The notes under the pieces were generated by a model. The model had not been told where the DNA came from and did not search any database. It was given only the letters and a program-made list of their open reading frames with translations. From Promethearchaeota archaeon (GTDB lineage: Archaea; Asgardarchaeota; Lokiarchaeia; Sigyniarchaeales; SOKP01), in contig JAEOUA010000003.1 in assembly GCA_016839555.1 (NCBI GenBank), positions 256,001 through 320,000 on the forward strand: DNA of 64,000 nucleotides. The letters run 5' to 3'. This document shows positions 1 through 64,000 of the stretch, piece by piece. The first letter of the stretch is position 1; every line of letters begins with the position of its first letter. A program made the position numbers and the translations under genes.

Positions 1-494
1 ATGCCGATTCGATTAGAAGAGATATTCTTTCCTCAATTTCCAAAGGTGAACTAAATCCTAGTGTAAGAACTGACCTTTCCCATCTAATAAAGAGATTAGA
101 TGATGTTGCAAATTGTTCAACTGGAGTAGCGAGGAGAATAAATACAATTCCTATGAACTTTTGGGAACAAACGAGCAATGAATCAACAAATCTTATATTG
201 AATATGATGGAAACGACTGTAGAATGTTCTAACTATTTGGATAAAATAGTAATAGACTTATTAGGAAATAGAAAAAGCGTTAAGGAATATGCGAAACAAA
301 TAAATCTGCTTGAGCATGAAATTGATTTATTAAACATTAAATTAAGAAGAAGTTTACAAGAAACCAATTATAATGTTAATAGTTTTTCAATTTTTACAGT
401 GGGAAATACAATCGATATAATAGAAGCAATCTCTGACGCTATTGAGGCAGTGGCTGATTATATTATGCTTCTCCTTACAAGCGCCTCAGTTTGA
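1..494 (+). CDS. DUF47/PhoU-like phosphate transport regulator, 5'-partial
   Basis: Frame is open from the window edge (ADSIRRDILSSISKGELNPSVRTDLSHLIKRLDDVAN) into the 153..494 ORF. It has E-H-E-x-D and D-x-x-E-x-x-x-D helical repeat motifs typical of DUF47. Confidence 0.8.
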   Translation, partial: ADSIRRDILSSISKGELNPSVRTDLSHLIKRLDDVANCSTGVARRINTIPMNFWEQTSNESTNLILNMMETTVECSNYLDKIVIDLLGNRKSVKEYAKQINLLEHEIDLLNIKLRRSLQETNYNVNSFSIFTVGNTIDIIEAISDAIEAVADYIMLLLTSASV

Positions 495-824
495 ATAAAA
501 TTATAATATCAGAATTAAAAATAGCTCCTTATTTGTAAATTGATTTGATCCTCTTCATTTTAAACTGACTTAAACCTTATTGAGAGTGAATTTCTCTTTT
601 TTCTAATCCCTTAGTTAAGAATAATAGATAAATAGACTTAAATATGAATCAAACCTTTTGTTTAATTTTCTAACTTTAAAAAGTATAATTAATAAGACTT
701 AAAACGTATTTTATTGGGGTTTTAATATGATCAGATATATTGAATGATTTATTTTTTATTTACAATTAATTATAATAATATCTAATAATTTACATTAAAA
801 TAAAATTTAATAATTTAAATTAAA

Positions 825-2177
825 ATGTCACCATTAACTCCAATAGAGAACAGATATCGAACGGAAATTGCGGATATTTTTACCCAAGAAAAAAAGCTGG
901 AAAATTGGTTAAAAGTAGAAGCTGTTTTAGCAAAAGTTCATGCTGATGTAGGGAATATTCCAAGAGAAGCAGCGGATGAAATTAGAAAAAAAGCAAATCT
1001 TGAATATGTCAAATTGGAAAGAGTTGAGCAAATAGATAGAGAAATCCATCATGATCTCATGGCAATGATAAAAGCATTAGCAGAACAATGCGAGGATGAT
1101 GCTGGAAAATATATTCATTTAGGAGCAACTAGTTATGATATTGAAGATACTGCCTTAGCATTACAATTAAGAGAGGGTTTAGAATATTTAAAAAATTCCT
1201 TAATAGAACTAATTAAAACCTTAACCAATTTAGCAGAGCAAACAAAAAACTTAATTTGTATTGGACGAACACATGGTCAACACGCAATCCCTACTACATA
1301 TGGGATGAGATTTGGAGTGTGGGCATATGAAATTGATCGCCATCTAAAACGATTAGATCAAATTAAAGAGCGGATTTCTTATGGCAAAATGTCTGGGGCA
1401 GTTGGAACGATGGCAAGCTTTGGAGATAAAGGAATGGAAATTCAAGAAAAAGTCATGAGAGAATTAAATCTAAATGCTGTCTTAATAGCAAATCAAGTAT
1501 TACAGCGAGATCGGCATGCTGAGGTAATATTTTTAACCTCACTTATAGGACAAACTTTAGCTAAAATTGCGAAAGAAAATAGAATCCTTCAGAGAAATGA
1601 AATTGCCGAAATATTCGAACCATTTAAAAAAAAGCAAGTTGGAAGCTCCACGATGCCACATAAACGAAATCCTCACAAATCTGAAAGAATATGTAGCTTA
1701 GCACGAATCTTAAAATCCAATGTAATAGCTAGCTTGGATAATATAATATTAGAAGATGAAAGAGATTTGACTAATTCTGCATCTGAGAGAGTGTTATTTC
1801 CGGAAAACTTTATCTATCTTGATTTTATGTTGGAACAATTAACTAAAAATCTAAAAGGATTAGAAATTAATAAAAAAAATATTGAAAAAAACCTTAATCT
1901 TACTAAGGGAGCCTGCTTAGCAGAAAAGATTATGCTACATCTAGTTGAAAAAGGTATCGGGAGGCAAGAGGCGCATGAGATTTTACGCCAAGCCGTTATT
2001 AAAGCACAAAAAGAAGATCTATTTCTTTATGAGATATTAAGTAAGCATGAAGAAATAAAAGATAAATTTTCAGAGCAAGAGTTGAAAGAATTGTTGGATC
2101 CGCATAATTATATCGGGACTGCGGTATTACAAGTTCAAAATCTAGTGAAATACTTAAAGAAAAAATATAACTTTTAA
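825..2177 (+). CDS. purB: Adenylosuccinate lyase
   Basis: HLGATSYD, GRTHGQHA and fumarate-lyase signature GSSTMPHKRNP; 450 aa. Confidence 0.96.
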   Translation: MSPLTPIENRYRTEIADIFTQEKKLENWLKVEAVLAKVHADVGNIPREAADEIRKKANLEYVKLERVEQIDREIHHDLMAMIKALAEQCEDDAGKYIHLGATSYDIEDTALALQLREGLEYLKNSLIELIKTLTNLAEQTKNLICIGRTHGQHAIPTTYGMRFGVWAYEIDRHLKRLDQIKERISYGKMSGAVGTMASFGDKGMEIQEKVMRELNLNAVLIANQVLQRDRHAEVIFLTSLIGQTLAKIAKENRILQRNEIAEIFEPFKKKQVGSSTMPHKRNPHKSERICSLARILKSNVIASLDNIILEDERDLTNSASERVLFPENFIYLDFMLEQLTKNLKGLEINKKNIEKNLNLTKGACLAEKIMLHLVEKGIGRQEAHEILRQAVIKAQKEDLFLYEILSKHEEIKDKFSEQELKELLDPHNYIGTAVLQVQNLVKYLKKKYNF

Positions 2178-2390
2178 ATATTAATTACTCTTTTTAAAAC
2201 CTACTGTTTTCTAAAATAATTTGATACCATTATCAATAGATTTTAGTTGTTATAAAAAATTGAATTAATGTTTTATTAAATTTTCTCTGTTGTTTCTACT
2301 AATTTCTAAATATTTCTCGAGTATCTTTTATAAATAATAATGCGTAGATTCAAATTTTAATGAAAATATGAGGAGATATGAGAGATTGAT

Positions 2391-4502
2391 ATGATCAAAG
2401 ATAATCAAAAAAAACCTAATAATTTAATTAAAGAAAAAAGCCCTTATCTCTTACAACATGCTTATAATCCTGTGAATTGGTATGCATGGGGCGATGAGGC
2501 GTTTAGAGCAGTGAAGACCCAAGATAGGCCAATATTTCTTTCTATAGGGTATTCTACTTGCCATTGGTGCCATGTAATGGCACATGAATCATTTGAAGAT
2601 CCTGAAGTTGCTCAATTAATTAATGAAACCTTCATTCCCATTAAAGTAGACCGAGAAGAAAGACCTGATGTTGATAAAATATGTATGTTTGCATGTCAAT
2701 TAATGTCAGGAAGGGGGGGATGGCCCTTAACCATTATGATGACTCCCGATAAAAAACCTTTTTTTGCAGGAACTTATATTCCTAAAGAAGCTAGATTTGG
2801 TCAACCTGGGCTTTTAGAATTAATCCCAAAAGTTAAAGATATGTGGGAAAATCAGAGAGATAAATTATTTCAAGCAAGTGAGAAGGTTACTTTTGCGATT
2901 CAAAATGCGTTAAATGAAGCTCCCGGTGAAAAATTAGATAAAGAAACTCTAAGGGAAGCTTATGCGCAACTTTCAAAAAGATTCGATTCTCAAAGTGGAG
3001 GGTTTGGAATGGCACCTAAATTTCCCACTCCTCATAATTTTTATTTTTTACTAAGATATTGGAAAAGAACTGGAGATGAAAAGACCTTAAAAATGGTGGA
3101 AAAAACCCTTCAAGAAATGCGGAAAGGGGGTATTTATGATCATATCGGATTTGGATTTCATAGGTACTCAACTGATTCAAGGTGGTTCCTTCCACATTTT
3201 GAAAAGATGTTATATGATCAAGCTTTATTAGCTATAGCATATTTGGAGGCATATCAAGCCACAAACAAAGAATTTCATGCTCAAATAGCAAGAGAAATTT
3301 TCACGTATGTTTTACGAGATATGACCTCTAAGGACGGAGGATTTTATTCTGCGGAGGATGCTGATAGTGAGGGTGTTGAGGGAAAATTTTATGTGTGGTC
3401 TAAACAAGAGATTGAAGATATATTAGGGAAAGGGGAAAGAAATACGGAATTATTTATAGAGAGTTATAATATTACAGATTCGGGAAATTATAAGGAAGAA
3501 GCATCAAAACAAAAAACAGGAAAAAGCATTTTATTTCTTAAAAAATCTTTTGAAGATCTTGCCTTGGATTATAAAACAAGCCCGTCAGAATTGAAAGAAA
3601 AATTAGAAGAAGCACGTAAGAAAATATTTTCATATCGTGAAAAACGAATTCATCCCCATAAGGATGATAAAATATTAACGGATTGGAATGGAATTATGAT
3701 ATCTGCCCTCGCACAAGGGGCGAGAATATTAAATGATGAGGAATTACTTAATGCTGCTGAAAAAGCTATAAATTTCATGCTGACTCATCTCAGAACAGCA
3801 AATGGAAAATTAATGCATCGATTTCGAGAGGGCAAAGCCGGGATTAATGCTTATGTTGATGACTACTCTTTTATGATATGGGGTTTGATTGAAATGTATC
3901 AAACAACTTTCGAGACTAAATACCTTAAATTAGCTCTGGATCTAAATAATACCTTAATTTCAGATTTTTGGGATGAAAATATTGGAGGTTTTTATTTTAC
4001 TTCCGATGATGGGGAACAATTAATTATCAGACAGAAAGAAATTTATGATGGTGCAATACCTTCGGGAAATTCTGTCGCTATGATGAATTTGCTCAAATTG
4101 AGCTATTTAACAGGAAATCTTGAATTTGAAAGAAAAGCAGACATTATTAGTAGAGTATTCGCGGAAAAAATTAAATTAAATCCCAGTGCTTTTACAATGC
4201 TTATGAGTGCGGTAGATTTTGGTATCGGTCCTTCGTATAAATTAGTTATTGCGGGAGATTCTAATGCAGAAGATACAAAAGCTATGATAGAAGAAATCAG
4301 AAAACATTTTTTCCCTAATATTATGCTTATACAACGCCCAATGGAGCTTGAAAGTCCTGAAATTGATCAGATTGCCTATTTTATTAAACTATATTATGAT
4401 ATAGATAAAAAAGCTACCGCATATGCATGTTTCAATCAAGGTTGTAAACCTGCTACTACTAGCAAAACCCAAATGCTTGAATATCTAAATTCAAATTGGT
4501 AA
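2391..4502 (+). CDS. YyaL/SPATA20 family thioredoxin-domain (DUF255) protein with six-hairpin glycosidase-like domain
   Basis: [42 protein letters not shown] and [10 protein letters not shown] motifs. Confidence 0.93.
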
Positions 4503-4650
4503 AATTTGACTATTCTTACTTAATCCCTCTTTTTATTAGACAAGGAAACTTAAATGAAATATTTCCAAATAATCATATATATTAATGATACTTAATTACA
4601 TGTTTTCAATTCATTTTATTAAAAATTAGAAATAAAAAGTGTGTTAAAAA

Positions 4651-5022
4651 TTGAATTTTAGCTATTTTAAACAGCTAATTATTTTTCTAATAGTTACAAT
4701 AATCATTACAATAATACTACAGCTTCTTCATGTGGGAGATATAGTACTTTTCATTGGTTTGATGGTTTTATTTGTATTAGGCAGTGTGAGCTATTTTACT
4801 TCATTGAAAGATGTCTCTGAAGATCTTAATCGAGAGTTCTCCCCTAGTTTAAAAAATTTTAGTCCATTGATTATATTTTTAGTAGTTAGCATTCCCATTT
4901 CGATTGTCATTTTTGTACTAAAAACCAGCGAACTTGTTAAGATGGTTGGTCTAGTTATCTTATTGATATTCATCTCCATTGTATATTATTTAGGAATGCG
5001 AATCGTGTTAAAGGAATCTTAG
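4651..5022 (+). CDS. Hypothetical 4-TM membrane protein
   Basis: Four hydrophobic segments, TTG start after GTGTG, no recognisable motif. Confidence 0.65.
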   Translation: MNFSYFKQLIIFLIVTIIITIILQLLHVGDIVLFIGLMVLFVLGSVSYFTSLKDVSEDLNREFSPSLKNFSPLIIFLVVSIPISIVIFVLKTSELVKMVGLVILLIFISIVYYLGMRIVLKES

Positions 5023-5152
5023 ATCAGCAATTAGAAATGTTTTGAAGAAGTTTAGAAGATTAATGAAAAAAAGAACTAAAAATATAAAAATTTTTTAACA
5101 TTTTCTTTAATTCCAAATATATTTTTCTGAAAAAATAGAAAAAGGGAGAAAC

Positions 5153-5422
5153 TTATGCTTTTTCTCTCAAACGAGTGTTCACTAATTTTTTTAATTCTTC
5201 TACAAATTCTACAGAATTCATCTCTTTTTGAGTTATAAAAACTTTAATGCCATCTGGTCCCTCTATGTATGCAGAGGGATATTTAGCATCTGTGACTTCT
5301 GGATAGTACTTCTCAAACTCATCTCTATGATAAAATTCAACGTTCACTTCCTGATCTAATTCAGTTATATATTGAGCCCATTCTTTTTTCATTCCAAAAT
5401 TACCAAACGTAACTGCGCATAG
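5153..5422 (-). pseudogene. 5'-truncated small conserved protein (family recalled as YNAxxG...HK...CxLCxxTxGxxGMKKEW, often mislabelled GTPase)
   Basis: Homology continues upstream of the called Met (LCAVTFGNFG-MKKEW...FYHRDEF...YP) and then hits TAA at 5429-5431. The roughly 35 aa N-terminus expected from the family is absent. Confidence 0.6.
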
Positions 5423-5663
5423 ATATATTTAAACCTAATAATTATTAACTTAATTATTTCTACATTTTAACGTTTCAAATTACTTTATTTAGGCAATTTT
5501 TAGAAGTAATATCATTAAATTATAGGATATTATTATTTCTATGGAAAGAGCAAAAAGTATTAATCACTATTTAAATCTGATGGTTTTAAGAAATAAATGG
5601 TATTATTTTTAGAAATTCTTTCACTTATGAATTAAATGGATTTTATAGCTTTAAAATTATGAT

Positions 5664-6410
5664 TTGTTTCTGTTTATGAAAAATAAAGAATATGTAAATC
5701 TAAGTGAAAAAGTATTAAAGGTTTATCAATATGCAGAACACATAGTAAATGAGGGAGGTTACGGCAAACAGGTAGAATCTCTGAAGGAATTAATGGAAAC
5801 AAAACCATACAAAACAATTTCAGTAGAGGAATTCTTTAGAGAATATACATGGGTGGTATTTACTTGTGGTTTTAAAGCAGCTTATGTGCAAAAATACTGG
5901 AATAACATAAAAAGAATGTGTTGTGGCTTTGATATATCTAAAACAAAAGAATTATCATTTGAGGAGCTCTTAGAGGTAAGTCCGATAAAGAATAAGAAGA
6001 AATTAAAAGCTATTAAACAATCATGTGAAATCATTAATGATTGTTTTGTTGAAAAGATCCATAAAATCAAAGATAAAGATGAAGCTAAAGATTTATTTAA
6101 AACTCTTCCTTTTATTGGAGAAATCACAGTATATCATATAATGAGAAATATTGGGATTGATTGCTTTAAACCAGATCGTCATATAGTTCATATAACAAGA
6201 GATCTTAATATTTCAGAAACAGATTTATTTCAAATTATTTGTTCAAAATATAAAGAATATATTGGTGTTATTGATTATATTCTTTGGCGTGCATCCGCAA
6301 CATTACATAATTTACAACCCAATTCATCTTTGGTGGAATTCGCGCTGAATGGAAAGCAATTGAATGAAGTTCCAAAAAATAATTTTATGAATAGTAATTT
6401 TTTATTCTAA
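5664..6410 (+). CDS. HhH-GPD superfamily DNA glycosylase-like protein
   Basis: HhH motif LFKTLPFIGEIT, then KPDRH (catalytic Asp position) and D-x-x-LW; N-terminal FFREYTWVVFTCGF. Probable start ATG 5676. Confidence 0.7.
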   Translation: MFLFMKNKEYVNLSEKVLKVYQYAEHIVNEGGYGKQVESLKELMETKPYKTISVEEFFREYTWVVFTCGFKAAYVQKYWNNIKRMCCGFDISKTKELSFEELLEVSPIKNKKKLKAIKQSCEIINDCFVEKIHKIKDKDEAKDLFKTLPFIGEITVYHIMRNIGIDCFKPDRHIVHITRDLNISETDLFQIICSKYKEYIGVIDYILWRASATLHNLQPNSSLVEFALNGKQLNEVPKNNFMNSNFLF

Positions 6411-6547
6411 TAATTCCAAGATCGCTATAAAAATAGATTTTGAAATAAAAATTCATTAGCATTTCAACCAATTTTTAGATTATAGATAAAATGTATTTAT
6501 TTTAAGAAAAAGTTATTATTTTAAGAAAAAAAATAAAGAGAAATACA

Positions 6548-7924
6548 ATGATTTTAAAAAGAATTAAATCAGAAGGCTTAGCTCATATATCTTATTTCAT
6601 TGCCTCAGAAAGTGAAGCTTGTGTAATCGATCCACGAAGAGATATTGGGAAATATATTGAATTGGCCTATAAAGAAGATGCTACTATAAAATATATATTC
6701 GAAACACATCGAAATGAAGATTATGTAATCGGATCTGTTGAACTTGCTCAAGATGGAAACGCCAAAATCTTTCATGGGCCTAACTTGGATTTTCAATATG
6801 GTAATACTTTACAAGAAGGTCAAGAATTCCAAGTAGGAAATTTGAAGATAGGATGGATTTATACCCCAGGACATACTGATGAAAGTGTTTCCTATATACT
6901 CTATGATTTAGATTCAGGGCCAGAGCCGATAATGGCCTTTACGGGAGATACATTGTTTATTGGCGATGTGGGAAGAACAGACATGTATGGTCCAGATGAA
7001 GACAGAAGGATGGCGGAAAATCTTTATGAAAGTCTTTTTAATAAAATTCTTCCTTTAGGAGATCATGTAATTGTATGTCCAGCTCACGGATCTGGTTCTG
7101 TTTGCGGAGGAAATATCAGTGAGCGAGAACATAGTACCATTGGAATTGAGAGAATGCAAAATCCGGCATTACAACTTACTGATAAGGAGGAATTTATTCA
7201 ATATAAGATGAATGAAAACCATTTTTATGCTCCCTATTTTAAAATGATGGAGAAATATAACCGAGAAGGGGCACCACTTTTAAAGACTCGTCCAAAAGCG
7301 AAACCAATGTCTCCTAAAGAATTTCAAGTTAAAATGGAAAAAGGAGCATTCTGCGTTGATACTCGTGAACCCGCTGATTTTGGCGGAGCACATATTGAGG
7401 GCTCTTATAATATCATCCTCGATGGACTTCCCCTCTTTAGCGGGTGGGTATTGATCTATGATAAACCAATCCTATTAATTGTAAAAGATTATCAAGATCT
7501 CGAGAAAGCTATCAGATTTTTAAATAGATTAGGTTATGATAATATAATTGGTTACTTAACAGGTGGTATAATAGGGTGGTATAGTCATAATTTTCCCACC
7601 AAGTCTATTCCTCTATTAACTGCGAGAGAATTGAAAAAGAAAATCGAAAAAAATGAGGATATCTTTATTTTAGATGTAAGAAGCCAAGATGAATGGGAAA
7701 CAGGGTATATAGAATCAGCAAATCATATCTATATTGGTAAATTAAAAACTAATTTAGAGCATGTACCACATGGAAAACAAATTGTTACTTTGTGCGGGAA
7801 TGGCACCAGAGCAAGTCTTGCAGCAAGTCTTTTGCGAAAAGAGGGATATAAAGATGTAATGAATGTTTTGGGCAGTATGAAAGCTTGGAATAGCGGAGGA
7901 TATCCTGTCGTCAAGGAAAATTAA
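6548..7924 (+). CDS. MBL-fold hydrolase with two rhodanese domains (CstB/persulfide dioxygenase-sulfurtransferase-like)
   Basis: ETHRNEDY, TPGHT, FTGDTLF, PAHGSGSVCG; two rhodanese domains, the second with active-site loop CGNGTRAS. Confidence 0.9.
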   Translation: MILKRIKSEGLAHISYFIASESEACVIDPRRDIGKYIELAYKEDATIKYIFETHRNEDYVIGSVELAQDGNAKIFHGPNLDFQYGNTLQEGQEFQVGNLKIGWIYTPGHTDESVSYILYDLDSGPEPIMAFTGDTLFIGDVGRTDMYGPDEDRRMAENLYESLFNKILPLGDHVIVCPAHGSGSVCGGNISEREHSTIGIERMQNPALQLTDKEEFIQYKMNENHFYAPYFKMMEKYNREGAPLLKTRPKAKPMSPKEFQVKMEKGAFCVDTREPADFGGAHIEGSYNIILDGLPLFSGWVLIYDKPILLIVKDYQDLEKAIRFLNRLGYDNIIGYLTGGIIGWYSHNFPTKSIPLLTARELKKKIEKNEDIFILDVRSQDEWETGYIESANHIYIGKLKTNLEHVPHGKQIVTLCGNGTRASLAASLLRKEGYKDVMNVLGSMKAWNSGGYPVVKEN

Positions 7925-7973
7925 GCTCTTTATTAATAAATAAAAATAAAAAAAAAATAACAGAGGATAAAAA

Positions 7974-8312
7974 ATGGGAAATACAAAAGATAAATTAATG
8001 GCTGTTGATAAAACTCTTAAGAATTTAGGAGCGCTCAATCCTAAAGCTATGAAAAGTTTCAAGGAATATATGAATTCCGTGAAAATGGAGGGGATTTTAT
8101 CACCTAAAATAAAAACTATTATAGGCGTGGCTGTTGCTGTTTCAAAACAGTGTGAATATTGCGTTCCATTTTATGTTAAGCAGGCATTGGATAGTGGTGC
8201 CACTAAAGAAGAGATATTAGATGCTTGTATGATGGCTGCATTATTAGGAGGTGGTCCTGCTATCACATTCATAAAACATGTATATGATGCCCTAGAGGAG
8301 TTAACGAAATAA
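7974..8312 (+). CDS. Carboxymuconolactone decarboxylase/AhpD-like protein
   Basis: LSPKIKTII...CEYC...ALDSGATKEEI...GGP. Confidence 0.88.
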   Translation: MGNTKDKLMAVDKTLKNLGALNPKAMKSFKEYMNSVKMEGILSPKIKTIIGVAVAVSKQCEYCVPFYVKQALDSGATKEEILDACMMAALLGGGPAITFIKHVYDALEELTK

Positions 8313-8315
8313 TTT

Positions 8316-8756
8316 TTGTCTATTAAAAAAAATCAAATAATTAAATACGAGATGATTAAGATGGTAGATATATTAAAAAAAGAACTTTCTATGAAATTTA
8401 ATGATGCTGTGGAGCATGTAAGAAAAATTGTCGAGGATGAGGGTTTTAGTGTAATGCTTGTAAAAAATATAGATGAAATTTTCAAAAAAAAACTCGGAGT
8501 CAAAGAATATGAGAGATATACAATTATTTTAGCATGTGCTCCTCAATTTGCTAAAGGAGCATTAGATGTTTCTAAAAATGTGGGCCTTCTTTTTCCTTGT
8601 AGTTTCGCAGTTTATGAAGATCAAGGAAAAATATATGTTGGCCATGCGTCTATCATGAAAATTGCTCCTGAAGTTGGTCTAGCACCCCAAGATAAAATGG
8701 CACCTGTAATTGAAGCCACTGGTAAGGCAGTTCACGCAGCATGGGATAAATTATAA
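8316..8756 (+). CDS. DUF302 domain protein
   Basis: GFSV, ILAC-AP and GLLFPCSFAVYE motifs. Likely start ATG 8361. Confidence 0.88.
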   Translation: MSIKKNQIIKYEMIKMVDILKKELSMKFNDAVEHVRKIVEDEGFSVMLVKNIDEIFKKKLGVKEYERYTIILACAPQFAKGALDVSKNVGLLFPCSFAVYEDQGKIYVGHASIMKIAPEVGLAPQDKMAPVIEATGKAVHAAWDKL

Positions 8757-9083
8757 TTAAAAAATTTTTTTAAAAAATTCTATTTCTTTTTTTATTCTAA
8801 AATTTCTAATGAGATTTTCCTAAAAATGCCTAATATAGTTAGATTAAGTATTCTTCAGCTATAGGATTTTCATGGATACATTCTTTCAAAGAATATACTA
8901 TATTTTAAAGACGGAATTTGTATTTTAAAGCATAGATGAATTAAGAGCGTATATAAAAAAAATAGTCTTATAAAAATTAAAACATATATTAAATTGTAGC
9001 AATATGAGGATTTAATGATTTTTATTGCCCTTTCCAGCAATAGTTTTATCCTCAAAGAAGATTTTAAGCTAGGCTCTATTAAT

Positions 9084-10412
9084 TTAATCTATCTTATTTT
9101 TGTTCTTATTTTGAAGAAAATAGCACAGTAATAATAGTAGAAGTGATATTTCATTGATGAAAAAAAATATCCAATAAATAATTGGATTTAACGAAACTGC
9201 TTTTATATATCTTTGAATTAAGTAGGTTATCAAAAATATTATCAATAAAAAACTCATGAATGTTTTCAAATCTTTATGTTTCCGATTTAATTCTACAATA
9301 ATATTTCCAAGCTCAATTGCGCCTAAATAAAATATAATTGGAAAAAAATATAAAATCACTCTATAATCCAAATCAAATCCAATGATTGATACAAAAATAC
9401 TCAGATAAGCAAAATTCACACCTATAAATACAAATATAAAAAGAAATTGCTTCTTTTTGATATTTTTAATTAAAATATATATACTTAATATGGTAAAAAC
9501 CAATCCAATTAAAACAAATAAAAAATAGAATTCTAATGGAATTCCAAGAAGTATTCCATTTAATAATACTTGTATAAATGATGATATGCTTGAAAATAAA
9601 CTCGAATATAAATTAAGGTAAAAAGTATTTTGTACCTTCCAATTATAAAACGGATTTCCAAATCTATAATCACTAAATAATAACCAGAAAAAAAAAGATA
9701 ATATAAAAGCAAGGACTATAATCATAACTTTTTTTATGGATATGGTTTCAAATTTAAATTTAAAGATTTTTAATTTTGAGATAACAAAAAAAAATACAAT
9801 TATAATTGTACTAAAAAGTCCCGCAGTTAAAAGAGTGAGTGTCAGATATGAAATTGAAAGCGCTAAGAATATATTATCTTGTAATTTCATTTTTTCTTTT
9901 ATAATAGTAAAATAGAATATGATAATAATCAAAAGTGCTAATAGATTTTCTCTTAATCCTAAAGCTGAATCAATTATGAAGGGAAGAGAGAAAGATATTA
10001 AAAAACTTACGATTAACCCAGTATATTTTGATTTTTCTCTATTTTTCTTATTTTCTCCAAAATATTTCAGAGAAGCTTTAGTAAATATAATGTAAGAACA
10101 AATTATTAATAAAATACCAGAAGTAAATGAAGCTAATTTAGCAGATAAAATATAATTAGAATAAGTAGATACTATGTTATTATTTGTAGGGAATATCAAA
10201 TTGGTCAATAAAATAAATAAAACAATTAAAAGTGGAAAACCTGGTGGTCTTACTGAATAGTAAAAAACCTCAATTATACCTACGGCTCCACGTATATAAG
10301 TTGGAGTATCAAGAGCATCGGGAAGTGTTTTTAAATGGTATAACCTAATGAGAGACCCTATTATTAATACAATTAAAAACCAATAATCACTTGTTCCTAA
10401 TCTTTTTTTCAA
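9084..10412 (-). CDS. Polytopic membrane protein, GT-C (ArnT/PMT-like) glycosyltransferase-like
   Basis: About 11 TM helices; LIRL...D...Y and RPPGFPLL in the first loop, GLRE, R-x-x-L-x-x-x-P near the C-terminus. Confidence 0.6.
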   Translation of the reverse strand: MKKRLGTSDYWFLIVLIIGSLIRLYHLKTLPDALDTPTYIRGAVGIIEVFYYSVRPPGFPLLIVLFILLTNLIFPTNNNIVSTYSNYILSAKLASFTSGILLIICSYIIFTKASLKYFGENKKNREKSKYTGLIVSFLISFSLPFIIDSALGLRENLLALLIIIIFYFTIIKEKMKLQDNIFLALSISYLTLTLLTAGLFSTIIIVFFFVISKLKIFKFKFETISIKKVMIIVLAFILSFFFWLLFSDYRFGNPFYNWKVQNTFYLNLYSSLFSSISSFIQVLLNGILLGIPLEFYFLFVLIGLVFTILSIYILIKNIKKKQFLFIFVFIGVNFAYLSIFVSIIGFDLDYRVILYFFPIIFYLGAIELGNIIVELNRKHKDLKTFMSFLLIIFLITYLIQRYIKAVSLNPIIYWIFFFINEISLLLLLLCYFLQNKNKNKID

Positions 10413-10836
10413 TTTAAAAACCTTATAATAAAGTTTGATATTACACTTAAATTGTATTTATAACTTAAATCTTTCCTTTAATTAAATATTTTAAAAACTA
10501 TTCGATATTGATGAATAATTTTAACTTGATTTAAAATCTAATAATAATAATTCTTTTACATTATTTTTTCTATTGTGAGAGAATAATTTTTTTAATTATT
10601 ATTAAAATTAGTTAGTTATTATCTTATTATGATTCTTTCAAATTTTTATGAGTTTTCTTATTCTTAGTTATTTTAGAAATTAAAAACAAATTCAGCAAGA
10701 TTCTTTTCATACCTCTATAGAATGATCTACTTCCTTAATTCTTTTAAATTCCTTTAGCTTATTATAGAAACGAAAATTATTTAGATCTTATCAAACTTTC
10801 TACTAGAATAATTTTATTATCACAAAATAGCTAGAA

Positions 10837-11751
10837 TCATAGGATTTTCTCTAGTAATTTTAATATTTCAGTATTTAAATCTTTATTAGATGCAAAAAAT
10901 CCTGAACTTGCAATTACTAACTCATCATGCTTATATTGAAAATTATTTCCGTAAAAATCAGTGACCTTCCCCCCTGCTTCTCTTACCAAAAGATCTCCAG
11001 GACAAAAATCCCATATTTTGGGATTGGTAGTTAATGGGCGAAAATATATATCATACATTCCCTCTGCTACTTTACAAAACTTTACCATACTATCCATCGC
11101 AATTGTATTTTTAATTTGAGCCATTTCAATAAATTTATCGGATAATGGAGAATCATAATGAAGAGAATGACATAATATAGCTTGATTTAATTTTTTTTGA
11201 TTGCTTACATTAATTTTTTTAAATGATTCACCATCTTCCGATCTCCAAGCTCCTCCCTTATCAATTGCTTTATATATGATACTTTTTTGATTATGGATTG
11301 AAGGAACAGCAATTACTGATGCTTTAGGGATATAATTTTCCATGAACCCAATCCCTATTGCATATACTAATCCTTTTTTATATCCTATTGTTCCATCGAT
11401 TGGATCTATTGTCCATTGCCGATTTGAATTAGGACCTCTGTAAATTAGAGTTTCTCGAAGATTTACTATCTCTTTAATATCTAAGGAATCATAAGATTTT
11501 TTAATTAAAGATATAGTTTGAGGAGTTAATAATTGAATATTACTCTCTTCAGCGATAATTTGATCCTCAGGAAAGTTCTTTTTTATTCTTGAGATTATAT
11601 AGATTTGAGAAGCAAGATCAGCTATTGTTACTGGTGTATTATCAGTTTTCTGATAAGAATCAAAATTTTTTGTTTTAAGATATTCTGTTATATCTAATGC
11701 TTTTTTTGCTAAATTTATCGCGAGGGATACCTCATCATTAAATTTATGCAT
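10837..11751 (-). CDS. 3'(2'),5'-bisphosphate nucleotidase/inositol monophosphatase family (CysQ/HAL2-like)
   Basis: KTDNTPVTIAD, IIAEE, WTIDPIDGT and WD motifs. Start set at MHKF (11751); the ORF track extends to 11817. Confidence 0.88.
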   Translation of the reverse strand: MHKFNDEVSLAINLAKKALDITEYLKTKNFDSYQKTDNTPVTIADLASQIYIISRIKKNFPEDQIIAEESNIQLLTPQTISLIKKSYDSLDIKEIVNLRETLIYRGPNSNRQWTIDPIDGTIGYKKGLVYAIGIGFMENYIPKASVIAVPSIHNQKSIIYKAIDKGGAWRSEDGESFKKINVSNQKKLNQAILCHSLHYDSPLSDKFIEMAQIKNTIAMDSMVKFCKVAEGMYDIYFRPLTTNPKIWDFCPGDLLVREAGGKVTDFYGNNFQYKHDELVIASSGFFASNKDLNTEILKLLEKIL

Positions 11752-11826
11752 ATAATAATTATAATACTTAATTATCAATAAATAGAACTTAAAGTTACGC
11801 TCCACATTCCGCACCAATCCAACAAA

Positions 11827-14664
11827 CTAATTGATCTTCTCCTTTTTTTCATTCATATTAATTTTAGATTCTGTTTGGATATATTTTTCAGGATTTTGCT
11901 TAAATTCTGTCAAACATGAAGGATTGCAGAAATAGTATTTTTCGCCCTTATATTCATATTCACTCCAATTTTCTGGCTTTCCCATCATCCCGCATACTGG
12001 ATCAACAACAAGTGCTTGCTCTTCTTTATCTTTCGATTTATGCATTAATTTGGGATCTATATTCTTGAAATCCTTATATTTTTCAGGATCTTGTTTAAAT
12101 TCAGCCAAACAAGAGGGATTGCAGAAATAATATTTCTCTCCTTTATATTCATACTCAATTGATTGACTAGGAATTATTTTCATACCGCAGATTGGGTCAA
12201 TCACTCTCTCTTCTTTTAATAATTTTTCTTCTTCAAGCTGCTGCTTTGTTTTAGGATTATACCGCTTTAAAAATAACGCATTAGTCACGACTGATACTGA
12301 ACTTGTTGCCATAAATACTGCTGCTAAATATGGAGGTAAGAAAAACCCAGCTAAATAATATAACAAACCAGCAGCAAGAGGAATTCCAATGATATTATAT
12401 ATAAATGCCCAAAATAGGTTGGTTATCATTTTACGATAAGTTTTTTTAGATAATTTTAATGCAGCAACAACATTGCGTAGATCTCCTCTCATTAATACAA
12501 TATCTGCAGTTTCGATTGCAATATCCGTCCCAGAACCTATTGCAATCCCTACATCCGCCTGTGCCAAGGCGGGGGCATCATTTATTCCATCTCCAACCAT
12601 CCCAATTATACGATTTTGATTAGATTCTTGCAACTGTTTAATTTTTAAAGCTTTATCATTAGGTAAAACTTCGGCGAGTATATTTTCTTCTTTAAAATCC
12701 AATTCTTTTCCAATATTAATTGCTGTTTTTCTATTATCTCCGGTGATCATAAAAAGGTCTAATCCTAATTTTTGGAGTTTCTCTAAAGCATAAGGGGCTT
12801 GTTCTTTTATTTTATCGGAAATTCCAATTAATCCTTTAATGGTGTCTTCTATACTTATGAATATTGTAGTTTTTCCTTGCTCTCTAAATTCATTAAATTT
12901 TTGCTCATAATTAGCTATAGAAACTGAATTCTCTTCCATTAATTTCTTATTTCCAACAAGAATTTTTCTATTATGAATAGTAGTTTTTATACCTTTTCCA
13001 GGAATCGCTTTAAAATCTTCGGGCTCATCCAAATTAAGTCCTCTTTGGTTTGCTTCTTCAATTATAGCGTAGCCAATTAGGTGCTCAGAACCCAATTCCG
13101 CACTGCCTGCATAATATAGCAATTGTTTCTCATCTATCCCCATTCCTTGCAAATCTTTTTCGGTAAATATTGCCGAGATCTTAGGTTTTCCAACTGTCAA
13201 TGTACCTGTCTTGTCAAATACAAGAGTATTTATATTCTGTATAGCCTCCAATGAATCGCCTCCTTTAATTAAAATCCCATTTTCGGCGCCTTTACCAGTA
13301 CCGACCATTACTGCAGTAGGTATTGCTAATCCTAAAGCGCATGGACATGAAATTACCACTACTGAAGTAAAAACTAATAAAGATAATTCAAGACCAATAT
13401 CAGCAAAAAAGAACCAATAGGAGAATGCAAATATGGCTATTGCTATTACAATCGGAACAAAATAATTGCTCACTCTATCCGCCAATTTTTGTTTTTCTGC
13501 TTTTCTACTTTGAGCTTTTTTAACAAATTCAATAATCTGTGATAATACAGTATATTTTCCTACTTTTTCTGTTTTTATATGAATTAATCCCGTTTGATTA
13601 ACAGTGGCTCCAATCACATTATCTTCTATTTCTTTTTTTACATATTCGCTTTCCCCTGTAATCATAGATTCATCTATTTTAGTTTCTCCTTTTATGATTT
13701 TCCCATCCACAGGGATTTTTTCCCCAGGTCTCACCACAATTATATCTCCAATCTCGATTTCCTCAATTGGAATTTCTGTTTCTTTTCCATCTTTTAATAA
13801 AGTCGCTGTTTTTGGTTGCAATCCAATTAATTTCTTTATTGCCTCAGAAGTTTGCCCTTTCGTTTTATGCTCAAAATACTTTCCAATTAATAGAAATGTT
13901 AAAATCATGCTCATAGCTTCATAAAATGTTGTTCCATCAATTAAAAATGTAGTAAGTATTGAATAAATATACGCTGTGGATGTGCCGAGAGCTACCAGAA
14001 CATCCATATTTGTAGATTTATTTCTAAGAGATTTATAAGCTCCCTTTAAAAAAAATGAACCTGCGATAATATAATTCGCGGTTGCCAGAAAAAATAAGAA
14101 TAGATTTCTGGTTAATGATTCCTCCATAAACCAGCTTATGGGGGTAATTATAAGACTAAATATTAATGAAATAAAAAGAATTCGTAATCTATATCTTAAT
14201 TCTTTTTGATGAGCTTCTATTTCTTTTTCCATTGCTCCTGCAGATTTCTCAATTTTATAACCTAAATTTTTGATCTCGGAATAAACTTCGTTCTCATCTA
14301 ACTCTAATTCATTAAACTCTATAAAAAGCTTTTTCGCATTAAAATTTCCTCTCACATTATAGATGCCTTTAATTAATTCTACATCTTGAACTATAGTATC
14401 GAATTGATTTTCAGAAATAGCATCTACTATTTTTATGTCTATCTTTGAGAGCGATGCTTTATATCCCAAATCAAAAATTGCTTTATTAAAATTATTATAT
14501 CCCGTTCTAGATGGATCATATTCCACAGTTGCTTCTTCATTCGCAAAATTTACAACCGAAGAATTAACACCCTCTAAATTCTTTAATTTTGTTTCAATTT
14601 TTAATGCACATGATGCACAAGTCATTCCACCGAGTTTAATTTTTACGCTTTTGCGTTCGCTCAA
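11827..14664 (-). CDS. copA: Copper-translocating P1B-type ATPase with N-terminal HMA and two C-terminal YHS/TRASH domains
   Basis: [29 protein letters not shown]...P and MxxSS Cu+ motifs; two DPxCGM...YYFCNPSC units. Confidence 0.95.
11878..12205 (-). repeat. Tandem duplicated YHS/TRASH domain coding unit in copA
   Basis: [27 protein letters not shown] occurs twice, with matching DNA. Confidence 0.85.
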
Positions 14665-14814
14665 AAAATTTCACCACATATTAATTTTTGTTTATTTAAT
14701 CAGATTTTTTTAAAAAAAGTGAATCTCAAAATATTCTATTAAATTAAGATTATCCAATAAGTTAAATGATTTGTTTATGATAAATAAATTGCGGGATAAG
14801 AGCGAAATTTTTTA

Positions 14815-14827
14815 ATAAGGATCTTAA
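14815..14827. promoter_or_regulatory. Candidate operator ATAAGGATCTTAA (TAAG-N3-CTTA), copy 1
   Basis: Identical 13-mer at 15495-15507; lies in the divergent copA/ArsR intergenic region. Confidence 0.35.
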
Positions 14828-14989
14828 TTTTCTGATTTATATTTAAAAAATCAAACCATGGAGAAAATCAAAATATATATAAGGTTGTGATTAAAGTTTC
14901 ACTAATAAAAAATCACTCTATAAGAATTATATATAACCTCATCTTATCATTCAATAAACAAAAATATTAAATTTTGGAGAATAAAGAAA

Positions 14990-15367
14990 ATGGCAGAAAA
15001 AAAGGATGATGACATCTATCATTCAACTTTTATGTATAAAGAAAGCCATGATATTTTAGAAAAGTGTATATTAAACGAGGATGAAATGTGCGAATATCTT
15101 GAAAGAACAGAACATATTGATCCTAAAGAGGAACATGATCACCTGTATTCAGTAATGACAAATGAAATGAGACGGGAGCTTCTAAAATTTATAGACATTA
15201 ATGCAAGATCTTTTGATGAAATAAAGGATAAGTTCCAAATAGAGGATCAGCTATTGAATTATCATTTATCTATGCTAGAACAATTATTTTTTCTCATGAA
15301 TACAGAAAGTGGGTGGAAAGCAACCCCCAGAGGACTAGGATTTTTATATTATACTATCTTGAAATAG
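14990..15367 (+). CDS. ArsR-like winged-helix regulator, paralog 1
   Basis: NEMRRELLKFI...SFDEIK...LNYHLSMLE...WKATPRG; His/Cys-rich N-terminus; divergent from copA. Confidence 0.8.
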   Translation: MAEKKDDDIYHSTFMYKESHDILEKCILNEDEMCEYLERTEHIDPKEEHDHLYSVMTNEMRRELLKFIDINARSFDEIKDKFQIEDQLLNYHLSMLEQLFFLMNTESGWKATPRGLGFLYYTILK

Positions 15368-15494
15368 TAAGCAGTTAAATTCAAAATAGGCTCAATAGAA
15401 ATCAGAATAATGAAAGTTTCTTCGTTCTATCATTTAATTAAACACAATTCTATTTTTTTTATTTAGAAAATAAAAATTTGATTTCTATTAATTT

Positions 15495-15507
15495 ATAAGG
15501 ATCTTAA
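15495..15507. promoter_or_regulatory. Candidate operator ATAAGGATCTTAA, copy 2
   Basis: 28 bp upstream of ArsR paralog 2; identical to 14815-14827. Confidence 0.35.
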
Positions 15508-15535
15508 ATATAAATTATATTAATTTTCATTTAAT

Positions 15536-15901
15536 ATGAAAGAGGAAAATAAAAATGATATTTCCTCCTTTAAGGGAGAAAAAGAAGTTTTAGAAAATTG
15601 TAAATTAACAGAAGAGGAAATGAAAAAATATTTAGAATTATTTGAAGGAACGAACCATAAGCTGGATCATGCCCGGGCTTATAGAACAATGATGAATCAA
15701 ATAAGACGGGAGATCCTAAATTTTGTGGGCAGTAATGTTAAATCTTTTGATGAGATAAAGGATAAGTTTCAACTAGATGAAAATCAATTGCAATATCATT
15801 TATCTATGCTAGAACAATTATTATACCTCATGAATACTGCAAGTGGGTGGAAAGCAACCCCCAGAGGGCTTGCATTTTTATATAATACTATTCTAGAGTA
15901 G
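15536..15901 (+). CDS. ArsR-like winged-helix regulator, paralog 2
   Basis: NQIRREILNFV...SFDEIK...LQYHLSMLE...WKATPRG; tandem paralog of 14990..15367. Confidence 0.8.
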   Translation: MKEENKNDISSFKGEKEVLENCKLTEEEMKKYLELFEGTNHKLDHARAYRTMMNQIRREILNFVGSNVKSFDEIKDKFQLDENQLQYHLSMLEQLLYLMNTASGWKATPRGLAFLYNTILE

Positions 15902-16129
15902 TAAGGAATTATTTGTAAAAGAAGAATAATATAATAATTTAATGACTAAGTAAGAATTAAACCTTCTTTAAAATCAATTTAACTAATTCTAAATATTATT
16001 TGGATAGTTATTTGCTTATCAGAGAATATTAATATTTTATAAAAATAAGTGTTAAATTGTATCCTCATTTAGCAAAATTTAATAATTAATTAGATAAAAA
16101 TTAATTAGAAATCTAAAAGGTTATAAAAT

Positions 16130-16801
16130 ATGTCAGAACAACATAAGGTTGGAATTCCTCTCTTAGGAGACCCGTTTCCAAAAATGACGGTAACTACGAC
16201 ATTTGGTGTATTTAACTTGCCAGAAGATGCAACCGAAAATGGTAAGTATTGGGTTGTGTTATTTAGTCATCCCGCAGATTTTACTCCCGTATGTACGACT
16301 GAGTTTCATGCTTTTGCAAAACGTAATGATAAATTTCAGGAATTAAATACACGTTTAATTGGATTATCTATTGATCAAGTATATTCTCATATTAAATGGG
16401 GAGAATGGATCAAAGATAACTTGGATACGGAGATTCCATTCCCAATAATCGCGGACCACGGACAAGTAGCTACTACATTAGGAATGGTACATCCAGGAAA
16501 AGGAACATCAACAGTAAGAAGTGTATTTATAATTGACCCACAAGGTATTATCCGCATTATACTTTATTATCCTCAGGAAATCGGAAGAAACATGGACGAA
16601 ATATTGCGATGTGTGAAAGCTTTGCAAACAGCAGATAAAAACAAAGTTGCTATACCCGCAAATTGGCCAAATAACGAATTATTTGGAGATCATGTGATTG
16701 TGCCACCAGCAAAAGATGTGAAAACCGCAAAGGAGCGGCTTGCCAACGCAGGAAAAGATTATGAATGCTTGGATTGGTGGCTATGCCATAAGAAATTATA
16801 A
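16130..16801 (+). CDS. Peroxiredoxin (Prx6/archaeal TSA type)
   Basis: [15 protein letters not shown] peroxidatic motif, YPQEIGRN, C-terminal CLDWWLC. Confidence 0.95.
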
Positions 16802-16804
16802 ATC

Positions 16805-16835
16805 CTATTTTTCTCTTTTTTTTTCTATTTTTTCT
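16805..16835 (+). terminator. Archaeal-type oligo(T) terminator after peroxiredoxin
   Basis: Pyrimidine/T tracts (tttttctcttttttttt) immediately after the stop codon. Confidence 0.5.
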
Positions 16836-16970
16836 GATAGCAAAAAAATCATTTGTAAAGGCCTTGTTAATTTTTATAAAACCTAATATAAAGACTAATT
16901 TTTTATTATATAAAACTTAAAAAATTATTTCCAGTCTATATATAATAATAGGTATTAAACCAATAGAGAT

Positions 16971-17429
16971 GTGATAGTAATGGCAGAATCAAAATCAGAA
17001 GAAATAAGTACAGAAGTAGGACTTAAATTAAAAGAAAAAATGATTTTTAAATGTGATCTGGGTGAAATGAAGGTAAAAGATTGTTATATTGATGAAACAC
17101 ATAAGACAGAAGCAGATATGTGGGGTCCAAATCCCTCTCGAATGTTAGGGATGGCAATATTAGGCTGTCTAAGTGCTAGTTTTATGTTTTGCTTGAAAAA
17201 AAGAGAATTTCAAATAGAAGATCTTAATGCCAACGCAAAAGTGACAGTAGCGAGGAATGAGAAGGGATTTTGGAGAGTAAAAAAAATTGATGTCACCATA
17301 GAGCCCAAAATTGACACCCCTGAAATGCGTAAACGCGCAGATCAATGTAAAAAATTTTTTGAAGATTATTGTGTAGTCACTCAAGCTGTACGGGAAGGAA
17401 TTAATATAGAAGTTGATTTAAAATATTAA
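16971..17429 (+). CDS. OsmC/Ohr family protein
   Basis: GPNPSRML...GCLSAS...FEDYCVVTQAV with two conserved Cys. Likely start ATG 16980. Confidence 0.88.
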   Translation: MIVMAESKSEEISTEVGLKLKEKMIFKCDLGEMKVKDCYIDETHKTEADMWGPNPSRMLGMAILGCLSASFMFCLKKREFQIEDLNANAKVTVARNEKGFWRVKKIDVTIEPKIDTPEMRKRADQCKKFFEDYCVVTQAVREGINIEVDLKY

Positions 17430-17575
17430 ATTTTAACTCTGTTTATTTTAAGTTATTAAGTCAATTTTTTCAATAAATTTTTCAATAGTTATCTTAATTT
17501 TTTTGCGATTAAATCTTATTATTATTATCTTATCAAATCTTAATATAATAAAGATAGGTTGCAACCTTTAAAATC

Positions 17576-18757
17576 ATGAATAATAACAATGACCTCTATT
17601 CTAAATTAGGAGTCTCATCCAATAAAGAGGATGTTCACAAAGCAATTCAAAATATTGATAAAGGTTTATTTCCGGGGGCTTTTTGTAAAATAGTAACAGA
17701 TATTAGGAATAGAGATGAGTTTTGCTCAATATTTCATACTGATGGCGCAGGAACAAAAGCCAGCCTTGCGTATATGTATTATAAGGAAACAGGAGATCTT
17801 TCTGTTTTTAAAGGAATAGTGAAAGATGCGGTTACTATGAATATTGATGATTTACTCTGTGTTGGAGCTACTGGCCCTGTTTTTTTGTCAAATGCTATTG
17901 GAAGAAATAATAAACTAATATCAGGGGATATAATTTCAATACTTATCAATGAATATTCTGATTATTGTGAAGAATTGTCCTCATGGGGGTTAAACACAAT
18001 CCCTTGTGGTGGTGAAACTGCAGATGTAGACGATTTGGTAAAAACTATCATGGTAGATGCGACTGTATTTACCACTATGAGGCGAGAGCATGTGATTGAT
18101 GCTAGTAAAATTAACAATAAAGATATTATTATAGGACTTGCAAGTTTTGGAAAAAGTAACTATGAAATAGAATATAATAGCGGAATTGGAAGCAATGGAC
18201 TAACATTAGCCAGACATGGAACCCTTTCTCATATTTATTATGAAAAATATCCTGAATGTTATGATAAAAATCTAGATGAAGAGTTGGTATTTTTTGGAAA
18301 GTATGAATTGAGGGATAAAGCGAAGGGATTAGAATTATCTGTTGGAAAAGCATTATTATCACCTACAAGAACTTATACTCCAATAGTTCTTGAAATTTTA
18401 AAATCCTATAGAAAAGAAATTAATGGAATTATTCACAATACCGGAGGTGGTCAAACAAAAGTACTCAAATTTGGTGCTGGAATAAAATATGTAAAAGATA
18501 ATCTTTTTGAGTCCCCTCCAATATTTAAAATAATCCGAGAATCCTCAAATAGTTCATGGAAAGAAATGTATCAAGTTTTTAATATGGGACATCTTATGGA
18601 AATTTATTGTAATGAGTCCGTGTGTGATGATATTATAAATATAGCAAGAAGATATGGAGTAGATGCGAAAGTAATAGGCAATTGCGAGAAGTCCCCACTT
18701 AAGAATAAAAATATATTAGAAATAATAACTCCTTTTGGAACATTAGAATATAAATAA
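17576..18757 (+). CDS. purM: Phosphoribosylformylglycinamidine cyclo-ligase (AIR synthase), Bacteroidota-type
   Basis: DGAGTK, MNIDDLLCVG, GGETAD, GSNGLTLARH, HNTGGG, VFNMG. Confidence 0.92.
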   Translation: MNNNNDLYSKLGVSSNKEDVHKAIQNIDKGLFPGAFCKIVTDIRNRDEFCSIFHTDGAGTKASLAYMYYKETGDLSVFKGIVKDAVTMNIDDLLCVGATGPVFLSNAIGRNNKLISGDIISILINEYSDYCEELSSWGLNTIPCGGETADVDDLVKTIMVDATVFTTMRREHVIDASKINNKDIIIGLASFGKSNYEIEYNSGIGSNGLTLARHGTLSHIYYEKYPECYDKNLDEELVFFGKYELRDKAKGLELSVGKALLSPTRTYTPIVLEILKSYRKEINGIIHNTGGGQTKVLKFGAGIKYVKDNLFESPPIFKIIRESSNSSWKEMYQVFNMGHLMEIYCNESVCDDIINIARRYGVDAKVIGNCEKSPLKNKNILEIITPFGTLEYK

Positions 18758-18786
18758 TTTAAAAATCATTAAAGAAAAGAATTTTT

Positions 18787-19749
18787 ATGGAAAAGATTGA
18801 CGTAATTTGTATTGGCGCGGCATTAGTTGATATGATTGCAAAAGTTGAGAGATTTCCATTAGATGATGACGAAGTCTTTGTCTCAGATTTAAAAATATTA
18901 TCAGGAGGCGCTGCCGCAAATACAGCAGCCGCTTGTAGTATTTTAGGTTTAAATGTAGCTTTTATTGGAAAATTAGGAACAGATGATGAATTTGGGAGAA
19001 AAATTATTAAAGATTTTGAAAAAGTATCTGTTAAGACTGATTATATTAAATATTCAGACCAACATAGTACGGGATCTGCCTATGTAGCGCTAAATAAACA
19101 GAATAAGACTAGACGCATTTTTGCACATAGTGGAGCAGCAAATTATTTATCACAAACAGATATAAAAGAAGAGGAATTAATTACCACGAAATTAATATAT
19201 TTAAGTAGCCTAAAGAATTTAGTTCCTTTCATAGAAGCAGGCAAAATTGGAAAGCAATATAGGATTCCCGTTGTGTTAAATCCCGGCATGTTAATAATCG
19301 AGCAAAAATTGGATAAAATTAAAGACTTATTGCAATATATAGATATTTTAATATTATCAAAACATGAATATGCAACATTATTTAATCTAAAAAATAAAAA
19401 GTTCTCAGAAAAGACTTATATTGAAATAAGTGAAGAATTAAAGCAGTTAGGGATAAAAGTTATTATTATAACTTTGGGAAAAAAAGGAGCACTCTTAATC
19501 TATGAAGATGATTCCCATATCTCACCAACAATAAAGATTGAGAAGATCGTAGATACTACTGGTGCTGGCGACGCCTTTTCGGCAGGTTTTATGTACGAAT
19601 ATTTGCTTTTAAAGGATCTTACTTTTGATAATTTAATTAAATGTGTTAAGATTGGAAATTTTGTCGCTGGAAAATGTATACAGAAATTAGGAGCAAGATA
19701 CGGTATCCCATCTCGAGAAGAACTTGAACAATTTCAAAAAAAGTTTTAA
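18787..19749 (+). CDS. PfkB/ribokinase family carbohydrate or nucleoside kinase
   Basis: GGAAAN and DTTGAGDAF signatures. Confidence 0.92.
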   Translation: MEKIDVICIGAALVDMIAKVERFPLDDDEVFVSDLKILSGGAAANTAAACSILGLNVAFIGKLGTDDEFGRKIIKDFEKVSVKTDYIKYSDQHSTGSAYVALNKQNKTRRIFAHSGAANYLSQTDIKEEELITTKLIYLSSLKNLVPFIEAGKIGKQYRIPVVLNPGMLIIEQKLDKIKDLLQYIDILILSKHEYATLFNLKNKKFSEKTYIEISEELKQLGIKVIIITLGKKGALLIYEDDSHISPTIKIEKIVDTTGAGDAFSAGFMYEYLLLKDLTFDNLIKCVKIGNFVAGKCIQKLGARYGIPSREELEQFQKKF

Positions 19750-19807
19750 AATATTTCTAGTTTTATTTTATTATTATTTAAACGATAATTTTTAATGTGA
19801 ATTATTA

Positions 19808-20872
19808 GTGAGTTCAAATACAAGAATAAGCGGAGAGATATTCAAAAGAAGAGTTAGATTTTTAGTAGAAATTGTTGTTATTTTTTTCGGATTATTTTTT
19901 ATTACAGTTATTTTAATTTTGATATTATATCTTTTCATTACGCCTCAATCTACATTATATGGCCCATTATATTATATTTTTCGGGCATTAGCCATCTCAA
20001 TTGCGGTCCCTTTATTTCTTTACCTTACTAATTATATCTTGGGATGGACTAAAAATAGAGATGATCAAGAAAAAATAATTAATCCAGTTTTAAGTTATTT
20101 TAAACTGTTTAAAATAACTAAAACTAATTTTAAATATCAATTATTTTATGGAATATTGTTATTATTCTTGGTGTTTATTCCTCTAGATTTTATTTTTTAT
20201 TTAATACCAGGAATGCTTGAATATAGTATAGATTCTTTAATAACAAGTAGCAATACAAACCGTTATTTATTATACGAGGATTATTTTCTCTTTCTTATCT
20301 CTGTTATCATCATTCAAGTTTCTGTCGCATATTTTGAAGAGATTCTTGTGAGAGGGGTTTTAGCAAAAAGAGGAAATGATTATTTTAATAAAATGTCAGC
20401 TGTCATGATTTCCTCATTCTATTTTGGTTTAGGGCATCTTGCCTATTTTTTATTACCAATTAGGGAGAATTATCCCATTTGGTTTCCAATTATCTGGTTT
20501 ATTCAAGCATTCTTTGTGGGGATTATATTAGGAATCTTTTTTTTAAGAAAAAAATGGTTATTTCCCTTAATTTTTTCTCATGGACTTAATAATATCATAT
20601 CTGCTAATGCTCTTTGGTTTTGGGTCAATTCATATGATTTTTTAATCATTACATTGTTTCAATATATCCCTTTATTATGTATAAGTGTGATCTTGTTTAT
20701 TTTACAATATTCAACGATAAAGGAAGCTATAATTAGTGGATTAATTGAAATTAAGAACTATTTTACAACCAATGAGAAAATAGGAATAAATAAGAAGATG
20801 ATAATTCTTAGGGTATGTTTTGATTTTTTTATTGGATTTATAATTTTTGTAATTGCCTTATTTCTTGTATAG
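19808..20872 (+). CDS. CPBP (Abi/CAAX-type) intramembrane glutamic protease
   Basis: EExxxR (FEEILVRG), FxxxH (FGLGH) and HxxxN (HGLNN) motifs in a polytopic protein. Confidence 0.88.
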   Translation: MSSNTRISGEIFKRRVRFLVEIVVIFFGLFFITVILILILYLFITPQSTLYGPLYYIFRALAISIAVPLFLYLTNYILGWTKNRDDQEKIINPVLSYFKLFKITKTNFKYQLFYGILLLFLVFIPLDFIFYLIPGMLEYSIDSLITSSNTNRYLLYEDYFLFLISVIIIQVSVAYFEEILVRGVLAKRGNDYFNKMSAVMISSFYFGLGHLAYFLLPIRENYPIWFPIIWFIQAFFVGIILGIFFLRKKWLFPLIFSHGLNNIISANALWFWVNSYDFLIITLFQYIPLLCISVILFILQYSTIKEAIISGLIEIKNYFTTNEKIGINKKMIILRVCFDFFIGFIIFVIALFLV

Positions 20873-20897
20873 TTATAAATTAAAGAGATAAATCAAG

Positions 20898-21419
20898 ATG
20901 AGATATGGAATAATATCTGACACGCATATAAAAGATATGAATGATGAGAAAGTAAAACCATTAATAAAAGCATTGAAAAATGCATTTCGAAATGTTGATA
21001 AAATTATTCATGCCGGTGATATTTCTAATTTAGCATTCATAGAAGAGCTTAATAAAATAGCACCTGTCAGTTTTATCATAGGAGAAGATGATGAATTTAC
21101 TGATTTAAAAAGATTCTTAAAAATTAAGACGCTTCATTATAATATTGGAGTAATTCATGAAGTTCCTTCTAATTTAGAAGAATTCTGTAGGAGTAATGAC
21201 TTAATTAGAGGGATTTTAATTTTCGGTCATACTCATAAACCTTTGATAAAAGGCACTGAATTCAACACTCTTTTACTAAATCCAGGGTCACCCACTATTC
21301 CTAAAGCTCCAGATAAAATAGCAGGCTTTCAAAAACCAGTGGCAAGAAAAAGTGTTCTTACTTTGGAAATAGATCAAAAAGGAATAGTAAAAGTATTTAT
21401 CATAAATTTAAAATTATAA
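20898..21419 (+). CDS. YfcE/MJ0936/Vps29 family metallophosphoesterase
   Basis: SDTH, HAGD, GHTH and NPGS motifs. Confidence 0.9.
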   Translation: MRYGIISDTHIKDMNDEKVKPLIKALKNAFRNVDKIIHAGDISNLAFIEELNKIAPVSFIIGEDDEFTDLKRFLKIKTLHYNIGVIHEVPSNLEEFCRSNDLIRGILIFGHTHKPLIKGTEFNTLLLNPGSPTIPKAPDKIAGFQKPVARKSVLTLEIDQKGIVKVFIINLKL

Positions 21420-21566
21420 ATAAGAATAAAAAAATGATGCAAGAATTTTCTGATTTTAATAATTCTAAGATTTATAAACAATAATTAATTCCTAAAAGAT
21501 TAAATATTTAATCTTTTTATAACTAATTATACAAAAATATTGATCGATTTTCAATGGTAATTAGAT

Positions 21567-21962
21567 ATGGTAAGTAAGATTGAACGTGTTTTGATGGAGC
21601 TAAACGAAAATGGCGGCTTTAAAGCTTCTTTATTCTCCACTCCCGCAGGTCTACTTCTGGCTTCTCAAAAAACAGAAGAAGTTGATGAAAAATCTTTAGC
21701 TGCAATGGGATCCCTCTTAACAGATGCTGCTTTTAAAGCAAGAGAGGAATTAAATTTATCAAATTTAGAAACTATAAGATTAGGATTTATGGATGATTTG
21801 ATAATAATGAAAAATATAATTCTATCCAATGACGCACATTTCATATTAGCTATACTTTCCAAAGCCCCGGAATCTAGAGATGTTGACAAATACTATGATG
21901 ACCTTTTAGATTGGGCTGTCGAGAACTCTAAGGAAGAGCTTAAAAAATTGAGCTCAATTTAA
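21567..21962 (+). CDS. Roadblock/LC7 (MglB-like) domain protein
   Basis: SLFSTPAGLLLAS...LAAMGSLL pattern, 131 aa. Confidence 0.8.
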   Translation: MVSKIERVLMELNENGGFKASLFSTPAGLLLASQKTEEVDEKSLAAMGSLLTDAAFKAREELNLSNLETIRLGFMDDLIIMKNIILSNDAHFILAILSKAPESRDVDKYYDDLLDWAVENSKEELKKLSSI

Positions 21963-22053
21963 TAAACAAGATAAATAATTTATCTTAAAAAAATTCTTTT
22001 TAAGGCTTAAAATTAAATAAATATAATAAAAAATTCAATTTAGAATTATATTT

Positions 22054-22728
22054 TCAATTTTTATTCGATTTTAGTTTATTATAGAATGAAATAACTAAAT
22101 CAGCAAGTTGATTTTCATAGCCCCAATAGAAATGGTCCGCTCCTTTAATAATTTCAAATGTTTTTGGTTCATGATAAAAGCTGTAATGGTTTTTAAAGTT
22201 ATTATAAACCGCAATATCATCTCTATCTCCTTGGATGAATAGTTTTGGTTTGTCGGATTGGGAAAGATTTTTAAAAGTTTTTCCCATAAAATCCCAAGGG
22301 AAAGATATTGCAATATAACTTATTATATTATCATTATAATTAATTGCTGAGCATCCCACTGCAGCGCCATATGAGTATCCACAGATTAAAATTTTTTTAA
22401 TTTTATCTTTATTTAATAAATAATCGATACATAACTCCACTTGATTGATGGGACTCATTTTTGTGGAGGATATATTTATTGATCCACCTATACCAATAAA
22501 ATTAAATCTTAAACAAGAAATATCATTAGTTATTACCTCGTTAAAGATTCCTGAAACTACATTATTATGCATATTTCCTCCGAACTCTGGGTGGGGATGG
22601 ATCAATAATATGCCACAATCCTTATCGTTAAGATTTTCAAAATATTCTGCTTCAAGTTTTGCGTTTTCATTGGAAATAAAAATTTTTTTCACTTCGCTCA
22701 TATGAAATATTAAATCTTTTGCATTCAA
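22054..22728 (-). CDS. Alpha/beta hydrolase (COG2945-like)
   Basis: HPHPEFGGNMHNNVV, LRFNF, GYSYG nucleophile, GDRDD, GADHF. Likely start ATG 22701. Confidence 0.9.
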   Translation of the reverse strand: MNAKDLIFHMSEVKKIFISNENAKLEAEYFENLNDKDCGILLIHPHPEFGGNMHNNVVSGIFNEVITNDISCLRFNFIGIGGSINISSTKMSPINQVELCIDYLLNKDKIKKILICGYSYGAAVGCSAINYNDNIISYIAISFPWDFMGKTFKNLSQSDKPKLFIQGDRDDIAVYNNFKNHYSFYHEPKTFEIIKGADHFYWGYENQLADLVISFYNKLKSNKN

Positions 22729-22755
22729 AAAAATTTAACTTATCTTTATCCTTAA

Positions 22756-23553
22756 TTGTTACTTATGGGAGAAAAAGTGGCTTTAATAACTGGAAGTACC
22801 CGCGGTATTGGGAAAGCAATTGCTTTGGAATTAGCAAATATGGAATATTTAATAGCAATAAATGGAGCATCAACGAATCACCTTCCAAAGGAATATATTG
22901 ATGAATTAGAAAGGGTATATGGGCGAAATTATAAGAAAAAATTTTTATATATTCAAGCAGATATAAGTCAAAAGATTGATCGTAAAAATCTTGTAGAAAG
23001 AATAAAAAAAGAATTTAAACGATTAGATTTATTAATAAATAATGCTGGAATATCTCCTCCAGAAAGAAGAGATATATTAGAAGCTTCTGAAGAATCTTTT
23101 GAAGAGGTGTTGAAAATTAATCTACAAGGTCCATATTTTTTAACGAGAGATATCGCAAATTGGATGATCAATCAAAAGAAAGAATTGAAGAATTATAATC
23201 CGTATATTATAAACATTTCATCCGTTTCTAGCTTTGCTTCTTCACCAAATAGAGGTGAATATTGCATCTCAAAAGCAGGAATCTCCATGATGACCAAATT
23301 ATATGCCGATAGGCTCGCTGAATTCAAAATTCCCGTATTTGAAATTCAACCAGGAATCATTGAAACTGATATGACTTTACCTGTTAAGGGGAAATATGAT
23401 GAATTAATTAATCAAGGGATACTTCCCATTAAAAGATGGGGATTTCCTGATGAAGTCGCGAAGGCGGTAAGAGCTATAGTATCTGGATTATTACCCTATT
23501 CTACAGGAGATATTATACATATTGATGGAGGATTTCACCTAAAAAGATTATAG
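22756..23553 (+). CDS. Short-chain dehydrogenase/reductase (PRK12745-like, usually labelled 3-ketoacyl-ACP reductase)
   Basis: TGSTRGIG, NNAG, NRGEYCISK (YxxxK), LPYSTGDIIHIDGGFH. Likely start ATG 22765. Confidence 0.9.
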   Translation: MLLMGEKVALITGSTRGIGKAIALELANMEYLIAINGASTNHLPKEYIDELERVYGRNYKKKFLYIQADISQKIDRKNLVERIKKEFKRLDLLINNAGISPPERRDILEASEESFEEVLKINLQGPYFLTRDIANWMINQKKELKNYNPYIINISSVSSFASSPNRGEYCISKAGISMMTKLYADRLAEFKIPVFEIQPGIIETDMTLPVKGKYDELINQGILPIKRWGFPDEVAKAVRAIVSGLLPYSTGDIIHIDGGFHLKRL

Positions 23554-23667
23554 AAGAAAAAATTTTACTTGATTATCATAAAGCTACGCAGCCAAATTAT
23601 TTTAAATACTTCAATAACTTTTTTTATATAATTTAAAAAAATCTGTAAAAAAAAATTCAAATTTTAT

Positions 23668-25692
23668 ATGATTGCTTCTAATAATATTGAGAAATTTCTT
23701 GATTTTAAATTTATAAAATATGATACCATCATAATTGGGAGTGGAGCTGCAGGATTAAATTGCGCACTTCATTTAGTAGAAGAGGGGATAGAGCCCAGTG
23801 AAATTGCAATTATAACAGAAAAATTAGGAGGCGGTACATCATTTAATGCAGGTTCAGATAAGCAAACTTACTATAAATTGTCCATAATAGGAAAACAGAA
23901 AGATTGTCCTACCGATATGGCACAAGATCTATATTCAGGGGGTGCTATGCACGGTGATATAGCATTAATAGAAGCAACTAATTCAATTCGTGAATTTTTT
24001 CATTTGGTTCAACTGGGAGTTCCTTTTCCCCATGATAAATATGGTGGATATTTTAGCTATAAAACGGATTATGATCCCAAACAAAGGGCTACCTCAATAG
24101 GACCATTAACCTCCCAAAAAATGTGCGAATGTTTATTAAGAGCCGTTAATGAGGCAAATATTACTATTTTTGATTATTACTATGCTGCGGAAATTATAAT
24201 TAATCAATCTCAAGGATATAAAGAATCTGTTGGATTGATTGCCTTGGACATTAAAAATCTTTCTAATCATAAAGATCTTGAAAACTTAATTGATTCAATT
24301 AAAATTTTTCAGTCTAAGAACATTATTTTAGCTACCGGTGGTCCCGCAGCATTATATAAATATTCTGTTTATCCAAAATCTCAATGGGGAGGTATGAGCC
24401 TTGCTATTAAGGCAGGATGCAAATTCCAAAACCTAACAGAATCTCAATTTGGTTTAGCCTCAATTAAATTTAGATGGAATCTTTCTGGTTCTTATCAGCA
24501 AGTTATTCCACGATATTTTTCACTTGATAAAAATGGGAAAGAAACTGAATTTTTAAATCAGTATTTCGATTCATTTTCTCAACTTTCAAAAGCGATATTT
24601 CTAAAGGGATATCAATGGCCATTTAGTTCAGATAGAATTGAAGCTAATGGATCCTCTTTAATTGATTTAGCAGTATATTATGAAACGGAAATTCTTGGGA
24701 ATAAAGTGTTTTTAGATTATAGGAACAATCCGGAATCTTATAATCAAAATGAATTAGATTTAATTGCTAAAGAATATTTAGAAAACTCAAATGCTCTTCT
24801 TAACAATCCAATAGAAAGACTAAAGCAATTAAATAGAGATGCTTTCGAACTTTATAAAAGTCATAATATTGATTTAACAAAAGTACCTTTAGAAATTGCT
24901 GTGTGTAATCAGCATTTAAATGGAGGTGTTAAGGGAGAGATTTGGTGGGAAACTAATATTAAACACTTATTTGCTATTGGGGAAATTAATGGAAATCATG
25001 GTATTCATCGACCAGGTGGAGCGGCACTAAATTCAGGTCAAGTTGGAGGCTTACGAGCTGCTCAAAAAATAGGAAATGTTTATAATAACTCCAATTTTTT
25101 GGAAAATGAAGATTTTAAAAAGATTGTAAGAAATTATCTAAAAAACTTCATAGCAGAGTTTAAAAATTTGATTTCAAATGAACATGCAGAACTAAAATCC
25201 AAAGAAATCTTAAGAAATATACAAGAACGAATGACAAAATTTGGCTCTATTATAAGACCATTAAATGGTCTTCGGGAGGCAGAACAAAATCTGAAATCTG
25301 AAATAAAAAATCACAACTCTATGGTCAAACTAGACCAAAATCTAGAGATCTTAGACTATTTGAGGGTAAAAGATGCCTTACTTACACAACAATATATTTT
25401 TAACTCAATATTAAATTATCATGAATCTTATGGCTCAAGCAGAGGGTCATATCTCATTATTAGAGATTCACTTAATCCCTCCTTCAAAGAACAATATATA
25501 TCGCCGCCCAGAAAATTAACATGTTTTAAATTTGTGAAAAGTGAAAGAAATTTTAAAAATAAAATTCAAACTATTAAATCTTCTAATGGAAGAATTATAT
25601 TTAAATGGGAACAAATAAGAGAAATTCCTAAAGAATCTGGTTGGTTTGAAACGATTTGGAAGAAATATAAAGACAAAGAAGTTTTTAAATGA
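23668..25692 (+). CDS. FAD-binding oxidoreductase of the SdhA/FrdA/NadB superfamily, uncharacterised subfamily
   Basis: IIGSGAAG, GTSFNAGSDKQTYYKL, LATGG, QHLNGG, GE...HGIHRPGGAAL. Confidence 0.85.
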   Translation: MIASNNIEKFLDFKFIKYDTIIIGSGAAGLNCALHLVEEGIEPSEIAIITEKLGGGTSFNAGSDKQTYYKLSIIGKQKDCPTDMAQDLYSGGAMHGDIALIEATNSIREFFHLVQLGVPFPHDKYGGYFSYKTDYDPKQRATSIGPLTSQKMCECLLRAVNEANITIFDYYYAAEIIINQSQGYKESVGLIALDIKNLSNHKDLENLIDSIKIFQSKNIILATGGPAALYKYSVYPKSQWGGMSLAIKAGCKFQNLTESQFGLASIKFRWNLSGSYQQVIPRYFSLDKNGKETEFLNQYFDSFSQLSKAIFLKGYQWPFSSDRIEANGSSLIDLAVYYETEILGNKVFLDYRNNPESYNQNELDLIAKEYLENSNALLNNPIERLKQLNRDAFELYKSHNIDLTKVPLEIAVCNQHLNGGVKGEIWWETNIKHLFAIGEINGNHGIHRPGGAALNSGQVGGLRAAQKIGNVYNNSNFLENEDFKKIVRNYLKNFIAEFKNLISNEHAELKSKEILRNIQERMTKFGSIIRPLNGLREAEQNLKSEIKNHNSMVKLDQNLEILDYLRVKDALLTQQYIFNSILNYHESYGSSRGSYLIIRDSLNPSFKEQYISPPRKLTCFKFVKSERNFKNKIQTIKSSNGRIIFKWEQIREIPKESGWFETIWKKYKDKEVFK

Positions 25693-25820
25693 AGAATTAA
25701 ATAAACCAAGCTAAAGTATATTTATTTCTTTTTTTTTATAAATAGAATAATTAATTATTTAACTAACTAATTAGATAGGTAAGTCAATTAAAAATTAAAA
25801 ACTATTAAGCTATTAAAAAG

Positions 25821-27038
25821 GTGTTCGAAATTTCATCAGAAAAATCCATAGTTTACTGGGCATCGCCCTATGAATTAATTGCCATTAAAAATTCTTCTAA
25901 AAATATGATAACTAATAATTTAGTAAAAACGAGATTTATCTTAGATAAAATTTTAAATAATTTCATATCCCCTGATGAAAAAGTGGGTGTAAAAGTACAT
26001 GTAGGTGAAGCTTATAATACGCGATATTTACGACATGATTATGTTCATGAAGTTGTTGAAGTTATAAAGGAAAAAGGAGGCATACCAAAACTTATAGAAA
26101 CACAAGGCATAGGAATGGAGACTCATCTTGTTAAAATTCCCAATAATTGTGTGATATGTTTAGGGAGTCGTAAAAATAAAGAGGACCATTATAATATTGC
26201 TCATCTTCATGGTTATACGGAAACCATTATTGGTGCGCCGTTAGAATTTTTAGATGGTGAAAAAGGACTTGATGGAAAGAACGTTAAGATAGATGGTATT
26301 CATCTAAAAGAGGTTAGTGTAGCATCTGGTCTCTTTGATTTTGACAAACTAGTTTTAATTTCTCATTTCAAGGGTCATCCTCAAGCAGGCTTTGGAGGTG
26401 CTTTAAAGCAATTAGGTATAGGATGTGTTACCAAACATAACAAATTTAAAGCTCATTTCTCTGGCAGTCTAAGTACAACTAAAAGATGTGACATTTCTAA
26501 ATGTAATCAAGAATGTATTACTGCTTGCCCAGTAGATGCCATTAGAATAGAGGAAGATTCTGCTATTATCGATCCTTCGAAATGTATCGGGTGTTTAGGT
26601 TGTCAAGAGGCTTGCCCAGTGAGAAAGGCAATAAAATCCGCTACATATAATGATTTAAAGGTGTTTAATGAAAGACTTATTGATAATGCTCTTGCTGTGG
26701 TAACTTCATTTGGTCCTGAAAAAATACGTTATATTAGTTTTGCTTTTGATATACCAGCTATGTGTGACTGTGTTGTAAATGCCAACATGAATATTGTGCC
26801 TGATTTAGGCATTTTTGGATCAAATGATCCTGTTGCTATCGATCAGGCATGTATCAATATGGAAACCGCAGCACCTGGGCTCCCTACATTAAATGCAGAA
26901 GGAGAATGGATAGAGCCAGTTGCAGCAGGAATAGAAAAATTTAAAGCTTTCAACAAGAGTTTAGACACAACTTGGCAACTTAATGCTGCGAAAACAAATA
27001 AACTCGGAAATGGGGAATATGAATTAATTAAGATTTAA
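25821..27038 (+). CDS. DUF362 domain protein with 2x[4Fe-4S] ferredoxin insert
   Basis: VKVHVGE, SHFKGH...FGGALKQLG, CxxxCP and CxxCxxCxxxCP, DPVAIDQA. True start may be ATT 25830. Confidence 0.9.
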   Translation: MFEISSEKSIVYWASPYELIAIKNSSKNMITNNLVKTRFILDKILNNFISPDEKVGVKVHVGEAYNTRYLRHDYVHEVVEVIKEKGGIPKLIETQGIGMETHLVKIPNNCVICLGSRKNKEDHYNIAHLHGYTETIIGAPLEFLDGEKGLDGKNVKIDGIHLKEVSVASGLFDFDKLVLISHFKGHPQAGFGGALKQLGIGCVTKHNKFKAHFSGSLSTTKRCDISKCNQECITACPVDAIRIEEDSAIIDPSKCIGCLGCQEACPVRKAIKSATYNDLKVFNERLIDNALAVVTSFGPEKIRYISFAFDIPAMCDCVVNANMNIVPDLGIFGSNDPVAIDQACINMETAAPGLPTLNAEGEWIEPVAAGIEKFKAFNKSLDTTWQLNAAKTNKLGNGEYELIKI

Positions 27039-27212
27039 TTTTAAATACCTTTATTACTAGCTTTTTTATCTTTTTACTTTTTTTTAATATGATGGTTGAT
27101 TTAAAAAATATCTGTAAAAATAAGTATTATTTGCTCTTCTTCAACTGAACTGCTAAAAAATATTAAATTAACCAAATTTTCATTCTTAATATTAAAAATA
27201 AGAAAAAAAAAA

Positions 27213-28607
27213 TTATAATTTTAATTGTCTTAACTGAATTCTATTGTTTTTCACCTTATCTGGCGTGAGATCATATAGTTTCCAAAACGCTATCGCTCCA
27301 ATAAATATAAAAATGGCGGGAATGAGACTGGTATGAATATGAATTCCCCATATTGCCAAACTAGATTGAGTTGCAATTGCATCATTGAAACCTGTTAGAG
27401 TATGGACAATTGAAAAAGTAAGTGCTTGTGCGACAATTCCAAGGCGCCCGAAAAACATTTGAAATCCAGTATAAAGTCCTTCTTCACGCTTTTTTGTTAA
27501 AATAATTGAATTATCTATAACATCACCCGAGACAGGATATATCATTATCCAGAATCCTCCTAGTGGCACCCCCCATAAAACCATGTTAATTATAATTCCG
27601 ATATAGCTCCTTAAAAAAAGAAGAGGCAAAGTAAATACTCCCAACATTAAAGCAGCAATAAATAAAACTTTACGATTATCATTAAGTTTATCAGAAAGCT
27701 TTTTCCAGAAGGGAGCCGAAACTAAGACTCCAATGAGAAATGCAGCAAATACTAAGGTCTGAGCTTGAGACTCCATCCCAAGACTAAAACGAACTACGTA
27801 TGGGATTGAAGCTTGCATAGTTTCTATCATGGATTGATATAGGGTATAAATTACCATGAAAGTAATAAATGCCCTCTGAATCACAGCCTTTTTCATACTC
27901 TTAAAAAATGATTCTTTTTCAGTAAGTTTTTGATATTTTTCAAAATATTTATCTATTAACGCTTGATCTTCTCGAACCCCTGGGATTGCAATTATGAAGC
28001 CTATCGTAACGATGATAAAGGATACAAGACCTTGATAAAAGAAGGATGGAATATTTCCATAGTTGAAAACTAACGGGGGAACTATTGCACCAAGAGCAGT
28101 GCCAACCACCCCAATCATTATTTGAAAACTACTTGTTAATCGTCGTTCTTTCATTGAGCGAAATTTATCGGGGTAAAGCGCAATAAAATTCACAAAAAAT
28201 AACGAATGAAATGTATCGAATAAACAGGTTGTAAATAATAACCATATAAATAAGATCAAAGCATCATTAACTGCATCGGTCGTGGGTGGTAAGAATATTA
28301 ACGCATAGGAGAGCCCCCAAGGCAATCCTCCTATTAAAATCCATATAAATCTTCTTCCATATTTCCTAGTAAACCTAAACTGTTTATTGGTTAAATACCC
28401 GATGATAGGATCATTGAACATATTGTAGACAGCAAATATCACAAATGCTAATCCTACCAACCACACATCTAAATGAATCTCGCTTTCAAAGAAATAAAAA
28501 GCATTTGCAGAAAAGGCAATGCGCATAAATTCCCGAGAAAATGATCCGAAAGCATAGGAGGCAAGTTCTTTTTTTGGATGTAATATTTCTTCATTAATTT
28601 CTTCCAA
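27213..28607 (-). CDS. MFS_2/GPH family glycoside-pentoside-hexuronide transporter
   Basis: 12 TM; NDPIIG, YGRRFIW, DVID...REEGLY. Confidence 0.9.
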   Translation of the reverse strand: MEEINEEILHPKKELASYAFGSFSREFMRIAFSANAFYFFESEIHLDVWLVGLAFVIFAVYNMFNDPIIGYLTNKQFRFTRKYGRRFIWILIGGLPWGLSYALIFLPPTTDAVNDALILFIWLLFTTCLFDTFHSLFFVNFIALYPDKFRSMKERRLTSSFQIMIGVVGTALGAIVPPLVFNYGNIPSFFYQGLVSFIIVTIGFIIAIPGVREDQALIDKYFEKYQKLTEKESFFKSMKKAVIQRAFITFMVIYTLYQSMIETMQASIPYVVRFSLGMESQAQTLVFAAFLIGVLVSAPFWKKLSDKLNDNRKVLFIAALMLGVFTLPLLFLRSYIGIIINMVLWGVPLGGFWIMIYPVSGDVIDNSIILTKKREEGLYTGFQMFFGRLGIVAQALTFSIVHTLTGFNDAIATQSSLAIWGIHIHTSLIPAIFIFIGAIAFWKLYDLTPDKVKNNRIQLRQLKL

Positions 28608-28764
28608 AAATCACACCTTTATACATTATTTTTGTAAAATAAAATTATCTTAAATAAAAATTATGATCTTAAAGATATTTAAAACTGATCATAAAACAAA
28701 TTAATAATATTGGGTTTTACTAAAAATTTCTATTAAAAAAATAAGTTCTTAATAAAGCACTCCT

Positions 28765-30138
28765 CTAAGATTTGTAGAGTGGATCTCGAACCATGCACCC
28801 AGTGTTTTTTCCTTTACTCATTAATTCTGAGCATTTTGAACAAGCGATACAGACTTTATTTTTATCTATTTTTTGATTCTGCAAAATTTGTTTTGGAAAA
28901 TTGGGATTTGCAAAGCTCATTCGCCCGAGGCCACAAATATCTACCATTCCATTAGTTATTAGAGCTGAGCATATATTTATGGCGAATTGACGTAAATATG
29001 AGTATCCTGACCCAATTATAATCATATCTTTAGGGGAGTTCTTTTTTATAGATGAGGTTAAAGTTATCATTCTATTAACACTACATAGAGGATGCTCCGG
29101 TGGCTTTTCAGCTCCCGCTGCGGGGATATCATAGGGTCTCGTAAGAAATGGTTTGTAATGGGGATTTCCACTACTAATATTCAATAACTTTACATCTTGC
29201 CTATATAAAAGTTGGATTAATTGGAAAGGTTCTGAGAGATCTATAGTAGCAGGAAAATTTTCGTTTTGTAATTTTGCATTTCCAAATCCATAGGGATAAG
29301 GTATTCCATCATATACTCCCAAGCGTGTAGTTATAATAAAGTCTGATGTAGGAACGCTGTTATTTAGTTTTTTTATTACATTTAATAGTAATCGAGCACG
29401 ATTTTCAAGAGCATACCCTCCATAGATCGAATTCTTTTTAGTTCTAGCACTCAATAGTTCTGAAATTAGATAGCCATGACACGCTTTAATATCAACACCA
29501 TCAAAACCAGCATTATAAGCTAATTCAGCTTTTTTTACCCAAATATCCTCTAATTTTATGAGTTCTTCATCTGAGATGATTTTCCCTTCTTTTTTATTGA
29601 CATTAATAGCTGCATCCAAATCATTATGATAATATGTGCGAATTGGATAATTTTTTTTTCCTTTTTTAGAGTATCTCCCCGAATGATTGAGTTGTAAGAT
29701 TATTATACCTTTATTATCAAATCCAAGGGTTTTTAGTGTATCATCTAATATTTTTCTAAGATATCTTACAAATCTTTTAAATTTTTCAAAATTTCTCTGT
29801 GTTATAACTAACTGATGGGGATTGGATTTAAATTCTTCTAAAATAGAGGTCGCTTCAATCCAAATAATTCCAGCCCCACCATTCGCATATCGTTTATATC
29901 GGCGAAGAGTTAAAAGGCTTGGACTTCCATCTAACTGAGCATCAAAACCCTCCATAGGTTGTACTGCTAATCTATTAGGAATTTCTATATTATTTAAAGC
30001 TATAGGTTGCTTGAAGCACTCAAAATTATCATCCATCGAAAGAGATATTTTTAATTTTTTTATTGTTAATTTTAGATCCGCAAGAGAATTATATGAAAAG
30101 GGTTCGAATTTTTCACAATCTTGTGGAACTTTACTCAT
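28765..30138 (-). CDS. NADH:flavin oxidoreductase (Old Yellow Enzyme family) with C-terminal Fe-S motif
   Basis: NRLAVQPMEG, QLNHSGR, GFDGVDIKACHGYL, LENR, CxxCxxC...C. Confidence 0.9.
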   Translation of the reverse strand: MSKVPQDCEKFEPFSYNSLADLKLTIKKLKISLSMDDNFECFKQPIALNNIEIPNRLAVQPMEGFDAQLDGSPSLLTLRRYKRYANGGAGIIWIEATSILEEFKSNPHQLVITQRNFEKFKRFVRYLRKILDDTLKTLGFDNKGIIILQLNHSGRYSKKGKKNYPIRTYYHNDLDAAINVNKKEGKIISDEELIKLEDIWVKKAELAYNAGFDGVDIKACHGYLISELLSARTKKNSIYGGYALENRARLLLNVIKKLNNSVPTSDFIITTRLGVYDGIPYPYGFGNAKLQNENFPATIDLSEPFQLIQLLYRQDVKLLNISSGNPHYKPFLTRPYDIPAAGAEKPPEHPLCSVNRMITLTSSIKKNSPKDMIIIGSGYSYLRQFAINICSALITNGMVDICGLGRMSFANPNFPKQILQNQKIDKNKVCIACSKCSELMSKGKNTGCMVRDPLYKS

Positions 30139-30232
30139 AGCTGATCTTTGCTTTAATAAATATTTATAAATATAGACAATTATGATTATATTTAAAAAAG
30201 ATATTAAAATATAAAAAGGAGAAGGATACTAC

Positions 30233-30901
30233 TTGGATATTATTTCAATGGTCGGACAAACCATTGCGTATGTGGCTGCTTTTTATGTAGTAATCGTCAT
30301 TATTAGAAAAGATATAAAATATATAGGAAATAAATTATTTGTGATTTCATTTTTATTATTTGGATTATATGCGCTTGTTCTATTCTTATATGAATTCCCA
30401 ATATCAATTATCATTAATGAAATTCTTTTAAGAGGTTCTTTATTAATAGTGGTAATGGGAATCCTTTTTTTTGTACTCTCAATGCAAGTATTTGCCCAGA
30501 GTTCGATATATCTTGAAAAAATTATGAGTAAGCTAATCATTACCGTATCTATAGCCGTTTGCATTATAACTTTCATTTTTCCATATAAAGTTTTACAGAT
30601 TCAACCAGAGATAGAAGCAGATAAAAATATTATTTCTTTGTTAGCTACTGGCATCTTTTCTTTTACTTTAATGATTTATAATTCAATTCAGCTTTATAAT
30701 GTATTAAATGATATAGAAAATGCAAAAGTTCAGATAAGGAAAAAGATCAAGATATTAATAGTTGCCCAATTAATCGGAATATTAAGTCCTACTATGAGTG
30801 TTATTGGAAATATAACTAAAAACTCTTTTATACATGCTCTGATGTTTGTATTTCTTGCTATTCCAATAGTGATTGTTGGATTTATAATTTCAAAGGATTA
30901 A
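30233..30901 (+). CDS. Stand-alone 7-TM membrane protein (HisKA_7TM-like sensor module)
   Basis: Seven hydrophobic helices, GNKLF after TM1, basic loop before TM6, no cytoplasmic output domain. Confidence 0.6.
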   Translation: MDIISMVGQTIAYVAAFYVVIVIIRKDIKYIGNKLFVISFLLFGLYALVLFLYEFPISIIINEILLRGSLLIVVMGILFFVLSMQVFAQSSIYLEKIMSKLIITVSIAVCIITFIFPYKVLQIQPEIEADKNIISLLATGIFSFTLMIYNSIQLYNVLNDIENAKVQIRKKIKILIVAQLIGILSPTMSVIGNITKNSFIHALMFVFLAIPIVIVGFIISKD

Positions 30902-30958
30902 AAAAATGAGAATTAAGTTCATAAAGGAGGTTATATCAAAAATAAAATATTTTTTGAA

Positions 30959-31600
30959 TTATTTTATTTCGGATTTAATTAAAGAAAGCACTCTAATTAT
31001 ATTGGTTTTTATTTGATCAAGATTATTACCTTTAGTGAGCCAACTTCCAGCGCAAGCAAGCACATTGTCCAATTTTAAATAATCCAAAAAATTTGTTTCA
31101 TCAATTCCACCCGTGGGGATGAATTTTATATTATTGAATGGTCCAGCTAAAGCCTTTAAAAAGGATGGCCCACCACAAACTTCAGCAGGAAAGAATTTAA
31201 ACACTTCTAAGCCTCTTTCAATTCCCCATTCTACAAGAGTAGGACTATCTATGCCAGGAATTACTACAATATTATTTTTAATACAATAATCAACAACAGT
31301 AGGGTTAAATCCGGGAGATACTATAAATTGTGAACCTGCATTAATCGCTTTATCAACTTGCTTAATGGTTAATACAGTTCCTGCCCCAATAAAGATTTCT
31401 GGAATCTCTTTTTTAATATTTTTGATTGATTTTTCGGCAACCGCTGTCCGAAAGGTAACCTCGATTATGGGAAGACCCGAATTTACTAAAGTTTTTGCTA
31501 AAGGCACAGCAAATTTAGCATCTTGGATTGACACAACTGGTGTAATTTTTAATTTATTTAGAGTATTAAAGACTTCATTCATGGTTTCTAAAAAATGCAA
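30959..31600 (-). CDS. eda: KDPG/KHG aldolase, bacterial type
   Basis: IEVTFRT, GAGTV, FIVSPG, KFFPA (Schiff-base Lys), FIPTGGI. Likely start ATG 31582. Confidence 0.95.
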   Translation of the reverse strand: MHFLETMNEVFNTLNKLKITPVVSIQDAKFAVPLAKTLVNSGLPIIEVTFRTAVAEKSIKNIKKEIPEIFIGAGTVLTIKQVDKAINAGSQFIVSPGFNPTVVDYCIKNNIVVIPGIDSPTLVEWGIERGLEVFKFFPAEVCGGPSFLKALAGPFNNIKFIPTGGIDETNFLDYLKLDNVLACAGSWLTKGNNLDQIKTNIIRVLSLIKSEIK

Positions 31601-31671
31601 AAAATATAATTTATATAATTAAATAATGTAACAAATATTAAAAGCAAATTCAAAATATAATATATTTAACC

Positions 31672-32712
31672 ATGGAAAACTTTAAGATTGTCACATTTGG
31701 CGAAATTATGCTTCGACTTTCTCCGCCAAATTATCAAAGATTTATTCAAGCTCGATCTTTTGATGCTATTTATGGAGGAGGTGAGGCTAATGTTGCTGTA
31801 TCGCTTGGAAATTATGGAATTAAGGTAGATTATGTAACACGATTACCTGATAATGAGTTAGGGGATGCATGTGTTAATTATTTAAGGCAATTTGGGGTTG
31901 GTACTGATAAAATAATTAGAGGGGGTGAAAGGATCGGGATATATTTTCTTGAAAAAGGTGCCTCGATTCGATCAAGTAAAGTAATTTATGATAGAGCCCA
32001 TTCTGCTATCTCAACTGCTGAAAAAGAGATGTTCAATTGGGAAGAAATTTTTGAGGGAGTAAACTGGTTTCATTGGACGGGTATTACTCCTGCTATCTCT
32101 CAAAACTTAGCTGATATCTGTTTGGATGCCGTAAAAATTGCTAAAAAAAAAGGAGTAATAGTTTCTTGTGATTTAAATTATCGTAGTAAACTTTGGAAAT
32201 ATGGAAAAAAACCTATTGATGTGATGGGGGAATTAGTTAAATATTGTGATATAGCTATAGGTAATGAAGAAGATGCAGAAAAAAGTTTAGGTATTACTGC
32301 TCTTGATACGGATGTTAGTTCGGGAGAATTGGATCCAGAAAATTATAGATTTGTTGTAGAAGAAATGTTCCTTCAATATCCAAATCTTAAAAAAGTAGCT
32401 ATCACTTTAAGGGGGTCAATTTCAGCATCCCATAATACCTGGTCGGGGCTCCTTTATGATGGAAATACGATGTTCATATCTCCAACTTATGATATTGATT
32501 TTATTGTGGACAGAGTTGGAGGGGGTGATTCTTTTAATGCTGGTCTTATTTATGGATTAAATTTTTACCCAAATAATTTGCAAAAAGCCTTAAATTTTGC
32601 CACAGCAGCATCATGCTTAAAACATTCAATTGAAGGAGATTTTAATTTGATCTCTAAAGAAGAAGTAGAAAAATTAATGGAGGGAGAGGTTTCAGGTCGA
32701 ATTTCTCGTTAG
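31672..32712 (+). CDS. kdgK: 2-keto-3-deoxygluconate kinase
   Basis: FGEIMLRL, GGGEANVA, VIYDR, DLNYRSKLW, DRVGGGDSF; divergent from eda. Confidence 0.92.
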   Translation: MENFKIVTFGEIMLRLSPPNYQRFIQARSFDAIYGGGEANVAVSLGNYGIKVDYVTRLPDNELGDACVNYLRQFGVGTDKIIRGGERIGIYFLEKGASIRSSKVIYDRAHSAISTAEKEMFNWEEIFEGVNWFHWTGITPAISQNLADICLDAVKIAKKKGVIVSCDLNYRSKLWKYGKKPIDVMGELVKYCDIAIGNEEDAEKSLGITALDTDVSSGELDPENYRFVVEEMFLQYPNLKKVAITLRGSISASHNTWSGLLYDGNTMFISPTYDIDFIVDRVGGGDSFNAGLIYGLNFYPNNLQKALNFATAASCLKHSIEGDFNLISKEEVEKLMEGEVSGRISR

Positions 32713-32842
32713 ATTAGTGATATGATAAATTTTCATATTTTAAGAAAAAATTTAAATTGAAATAACTTTATTTAATATTCCTCTAATGCTTTTTTATAAT
32801 GAAATTTGGCTAAATAACTAGTATAAAAACAATCTTTATTGG

Positions 32843-33703
32843 ATGAAAATGAAATTAAACAAACTGATAGTGAAAGAGAAATTAAAGCAATTTTTAGAGG
32901 AGGATTGCCACTTTAAAGATGTTAGTTCGGAATTCATTCCTGAGGACGCCATAGTAACAGCAAAAATTATGGCAAAATCTGAAGGATATATTTCAGGATT
33001 GGAAGTAATGAAAATCCTATTTGAAATGTTAGATGTGAATATCGAAATCAAAATAAAAGATGGAAAGAAGATTAAAAAGGGAGATATAATTGCAATATTA
33101 AAAGGAAACGCTAGAAACATTTTATTAGGGGAAAGAATAGGATTAAATTTGATAACTCTAATGAGTTCTATTACAACTACCACACAAAAATATAATAAAA
33201 TCATTAAAAAATCCGGAAAAAAAGTTAAAATCGCCTGTACAAGAAAAACTACTCCTGGGCTCCGTATGTTTGAAAAAATTGCAGTTGAGTTAGGAGAAGG
33301 AGATACACATCGCTATTCATTAGATGATATGATTCTTTTAAAAGATACTCACTTAGAATATTATGATGGGAATATTCAAAAGTTAATTAGGGATGTCAAG
33401 AAAAAAGCTAGCTTTTCTAAGAAAATAGAGATCGAATTAGAAAAAGTTGATGACGTACTGCTTGCTGCTAAAGAGGGGGTTGATATTATAATGCTTGATA
33501 ATATGACTCCAGAAGAAGTAAAAAAATCTATTGAGTTACTCAAGCAACATCAACTTCGAGACCGAGTAGTAATCGAGGTTTCTGGAGGAATTACAATAGA
33601 AAATATTTCTGATTATCTAATCGCTGAACCAGATATTATCAGTACGAGTGAATTAACCCTCCTACCTAGGGAAAAGGTTGATCTTTCTCTTAGATTTGAA
33701 TAG
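32843..33703 (+). CDS. nadC: Nicotinate-nucleotide pyrophosphorylase (QPRTase)
   Basis: TRKTTPG, HR, LKDTH, IEIE, IMLDN, EVSGGI. Confidence 0.94.
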   Translation: MKMKLNKLIVKEKLKQFLEEDCHFKDVSSEFIPEDAIVTAKIMAKSEGYISGLEVMKILFEMLDVNIEIKIKDGKKIKKGDIIAILKGNARNILLGERIGLNLITLMSSITTTTQKYNKIIKKSGKKVKIACTRKTTPGLRMFEKIAVELGEGDTHRYSLDDMILLKDTHLEYYDGNIQKLIRDVKKKASFSKKIEIELEKVDDVLLAAKEGVDIIMLDNMTPEEVKKSIELLKQHQLRDRVVIEVSGGITIENISDYLIAEPDIISTSELTLLPREKVDLSLRFE

Positions 33704-33727
33704 CAAATATAGATTTTTAATTCAAAC

Positions 33728-34402
33728 TTAGAGGTTTTTCAAGAAATTTCTCGGAGCATTACTAAATAACCCCTTGAATAATGCTTTGAATTTATCAAGA
33801 TTTTTATCATCCAATATATACGGATTTCCCACTTGGAGGGTGCCCCAGTAAATTTTTGCTAATTTTTCTACTAATTCCGCAAATTTTACAGCGTGATCAA
33901 TACTTCTACCACATACTATTGAACCATGATTTGCTAAAAGTGCCCCATTTTTATATGATAATGCATCAAGTGCTACTTTTCCAAGATCTTCGGTATGAGC
34001 TTCTCCGTATGAACCTATATCAATTGAGCCACCTAAAAAGACTAATTGCTCTTCCATTATGATTGGAATACCTTTGCGTAGAACTGACAAAATTGTCGCG
34101 TATGTAGAATGGGTATGAATTACTCCATTTACTTTATCACGAGCCTTATAAATAGCAGTATGCATTTTAGCTTCTGTTGAGGGAAGTTTTCCGCTACTAA
34201 GAGCTTCGCCATCGAAATTCATATGCACTACATCTTCGGATTTTAAATCTACATATTGATTAAAAGAAGGAGTAATGAAAAATTCATCCCTATTTCCGTG
34301 TCTAATACTTACGTTTCCTTCACCAGCCTCAACTAAACCCTTACTAAATATTGCCTTTGCAGCATTTACAACTTCCACACGAATTTGTGCTTCATCTGAC
34401 AT
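33728..34402 (-). CDS. Class II aldolase/adducin family (FucA/MtnB-like)
   Basis: GNVS, ITPS, PSTE...H, HTH, LANHG. Confidence 0.92.
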   Translation of the reverse strand: MSDEAQIRVEVVNAAKAIFSKGLVEAGEGNVSIRHGNRDEFFITPSFNQYVDLKSEDVVHMNFDGEALSSGKLPSTEAKMHTAIYKARDKVNGVIHTHSTYATILSVLRKGIPIIMEEQLVFLGGSIDIGSYGEAHTEDLGKVALDALSYKNGALLANHGSIVCGRSIDHAVKFAELVEKLAKIYWGTLQVGNPYILDDKNLDKFKALFKGLFSNAPRNFLKNL

Positions 34403-34611
34403 TTATTTAAACCAATTCTTTTTGTTTTATTATATTTTTAATCTATTCTTAATTAGGATTAGGTTTGATTTCCAATTAAATTTTATACTTTATCTACTAA
34501 AATTATTAAACTTTTAAGGTATAGTTATTTAAATTATAATTGGTATTTTTACACGTAGAATAATTTTAAGATAAGAAGTTGAATACTTAGCATTTAACAG
34601 ATTTATAAAGT

Positions 34612-35700
34612 ATGGATAGCTTCATTTTGCATGCTGATTTAGATGCATTTTTTGCATCGGTTGAAATGCGGGACAATCCAGAATTAAAAAACAAACCAGT
34701 AATTATTGGTGCTGATCCCAAAGATGGAAAGGGTCGTGGAGTTGTATCAACTTGTTCTTATGAAGCAAGAAAATTTGGAATTCATTCTGCGATGCCTATT
34801 TCAAAAGCATATCGTTTATGCCCTCAGGGTATTTATTTACAACCGAATTTTGAAAAATATTCTCAAGCTTCTAAACATGTAATGAGTATCTTATCCTCTT
34901 ATACGGATGAATTTCAACAAGTAGGAATGGATGAAGCATATTTAGATGTCTCTGATATTTGTAAATCTTTTAAGGATGTTGAAGTTTTAGCTAATAGAAT
35001 TAAAGATGATATAAAGACACAAGTGGGAATTACCTGTTCAATAGGAGCATCAATCACAAAATCAATCGCAAAAATAGCTTCAGATGAAAACAAACCTGAT
35101 GGGCTATGCATTGTACCTCCAGATAAAATTAAAACCTTTCTTTCCATGAAAAATATTACTAGAATACCAGGAATTGGGAAAAAAACTAAAATTTTTTTTT
35201 ATAAAAAGGGGATAAACAAAATTGGTGATTTAATTGATTTCCCATTACATAAATTGATGGATTTATTTGGAAAAAGTGGAAAATGGATTTGGAAAGTAAT
35301 AAATGGATTAGATAAACGAAAAGTAAAGGAATTTCATGAAGGAAGAAAATCTATTAGCAAGGAACGCACGTTTTATGAAGATACAAAAAATTTTGAATTA
35401 ATTTTATCAAAAGTAGAAGAAATAAATGAAAAGATTCACACAAAATTGCTTGAGAAAAAGATGAGTTATAAAACAATAGCCCTTAAAATTAGATTTGAGG
35501 ATTTCCAGACCTTTACTCGTTCAAGAACAATAGATTACCCTATTTGTGATAAGGATAAAGCTATCAAGATATTTCTGGATTTATATAAAGAATTCTCAAA
35601 TGTGGATAAAAAAATAAGGTTAATCGGGATTAAATTTTTCAATTTTGAGAGGACCTCTAAAATAAAACAAGAAACAATAATGAAATATATAAATGTATAA
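34612..35700 (+). CDS. dinB: Y-family DNA polymerase IV
   Basis: HADLDAFFASVE, SYEAR, MDEAYLD, AKIASD..KPDG, IPGIG. Confidence 0.95.
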   Translation: MDSFILHADLDAFFASVEMRDNPELKNKPVIIGADPKDGKGRGVVSTCSYEARKFGIHSAMPISKAYRLCPQGIYLQPNFEKYSQASKHVMSILSSYTDEFQQVGMDEAYLDVSDICKSFKDVEVLANRIKDDIKTQVGITCSIGASITKSIAKIASDENKPDGLCIVPPDKIKTFLSMKNITRIPGIGKKTKIFFYKKGINKIGDLIDFPLHKLMDLFGKSGKWIWKVINGLDKRKVKEFHEGRKSISKERTFYEDTKNFELILSKVEEINEKIHTKLLEKKMSYKTIALKIRFEDFQTFTRSRTIDYPICDKDKAIKIFLDLYKEFSNVDKKIRLIGIKFFNFERTSKIKQETIMKYINV

Positions 35701-35776
35701 TCTATTAATGAAGAATTATTAGATCTTTCTAATTAATATGAAAAATTTTTTTCCATTTCAAAAAAATATTTAGGCG

Positions 35777-36391
35777 TTATTTTTGCCACTTTTTTAGAAA
35801 GTTTTGAGCTGCTTTTTTAGTTTTTGGACTATTATTATTTATTTGATTATTCACGAATTTCAAAATCTCTTCTTTATTCTCAGCATCTTTGAAGTATTCA
35901 TCGAAAGATTCAATAATATAACTTTTTATCAACTCTTTTTGCTTTCCACTATGAAGCTTATCTATATTCAATAGCTTCTCAGTAATTATGTTTCTTAAAT
36001 CTATTCTTTTTTTTGCTATCTTCCCCGAATTTTTTGCCACTTGTGCGGGAACAATAGTTTTTTCACTTTTAAATAAACTAAAATACTCATTAAATATTTC
36101 ATCAAATTTTTTATCTGGATCTGAACAAGCTAAATTAGCAATAATATTTATTGCTATATTTTGATGATAAGTATTTGAACTCTTAAGCATTTGGATAAAG
36201 TAGTTGAACTCAGAATATATTACTTCAGGATTTTCTTTACTAATATAATTTAAAACGTAAAATGAATTCTCTCTTATTGTTGATTCTTTATTTAGAATTC
36301 CCTCCAGCAATTCTGAAAGAATTTTTTTATTAGAGATTGCTTTTTTTCCAATTTTTTTGATATCGATATTCTTTTGATTTAATTTAAGCAT
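35777..36391 (-). CDS. Hypothetical HEAT/ARM-like helical repeat protein
   Basis: 204 aa all-helical pattern (IRENSF...NIIANLA...KTKKAAQNF). Confidence 0.6.
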   Translation of the reverse strand: MLKLNQKNIDIKKIGKKAISNKKILSELLEGILNKESTIRENSFYVLNYISKENPEVIYSEFNYFIQMLKSSNTYHQNIAINIIANLACSDPDKKFDEIFNEYFSLFKSEKTIVPAQVAKNSGKIAKKRIDLRNIITEKLLNIDKLHSGKQKELIKSYIIESFDEYFKDAENKEEILKFVNNQINNNSPKTKKAAQNFLKKWQK

Positions 36392-36577
36392 AATTATTAA
36401 TAATTAAGATTAGGTGGTTATACTTTTTTAATAATATTTAAGGTATTTCTATTAAGAAACTAAATGTTGTGTTAATATTAAACCATTTCTAGTCTTGGTT
36501 TTTTTTTAATAGAAAGAAAAAAGCTTATCTATTAATAAAAAAGTTATATTAAAAAAAAGATATAAAAATAGGGATAA

Positions 36578-37036
36578 TTATGGAAGTTTAATTATTTGTT
36601 TTCCCATTACTATATGATAAATCTCATTAAAAAGTTTTGGACCTTCTGCGAGTATTTCATAATCCAATTTTTCAAATAAACCTTGGGCACTTTTTCGAGC
36701 ATTAAGTTTTATATATTGAATGCCTAATCCAATTGAATATTTTTCTATATACTTCAATAAACTTTTTCCAACATTTTGCCCTCTATATTCTTCCTCCACT
36801 GCTAAAAACCTAATCTGTCCTTCATGTTCATTGCATGTATGATAACGAGCGGTTCCTACTATTTTTTCGTTTATTACTGCGATAAAATGATGTACTCCAT
36901 TATCTTTACCATCTTTTTCATCTTTTTCAGATCCTTTCGGTTGGTTCCAGGGTTTTCTTAATACTCTCCACCTAAGATCATACATACTTTCAAATTCTTC
37001 TTCAAGGCAAGGCTGTCGTATAACAATATCTTTCAT
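36578..37036 (-). CDS. GNAT family N-acetyltransferase
   Basis: LRWRVLRKPW, AVEEEYRGQNVG acetyl-CoA motif, LNAR. Confidence 0.92.
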   Translation of the reverse strand: MKDIVIRQPCLEEEFESMYDLRWRVLRKPWNQPKGSEKDEKDGKDNGVHHFIAVINEKIVGTARYHTCNEHEGQIRFLAVEEEYRGQNVGKSLLKYIEKYSIGLGIQYIKLNARKSAQGLFEKLDYEILAEGPKLFNEIYHIVMGKQIIKLP

Positions 37037-37219
37037 TTTTAATAAGAAAGTGTTTATTATATATTACTACTCCTTATTTTATTTATTATTTACTATTTCC
37101 TTTAAAAATTGGTAAATTCAGTTTTTTCAATGTTTTCTTCTTATAAGGTTCCAAAAATAAATTATATTTTTTTTTCTTTCATTAAAATTTATTAAAGAAG
37201 AATTAATTTAATTTATCAA

Positions 37220-37993
37220 ATGTTATTATTTGAATTACAAGGAACTGAAGAGCGATTCTTGAATTTTGTGGGATTAATTTATGAATCTGTGATAATTACT
37301 ATCGCAGTATGTCTTTTAATTTTAATTTATCTAAAATATCGTGAAAAACGCCACGAGCTTACCTTGTATTTATTCATAATTTTCATACTTTATAACCTTG
37401 GGATCTTGTTTTCTTGGATGTCAAAACTTTTCGTCGTGTTAAAATTAGATACTGTAGTGGGAGGGTATACGCCATTTGGGTTCATTTTCTACAGAATCAT
37501 GAGCTTCAGAATAAGTGAATTGATGATTTGTATCGCAATTTTTTTATCCTATATTTTGAAGGTAAAACTATTTCACAAGGGATATTATAATACAGTTCAT
37601 AAATACATAGTTATAATCTTTGGTACATTTACTTCGATTTATGTTTTCTTTTTTTATCTCTATGAAGATACCAGTTTTGCTGTGTTATTAGACACAATAG
37701 CATTTTTACTGACCTCTATATTTATGGGAATGGTTTATTTCCCATTTTTTTACCGGTCATTTGAAGCTTATAAAACAGTGAAGGAGAAGCAATATAAGAA
37801 AGCCTTTCTTTCGCTAGGGATTATGTCGATTTGCTATATTCTTATCTTTGTAAACTTTTTTCTCGATAGATTATTAATTTTATTACTAGAAATACCTGGA
37901 TTCACTCCATTTTATTATTTAGCATGGATAGTTGCTATTGTGGCGATAGCAGGCGCATATTTTGGCTATATACGACCAAAAGCAGAAGAATAA
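37220..37993 (+). CDS. Stand-alone 7-TM membrane protein (putative receptor)
   Basis: Seven hydrophobic helices, basic loops after TM1 and TM5, C-terminal GYIRP. Confidence 0.7.
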   Translation: MLLFELQGTEERFLNFVGLIYESVIITIAVCLLILIYLKYREKRHELTLYLFIIFILYNLGILFSWMSKLFVVLKLDTVVGGYTPFGFIFYRIMSFRISELMICIAIFLSYILKVKLFHKGYYNTVHKYIVIIFGTFTSIYVFFFYLYEDTSFAVLLDTIAFLLTSIFMGMVYFPFFYRSFEAYKTVKEKQYKKAFLSLGIMSICYILIFVNFFLDRLLILLLEIPGFTPFYYLAWIVAIVAIAGAYFGYIRPKAEE

Positions 37994-38116
37994 TAAAATA
38001 ATTTTTAATTTTTTTTTTAATTAAATTTTTAGGGATAGATTATTTTGTTATTCAATATATATATTCATAATTCAACATCGTAGTAAAGTCGCACAGTAGT
38101 TTTTTTTAGTAAAGAT

Positions 38117-38527
38117 ATGGTAAAAGTAATACAAGACATTTGGATATTGGATAAGGCAGGAATAGTGGTATTCCATAGAACATTTGATAAAAATTTAGAT
38201 GTACAGTTGTTCGGCGGATTAATGTCAGCACTTAATTCTTTCGCTGAGAATTTATCCGAAGAGGGACTAACCAGTTTCGAATTATCGCAAAAAAAATTTG
38301 CTATAGTTCAAAAAAATGAATTTTTATTTATAGGAAACGCAAAAAATAAAACAAAAGAAAGGGAAATTTTTAGGGAGTTGGAATCGATCAGTGAAAAATT
38401 CTTTGAATTATATTCTGAGATATTTGAAACCTGGCAAGGAGATATTACATTATTCCAAAATTTTGAGGATGAAATAGAAGACTCCCTTGAGGGTACAATC
38501 GAGCGGTTTAAAAAAGCTTTCTGGTAG
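38117..38527 (+). CDS. Longin/sigma-like (profilin-fold) domain protein
   Basis: IWILDKAGIVVFHR...LFGGLMSALNSFA...L..I.EKFFELY pattern typical of Asgard longin-like proteins. Confidence 0.75.
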   Translation: MVKVIQDIWILDKAGIVVFHRTFDKNLDVQLFGGLMSALNSFAENLSEEGLTSFELSQKKFAIVQKNEFLFIGNAKNKTKEREIFRELESISEKFFELYSEIFETWQGDITLFQNFEDEIEDSLEGTIERFKKAFW

Positions 38528-38571
38528 GTAAAATCAAAATTTTTTTTGCATTAATTTTTTTGCTAAATTAA

Positions 38572-39039
38572 TTATATTTCACCGCAACCTTCACATGTAT
38601 ATTTAAAGAAGTTAGCGTCTCTTACTTTTTCTATTTTTTTAACCTCACCTAACAAATCATTTAAATTAATTGTATTAGAATCTGTTATTGAAAAGAAAAT
38701 CCCAAAAAAACAGAGATCTTTGCTCTTACAAAAGCCTGTTGAAGTTATAATATTATTTACCTTGTTTTTTATAATTTCGAGACATTTATGTAATAATTCT
38801 GGTAATATCACGGGTGTTTCTACTTCTAATAGATAAACAGGTTCTGATTTGGTAGGATATAAGGAGAGATGAACATGATTTTCATGTCCATGTCGCTCTT
38901 CCTCAGGTGAAATTGTTAAAAAATAGTATGGATAATCCTTGACATTTAATTTCTCTGCTACCTTTTCAGGAAGTTTCCATTTTAGTATAGCATCTTTATC
39001 GTATAATTTACCTTGGAAAAATTTAATTATGTTGCTCAT
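38572..39039 (-). CDS. Hypothetical protein with His/Cys clusters and ACT-like C-terminal half
   Basis: HGHENHVH, STGFC...C, terminal CEGC. Confidence 0.6.
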   Translation of the reverse strand: MSNIIKFFQGKLYDKDAILKWKLPEKVAEKLNVKDYPYYFLTISPEEERHGHENHVHLSLYPTKSEPVYLLEVETPVILPELLHKCLEIIKNKVNNIITSTGFCKSKDLCFFGIFFSITDSNTINLNDLLGEVKKIEKVRDANFFKYTCEGCGEI

Positions 39040-39180
39040 TGAACAATATAAATTTTTATAGATTAAAAATCTAATTTTTGAAGAAGTTCTATTCTTAAAA
39101 GTGGGAATAAACTATTTTATGATCTTATATTTGTTTAATGCCCTTTAAATTTAAGATTTTTCTCTCAGAAAAGAGATTAT

Positions 39181-39984
39181 TTATTTTTCATTATCCTTAA
39201 TCGGAGGAAATAATCCTGACCCTAATTCTACGATTTGAGATCCTATTTTTAACGGCGCTTGAGTTCCAAATTTCAAACTTTTCTTTATACTATATAGAAA
39301 TTTTGGTGACAAGGAACTTATTTTCTCCATGATCTTTAGAATAAAATCCTCAAACTCGTCATTCTCTACGAGAAAATGAACATATCCCCATTGATACATT
39401 TGCTCTGCGCTGATTCTCTCACCAAAAAATAGCATACGAGTCGCTCTTGCTAATCCAATGTTTCTTGCCATACGTTGAGTACCTCCACCAGCAGGGAAAA
39501 TCCCCCTTAATATTTCAGCAAATCCAAAGGTAGAGCGTTTACTGGCAATGATGATATCACAAACAAGTGAAAGCTCACAGCCTCCACCTAGCGCATATCC
39601 GTCTATGGCACCAATGAGCGGCTTAGGAAATTGTTCTATCATATTAAATCTGTTATGAAAGAGATACATTGCATAAGTCATATGAATTGGAATATTAGGC
39701 TTAATACCGGGTTTAAAAGGGCTAGTTAAATCAGCCCCAGTTGAAAATGAAGGTTTTTTAGTAAAATCTTTTGTTCCTCTTAGCATCACACATTTTATTT
39801 CAGATTTAAGCTCCATAGAATTTAGCGCAACAACAATTTCCTCTAAAGTCTGAACCGTTATTGCATTTAATTTGTCTGGACGATTTAATGAAATTATCGC
39901 ATAATTTCCGGGAATATTTCCACCACTTGATTCCGGAAATTCAATCTTTATATGCTGAAATTGAATTTTTTCCATCAAAAACAA
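39181..39984 (-). CDS. Enoyl-CoA hydratase/isomerase
   Basis: LNRPDKLNAI, FSTGADL, GYALGGGCEL, FAE..RGIFPAGGGTQR. Confidence 0.93.
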   Translation of the reverse strand: MFLMEKIQFQHIKIEFPESSGGNIPGNYAIISLNRPDKLNAITVQTLEEIVVALNSMELKSEIKCVMLRGTKDFTKKPSFSTGADLTSPFKPGIKPNIPIHMTYAMYLFHNRFNMIEQFPKPLIGAIDGYALGGGCELSLVCDIIIASKRSTFGFAEILRGIFPAGGGTQRMARNIGLARATRMLFFGERISAEQMYQWGYVHFLVENDEFEDFILKIMEKISSLSPKFLYSIKKSLKFGTQAPLKIGSQIVELGSGLFPPIKDNEK

Positions 39985-40126
39985 TCTCTATTAATCTTCA
40001 AGTTATTAATCTAATTTTTAGAGTGTTATTAAATATAACTATACTAATGTAAATATACATAAAAATATCAGTTATCAAAATTAAGAAAGAATATCAAAAT
40101 ATTATAATAAAAAAAAGGATAAAAAA

Positions 40127-41692
40127 TTAAGATGCTTGGTAGCGTGCATTGCCATTCATGATCTTACCATTTAAAATCATATCATTGGCCTGCATGCCTG
40201 CTAATAATGCCCCAAAAACGCCATGTACAAATTTAGGATTAAATAATCCTTTTATAGGAGTTCTCATCTTTAGACGTGTTCTTCCAAAATTATCCGTATA
40301 TGGAGCCATTCCGTATATCGAACCAGTTGGGGAAGCTGAATAACGTTTATAAGTCGCTGGAGTAGAGACGTCCATCACTAAAATATGTTTCGAAAGTTCG
40401 GGTATCATGTATTTTTCGACTTTATCAATAAAGAATTTCGCCCACTTTTCTTTTCTCTCATTATATTTTTTTCTATCTTTCTTACGTAATTCCTCCCAAT
40501 CACCCAAAGCCATAGGAGTTATCCTAATAGTGAGGTTTGGTCTACCACCTGTGGTAAGGGAGGGACAAATAACACCAACATGGAATATTTGATCACTAAA
40601 TCCTATTTCTCCCCTTTCATATGCATCAAATAATCGATCATACGAGTCTCCTCCAGTGGTTAATACATTATACCCGCAATCTAATCCTAAAGCTTCGAGA
40701 TCGATTTTATCATCAAGTCCTAAACTTACATTCATGGAAGATGTAGACATTTTTACTTCTTCCACTTTTTGTGCATATTTCTTATCTAATCCTCGAATAA
40801 TGTCTAAACCAATCATTTTTTCCATGAGTAGTTTTGTATCGGCGGTATTAATCACATAATCCGAAAAGATTTGTTCTCCTCCTTCTGTTTCAACGCCTTT
40901 TACTTGATCACCCTCAACTAGAATTTTCTTTACTTCCGTTTTTAACATTAATTCTCCTCCCAATTCTTTAAAATGTTCCTCAAGTTTGTTAGAGAATTCA
41001 ATAAAAGGGCCTTTGGTGCGAAAAGTTCCATCCAATAAAGAATTCATAGCTGAGAGAGGTACTATTGCCGCAACGCGTTCGGAAGGTAGCGCAGCAAATT
41101 CAGCAAATACGTTAAATATTTCTTTAACATTGGGTTCTGTAATGTTAAATTGATCGAAATATTCCGCGAATGTTTTACTCCCATTCTTTATAATCTTTGG
41201 ACATGTGAATAAAAGTTTTAAAATATCGACAAATTTAAGCTCCATCTTAAGTTTAAACAATTCTAAATACATCTCTCTCGAATAATCTAAAAATTTCTCA
41301 ATTTGTGAAGCATTACTGGGATATTTTTCCATTAAATAATTCTTAAAAGTTTCCACACCTGAGGGTAATTCTAATAGTTTCACTTCATCTGTATCCGGAT
41401 TTACATGAAAAATTCTCATGTAATAACCCTTAAATTTTTTAAACTCCATATCAATTCCAAGATACTCCAAAATATCCGAGATATTTGGAAGCATTTGGCA
41501 AGTATCAAACCAATAGTCTTCTCGCTCATAAGAAGTAACGAACCCTCCCGTTTTGGGATTCTTCTCAATAATCAGAACAGGATCTTTTTTTACGTCATTA
41601 TTTATTGCCCATGTTATACCAGCACTTAATCCCGAGATTCCACCACCTATAATAATTAAACTCTTCTTATTTGTTTCTGTCATGAATAACAC
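40127..41692 (-). CDS. Phytoene dehydrogenase/carotenoid oxidoreductase family FAD protein
   Basis: IIGGGISG, EK..KTGG, STPATY.RY...GSIYG, TPIKGLF. Likely start ATG 41683. Confidence 0.85.
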   Translation of the reverse strand: MLFMTETNKKSLIIIGGGISGLSAGITWAINNDVKKDPVLIIEKNPKTGGFVTSYEREDYWFDTCQMLPNISDILEYLGIDMEFKKFKGYYMRIFHVNPDTDEVKLLELPSGVETFKNYLMEKYPSNASQIEKFLDYSREMYLELFKLKMELKFVDILKLLFTCPKIIKNGSKTFAEYFDQFNITEPNVKEIFNVFAEFAALPSERVAAIVPLSAMNSLLDGTFRTKGPFIEFSNKLEEHFKELGGELMLKTEVKKILVEGDQVKGVETEGGEQIFSDYVINTADTKLLMEKMIGLDIIRGLDKKYAQKVEEVKMSTSSMNVSLGLDDKIDLEALGLDCGYNVLTTGGDSYDRLFDAYERGEIGFSDQIFHVGVICPSLTTGGRPNLTIRITPMALGDWEELRKKDRKKYNERKEKWAKFFIDKVEKYMIPELSKHILVMDVSTPATYKRYSASPTGSIYGMAPYTDNFGRTRLKMRTPIKGLFNPKFVHGVFGALLAGMQANDMILNGKIMNGNARYQAS

Positions 41693-41865
41693 CTTCCTTT
41701 TTTTAAATATACGATAAAAGAATATATAAAGCTTTACAATTAAAGAAAAAATTATTAATCATATTTCTGAAAATAGGAGGAAAATATTAAGCAATCAAGA
41801 AAGAATAAATAAATTTTCAAAATAAGTTGTTCTTTACAAACTTTATATTGAATAATTCAAATTTA

Positions 41866-42792
41866 TTAAGCTCGTTTTATAACTACTCCTGGCTTTTTCT
41901 TATTCTGTTTTCTATGTTTAATTACGATCTGACCATTCACAAGTACATAAGATATTCCTTCGGGAATTTGATAAGGTTTTTCATAGGTTGCTTTATCGAT
42001 GATTGTATCAGGATTAAATATCACGATATCTGCCCAGTAATTCTCTAAAAGAAGCCCTCTATCTTGCAATCCCAATCTCTGAGCGGGAAAGGAAGTCATT
42101 TTACGAATAGCTTGTTCTAAAGTTAAGAGTTTTTCCTCCCTTACATATTTACCCAGAATTCTCGGATAAGTACCAAAACATCGAGGGTGAAACGCACCAC
42201 TACTGAATGAAACAGGAATGCCAAATGCCCCCGCTTCCATGGCCTCCCTAAGATAGCTTTTCATGCGCTCCATTTCATCCTGTGTAGCATCTCTGTTTGC
42301 TCTTCCTTGACCGCCAGCAAATCTTAGATTTTCATAACCCACTAAGAAAGCAAGATTAGCAGAAGGTCGCTTTTTCTGTAAATATTCTAAATATTCCGTA
42401 AAAGTATGATAAGGATAGTCAAATTGTCCAAGAATTGCGTCAGCTGAGGCCATAATTTTTTTAAATTCTTCTTCTTTACCTTCAGGGATTGGTGCCATAC
42501 CGAGTCCGCACATTCCTACCACATTAGTTGTGATTCCTTGATGAAGAGTAGATTCTAGATTTCTGCTAATTAGCAATATATAATCCGAATGAGAATGAAT
42601 ATCAATAAATCCAGGAGAGACAATCTCATTAGAAGCATCAATTATTTCTCTTGCTGTTCCAACTATTTTTGTCCCGATTTTTACAATTTTTCCCTCATTA
42701 ATTCCTATCTCTCCATAATACCATGGATTTCCTGCTCCATTTATAATCTTACCATTTTTGATTATAAAATCATAATCCATATTTTTTCCCAT
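41866..42792 (-). pseudogene. N-acyl-D-amino acid deacylase with a large in-frame internal deletion
   Basis: PGFIDIHSH and G-x-CG at the N-terminus, HPR..GTYPR and ADIVIF at the C-terminus. AMEAGAFG is joined directly to IPVSFSSGAFHPR; 308 aa versus roughly 500+ for intact family members. Confidence 0.75.
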
Positions 42793-42934
42793 TTATTATT
42801 TACACTTTAAAATTAAAATTAACTACTTTAATATACCTAATGATAATAATAAATGAAGTAGAATTAGCTTAAAAATTATATAAAAAATATTAATAATCCT
42901 AATCCCATTTTATAATTCAAAAATTTAATATTTA

Positions 42935-43330
42935 TTGTCAAAAGTAAATACTTTATCAGAAAAGGAGTATAGAAAAATGGAACCTATAGGAATAGTATTT
43001 TTATTTAATATGAAAGAAGGGACACCTCAAGATGTGTCAAAAAAGTTTAGTGATTATTTTTCAAGTGTAACCGAAAATCTTGTACGGCAAGGGCTTCTTG
43101 AATTAGTAAAGTTAAAAGAGATTATGGATGAAAATAAAATCTTTTGGGGAGGAATCAAGAAAGATTTTGAGAAGGTTCTTCAAAATAATGAAATGATTGG
43201 AGATTTGGCATGGCAAGTATTTAAAAATCACACAAACATCGAACCATCGGAGGATGTAAAATGCTTGATATATGATGGTGAAAAAGCACCATGGAATTTT
43301 ACATTAATGGTATGTGTTTTATATAAATAG
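42935..43330 (+). CDS. Hypothetical protein
   Basis: 131 aa ORF with host-like codon use; no motif recognised. Confidence 0.7.
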   Translation: MSKVNTLSEKEYRKMEPIGIVFLFNMKEGTPQDVSKKFSDYFSSVTENLVRQGLLELVKLKEIMDENKIFWGGIKKDFEKVLQNNEMIGDLAWQVFKNHTNIEPSEDVKCLIYDGEKAPWNFTLMVCVLYK

Positions 43331-43404
43331 GTATATTTTTAGAGAAAAAAAATTTTTTAATTAATAATTCTTTAAAATTTTTTTCTAAGTAATTAAGTAG
43401 GAAA

Positions 43405-45144
43405 TTAAATATCATAACTACCAGAATCTCGCATTATTTCAAACATTTCCTTCTCATCTTCTTCTGCTTCTTCGGGAATAGCATATATTGTTCCAAATAA
43501 AGACGCATGATATTGTATTCTAGCAGCAAACTCAACTTGTTGTAATACAGTATAAGCATGCTTCATATTGGTACCGCAACAGACATTTCCATGATTGGGA
43601 AGAAACACAGCATAATTATTTCCTAGAGCTTGTACAGCTTTGAGTGCGATATCTTCGGTTCCCGCCATTCCATATTCTGCAACTTCACATCCCCCAATAA
43701 AAGGAATAATTTCATCTACTATAGGTCCTAATCGCATTCTTGCAATAGAAAGGATAGTAGAATATTCTGCATGAGAATGAATGACAGCATTTATATCTTC
43801 TCGAGAGAGCATTATATACACATGTAGGTGTTTTTCAGAAGTAGGATTCCGTTTTCCCGCTAGAATCTTTAGAGTTTTATCTACTAATACTAAATCATCT
43901 TCCTTCATATTTTCATAGCGAACAGTGCTTGGTGTCATAAGGAAGCCATCCTCTCCATTAGGCAACTTCACTCTCATAGAGACATTTCCTGCGGTCCCAA
44001 TAATAAATCCTTTATCCAACATAACGTTGCAAATATCAATTATTTCTTTACACTGTTTTTTATAGCTTGATAATTCTATTGGAATTTCTTTTCCTTTTTC
44101 CGGAATAGGAATTTTTTCGGGAGAATAACCCGGAAGAACTTCTGGATTAACTATATTCGAGGGAATTTCATTATTAAGTATTTTTTTAATACCATCAACC
44201 ATCATTATTCCATTATTATGATCCGTTTCAAAAGTATCTCCTCCTATATGAGGGGTTACAATTACATTATCTAATTCTAAAAATTCATTATCTTTATCAA
44301 TAGGCTCGATATTGAATACATCTAAAGCGGCACCTGCTATTTTCTTTTCTTTTAAAGCATCAAATAGTGCAAATTCATCTGTTATTGATGCACGAGCGAA
44401 ATTTATAAAAAAACTAGTTTTTTTCATTAAATTTATTTGTTTTTCCCCAACCAACCCATCAGTTTCGTCCGTAGGGGGACAATGAATTGTAACAATATCA
44501 GAATTTGCCATTAAAGTATCGAGATCCACTAATTTTCCATTTATATAGTTTAATCTCTCCTTAATTACATAAGGATCATACACCAGGAAATTTACTTCAA
44601 AAGCTTTCAATCTTTTTGCAATTTCAAATCCAATTCTTCCTAAACCGATAATCCCAATAGTCTTACCTTTTAATTCGTGCCCTTGAAACATATTAAAATA
44701 ATCGAGATAATCTGAAAAATCTTCCACTTTAAAGTTATTTGAATGGAGGACGTGTTCAACCCTATGGAGTTTACGTATTAAAGCAAGTATTGCCGTTATT
44801 GTCATTTCAGCAACAGCATTAGTATTTCTACCAACTGCATTAAGAACGGGTATACCTAATTTCGTTGCGGTCTCAATATCAATATTATTTGGATCACCAC
44901 GAGTTGAGCCAATAATTTTTAGGTTTACATTCTCTAAGACATCCTTTTTTACATTATCTCCTTCGCAGATAAAAATATCAACATTTAAATCTTTAATTTT
45001 CCTTACTAAATCTTCTGCATTAAAGTATAATTTCTTAGTTTCTCGCCAACTCTCATAAATAACTTTATCTCCCGTTAGTTCCTTGAGTTTTTTTAATGAT
45101 TCTGGAGAGATTTGAGCGGTTATGTAAGTTTTCATAAATCTCAC
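43405..45144 (-). CDS. Fusion: D-2-hydroxyacid dehydrogenase (YoaD-like) plus class II aldolase
   Basis: N-terminal half: RGDPNNID, GRNTNAVAE, GLGRIG, NFAR, DVF..EP, TPHIGG. C-terminal half: GNVS, TPS, PTSE..LH, HSH, PNHG. Likely start ATG 45135. Confidence 0.9.
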   Translation of the reverse strand: MRFMKTYITAQISPESLKKLKELTGDKVIYESWRETKKLYFNAEDLVRKIKDLNVDIFICEGDNVKKDVLENVNLKIIGSTRGDPNNIDIETATKLGIPVLNAVGRNTNAVAEMTITAILALIRKLHRVEHVLHSNNFKVEDFSDYLDYFNMFQGHELKGKTIGIIGLGRIGFEIAKRLKAFEVNFLVYDPYVIKERLNYINGKLVDLDTLMANSDIVTIHCPPTDETDGLVGEKQINLMKKTSFFINFARASITDEFALFDALKEKKIAGAALDVFNIEPIDKDNEFLELDNVIVTPHIGGDTFETDHNNGIMMVDGIKKILNNEIPSNIVNPEVLPGYSPEKIPIPEKGKEIPIELSSYKKQCKEIIDICNVMLDKGFIIGTAGNVSMRVKLPNGEDGFLMTPSTVRYENMKEDDLVLVDKTLKILAGKRNPTSEKHLHVYIMLSREDINAVIHSHAEYSTILSIARMRLGPIVDEIIPFIGGCEVAEYGMAGTEDIALKAVQALGNNYAVFLPNHGNVCCGTNMKHAYTVLQQVEFAARIQYHASLFGTIYAIPEEAEEDEKEMFEIMRDSGSYDI

Positions 45145-45168
45145 TTATTCTTATTTAAAATTTAGTTA

Positions 45169-46041
45169 TTAAAACATCAATTTTCGTAATTTTAATAAAT
45201 TCCTCATTTTTCCAGAAACTTCCAACTCTCCACTTGAATAAGCTTTTATCGGATTGATCTGCTTTGTCATCATCTTAATAAAGATGTTTGAACTCAGTTT
45301 TACTTGAACTGCAGCTTCTTCATCATATCCTTCCATTAAAGTTATTCCATGATCATTATCGATTTTGTACAAATATGATTGATTAATATCTGGAAAGCTC
45401 ATCATTAAGGTTTCGTTCCATTTTTGAAATGATTTCGCAACTTTAGGATCATTATATCTATCCACAATCTTTTGAAGAGCTTCTTCAAGTGTTATTTCAA
45501 TCCCCTCCTCTGTAGCGATATCACTTTTTTCAGGACTTGGTTTAGACGTTACAGCCGCAGGCTCTCTGCTGATTGCTTTTTCAGCTTGTTGAATTGGGGG
45601 GGATACTTTTGCTGCAGCTCGAACTGATTTCGATACAGGAGCTTCCTCTCTTTCAATCATGGGAGGACGAATAACAGTTAATCCGCCGCCAATCCCTGAA
45701 GATCTTTTGATACCACTTTCAGAAATTTTCTCTTCCGTTTGTATAACCACTTCTCCAGAGAGTATAGCTTCAATTACCTTTTTAGTTTTTTTTAATAAAC
45801 TAATTGATTGAATCGCGGCCAAAAAAATTAAGATTAATCCAAGAATTATAATTATTATTGCTAATCCGTTAAATAATCGGAGATTTATCCTTAGCTCGTA
45901 AGATATTTCTAAAAGATTGACACTAAATAACAATCCAATAAAAATCAATGCTATTCCAGTAAAAAATAAGGATATTAATGCAACTATCATGTGAACATTT
46001 AATGATTGTAGAATATTTTTTCTATTAGTAGACGAATTCAT
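45169..46041 (-). CDS. Membrane-anchored SCP2 sterol/lipid-binding domain protein (2 TM, low-complexity linker, SCP2)
   Basis: Two N-terminal TM helices, Pro/Ala/Ser/Glu linker, C-terminal INPIKAYSSGELEVSG SCP2 motif. Confidence 0.82.
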   Translation of the reverse strand: MNSSTNRKNILQSLNVHMIVALISLFFTGIALIFIGLLFSVNLLEISYELRINLRLFNGLAIIIIILGLILIFLAAIQSISLLKKTKKVIEAILSGEVVIQTEEKISESGIKRSSGIGGGLTVIRPPMIEREEAPVSKSVRAAAKVSPPIQQAEKAISREPAAVTSKPSPEKSDIATEEGIEITLEEALQKIVDRYNDPKVAKSFQKWNETLMMSFPDINQSYLYKIDNDHGITLMEGYDEEAAVQVKLSSNIFIKMMTKQINPIKAYSSGELEVSGKMRNLLKLRKLMF

Positions 46042-46123
46042 AATTTATTTAATAATTTTGTATTGTTATAATTTATTATAAGAATTTATATTGATATAGT
46101 TTATTTTAATATTTTATATTGAT

Positions 46124-47692
46124 ATGACTGACTATAGATTGGTTTATGATACGGGCAGTAAATTAGTAAAATGCGTTATAGCAGATGATCTAGGGCATAT
46201 AATGGCCTTGGAATCGTGGAAACCAGAGGTGATTGAAAGCCCGGATGGTTTTCAACGAGAATGGAATTATAGAACATATTGGGATAATTTAATTGAATTA
46301 ACTAAAAATACAATTACAATAGCTAAAATTAATCCAAAAGATATTAAATATATTACTTCTTCCTCTATTCGTCCGAGTTGTGTATTTACGGATGAGAATA
46401 ATGATACTCTTTATATTGGGGCGAGTTTCGAGCTTCGAGGAATTGATTATGCAGATGAAGTAGAAGAAGATTTTTATAATCGGGCAGGAAAAACAATTTA
46501 TGAGAGTTCTGGACATTTTCCATCGCTATTATTACCACCCACTCGATATAAATATTTTCAAGAAGAAATAAAAACGGATGATAGAATAAAACAAATAACC
46601 CAATATGTTCCGCAAGATAGTTGGATTCTTATAAAGTTGGGGGGAGAGGTTCATGCAAATATTGTTAGTGCGGGAGAATCAGGTTTTCTAGATTTGGAAA
46701 CTAAATTATGGCATCCCGCTTGGAAAGATATATTTAATTTACCAGAATATTTTTTTCCATGGCCAGTTCTTCCTGGAGAAATAATTGGCACCGTTTCTGA
46801 GCAATATCAAGAAAAATTAGGCTTAAATTCTGAAGCTAAGCTCATAGCGGGCCTTCCGGATACTCAGGCAGCATTATTAGGAAGCGGATGTATAGAAAAA
46901 GGATCAATTGGGGCTGTATTAGGTACAACAACTCCAGTCCAAATGGTTACTGATAATTTAATTATTAGCTCTGAGGAAACAACTTGGTCCGGGTTAATGA
47001 CAGCAAAAAACCTATTTGATAAATATTATATTGAAGCTAGTACAGGGTTAACTGGTCAATTGTTAATATGGGCTGCAAAACTATTTTTTTCAGATAATAA
47101 TCTTAGCTTAAAGCAGAAATTCAAAGAATTAGATAATGCATATCAACGGTACGATCAATTTGAAGCACAAGCAACTCAAGAACAAATAAGAGAGACTTCG
47201 GTCTATGCATTTTTAGGGCCTTCACCATTGGCAAGTACTCAGATGGGCATAACTCCAGGGCTCTTTCATTTTCAAAGTCCTGGAGGAGTTGAAGAAATCA
47301 CAAGCAATAAAGAATCCTTTATCGCAGCTGTTTTCGATAATATTCAGTTTGCAATTATGGGAAATATAGAATTTTTAAAAAATAAAATGAATTCTATAGA
47401 TCATTCAATTTCAATTATGGGTGGAATTACCCGTAATCCCGTATTATTGCAGCGATTTTCAGATTTATTAGGAACTTCAATAAGCACATCCAGAAGTTTT
47501 GAGACAACGATAGAAGGTATGCTCGTATTATGCGATATTGCTGCTGGAAATATTCAATCCCTTGGAGATTTTAAAAAAAGAGTTCAAAATCAGCAAGAAT
47601 TAGATAAGATTCACCCAAGAAATGGAATGAAGCAAAAATTATCTGTCAGATATACTGAATGGCAAAGATTATTTAAACAGTATAGAGAATAA
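46124..47692 (+). CDS. FGGY family carbohydrate kinase (YoaC/LsrK-like)
   Basis: YDTGS, TSSSIR, GEIIG, PDTQAALLG, LGTTTP, MGG motifs. Confidence 0.85.
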   Translation: MTDYRLVYDTGSKLVKCVIADDLGHIMALESWKPEVIESPDGFQREWNYRTYWDNLIELTKNTITIAKINPKDIKYITSSSIRPSCVFTDENNDTLYIGASFELRGIDYADEVEEDFYNRAGKTIYESSGHFPSLLLPPTRYKYFQEEIKTDDRIKQITQYVPQDSWILIKLGGEVHANIVSAGESGFLDLETKLWHPAWKDIFNLPEYFFPWPVLPGEIIGTVSEQYQEKLGLNSEAKLIAGLPDTQAALLGSGCIEKGSIGAVLGTTTPVQMVTDNLIISSEETTWSGLMTAKNLFDKYYIEASTGLTGQLLIWAAKLFFSDNNLSLKQKFKELDNAYQRYDQFEAQATQEQIRETSVYAFLGPSPLASTQMGITPGLFHFQSPGGVEEITSNKESFIAAVFDNIQFAIMGNIEFLKNKMNSIDHSISIMGGITRNPVLLQRFSDLLGTSISTSRSFETTIEGMLVLCDIAAGNIQSLGDFKKRVQNQQELDKIHPRNGMKQKLSVRYTEWQRLFKQYRE

Positions 47693-47815
47693 TTTTATTC
47701 TTAATCAAACTCAAAAATTTAAAGTATCTATTTAGGTTTATTTTTTCTCTAAAAAAGATTACCTCTTTTTTTAAAAGCTTCAAAGAGAAATAAGTTATTA
47801 AAGTGAAAATATTGA

Positions 47816-48166
47816 TTAAAACATCAATTTCCTTAATTTCATTAAATTTTTAATGCTTCCCTCCACGATCTTTATCAGACCACTTGAATATGCTTTAATA
47901 CCTCCTATCGAACCATTAAACATATCCATTAGTACTTGTTCCTTTGTAAAATCAATTTTCACAGGAGCATTTTCATCCCCAGTATTATCTTTCACTTCAA
48001 TTCCTTGATCTCCATTAATGAGAAGGAGGGCTTTTCTATCTGTATCTAAAAATCTCATTTGGATGGGATCATGGAATGAACTTAATTTATCCCTTGCTTT
48101 TTCATTTTCATTATAGCGGCGCTCTATTTCTTTTAAACACTCTTCTACATTCTTAAAATCTGCCAT
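47816..48166 (-). CDS. Soluble SCP2 sterol/lipid-binding domain protein
   Basis: GGIKAYSSGLIKIVEG..KNLMKLRKLMF; paralogous to the C-terminus of 45169..46041. Confidence 0.8.
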   Translation of the reverse strand: MADFKNVEECLKEIERRYNENEKARDKLSSFHDPIQMRFLDTDRKALLLINGDQGIEVKDNTGDENAPVKIDFTKEQVLMDMFNGSIGGIKAYSSGLIKIVEGSIKNLMKLRKLMF

Positions 48167-48293
48167 TTTTATATTATGCCTCTATTTTTAATAAAATTGA
48201 GTTAAACCTCATATAAATAATTATTGAATAATGAAATAATAGTATATTTTTTAAATTAAACAATCTGGAATAATTATCATTAAGATTATGATA

Positions 48294-48932
48294 TTATTCA
48301 CTTCTTTCAAGGTATTTTCTAACAACCTCGCCTCTGGGTTCTGTTTCCTCGAAAAGTATAGCTGAAAATTTATAAATTTTGGTATCATCGTCTTTCCATG
48401 CATCTGTTGAAAGCCAAGCTTTTCTACAAGTTTGTTCTAGAAATGTTTTTGCATCCCAGTTCCTTCCGTGTTCCACTGGTACTTGTGGTAAAAGGAGACC
48501 TCTTCTCATCCCTCTTTCAACGATAAGTCCATCCCTTCCAATTTCTATATGATCAAAATATTCTTGAGGATAATCAACTTCAATAAGCTTTGGAGGGGTT
48601 AAGATTGAAATTTCTATTACAATATTATCCATTTCCTCAAGTGATACTGATGGAAATCGGGGGTCTTCGCATGCTGCACTCACAGATACTCGTTTTACAA
48701 CTTCACATAGTTTATATTTAGGTTCTATATAGCCAATACATCCTCTTAAAGGGTTTCCACTCACATTAGTTTTATTAAGCGTTACAAAAGCACCGCATTT
48801 ATCCCCAAAAAGTTCTTCAAATTCCTCTGGATAAGAGAGTCTTTTTCCCGTTTTTAAATAATTCTCAATATTTTCTCTGATATATATTATTAAATCCTTC
48901 GCATGCTCTAAAGTTATATCTATCTCAGACAT
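48294..48932 (-). CDS. AMMECR1 domain protein (TIGR00296)
   Basis: GAFVTL, LRGCIG, DPRF, EISIL, GLLLPQV. Confidence 0.94.
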   Translation of the reverse strand: MSEIDITLEHAKDLIIYIRENIENYLKTGKRLSYPEEFEELFGDKCGAFVTLNKTNVSGNPLRGCIGYIEPKYKLCEVVKRVSVSAACEDPRFPSVSLEEMDNIVIEISILTPPKLIEVDYPQEYFDHIEIGRDGLIVERGMRRGLLLPQVPVEHGRNWDAKTFLEQTCRKAWLSTDAWKDDDTKIYKFSAILFEETEPRGEVVRKYLERSE

Positions 48933-49006
48933 AGATCTAGTTAAATTTATAATTTTTATTTAATATTTATTTTTTCATTAATTTATAATTATTCTCGAGA
49001 AACTTA

Positions 49007-50401
49007 TTATAAATGCTGGGTTATTATTCTTCCAGTTGGGTTAACATTTTCTAAATTTATCTCAATTCCTCTAAGTAATACTTTCCAGATTTGAATGTTT
49101 GTTTTAAATCCTTCATATGGGGAGATTTTAGATTTTGTATGGAAAGTTTCAGGATTAATTTTATATTCAGAAGATTTATCTACAATTAACATGTCCGCAT
49201 AATAACCCTCCTTGATAAATCCCTTTTTTTCTAGCTTAAATAATTTAGCAGGATTTTCTGATGCTACTTTTACAAAATTAGCCAAAGAGAGTTCATATTT
49301 GGCAATTTTATTTAATAATAATAAGGGATAGGTTTCTAATCCTGGAAAACCAGAAGGAGCTTCAAAAAAATCTACAGATTTTTCTTGGATTGTATGTGGT
49401 GCATGATCTGATCCTATTACTAATAGGTTTCCATCACATAGTTCTTTAAATAAAAATTGCGAATGCTTTTTATTCCTCAAGGGGGGCATTACTTTTCCAA
49501 TTGATGGGTTTGATAAAATTAATTCATTAGATAATAGGAGGTGATGAGGAGTCACTTCATAGCTTATTTTATAGTTAGAATTGGCGGCTAAGACCTTTTT
49601 TATAAGAGAATAACTTTCTTTACAACTAATATGGCAAAAATGAATAAGAGGATAATCCTTAGGTGCTAATTTATTAGAAATTATAAATTCTTTATAATTC
49701 TTTAGTGCGTATTTTACAAACTGAGTTTCGGATTTACACGGATATAGTTTATTATGTAATTTCAACAAATTTGAATGCCGAAAAACATAATCTTCAAATA
49801 GATTTCTGGTTTCTTTTTCATCAATTGGCCACTGGGGATGGATGAAAATTCTTATTTGATGTATTGAAGAGACGTTAAGTAATATTTGAAAATTTATTTT
49901 TTGAGTCCAATCGAGATTAGTAATAGGACTATGGGGATAAATTTTGAATCCCATAACTCCTAAATCTAAAATCTTCTTAATTTCATCTTGATTTATTTGT
50001 TCTGGGACGCCAGAGATAAATCCCACATCTATAAAAATATTTTCTTTTGCCTTATTCATCCATTTCTTTATGTTTGTTGAATTATTTGCTGGAGGAATTG
50101 TGTTTGGCATATTAAAAACAGTAGTGATTCCTGAAAATGCTGCTGCTTTTGTTGCAGTTCGAAAGGTTTCTTTTTGATTTTGTCCCATATCTCTCAAATG
50201 AGTATGGCAATCAATGATTCCCGGTAAAATAATCTTATTTTTACAATCAATAACATTATTATCTTCATTTAAATCTAATAGTTCTTTATAATCTTGATTT
50301 AAAGGATTTAATCTAATATTTTTAATTATGCTTTGCTTAATTAACATAATTCCTTTCACTAATTCACCTTTTTGATAAATCTTTGCATTCTTTAAAATCA
50401 T
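49007..50401 (-). CDS. pyrC: Dihydroorotase
   Basis: PGIIDCHTHLRD, MPNT, CHIS, EVTPHHL, PPLR, SDHAPH, GFPGLE. Confidence 0.85.
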   Translation of the reverse strand: MILKNAKIYQKGELVKGIMLIKQSIIKNIRLNPLNQDYKELLDLNEDNNVIDCKNKIILPGIIDCHTHLRDMGQNQKETFRTATKAAAFSGITTVFNMPNTIPPANNSTNIKKWMNKAKENIFIDVGFISGVPEQINQDEIKKILDLGVMGFKIYPHSPITNLDWTQKINFQILLNVSSIHQIRIFIHPQWPIDEKETRNLFEDYVFRHSNLLKLHNKLYPCKSETQFVKYALKNYKEFIISNKLAPKDYPLIHFCHISCKESYSLIKKVLAANSNYKISYEVTPHHLLLSNELILSNPSIGKVMPPLRNKKHSQFLFKELCDGNLLVIGSDHAPHTIQEKSVDFFEAPSGFPGLETYPLLLLNKIAKYELSLANFVKVASENPAKLFKLEKKGFIKEGYYADMLIVDKSSEYKINPETFHTKSKISPYEGFKTNIQIWKVLLRGIEINLENVNPTGRIITQHL

Positions 50402-50431
50402 ATCATTAATCTACCATATTATCTAATAAAT

Positions 50432-51070
50432 TTATATTTCTAAATTATCTAAACAATTATTAATATAAATAATCTTATCTTGCACTTTTTTAATTTTAAT
50501 TAAATATATTATTTTCAAATTTAATGCTTTTTTTTTGGCAAGAAATTGAAATAAGGTGGAATATTCTTTTGAAAAATTAAATAAAGGAAATATGAATTGG
50601 GTTTTTTTATCAAAATTCTTAATATCCTTTTTAAGAGATAAATTAATGTTATGAACTGAGTTATCATTTTGGAAGGCTATAAAAAAGGTATTATTATAAT
50701 CTAATGAAATGAATTCTTTGAAAATTAAAAATTCATCCATATACTGTTTTATATATATTCCTGGAGTAGAATTTGTCCAATTATTAAGGGAAAGATTCTC
50801 TTGTAGCTTAAACAGCGCTTTATTTAATAAGATAGCTTGTGAACGCTCATCAGGGCCTAAATATCTTAACTCTTGTCCAATAAATTTTATGGCAATTTTA
50901 TCATCAATAAAATAAATGTATAAATCATTATTTTTTCTAATAGAATAAGAAAGGCAAAAAGTTTCCCTAATACAGCAACACAGTTTATAGATTTGAGGAG
51001 GAACTAATCCATTGTCAATATCTTTTTTAGTATAATTTGTAATCGCCTTACTCAACAATAAAAATTTCAT
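50432..51070 (-). CDS. TrmY-like tRNA pseudouridine(54)-N1 methyltransferase homolog, degenerate
   Basis: LSYSIR, LRYLGPDERS, STPGI motifs; directly downstream of srp54. Confidence 0.65.
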   Translation of the reverse strand: MKFLLLSKAITNYTKKDIDNGLVPPQIYKLCCCIRETFCLSYSIRKNNDLYIYFIDDKIAIKFIGQELRYLGPDERSQAILLNKALFKLQENLSLNNWTNSTPGIYIKQYMDEFLIFKEFISLDYNNTFFIAFQNDNSVHNINLSLKKDIKNFDKKTQFIFPLFNFSKEYSTLFQFLAKKKALNLKIIYLIKIKKVQDKIIYINNCLDNLEI

Positions 51071-51174
51071 AAAAATTTTCTGTTTAAATTAAAATTAAAA
51101 TTTAAAAATAATTTAATGCTTTTAAGAAGAGATTTATCAAATGCAAAAATTTTTGTTGAAAAAAGAGAGATGAT

Positions 51175-52551
51175 TTACAATTTAAAATCTTTCCCTAATC
51201 TATTCATAAATTGGGCCATTTGCTTATTCATTCCGGGCATTGCGCCTATTCCTTTTCCTTTCTTTCTTAATTGCATAAATTGTTTCATCATTTTTTTCAT
51301 TTGATTATATTGATCAAGCATACGATTTATTATGGAATAATCTGTACCCGAACCAATACTAATACGATGTTTTCTTGATTTTTTAATTATTTTTGGATTT
51401 TCTTTTTCTAATGCTGTCATACTATCCAGTACAACCCGCCACCGCTCAATATTTTTCTCAGCATCTTCTTTTAACGCTTCGGGAATATTTCCACCTCCCA
51501 TCATTGATAAAATATTCCTAAATTTCCCTACTTTCCTAAATGCCTTCAATTGCTCATATAAATCTTCCAAGGTAAACTTACCATATAACATTCGTTTTAC
51601 CATCTCAGGGTCTGGAGTTGCCTCAGCTTGTTGGACTTTTTCGATTAAACCTTCTATATTTGGAACTCCTAAAAGTGTACCTACAAAATCAGTAGGATTA
51701 AATAATTCTAAATCTTCGATTTTTTCTCCGGTGCCAATAAATCTTATCGATGCATTGGTAGCTGCACAAGCTGAAAGTGCCCCACCTCCTTTTGCAGTAC
51801 CATCGAGTTTTGTTACAATTATACTTCCCAAATTTGTTGCTTTCGAAAATTCCTCTGCTTGCGCATAAGCTTGTTGACCTAAAGTACCATCTACAACCAA
51901 CATAACTTCATTTGGCTTTAAAACCTTTTCAATTTTTTGCATTTCTTCCATTAATTCTTTTTCTTCCTTATGTCTTCCCGCTGTGTCAACAAGTAACAGA
52001 TCATATCCTTTATTTAATGCTTTTTTAGTTTGGTTTACAGCAATCTTTAATGCACTCTGTTCCTTTGGATTTCCAAAACATTTTATTCCAATCTGATCTG
52101 TCAATTGTTGAAGCTGTTCATACGCCCCAGGTCTCCAAGTATCGGTGGTAATAACTGCAACCTTTAAACCTTTACTCTGATAATATTTGGCTAATTTCGC
52201 AACAGTAGTGGTTTTTCCAGAGCCTTGAATTCCAACCAATAATATTACATTTTTTTTCCCGGGTTTTATTCTAATAGGCGCTGGTTTTCCTCCAAGAGTA
52301 TCTATAAGTTCATCATGAACCAGTTTTATAATAAAATCTTTTCTTTTTGCTCGCTGCAGTTCAGTATTCATCCCTTCTTTTTTAATATTCTCAGTCATTT
52401 CGAATACTAATTCTACTTTAACATCTGAACTTAATAGAGCTCTTTGTAAGTCTTGTATAAGGGCATTTATTGCATCTTTGTCGATTTTGGGTAATCTACG
52501 CATTCTTCTTATTGCTTGTTCTAATTTTCTTCCTAAGCTTTCTAATACCAT
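51175..52551 (-). CDS. srp54: Signal recognition particle protein SRP54
   Basis: [34 protein letters not shown], Met-rich M domain. Confidence 0.97.
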
Positions 52552-53039
52552 AATGTAGAGATTCTTCTAAATTATTTTGATTTCAAATAATATAATTCTC
52601 TTTAATAAAATAAATTAATTCATATAAATAATTTCATTCCAAACTTCATACGAACAATTTTTATTAAAATCTTCTTGTGATGACTCTTCCCTAAATAGTG
52701 TAGCAAGGCACCCTTCTTTCAGTTTGTTTATTTTTAATTTAATCTGTGCGTCTCGCTTTCTTTCTTCACCTAAATCATTCCAATAATTTTATTGCTCGAA
52801 TTCATTATTCTTCAGGGACGGAAGATTCGAGCATTGTTTTCGTTTCTATTTCTGTTTCCTTATATCTATTGTAAACCCTTTTCTTAGATAAAAAAGTTGT
52901 AAAATAATTTTTTTTGAATTAAAATGATTGATGATAGAAAAAAAAATCAATAGAATTAGGTTTTAATATTAATGTTAAAAAGAATAAAAAAAAAGGTATA
53001 TATTTATAAATAATATTTCTCTCTCTCTTTAAGCTACTC

Positions 53040-54743
53040 CTAAGTGGGTATGTTTCTCATTCTCCTTCCAAAGAGGTATATCGCCCCAATGAAAATACTA
53101 CTCAAAGTTATTGGGATGAAAATCATTGGAGGGAAGCTTGGTATTTGCGCTTCCGTAGGGGTTGGAAGTAGGAGAAATAAAAGTGAAGGTTGTTGAAACT
53201 CAGAATCTAAAATTAAATATGCTTGTCCCGCCCAGATCCCGCCCTCAGCATTTCCATGTGCTCCGATAAGGATATCATCGTAATCATCCCCATTCACATC
53301 GCCCGCCCCCGCCACCGAGCCTCCCGCTTCATCATCCAAATGTTCTCCTATAAAGGAAACATCTGCAGTTGAAAGATCAGTATCCATAGTCCAGCCCGAT
53401 GCTTTTCCGAGAATCAAATAAGCTTGTCCCGCACCGAACCCGCCCTCAGCATTTCCATGTGCTCCGATAAGGATATCATCGTAATCATCCCCATTCACAT
53501 CGCCCGCCCCCGCCACCGAAGATCCCGCATAATCACCTGCTGCCTCCCCTATGAAGGAGGCATTCGCATTTGTCAAATTCACATCCATAGCCCAGCCCGA
53601 TGCTTTTCCGAGAATCAAATAAGCTTGTCCCGCATAGGACCCGCCCTCAGCATTATAAAGTGCTCCTATGAGGATATCATCGTAATCATCCCCATTCACA
53701 TCGCCCGCGCCCGCTACTGACTCTCCCGCATCATCACCTGCTGCCTCCCCTATGAAGGAGGCATTTGCATTCGTCAAATTCACATCCATAGCCCAGCCCG
53801 ATTCCTTTCCGAGAATCAGATATGCTTGTCCCGCATCGGACCCGCCCTCATCATTATAAAGTGCTCCGACGAGGATATCATCGTAATCATCCCCATTCAC
53901 ATCGCCCGCGCCCGCTACTGACTCTCCCGCATCATCACCTGCTGCCTCCCCTATGAAGGAGGCATCTGCATTTGAAAGAGGAGTATCCATAGCCCAGCCC
54001 GATGCTTTTCCGAGAATCAAATAAGCTTGTCCCGCACTGGACTCGCCTTCACTATTTAAATGTGCTCCGATAAGGATATCATCGTAATCATCCCCATTCA
54101 CATCGCCCGCACCCGCCACCGAATATCCCGCATAATCACCTGCTGCCTCCCCTATAAAGGAGGCATTCACATTCGCCAAATTCACATCCATAGCCCAGCC
54201 CGATTCCTTTCCGAGAATCAGATATGCTTGTCCCGCATCGGACCCGCCCTCAGCATTTCCCCATGCTCCGATGAGGATATCATCATAGGTGTCATTATTG
54301 ACATCGCCCACGCCCGCCACCGAATATCCCGCAGCATCACCTGCTGCCTCCCCTATGAAGGAGGCATTCGCATTTGTCAAATTCACATCCATAGCCCAGC
54401 CCGATGCTTTTCCGAGAATAAGATAAGCTTGTCCCGCACCGCCCCCGCCCTCAGCATTTCCCCATGCTCCGATGAGGATATCATCTTTCCCATCCCCATT
54501 CACATCACCCACGCCCGCCACCGAATATCCAGCATAATCAAATGCTGCCTCCCCTATGAAGGAGGCATCTGCATTCGTCAAATTCATATCCATTTTCAAT
54601 ACCGCACTATGTGGAGAACTCAGATTGTTTATAACCCCTATATATTGGTTCTTAGCTTCTATCATATTTGCAATACTCATAAAACATAAAATAACAAGTA
54701 ATAACATTATAATTTTAGCTTTTTTAACAATCATTTTCATCAC
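53040..54743 (-). CDS. Cell-surface FG-GAP/integrin-alpha-type 7-bladed beta-propeller protein with signal peptide and C-terminal sorting/TM anchor
   Basis: N-terminal signal peptide; seven 67-aa repeats with AG-x-SVAG-x-GDVNGD-x-x-DDILIGA and AGQAYL; C-terminal IPSF, TM helix and RRMR. Confidence 0.9.
   Translation of the reverse strand: MMKMIVKKAKIIMLLLVILCFMSIANMIEAKNQYIGVINNLSSPHSAVLKMDMNLTNADASFIGEAAFDYAGYSVAGVGDVNGDGKDDILIGAWGNAEGGGGAGQAYLILGKASGWAMDVNLTNANASFIGEAAGDAAGYSVAGVGDVNNDTYDDILIGAWGNAEGGSDAGQAYLILGKESGWAMDVNLANVNASFIGEAAGDYAGYSVAGAGDVNGDDYDDILIGAHLNSEGESSAGQAYLILGKASGWAMDTPLSNADASFIGEAAGDDAGESVAGAGDVNGDDYDDILVGALYNDEGGSDAGQAYLILGKESGWAMDVNLTNANASFIGEAAGDDAGESVAGAGDVNGDDYDDILIGALYNAEGGSYAGQAYLILGKASGWAMDVNLTNANASFIGEAAGDYAGSSVAGAGDVNGDDYDDILIGAHGNAEGGFGAGQAYLILGKASGWTMDTDLSTADVSFIGEHLDDEAGGSVAGAGDVNGDDYDDILIGAHGNAEGGIWAGQAYLILDSEFQQPSLLFLLLPTPTEAQIPSFPPMIFIPITLSSIFIGAIYLFGRRMRNIPT
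53207..54593 (-). repeat. 7 x 201 bp intragenic tandem repeat, GC-rich
   Basis: gcttgtcccgc recurs with 201 bp period from 53221 (53422 and so on, to about 54428). Two sampled 60-mers are 50% and 57% GC versus about 30% background. Confidence 0.95.
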
Positions 54744-55084
54744 TCTATTAAAATCTTTAATTAAAATCTATTTTACAACGGTCTTTAGTGTTCTTATAAT
54801 TTTTAATAGATTTCAATAATTCAAACTGTTTACATTATATTTAAATATTATTTTTTTTTTTTTTAAAAAAAGAGACGAGAAGATAGATATGAATCATAAT
54901 TTCCTTAATGAGTATGAATATCATTATAAATACAATTTACCATTCTCTGATTATCCTGTAATGAATAAAGAAAGATTGATAAAACAGCTATAAGAAAAGA
55001 ACTCTGATTTTTAGGAAGAGATTATTTGAACGATTACAGCGTTCCCAAAATTTTTGATATAAAAGAGTTTTACTAATAAAAAAA

Positions 55085-55516
55085 TTATTTTGAATATATA
55101 CGATTAATTAATACACGGTTTCCAGGAAATCTCCAGAATTCAACCTGACTTTTAGCCATATTTTCAGGATGAGCCCGTAACTCTTTTATTTTTTCTCGCA
55201 TTTCTTCATTTTCTGGCCATCTTACGTCAAAAGACTCGTAAGTAGAGAGATCCATTATATTGATTGTATTCTCATCAATATAATTGACTTGAGCATTGCC
55301 TTTTTCCACTTGAGGGACTTCTACTAAATCGCCACTAGGAAAAGTGAGGGATCTCTTTTTATCGTCAAAAATCCCAATACAAACAACTCTGACTTTTGCA
55401 TGGCCGTGCTTCCCACTTTTCGAACGCTCTGTACTTTTAATGATGCAAGGTTCCCCTTCTATAATAATATAATTGCCATCCTTCAATTTCTGTATTTCTT
55501 TTCTCTCAATCGAAAT
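55085..55516 (-). CDS. eif5a: Translation factor aIF-5A (hypusinated)
   Basis: KSGKHGHAK hypusine motif. The ORF track starts at TTG 55486, but homology and the SD favour ATT 55516. Confidence 0.95.
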   Translation of the reverse strand: MSIERKEIQKLKDGNYIIIEGEPCIIKSTERSKSGKHGHAKVRVVCIGIFDDKKRSLTFPSGDLVEVPQVEKGNAQVNYIDENTINIMDLSTYESFDVRWPENEEMREKIKELRAHPENMAKSQVEFWRFPGNRVLINRIYSK

Positions 55517-55696
55517 AGTTAATCACCTTACTGTATTAAAACCCTTATTTTTAATTAGTTTTATGATTTTATATGAAATTTATATGAAAATTCAAATAAA
55601 GATTTATCTGATTTATCTTATATCTAGCATTTATCTGATATATAGTATTTTTAAAATTAATATTTTCAAATAAAAAAAACAGTATCATTTGTAATA

Positions 55697-56611
55697 ATGA
55701 CGAGTAAAGGCATTTTAATCGCAACTCGTATGGATAAAAAGAAAGCTGTGGAATTAACACGTTCAATTTTTAATTTCCTACGAAAAAAAAATATTGATGT
55801 ATATGTGGAGACCAGACTCTCTCCCAAATTTGATGGACTGTATGCAAAAGATTTAAGTACGGTTACTGCCGATCTAATAGATTGTGTTATAGTTGTGGGC
55901 GGCGATGGGACAATTATGCGGGTTTCTAATAGTTTAAATCAAAGCAATCCTCCTCCTATTTTAGGGGTCAATATTGGTTCTATTGGCTTTTTGGATGAAA
56001 CTAATGAAAGAAAAGTCTTTAAAGATTTAGAAAAAGTAATAAATGAAGAATATATCATTGAGAAAGTAGCTAAAATTACAGCATATATTGCTAAAAAAAA
56101 CTCTGAGGAATTAAAATTAAGCAATTCATTGAATGAAATTCTTATAATATCTTCTAAAAGTTCAAAAGTCCTTCAAATTAGTGTAAAAATAAATGGTGTG
56201 TTCTTAAATCGAAGTTATTGCGATGGTATAATCCTCTCCACATCTACTGGATCAACAGCTTATAATCTTAGCGCAGGAGGCGCAATTGTGTTTCCCAACC
56301 TTAATATTATACAGTTAACCAGTTTAAATCCATTTGCCCGTGCAGGTTTGAAACCAATAATAGTCCCCATTGATTCTGAAATAGAAATTGAGCTGTTAAG
56401 ACCACGATTAAATGCAAAAATTATTATAGATGGTCAGCAAGAATATAAAGAGATTCAACCTGGAAGCTTAATAAGAATTAGAAAAGCAGACTCAGAATTT
56501 AAATTTATTCGTCTTTCAGATGATTTGTATAAGAATTATTTTAAACGTCTTAAGAAAAAAATAATAGGCGTTGGGCTAAAGGTACCATTAGAAGACAGTC
56601 CTGAAGAATAA
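55697..56611 (+). CDS. nadK: NAD(+)/NADH kinase
   Basis: GGDGT, GSIGFL, LNE, DG...STSTGSTAYNLSAGG, DGQ. Confidence 0.95.
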   Translation: MTSKGILIATRMDKKKAVELTRSIFNFLRKKNIDVYVETRLSPKFDGLYAKDLSTVTADLIDCVIVVGGDGTIMRVSNSLNQSNPPPILGVNIGSIGFLDETNERKVFKDLEKVINEEYIIEKVAKITAYIAKKNSEELKLSNSLNEILIISSKSSKVLQISVKINGVFLNRSYCDGIILSTSTGSTAYNLSAGGAIVFPNLNIIQLTSLNPFARAGLKPIIVPIDSEIEIELLRPRLNAKIIIDGQQEYKEIQPGSLIRIRKADSEFKFIRLSDDLYKNYFKRLKKKIIGVGLKVPLEDSPEE

Positions 56612-56672
56612 ACCTTTTTTTCAATAATGCTTACACTTAGCAATCAAAATTAAATAAGGAATGAAATAAATT

Positions 56673-57227
56673 GTGAAAACTGAAATTGATAGGCTCTTAG
56701 TTTTTGATACCAATATTTTTCTCACTGGGATCGATTTTAATGTGATTAATGGAAATATTTTTACTATTCCGGAAGTTATTGATGAAATCAGAGTGGAAAG
56801 ATATGAAGAGAAAAATAGGAATATTTTAAATAGAATAACTTATGCAAGGGAGAAAAAAAATTTAATTTTTAAGGAACCCAGTGAAAAATATATAAATAAT
56901 GTTAGAAAGAGAGCAAAAATTACTAATGATTTAAGAGTTTTATCTGATGTAGATATAAAATTAATTGCTCTTGCGTTAGAATTACAGAGCAATACTAATA
57001 AAAGGGTAATTCTTTATACAAACGACTATTCTATGGAAAATTTATGTTCAGAGTTAAATATTACCTATTCTCCTTTAAAAAGAAGGGGGATTAAGAAAAA
57101 AATTCTATTTGAATTATATTGTCCTTTTTGTAATGAAGTTAAAAATACAGATCAAGAATTCTGTGAAAAATGTGGTTCTAAAATCAAAAGAAGACCAAAG
57201 AATCTCAAATATAATAGTGATAAATAA
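56673..57227 (+). CDS. nob1: Nob1 endonuclease (PIN domain plus Zn ribbon)
   Basis: VFDTN, LSDVD, TNDYSMEN, CPFC...CEKCG. Confidence 0.9.
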   Translation: MKTEIDRLLVFDTNIFLTGIDFNVINGNIFTIPEVIDEIRVERYEEKNRNILNRITYAREKKNLIFKEPSEKYINNVRKRAKITNDLRVLSDVDIKLIALALELQSNTNKRVILYTNDYSMENLCSELNITYSPLKRRGIKKKILFELYCPFCNEVKNTDQEFCEKCGSKIKRRPKNLKYNSDK

Positions 57228-57296
57228 ATACGACAATAGATATTTATATATTGAAAACGATTCAATTGGAAATATAATTAAAAGGAGAAATCGATT

Positions 57297-58352
57297 ATGG
57301 GAGTAAAAATTAATCAATTAGTGAATGAAGTTAAACGTTCTATCACATTTGAGAACCTTTATAATCGAGTAATCGCTATTGATGCTTTTAATACCATGTA
57401 TCAATTCTTAGCAATAATACGTCAAAGAGATGGGACCCCTTTAAAAGATTACCAAGGTAATGTTACTTCTCATCTTTCAGGACTTTTCTATAGAACAATT
57501 AATTTTATAGAACAAAATATTAAACCTGTGTATGTTTTTGATGGAGAACCATCAGAACTTAAATTTGATACAATAGAAAAAAGAAAAGAGGTAAAAAAAG
57601 AAGCCAAAGAAAAAATGATCGAAGCGCAAGAGAAAGGAGATATGATAGAAGCTAAAAAATATGCTCAAATGACTTCCAAACTCGATTCAGATATGATAGA
57701 GGAAAGCAAAAAGTTAATTGATTCCCTTGGTATTCCTATTATTCAAGCCCCATCAGAAGGAGAGGCTCAATCTGCCTATATGGTTCAGAAAGGACTTGCA
57801 TGGGCCTGTGCGAGCCAAGATTATGACACACTTTTGTTTGGTGCGGATAGATTAATAAGAAATTTTGCAGTAAAGAGAAGTAAAAAGGTTAAAAATACTA
57901 CAGTCATGTTAGATATTGAATATATTTCTCTCTCTAAATTTCTCAAACAGTATGAGATAACGAGAGAACAACTCATAGAAATGGGACTCTTAATTGGGAC
58001 TGATTTTTATCCAGGTATAAAAGGTATAGGTCAAAAAACCGCATTAGATTTGATAAAAACCCATGATTCTCTTGAAAATATGATTTCTAATGAAGTCAAA
58101 GCTGCGGGAAAGACGATAGATATTAATTTAGACATAGTTGACCAAGTTAAAGAAATTTTTTTACACCCTAAAATAGAAAAAGATTTAGCTCCTTTAAAGT
58201 GGAAAAATATTGAATATGAGAAAGTTAAGGAAATATTAGTAGAACAACATAATTTTTCAAACAAAAGAGTAGAAAATGCTTTGGATAGACTTAGAAAATT
58301 ATCATCGAATTCACTACAAGTTTCTTTAGATTCGTTTATTAGTAAAAAATAG
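57297..58352 (+). CDS. fen1: Flap endonuclease 1
   Basis: MGV, IDAFN, TSHLSG, EGEAQ, SQDYD, GTDF, C-terminal PIP box QVSLDSF. Confidence 0.97.
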   Translation: MGVKINQLVNEVKRSITFENLYNRVIAIDAFNTMYQFLAIIRQRDGTPLKDYQGNVTSHLSGLFYRTINFIEQNIKPVYVFDGEPSELKFDTIEKRKEVKKEAKEKMIEAQEKGDMIEAKKYAQMTSKLDSDMIEESKKLIDSLGIPIIQAPSEGEAQSAYMVQKGLAWACASQDYDTLLFGADRLIRNFAVKRSKKVKNTTVMLDIEYISLSKFLKQYEITREQLIEMGLLIGTDFYPGIKGIGQKTALDLIKTHDSLENMISNEVKAAGKTIDINLDIVDQVKEIFLHPKIEKDLAPLKWKNIEYEKVKEILVEQHNFSNKRVENALDRLRKLSSNSLQVSLDSFISKK

Positions 58353-58472
58353 TGGTTCTAATAGACATTCACTAATTAAGTAGAAATAGAAAAAATTTTT
58401 ACAATACTATTAATTTTCATAATTAATATAACAAAAACTTCTTACTATAAATTTTTTTAAATATATCTAATA

Positions 58473-60725
58473 GTGAGGATAAAAATGACAGCTTCTAATA
58501 GTAATGATGATGAAAAAAAAAATGATGAGAAACAAGAAACCATCACACTTCGTATTCAAAAGGCAAAAAAACGAGATATAGGTCGAAATATTATTCGAAT
58601 CGATCCCGAAACAATGGAGAAATTATCTATTCAAACCGGTGATGTTATTGCGATAAAAGGTAAAAAAGAATCTGTAGGAATAGCTTGGCCAAGTTATCCG
58701 CAAGACAATGGACTTGGGATTATTAGAATTGATTCTCGTCTTAGGAAAAATACAAATACCAGTATCGATGATACGATCGAGATACGAAAAGTGAATGCCG
58801 AGCCCGCCCGGACCGTGGTGTTGGCACCAGCTAACGTAAAGATTCGAAGCAATCCTCGGTTTGAGAGCTTTGTAAAAAGAAAATTGAACAATTTTCCTCT
58901 GACAATAGACGACATTATCCTTATCTCAATTGGTATAAGTAGGGAAATTACATTTAAAGTAATTAACTTGAGACCAGAGGGAGTCTGTATCATAAAGCCA
59001 GAAACGAACTTAAGCATTAGTGAGCGCATTACAGAAGAGGAAGAAAAAGGTGCGATGTATGTTACGTACGAAGATGTTGGTGGCTTAGATAATGAAATAC
59101 AGAGAGTAAGAGAGATGGTAGAATTACCATTAAGACATCCTTCGCTATTTAAGCGCTTAGGCATTGATCCTCCTAAAGGAGTATTACTTCGCGGACCTCC
59201 TGGTTGTGGTAAAACATTACTTGCGCGCGCAGTAGCAAATGAAAGTGAAGCCCATTTTATATCGATTAATGGTCCAGAGATAATGAGCAAATTTTACGGG
59301 GAATCTGAGAAAAAATTACGGAAATTATTTATAGAAGCTGAAGAAGAAAGTCCTTCTATTATTTTTATTGATGAAATCGATGCCATTGCCCCTAAAAGGG
59401 AAACTGTCACTGGAGAAGTGGAAAGAAGAGTGGTAGCCCAACTCTTAGCATTAATGGATGGTTTGCATAGTAGGGGAAGGGTAATTGTGATTGGAGCTAC
59501 TAATCGACCCAATAGTTTAGATTCAGCATTAAGAAGACCAGGAAGATTCGACCGCGAAATAGAAATTAAGGTTCCAAATGAGAAAGGTAGAAGAGAGATT
59601 TTCCAAATTCACACTCGCACAATGCCTCTTGATGATAAAAAAGAATTAATAAAGGAATTTTCAAAAATTACCCATGGTTTTGTAGGGGCCGATATATCTG
59701 CAGTGTGTAGGGAAGCAGCAATGTCTGCTTTACGTCGATACTTACCGCAAATTAATTTAGAATCAGAAATGATTAATCCTGAGCTCTTAGAACAAATAAA
59801 AGTCACAAAGGAAGACTTCAACCAGGCATTAAAAGAAGTTATGCCCTCAGGTATAAGAGAAGTTTTTGTAGAAATCCCTAATGTGAGCTGGGAAGATGTA
59901 GGTGGTTTGAACGAACAGAAGCAAAAATTGATCGAAGCAGTAGATTGGCCAATTTCTGATCCCAAGATTTTTGAAAGAATGGGAATCAAACCTCCTAAAG
60001 GTATTTTATTATTTGGACCTCCTGGATGTGGTAAAACCTTATTAGCAAGAGCAGTATCCTCTGAAAGCAAAGCAAATTTCATTTCAATAAAAGGTCCCGA
60101 ATTATTATCAAAATGGGTTGGTGAAAGTGAAAAAGCAATACGAGAGGTATTTCGAAAAGCAAAAATGGCCGCACCATGCATCATCTTCTTTGATGAATTT
60201 GATTCAATCGCCCCCAGTAGAGGTCGATATACTTCTGATTCTGGAGTGACAGAAAAAGTGCTCTCTCAATTTTTAACTGAACTCGATGGATTGGAAGTTA
60301 TGAAGGATATTATCGTAATCGCCGCTACTAATAGACCAGATATTTTAGATCCCGCATTAATTAGACCTGGCAGAATAGATAGAGTGTTATATATTCCTCC
60401 TCCTGATAAAAATGAGCGTCTCGCCATTTTAAAAATATTTACGGAAAAAATGCCGTTAGCATCCAATATCGACCTACAAGACTTAGTCAAAATGACTGAA
60501 AATTTTTCTGGAGCCGATATTGAATCATGGTGTCGAGAAGCTGCTATGGAAGCGCTGAGAGAGAATATTCGTGCCAGAAAAGTTTTTATAGAACATTTCA
60601 AAAAAGCTAAAGAAAATCTTCATCCCTCAATAAGTCCTGAGATTACCAAATGGTACGAAGAATTTGGAAAAACGCTTAAAAGAAGAAAAATTGAGAGGCA
60701 AGAAGGAGAAAAATTGTTTGTATAA
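58473..60725 (+). CDS. cdc48: CDC48/VCP family AAA+ ATPase
   Basis: N domain and two AAA modules (GPPGCGKT twice, DEID/DEFD, RPGR). Likely start ATG 58485. Confidence 0.96.
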
Positions 60726-60837
60726 CATTTTTCTTATCTAAAAATTATAATTTTTTAAAAATATATATTAAAAACTAAAAATTATTTAAAAAATAAAAGC
60801 TATAAATTGTAATAAACAAAGAGAAGGAGTTGGTTTT

Positions 60838-61110
60838 TTGAAAACAAAATATTGGAACATTAACCCGATTATAAATGCTATTATTGATATTCTTATTGAT
60901 AATAAGGGTGAGGTTCTGGATAAAAGGATTGAAGAATTACTGAATAAGGATTATAAATATATTAATAATTATTATTTACAAGAAATTTTCATGAAAATGG
61001 AAAGCGCTAATATCATTAAAGTCTTTCGAATAAGCAAAAATAAGAAAAGAATTATTTTAAACAAAGATACGAATACTATCAGAAAAAAATTAATCAAAGA
61101 ATTACTCTAA
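60838..61110 (+). CDS. Small winged-helix-like protein downstream of cdc48
   Basis: 90 aa; helix-helix-helix-wing pattern (FMKMESANIIKV); TTG start behind AAGGAG. Confidence 0.6.
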   Translation: MKTKYWNINPIINAIIDILIDNKGEVLDKRIEELLNKDYKYINNYYLQEIFMKMESANIIKVFRISKNKKRIILNKDTNTIRKKLIKELL

Positions 61111-62622
61111 TTTTTCCTGCCAATGTTGGCAGACTTCCGCTAAACTGATATCTTCTGATTCAGACTTGAAATGCCTTTCTCTGACATCAATAAATATAGG
61201 ATAGTTCACTGCATTTCCCATTAATAACATCTCGCCAACACCCAAGGTGGAAATCATATCCGCATATTTTTTAGTAATTGCTTCAGAACTATCCATTAGA
61301 TGTTTTAAATCGTATGGATTTTTAATATTTAAAATCATCTTGGAATTCATTTGAGATAATGCTGTTGTACTCAATCGTTTCGGTCTCTGACTAATTAAAC
61401 ATAAACATGCCAAAAACTTTCTTCCCTCTCGAGAAATTGTTTCTAAGATCGATTTCGAAATCGCTTTCGAAAGGGCTGCTTCTGGACAGAATTGGTGAGC
61501 CTCTTCCACTATTAAAAAAAATGGCGGGACCATATCCATCCGGCGTAGATAAAAAAGACGATTGCAAAGATAATCTACAATTATTTGTTTTTTCCTAATA
61601 CTAATTTCTTTTTCTAATGAAAGGATGACCATTTCTCCTTCATTAAGAATATTTTTTAACTTAGGATTTTCCATCGCACCAAAAAGATTTAATCGATCTA
61701 ATTCATTCAACCAACCAATAAGTGCTTGTTTTGTGCTTTTATTGGTATCTGGGTCTTCTTCTATAAAATCCATTAAATCCGAGAGGCTATATTTCCCATT
61801 TTTTTCTTCATCTTTAATTAATTCTTGAATATATTTTGATAATTCGCGTATTTGAACATGCGAAATCTGGTTTTGATATTTCCTAAATGTCCATGCAGAA
61901 AGGTTTGAAGTGGAAATTTGAAAATAAGTAGTATCATACACTTGTATTTTGTCTTTAAATTGTGGGACATCTTTGAGATAGAGATATTCTCCATGCACAT
62001 CAATTAAAACTATCGCAGGTGTACCATTTTTTCGTGATAATAATTCTTCTATAAGTACTGAGGTGAGATAACTTTTTCCCCCACCTGATATCGATAATAT
62101 TGCAAGATGTTTATTCAATAAGCGATCCATATTAATTAATGCCTTATAATTAGTGACTTTCACCGTACCTACATCTAATCCGTCTTCAGTATCGAATCCA
62201 ATAAATTGAGTTAATATTGATTCATCAACAACATAAACTGGCGCACCAGGCGTAGCGGGATAGCTCATTCTGCGTAATTTTTTCATGAGTTCTGGATTTT
62301 GCTTATTGAATTCTATAATTCCAAGGCACTTCACAATTGCTATTGCAAATTCAAAATCATCGCTGGGAAATAATCCTTTTAATATGTTTGGATTTTTATT
62401 TTCATCATAAGCCTTAATAGTAAGCCCATCGGAAAAATATTCATTTAATAAGATGATTTCTTCAATGATGCCAAGTAAATATCCTTCATCTGATTTTGTA
62501 GAAACAAATAACCCTTTTCTCACAAAAATTCCATTTTTCTGCTTCTTGTTAATAATAAAGGGAAATTTAGAAACATTTGGGAAGTCTTGAAAACTAAATA
62601 CCGTTCCAACTTTGGTTGACAT
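61102..62622 (-). CDS. HerA/FtsK family ATPase (HAS barrel plus DUF87)
   Basis: HLAILSISGGGKS Walker A, DVHGEY, VEEAH Walker B, EGRKF, ISQRP. Confidence 0.88.
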   Translation of the reverse strand: MSTKVGTVFSFQDFPNVSKFPFIINKKQKNGIFVRKGLFVSTKSDEGYLLGIIEEIILLNEYFSDGLTIKAYDENKNPNILKGLFPSDDFEFAIAIVKCLGIIEFNKQNPELMKKLRRMSYPATPGAPVYVVDESILTQFIGFDTEDGLDVGTVKVTNYKALINMDRLLNKHLAILSISGGGKSYLTSVLIEELLSRKNGTPAIVLIDVHGEYLYLKDVPQFKDKIQVYDTTYFQISTSNLSAWTFRKYQNQISHVQIRELSKYIQELIKDEEKNGKYSLSDLMDFIEEDPDTNKSTKQALIGWLNELDRLNLFGAMENPKLKNILNEGEMVILSLEKEISIRKKQIIVDYLCNRLFYLRRMDMVPPFFLIVEEAHQFCPEAALSKAISKSILETISREGRKFLACLCLISQRPKRLSTTALSQMNSKMILNIKNPYDLKHLMDSSEAITKKYADMISTLGVGEMLLMGNAVNYPIFIDVRERHFKSESEDISLAEVCQHWQEKLE

Positions 62623-62752
62623 AGTCTTCCTTTTGGAGATATAAGAATCTTTTAGTTATACTCTAAATTAATTAATGATTTAAATAAAACCACTCCCTTG
62701 ATTTTCTAAATCTAAACTTAAGAAAATGAGAGAAAAAAGAGGTGATATGAAT

Positions 62753-63340
62753 TTATTCCGACATTTTATAGATAATTTTAGCTATAAAGTAAAATCCATT
62801 CCTAATAATATAAACTAAGAAGAGTATGATGCCAATTATTATAAAAACTAAGATACCTATAGATAAAATTAACGTTCCTATTGATAAAGTTATAATTGAA
62901 ATTAATGACATCAATAAGCTATCTCCTGAGCCAGAAGAGGTATTTAATATAATTGCTATAGATATTGCAATCAGAACACCGATAGTGCTGACAATAAATC
63001 CGCCAGCAACAATCTTTATCCCAAGCCGATCTCGATATTGTTCTTCTAATTCTTTTTTGGTATAGAGAGTTTTGAGGATTCGTTTTTTCCCCCTTCTATA
63101 AAATCCCACGAAAAAGACCAATAAAATGAATACAAATAAGAAAAACCCAAAAATCCCAACAAGCAGGTATCCTATATTTTTAGAGAAATAATCCTGCACT
63201 CCTTGTAATGGATTAAATATATCCACAAGAGTCCATACACTTCCGACAATAGTGATGAACCATCCAACTACTGAAACTAAATAAAATAAAGTTCCAATAT
63301 TTTCTTGCTTATCACTATAAATTGCATAATTTTCTTCCAT
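62753..63340 (-). CDS. Hypothetical 4-TM membrane protein
   Basis: Two similar TM hairpins, each followed by a basic G-x-x-x-I motif. Confidence 0.7.
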   Translation of the reverse strand: MEENYAIYSDKQENIGTLFYLVSVVGWFITIVGSVWTLVDIFNPLQGVQDYFSKNIGYLLVGIFGFFLFVFILLVFFVGFYRRGKKRILKTLYTKKELEEQYRDRLGIKIVAGGFIVSTIGVLIAISIAIILNTSSGSGDSLLMSLISIITLSIGTLILSIGILVFIIIGIILFLVYIIRNGFYFIAKIIYKMSE

Positions 63341-63476
63341 AGTTTTTCACACGTGAATTAATACTTAAATTTTAATAAATATATAGATTTTTGATATTTA
63401 TTTTTTTATTTCAAGATTTTTATATAAAAAGTTTTGAGTAATTGAAGTATAAAATTTAATAGAAAAATAGAGAAAT

Positions 63477-64000
63477 TTATTTATTAAAAATATCATCAAA
63501 AGTTTTAAAATATTTCTGCTGGTTAATTAAATTATAGAGTTTATAAGAAAAATCATATATCTTATTATAAAATTTATTCTGATTTTCATCTGGGAAATAT
63601 TTCTTTTCGACTTTACATATATTCTCCGCAGCCTCTGAAATATCTGGAAACAATCCAGCGCCAGATGCAGCCAAAATAGCCGCTCCTAAAGAAGTCGCCT
63701 CTTCAATCACATTCCTTACACACACAATATTTAACACATCCGCGATTATTTGGTTCCATAAATCTGAGCGAGCGCCTCCTCCTGTTAACTTCAATTGTAA
63801 GGGCTCTATTCCAATACTTTTAAACACTTCAATATTTTTCTTTATTTCAAACGCAACTCCCTCAAGAATCGATCTATAAAGATCTTTTCGTTCATGACCT
63901 AATGATAATCCAAATAAAATTCCTTTTGAATAGGGATTCCAATGAGGTGCTCCAGCGCCGACAAGGTGTGGAATCATCAATAAACCATTTGCTCCTGAAG
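63477..64000 (-). CDS. FGGY family kinase (xylulokinase-like), 5'-partial
   Basis: PHLVGAGAPHW, RSILEGVAF, GGGARSDLWNQIIADV, TSLGAA; frame open to the window edge. Confidence 0.9.
   Translation of the reverse strand, partial: SGANGLLMIPHLVGAGAPHWNPYSKGILFGLSLGHERKDLYRSILEGVAFEIKKNIEVFKSIGIEPLQLKLTGGGARSDLWNQIIADVLNIVCVRNVIEEATSLGAAILAASGAGLFPDISEAAENICKVEKKYFPDENQNKFYNKIYDFSYKLYNLINQQKYFKTFDDIFNK

Follow-up and report, generated by a model that had tools for sequence, protein, structure and literature searches.

A putative SCP2-assisted kinase, dehydrogenase and aldolase module for shortening polyol-ended amphiphiles in Asgard archaea

In a stretch of 64,000 nucleotides from a Promethearchaeota archaeon (contig JAEOUA010000003.1, positions 256,001 to 320,000; here called the window), four neighbouring genes code for an FGGY-family kinase, a fusion of a dehydrogenase with a class II aldolase, and two SCP2 proteins. 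From protein families, sequence motifs and gene context we infer that these genes form one catabolic module, which would take the terminal three carbons off a polyol-ended amphiphile. The adjacency of SCP2 to the dehydrogenase or fusion gene and to the FGGY gene is far beyond chance. If this reading is right, it describes a breakdown of amphiphiles not described before, in which a non-covalent lipid carrier feeds a kinase-dehydrogenase-aldolase line that gains triose phosphate from a lipid's polar end in an oxygen-independent way; a lipid-scavenging trait would then be added to Asgard physiology. The module is widespread, being present in roughly one in three of the sampled Asgard genomes (71 of 201, with a patchy distribution) and at more than 500 bacterial genome loci. 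Even with a soluble substrate, there would be new enzymology in the dehydrogenase subfamily marked by R82/R106 and in the function of SCP2.

Gene organization and predicted proteins of the module

The fusion gene (positions 43405..45144 of the window, minus strand) encodes a protein of 579 amino acids with Pfam matches to 2-Hacid_dh_C (1.6e-56) and Aldolase_II (4.1e-41). Its N-terminal domain, about residues 1-340 (44125..45144, minus strand), is a PGDH-like D-2-hydroxyacid dehydrogenase, and its C-terminal domain, about residues 356-579 (43405..44077, minus strand), is a class II aldolase of the FucA/DrdA-like type. Upstream, at a distance of 24 bp, lies the gene for a membrane-tethered SCP2 protein, SCP2_TM (45169..46041, minus strand; 290 amino acids; Pfam SCP2 at residues 190-289, 8.7e-11). 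The gene for the FGGY kinase (46124..47692, plus strand; 522 amino acids; Pfam FGGY_N and FGGY_C) is divergent from SCP2_TM, with 82 bp between the starts, and its end converges at a distance of 123 bp with that of the gene for a soluble SCP2 protein, SCP2_sol (47816..48166, minus strand; 116 amino acids; Pfam SCP2 7e-05, above the cut-off). ORF and Pfam analysis confirmed the genes of the initial annotation, together with the domains, distances and orientations given there.

The conserved chromosomal site is marked on one side by the AMMECR1 gene (48294..48932, minus strand), which is located outside the module, and on the other side by orf131 (42935..43330, plus strand), a conserved open reading frame of 131 amino acids which has no match in Pfam and was not counted as part of the module. 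In seven loci of the Asgard family f1, orf131 adjoins the fusion gene, in type A and type B loci alike. AMMECR1, a dihydroorotase, a methyltransferase, a phytoene-desaturase-like oxidoreductase and an amidohydrolase remnant were rejected as module parts, representing housekeeping synteny or not being conserved with the cassette. Within the window, no gene for an aldehyde-handling enzyme adjoins the module, and none of the ten genes for aldehyde:ferredoxin oxidoreductase (AOR) in the host genome (G000) is adjacent to it.

The kinase was assigned to the FGGY family by both Pfam domains (FGGY_N, 90.4 bits with a cut-off of 28.8; FGGY_C, 38.0 bits with a cut-off of 27). Among the NCBIfam equivalogs, LsrK (104.5 bits, cut-off 528) and XylB (95.3 bits, cut-off 380) were the best models, followed by FucK (85 bits, cut-off 471), and all three scores are far below the cut-offs. 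The best PDB match, LsrK 5ya0, reached only 70 bits. The kinase is thus placed outside every characterised FGGY clade tested; its falling within such a clade and acting on free sugars alone had been named in advance as an argument against a new system. The resemblance of kinase and dehydrogenase to the S-box-regulated YoaC and YoaD of B. subtilis, which had been pointed out in the initial annotation, presumably holds at the family level only. For YoaDC, the one paper found offers cysteine degradation as a guess.

The dehydrogenase domain belongs to the D-isomer-specific 2-hydroxyacid dehydrogenases (190.9 and 57.2 bits for the two Pfam domains). Its NAD site consists of the conserved G167-x-G169-x-x-G172 and the NAD-type D190; the latter is invariant across 23 homologues of the fusion, as are E280 and H299 (catalytic), and the catalytic R251 is replaced by K in the type B homologues among them. 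The best NCBIfam model is PGDH (TIGR01327) with 250 bits, below the cut-off of 454 for the SerA equivalog, and the second-best is glyoxylate reductase with 229 bits. In place of the canonical PGDH substrate-loop motifs, R-G-G-V...G/S-N, a subfamily signature was identified, S-R82-x-P85-x-N ... P-R106-N107, which is common to the fusion from the window and to the bacterial giant fusions described below, and which neither canonical PGDH nor any of the five solved structures aligned contains. An anionic, phosphorylated substrate would be in keeping with the additional pair of invariant arginines that the substrate-binding domain contains.

In the aldolase domain, E437, H456, H458 and H518 are invariant among the 23 homologues, as are G386 and N387. 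The three metal-binding histidines, the catalytic glutamate and the GN(V/I)S phosphate loop of class II DHAP aldolases of the FucA/DrdA type are present, and by sequence comparison both active sites of the fusion are intact. The best PDB match, with 106 bits, is 6btd, which is DrdA, a 5-deoxyribulose-1-P aldolase (PMC6079011). None of the equivalog cut-offs was reached, either for the FucA/DrdA models PRK06833 (129 bits, cut-off 264) and TIGR01086 (98 bits, cut-off 400) or for OtnC (NF043034; 81.6 bits, cut-off 250), which scored below the FucA-type models. Aldol cleavage and decarboxylation had both been considered in the initial annotation. Cleavage is retained here, and decarboxylation is regarded as less likely because of the difference between the FucA/DrdA-type and OtnC scores (129 and 82 bits) and because aldehyde-handling neighbours recur in related loci.

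SCP2_TM contains two hydrophobic stretches, at about residues 13-48 and 49-85, and is organized as two TM helices, a flexible linker of about 90 amino acids with the conserved motif G-L-x-I-I-R-P-x-M, and a C-terminal SCP2 domain (residues 184-290). Both SCP2 proteins end in KLRKLMF, and both exceed the Pfam SCP2 cut-off of 21.3 bits (42.5 and 23.6 bits). The AlphaFold model of SCP2_sol (pLDDT 84) was matched by Foldseek with a probability of 1.00 and TM values of 0.66-0.72 to SCP2 proteins and to the SCP2 domains of alkylsulfatases, the best matches including SCP2 from T. thermophilus, human and A. fulgidus. Other SCP2 paralogues of this genome adjoin genes for enoyl-CoA hydratases and other enzymes.

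Conservation in Asgard genomes and in bacteria

In all 19 informative contigs of relatives, an SCP2 gene immediately precedes the gene for the dehydrogenase or fusion and FGGY lies alongside, and the kinase gene adjoins the cassette in all loci with room for it. The Asgard family f7 has this same layout in four of four loci. In six other families the genes are separate, in the order SCP2, dehydrogenase, FGGY, aldolase, and SCP2 is adjacent in 11 of the 14 split-gene loci; in three type C loci no adjacent SCP2 was identified by tblastn, which counts against the preferred reading. The synteny analysis showed that the linkage of SCP2, kinase and fusion, on which the earlier proposal had been made to depend, holds in related genomes. 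From its synteny in three architectures and its presence in a bacterial four-domain fusion, SCP2 is concluded to be a real, conserved partner of the kinase, the dehydrogenase and the aldolase.

SCP2_TM orthologues occupy the same position upstream of the fusion in type A loci, and SCP2_sol is the orthologue, with 51-69% identity, of the SCP2 which precedes the fusion in type B operons. Between AMMECR1 and orf131, the type A cassette replaced the type B cassette at one and the same site, which argues that both cassettes do the same job. SCP2_sol seems to have been left behind by an earlier FGGY-SCP2-fusion operon that was replaced in place. The synteny of the relatives points to history, rather than to a design with two interleaved carriers as had been assumed, with SCP2_sol as the type B leftover.

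The conserved gene sets consist of SCP2, dehydrogenase, FGGY and aldolase only, with or without AOR, aldo-keto reductase, ADH and transporters. In 11 type C loci AOR is located downstream, and in four loci of families f2 and f4 it lies close to the cassette; an aldo-keto reductase is present in four of four f7 loci, and an Fe-ADH occurs together with a third SCP2 in two loci. An aldehyde product is implied by these recurrent neighbours. Against the preferred reading, lactaldehyde produced in a fucose-like route could be handled by Fe-ADH and AOR just as well. Neither an MtnK-type kinase nor an MtnA/DrdI isomerase is part of the conserved gene sets, which sets the module apart from a DHAP shunt.

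In bacteria, the four parts occur in single chains of 1220-1485 amino acids, which contain FGGY, 2-Hacid_dh and Aldolase_II together with SCP2 as one domain or as two. Such giant fusions are encoded at no fewer than 510 genome loci, distributed over Chloroflexota, Myxococcota, Halieaceae, the Mycobacterium kansasii group, Spirochaetales, Binatia and Ca. Uabimicrobium. The best families of their domains are those of the window, with LsrK followed by XylB, PGDH followed by glyoxylate reductase, and 6btd/FucA. Among 80 loci, an acyl-CoA ligase is a neighbour of the giant gene in 17 (Mycobacterium, Myxococcota, Halieaceae, Binatia), and further neighbours are P450 (9), a KshA-like Rieske oxygenase (9), TetR (6), a 3beta-HSD-like protein (5) and acyl-CoA dehydrogenase (5). 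The giant gene of Bellilinea is flanked by a SorC/LsrR-type regulator and an MFS transporter, a sugar-like context which counts against the preferred reading. The kinase domains from Asgard archaea and bacteria share only 22-28% identity, and the match between the aldolase domains is weak (60-88 bits); the two modules may therefore be parallel assemblies and not orthologues. Cultured carriers of the giant fusions, Halioglobus japonicus, Bellilinea caldifistulae and Mycobacterium persicum/innocens, make the module directly testable. In M. tuberculosis, an adjacent trio of fucA, serA2 and xylB is presumably present.

Proposed reaction sequence and alternative explanations

In the preferred scheme, SCP2 would take the hydrophobic part of the substrate and offer the polar end to the enzymes, one form being tethered and the other soluble. 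The FGGY kinase would phosphorylate the terminal CH2OH with ATP, and the PGDH-like dehydrogenase would oxidise the adjacent CHOH with NAD+, giving a ketose-1-phosphate-like end; the motif proposed for the dehydrogenase, X-CHOH-CH2-OP, is that of 3-phosphoglycerate. The FucA/DrdA-like metal aldolase would cut the C3-C4 bond, releasing DHAP and an SCP2-held aldehyde with the hydrophobic tail. This scheme is given an even chance of being correct. The aldehyde might be oxidised by AOR or reduced by aldo-keto reductase or Fe-ADH, the neighbours of the module in other Asgard lineages, and the minimal substrate would be a lipid with a terminal 1,2,3,4-tetrol. A hydrophobic substrate is suggested by the fold matches of SCP2, the tether of SCP2_TM, the lipid-type neighbours in bacteria and the contexts of the SCP2 paralogues. 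The usual substrates of D-2-hydroxyacid dehydrogenases are 2-hydroxy acids and not polyol phosphates, which counts against the scheme. Of the earlier proposal as a whole, the route on a lipid-linked polyol is the part best fitted by the gene contexts, and the overall reading is supported in part.

Hopanoid polyols are a candidate substrate. The module could be an oxygen-independent system which clips C33-C35 off side chains of the bacteriohopanetetrol type, or off another tetrol- or ribityl-tailed lipid, giving DHAP and a C32 lipid aldehyde that is oxidised by AOR, but this version is quite improbable. C32 hopanoic acids and hopanols have long been known in sediments, and an enzymatic explanation for this classic biomarker transformation would be provided if it were true; Asgard archaea and sediment bacteria would then feed on the polar tails of the membrane lipids of others. 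A tie to hopanoid synthesis by the host itself was rejected, since no convincing squalene-hopene cyclase was found in its genome (best match 30.6 bits), and a hopanoid substrate, if any, would therefore come from outside. Among five bacterial genomes with giant fusions, one contains a squalene-hopene cyclase, 1.6 Mb away from the giant gene.

An ordinary route for soluble carbohydrates of the fucose, rhamnose or pentulose type is unlikely. Here, a ketose-1-phosphate made by the FGGY kinase would be cleaved to DHAP and lactaldehyde or glycolaldehyde, with AOR or ADH acting on the aldehyde, the dehydrogenase on D-lactate or glycolate or on a free pentitol or 6-deoxyhexitol phosphate, and SCP2 as a structural or regulatory add-on. 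The pair of kinase and aldolase mirrors FucK and FucA, Fe-ADH is the family of FucO, glyoxylate reductase is the second-best dehydrogenase model, and the regulator and transporter beside the Bellilinea gene are of the kind expected for sugars. Many aldehydes are also accepted by DrdA-type aldolases (PMC6079011). However, this route gives no role to SCP2, which is kept in every architecture and lies inside the enzyme in bacteria, and the fused dehydrogenase and aldolase would perform non-consecutive steps. Among the conserved genes there is no isomerase and no sugar-specific transporter, the neighbours of lipid type in bacteria stay unexplained, and all characterised kinase models are far below cut-off. 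SCP2 is equally unexplained by a tetronate-like route, in which the kinase would act on a C4-C6 acid sugar, the PdxB/PGDH-like dehydrogenase would form an oxo-acid, and an OtnC-type decarboxylase would yield DHAP or pentulose phosphate and CO2. There is precedent for pathways in which a dehydrogenase and a kinase work together with a decarboxylase of aldolase fold (PMC12994016). The preference of the dehydrogenase family for 2-hydroxy acids is in line with this route, as is the aldolase domain of the bacterial giant, with 108 bits for OtnC and 108.5 for FucA. The known tetronate kinases are DUF1537 proteins and not FGGY kinases, no OtnI-type isomerase is found among the conserved neighbours, the aldolase of the window favours the FucA/DrdA type by the scores given above, and the recurrent AOR, aldo-keto reductase and ADH imply an aldehyde and not CO2. 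This sugar-acid route is very improbable.

Still less probable is the salvage of a SAM- or nucleoside-derived by-product, the alternative put forward in the initial annotation, by an analogue of the DHAP shunt for 5-deoxyribose, 5-methylthioribose or a DPD-like compound. In its favour, the aldolase domain is structurally closest to DrdA, the AI-2 kinase LsrK is the best kinase model and radical SAM genes lie near some loci (L021, Halioglobus). Against it, the kinase reaches a fifth of the LsrK cut-off, the radical SAM genes are no conserved neighbours, MtnA/DrdI-type isomerases and MtnK/MtnP are absent among the conserved neighbours, and SCP2 would be needless for small polar by-products. A biosynthetic role is the least probable of all. 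AOR would convert a fatty acid to the aldehyde, the aldolase would add DHAP, and the dehydrogenase would reduce the ketone to give a long-chain polyol-phosphate lipid on SCP2. The reactions of aldolase, dehydrogenase and AOR are reversible in principle, and a tethered SCP2 could bring the product to the membrane; however, the kinase would be superfluous, as DHAP already supplies the phosphate, the bacterial contexts with acyl-CoA ligase, acyl-CoA dehydrogenase, TetR and oxygenases are catabolic, and the patchy spread among Asgard genomes is unlike that of a core lipid pathway.

Comparison to known systems

In the literature searched, no paper on this module was found, nor was the combination of SCP2, a kinase, a D-2-hydroxyacid dehydrogenase and a class II aldolase; in a paper on a Hodarchaeales microcompartment, the class II aldolase mentioned belongs to an operon that is unrelated. 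The DHAP shunt for 5-deoxyribose disposal (DrdK-DrdI-DrdA; MtnK/MtnP-MtnA-Ald2; PMC6079011) similarly employs a class II metal aldolase, which converts a 5-substituted pentulose-1-phosphate-like compound to DHAP and an aldehyde, and its DrdA (6btd) is, among solved structures, the one most closely related to the aldolase domain. There, however, an MtnK-type kinase and an isomerase act on an aldose, whereas an FGGY kinase and an NAD dehydrogenase acting on a polyol are proposed here, and the module includes SCP2 as an obligatory partner and has its dehydrogenase fused to the aldolase. The tetronate pathways (LtnD/DenD-OtnI-OtnK-OtnC; Ltn3D-3OtnK-3OtnC; PMC12994016) also lead to DHAP by way of a dehydrogenase, a kinase and an enzyme of aldolase fold, but use another kinase family and a final decarboxylation, and are without SCP2 and aldehyde-handling neighbours.

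L-fucose and L-rhamnose catabolism (FucK-FucA-FucO/AldA; RhaB-RhaD) likewise combines an FGGY kinase with a class II DHAP aldolase, and the aldehyde formed is then reduced or oxidised. The module differs in having no isomerase and in the addition of SCP2 and of a PGDH-like dehydrogenase fused to the aldolase, and its kinase and aldolase are far below the respective equivalog cut-offs. The same logic as in the proposed module is found in the route of sphingosine kinase, sphingosine-1-phosphate lyase and fatty aldehyde dehydrogenase, in which the terminal hydroxyl of a lipid is phosphorylated, a C-C bond near the head is cut to give a small phosphorylated unit and a fatty aldehyde, and the aldehyde is oxidised and activated. 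Its enzymes are from unrelated families, with a PLP lyase, and phosphoethanolamine is released instead of DHAP. SCP2 domains which are attached to enzymes or act as their partners, presenting a hydrophobic substrate, are present in the eukaryotic MFE-2 and SCPx, in UbiJ/UbiT and at the C-terminus of alkylsulfatases. The partners of these domains, unlike those of the module, are enzymes of beta-oxidation and quinone biosynthesis and sulfatases, and the domains themselves are the closest folds to SCP2_sol.

Genes and enzyme families of the module

All four genes described in the initial annotation were found with exactly the open reading frames, domains and gaps reported there. The names carried by near-identical proteins mark the genome as that of a Lokiarchaeia-type Asgard archaeon. 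The fusion protein (579 aa; 43405-45144, minus strand) carries a D-2-hydroxyacid dehydrogenase domain at its N-terminus and a class II aldolase domain at its C-terminus. The adjoining gene codes for SCP2_TM (290 aa; 45169-46041, minus strand), which contains two N-terminal hydrophobic helices, a Ser/Glu/Ala/Pro-rich linker of about 90 residues and a C-terminal SCP2 domain. The FGGY kinase (522 aa; 46124-47692, plus strand) and the SCP2 protein SCP2_sol (116 aa; 47816-48166, minus strand) complete the module, and the gaps between the four genes in this order are 24, 82 and 123 bp. Both SCP2 proteins end in KLRKLMF. For SCP2_sol, a confident fold was predicted (pLDDT 84), with TM scores of 0.66-0.72 to lipid- and alkyl-binding SCP2 structures.

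The kinase contains both FGGY domains, and all models of characterised kinases score far below their own cut-offs. The dehydrogenase domain contains a Rossmann site of the NAD type as well as the Arg/Glu/His triad, and PGDH is the closest model, with 250 bits versus a cut-off of 454. In the aldolase domain, three His residues and one Glu, those of FucA and DrdA, are invariant; the closest solved relative of this domain is DrdA, a 5-deoxyribulose-1-phosphate aldolase, and FucA-type models score above those for OtnC, MtnB and AraD.

A 308-aa open reading frame of the amidohydrolase family (41866-42792, minus strand) was also identified, which matches only both ends of full-length profiles: residues 9-68 correspond to positions 2-61 and residues 199-306 to positions 399-512 of a profile of 517. 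The central catalytic barrel thus seems to be missing from the predicted protein, which would make it a remnant or a stand-alone beta-sandwich.

Linkage and probable exchange of the module in Asgard genomes

In a sample of the phylum, 71 of 201 genomes gave a match at E <= 1e-90. About half of 41 relatives have a full-length fusion; 20 such loci were retrieved, 19 of them with enough sequence to be judged. In all 19, the gene directly upstream of the fusion codes for SCP2 and an FGGY gene adjoins; the linkage of SCP2 to the kinase and the fusion, proposed from the window, is retained in these relatives. Three architectures were identified. In type A, present in the genus of the window and in families f2, f4 and f7, the two-TM SCP2 gene is followed by the fusion, with the kinase on the opposite strand. 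Type B, in the remaining genera of the window's family f1, is encoded on one strand throughout, beginning with AMMECR1 and continuing with FGGY, a soluble SCP2 and the fusion. In type C, found in six further families, separate genes are arranged in the order SCP2, dehydrogenase, FGGY and aldolase, and SCP2 adjoins in 11 of 14 loci.

In the window, the gene order is AMMECR1, SCP2_sol, FGGY_A (opposite strand), SCP2_TM, fusion_A and orf131, a conserved 131-aa open reading frame, while type B relatives have AMMECR1, FGGY_B, a gene similar to SCP2_sol, fusion_B and orf131. Since both cassettes lie between the same markers, the type A cassette appears from gene order to have taken the place of the kinase and fusion of type B at this site, leaving the old soluble SCP2 behind, still intact. 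Types A and B are also both present in another genus (g2), with 71% versus 48% identity; therefore, the cassette moves between lineages. The replacement at a single site argues that the two types would be functionally equivalent.

At two loci (L025 and L032, in genomes G024 and G014), the type B fusion was read as two open reading frames, which code for a dehydrogenase (about 335 aa) and an aldolase (about 221 aa), with a TGA at the junction in G024. The gene may be naturally split, or the break may reflect a sequencing error or a recoded stop. Directly downstream of the type B fusion, a 652-aa protein combining a DHDPS/DapA-like aldolase with an APH-type phosphotransferase is encoded at two loci only (L027:9979-11937, plus strand, and L024), as a second kind of aldolase-kinase fusion.

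Among the neighbours of type C operons, an aldehyde:ferredoxin oxidoreductase (AOR) is the next gene in 11 loci, often with a Mem_trans permease gene after it, and on the upstream side an ABC-2 transporter gene is transcribed divergently. In type A loci of family f7, an aldo-keto reductase adjoins the kinase (4/4), and in families f2 and f4 an AOR was identified in four loci, two of which also carry an Fe-ADH and a third SCP2. The simplest explanation of these recurring neighbours is that the product of the module is an aldehyde. The genome of the window contains ten AOR paralogues, none of them within the window.

The same genome codes for at least 13 SCP2 proteins. Among the neighbours of the other paralogues (L033-L041) are two enoyl-CoA hydratases, an acetoacetate-decarboxylase-like gene with an FAD oxidase and an MFS transporter, an M28 peptidase, a URO-D-like protein, a B12-radical SAM enzyme and an FNR-like reductase. 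Given these varied partners, SCP2 seems to serve enzymes of this organism as a general accessory.

Single-chain counterparts in bacteria

When all 1.8 billion representative proteins were searched with the window's fusion, the matches included bacterial proteins of 1220-1485 aa, named at NCBI as from Myxococcota, Chloroflexota and Anaerolineaceae, with the Pfam order FGGY_N-FGGY_C, 2-Hacid_dh, SCP2 (one or two copies) and Aldolase_II. A genome scan identified at least 510 loci for these giants, including ones in Bellilinea caldifistulae, Halioglobus japonicus, Mycobacterium innocens, M. persicum, Ca. Uabimicrobium, Spirochaetales and Binatia. The domains of the giants and of the window share their best families (LsrK then XylB; PGDH then glyoxylate reductase; 6btd and FucA). 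A dehydrogenase signature, R82, P85 and R106-N107 in window numbering, is likewise common to the giants and the Asgard proteins, and is absent from canonical PGDH and from the five solved structures that were compared by alignment. Identities between both groups are modest, with 22-28% for the kinases and 37-41% for the dehydrogenases, and bit scores between the aldolase domains reach only 60-88; it is therefore likely, though short of proof, that the module as a whole is orthologous. Orthologous or not, SCP2 has repeatedly been joined to a kinase, a dehydrogenase and an aldolase.

In 80 giant loci, the neighbours include acyl-CoA ligase (17; Mycobacterium, Myxococcota, Halieaceae and Binatia), P450 (9), KshA-like Rieske oxygenase (9), SDR (7), TetR (6), and 3beta-HSD-like, acyl-CoA dehydrogenase, Amidohydro_2 and glyoxalase proteins (5 each). 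This recurrent context is of a lipid, steroid or terpenoid type. The giants of Anaerolineae differ, with genes nearby for a SorC-type regulator, an epimerase, an MFS transporter and an M28 peptidase; M28 peptidases recur beside these giants, and one also adjoins an SCP2 paralogue in the window's genome. Radical SAM genes are located near the module in Halioglobus japonicus (L107:6584-9211, minus strand, 875 aa) and at a single Asgard locus (L021:2283-3611, plus strand, 442 aa), but show no conservation at other loci.

Proposed reaction sequence and substrate

We infer all steps of the following route, from carrier to aldehyde enzyme. SCP2 would hold the hydrophobic part of the substrate while the FGGY kinase phosphorylates a terminal CH2OH. 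The PGDH-like domain would then oxidise the adjacent CHOH, the X-CHOH-CH2-OP motif being that of 3-phosphoglycerate, and the fused aldolase would free DHAP and a lipid aldehyde, to be processed by AOR, AKR or ADH. Such chemistry needs a terminal 1,2,3,4-tetrol. Bacteriohopanetetrol fits this requirement and would yield a C32 aldehyde, but is a candidate substrate of low probability. Squalene-hopene cyclase is missing from the window's genome and from four of five bacterial hosts checked, so that a hopanoid would have to be scavenged.

Four other readings were considered, and the constant retention of SCP2 is left unexplained by each of them. A soluble fucose- or pentitol-like route is the least unlikely of these, with a small but real chance of being correct. 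A tetronate-type route ending in decarboxylation is improbable, the salvage of a SAM by-product slightly more so, and a biosynthetic direction for the module is the least probable of the four. The module was rated as a putative DHAP-yielding kinase/aldolase catabolic route. Known routes of this kind likewise yield DHAP; new in the module would be the dehydrogenase step and the obligatory lipid-carrier partner. No paper on the module was found in the literature searched.

Flexible linkers border SCP2 in SCP2_TM as well as in the giants, which suggests that SCP2 acts as a non-covalent swinging carrier. The linker of SCP2_TM contains a G-L-x-(I/V)-I-R-P-x-M motif at about residues 125-140, which is kept in 10 type A orthologues, the linker being variable and disordered elsewhere; this motif could act as a peptide on which the enzymes or some other partner dock.
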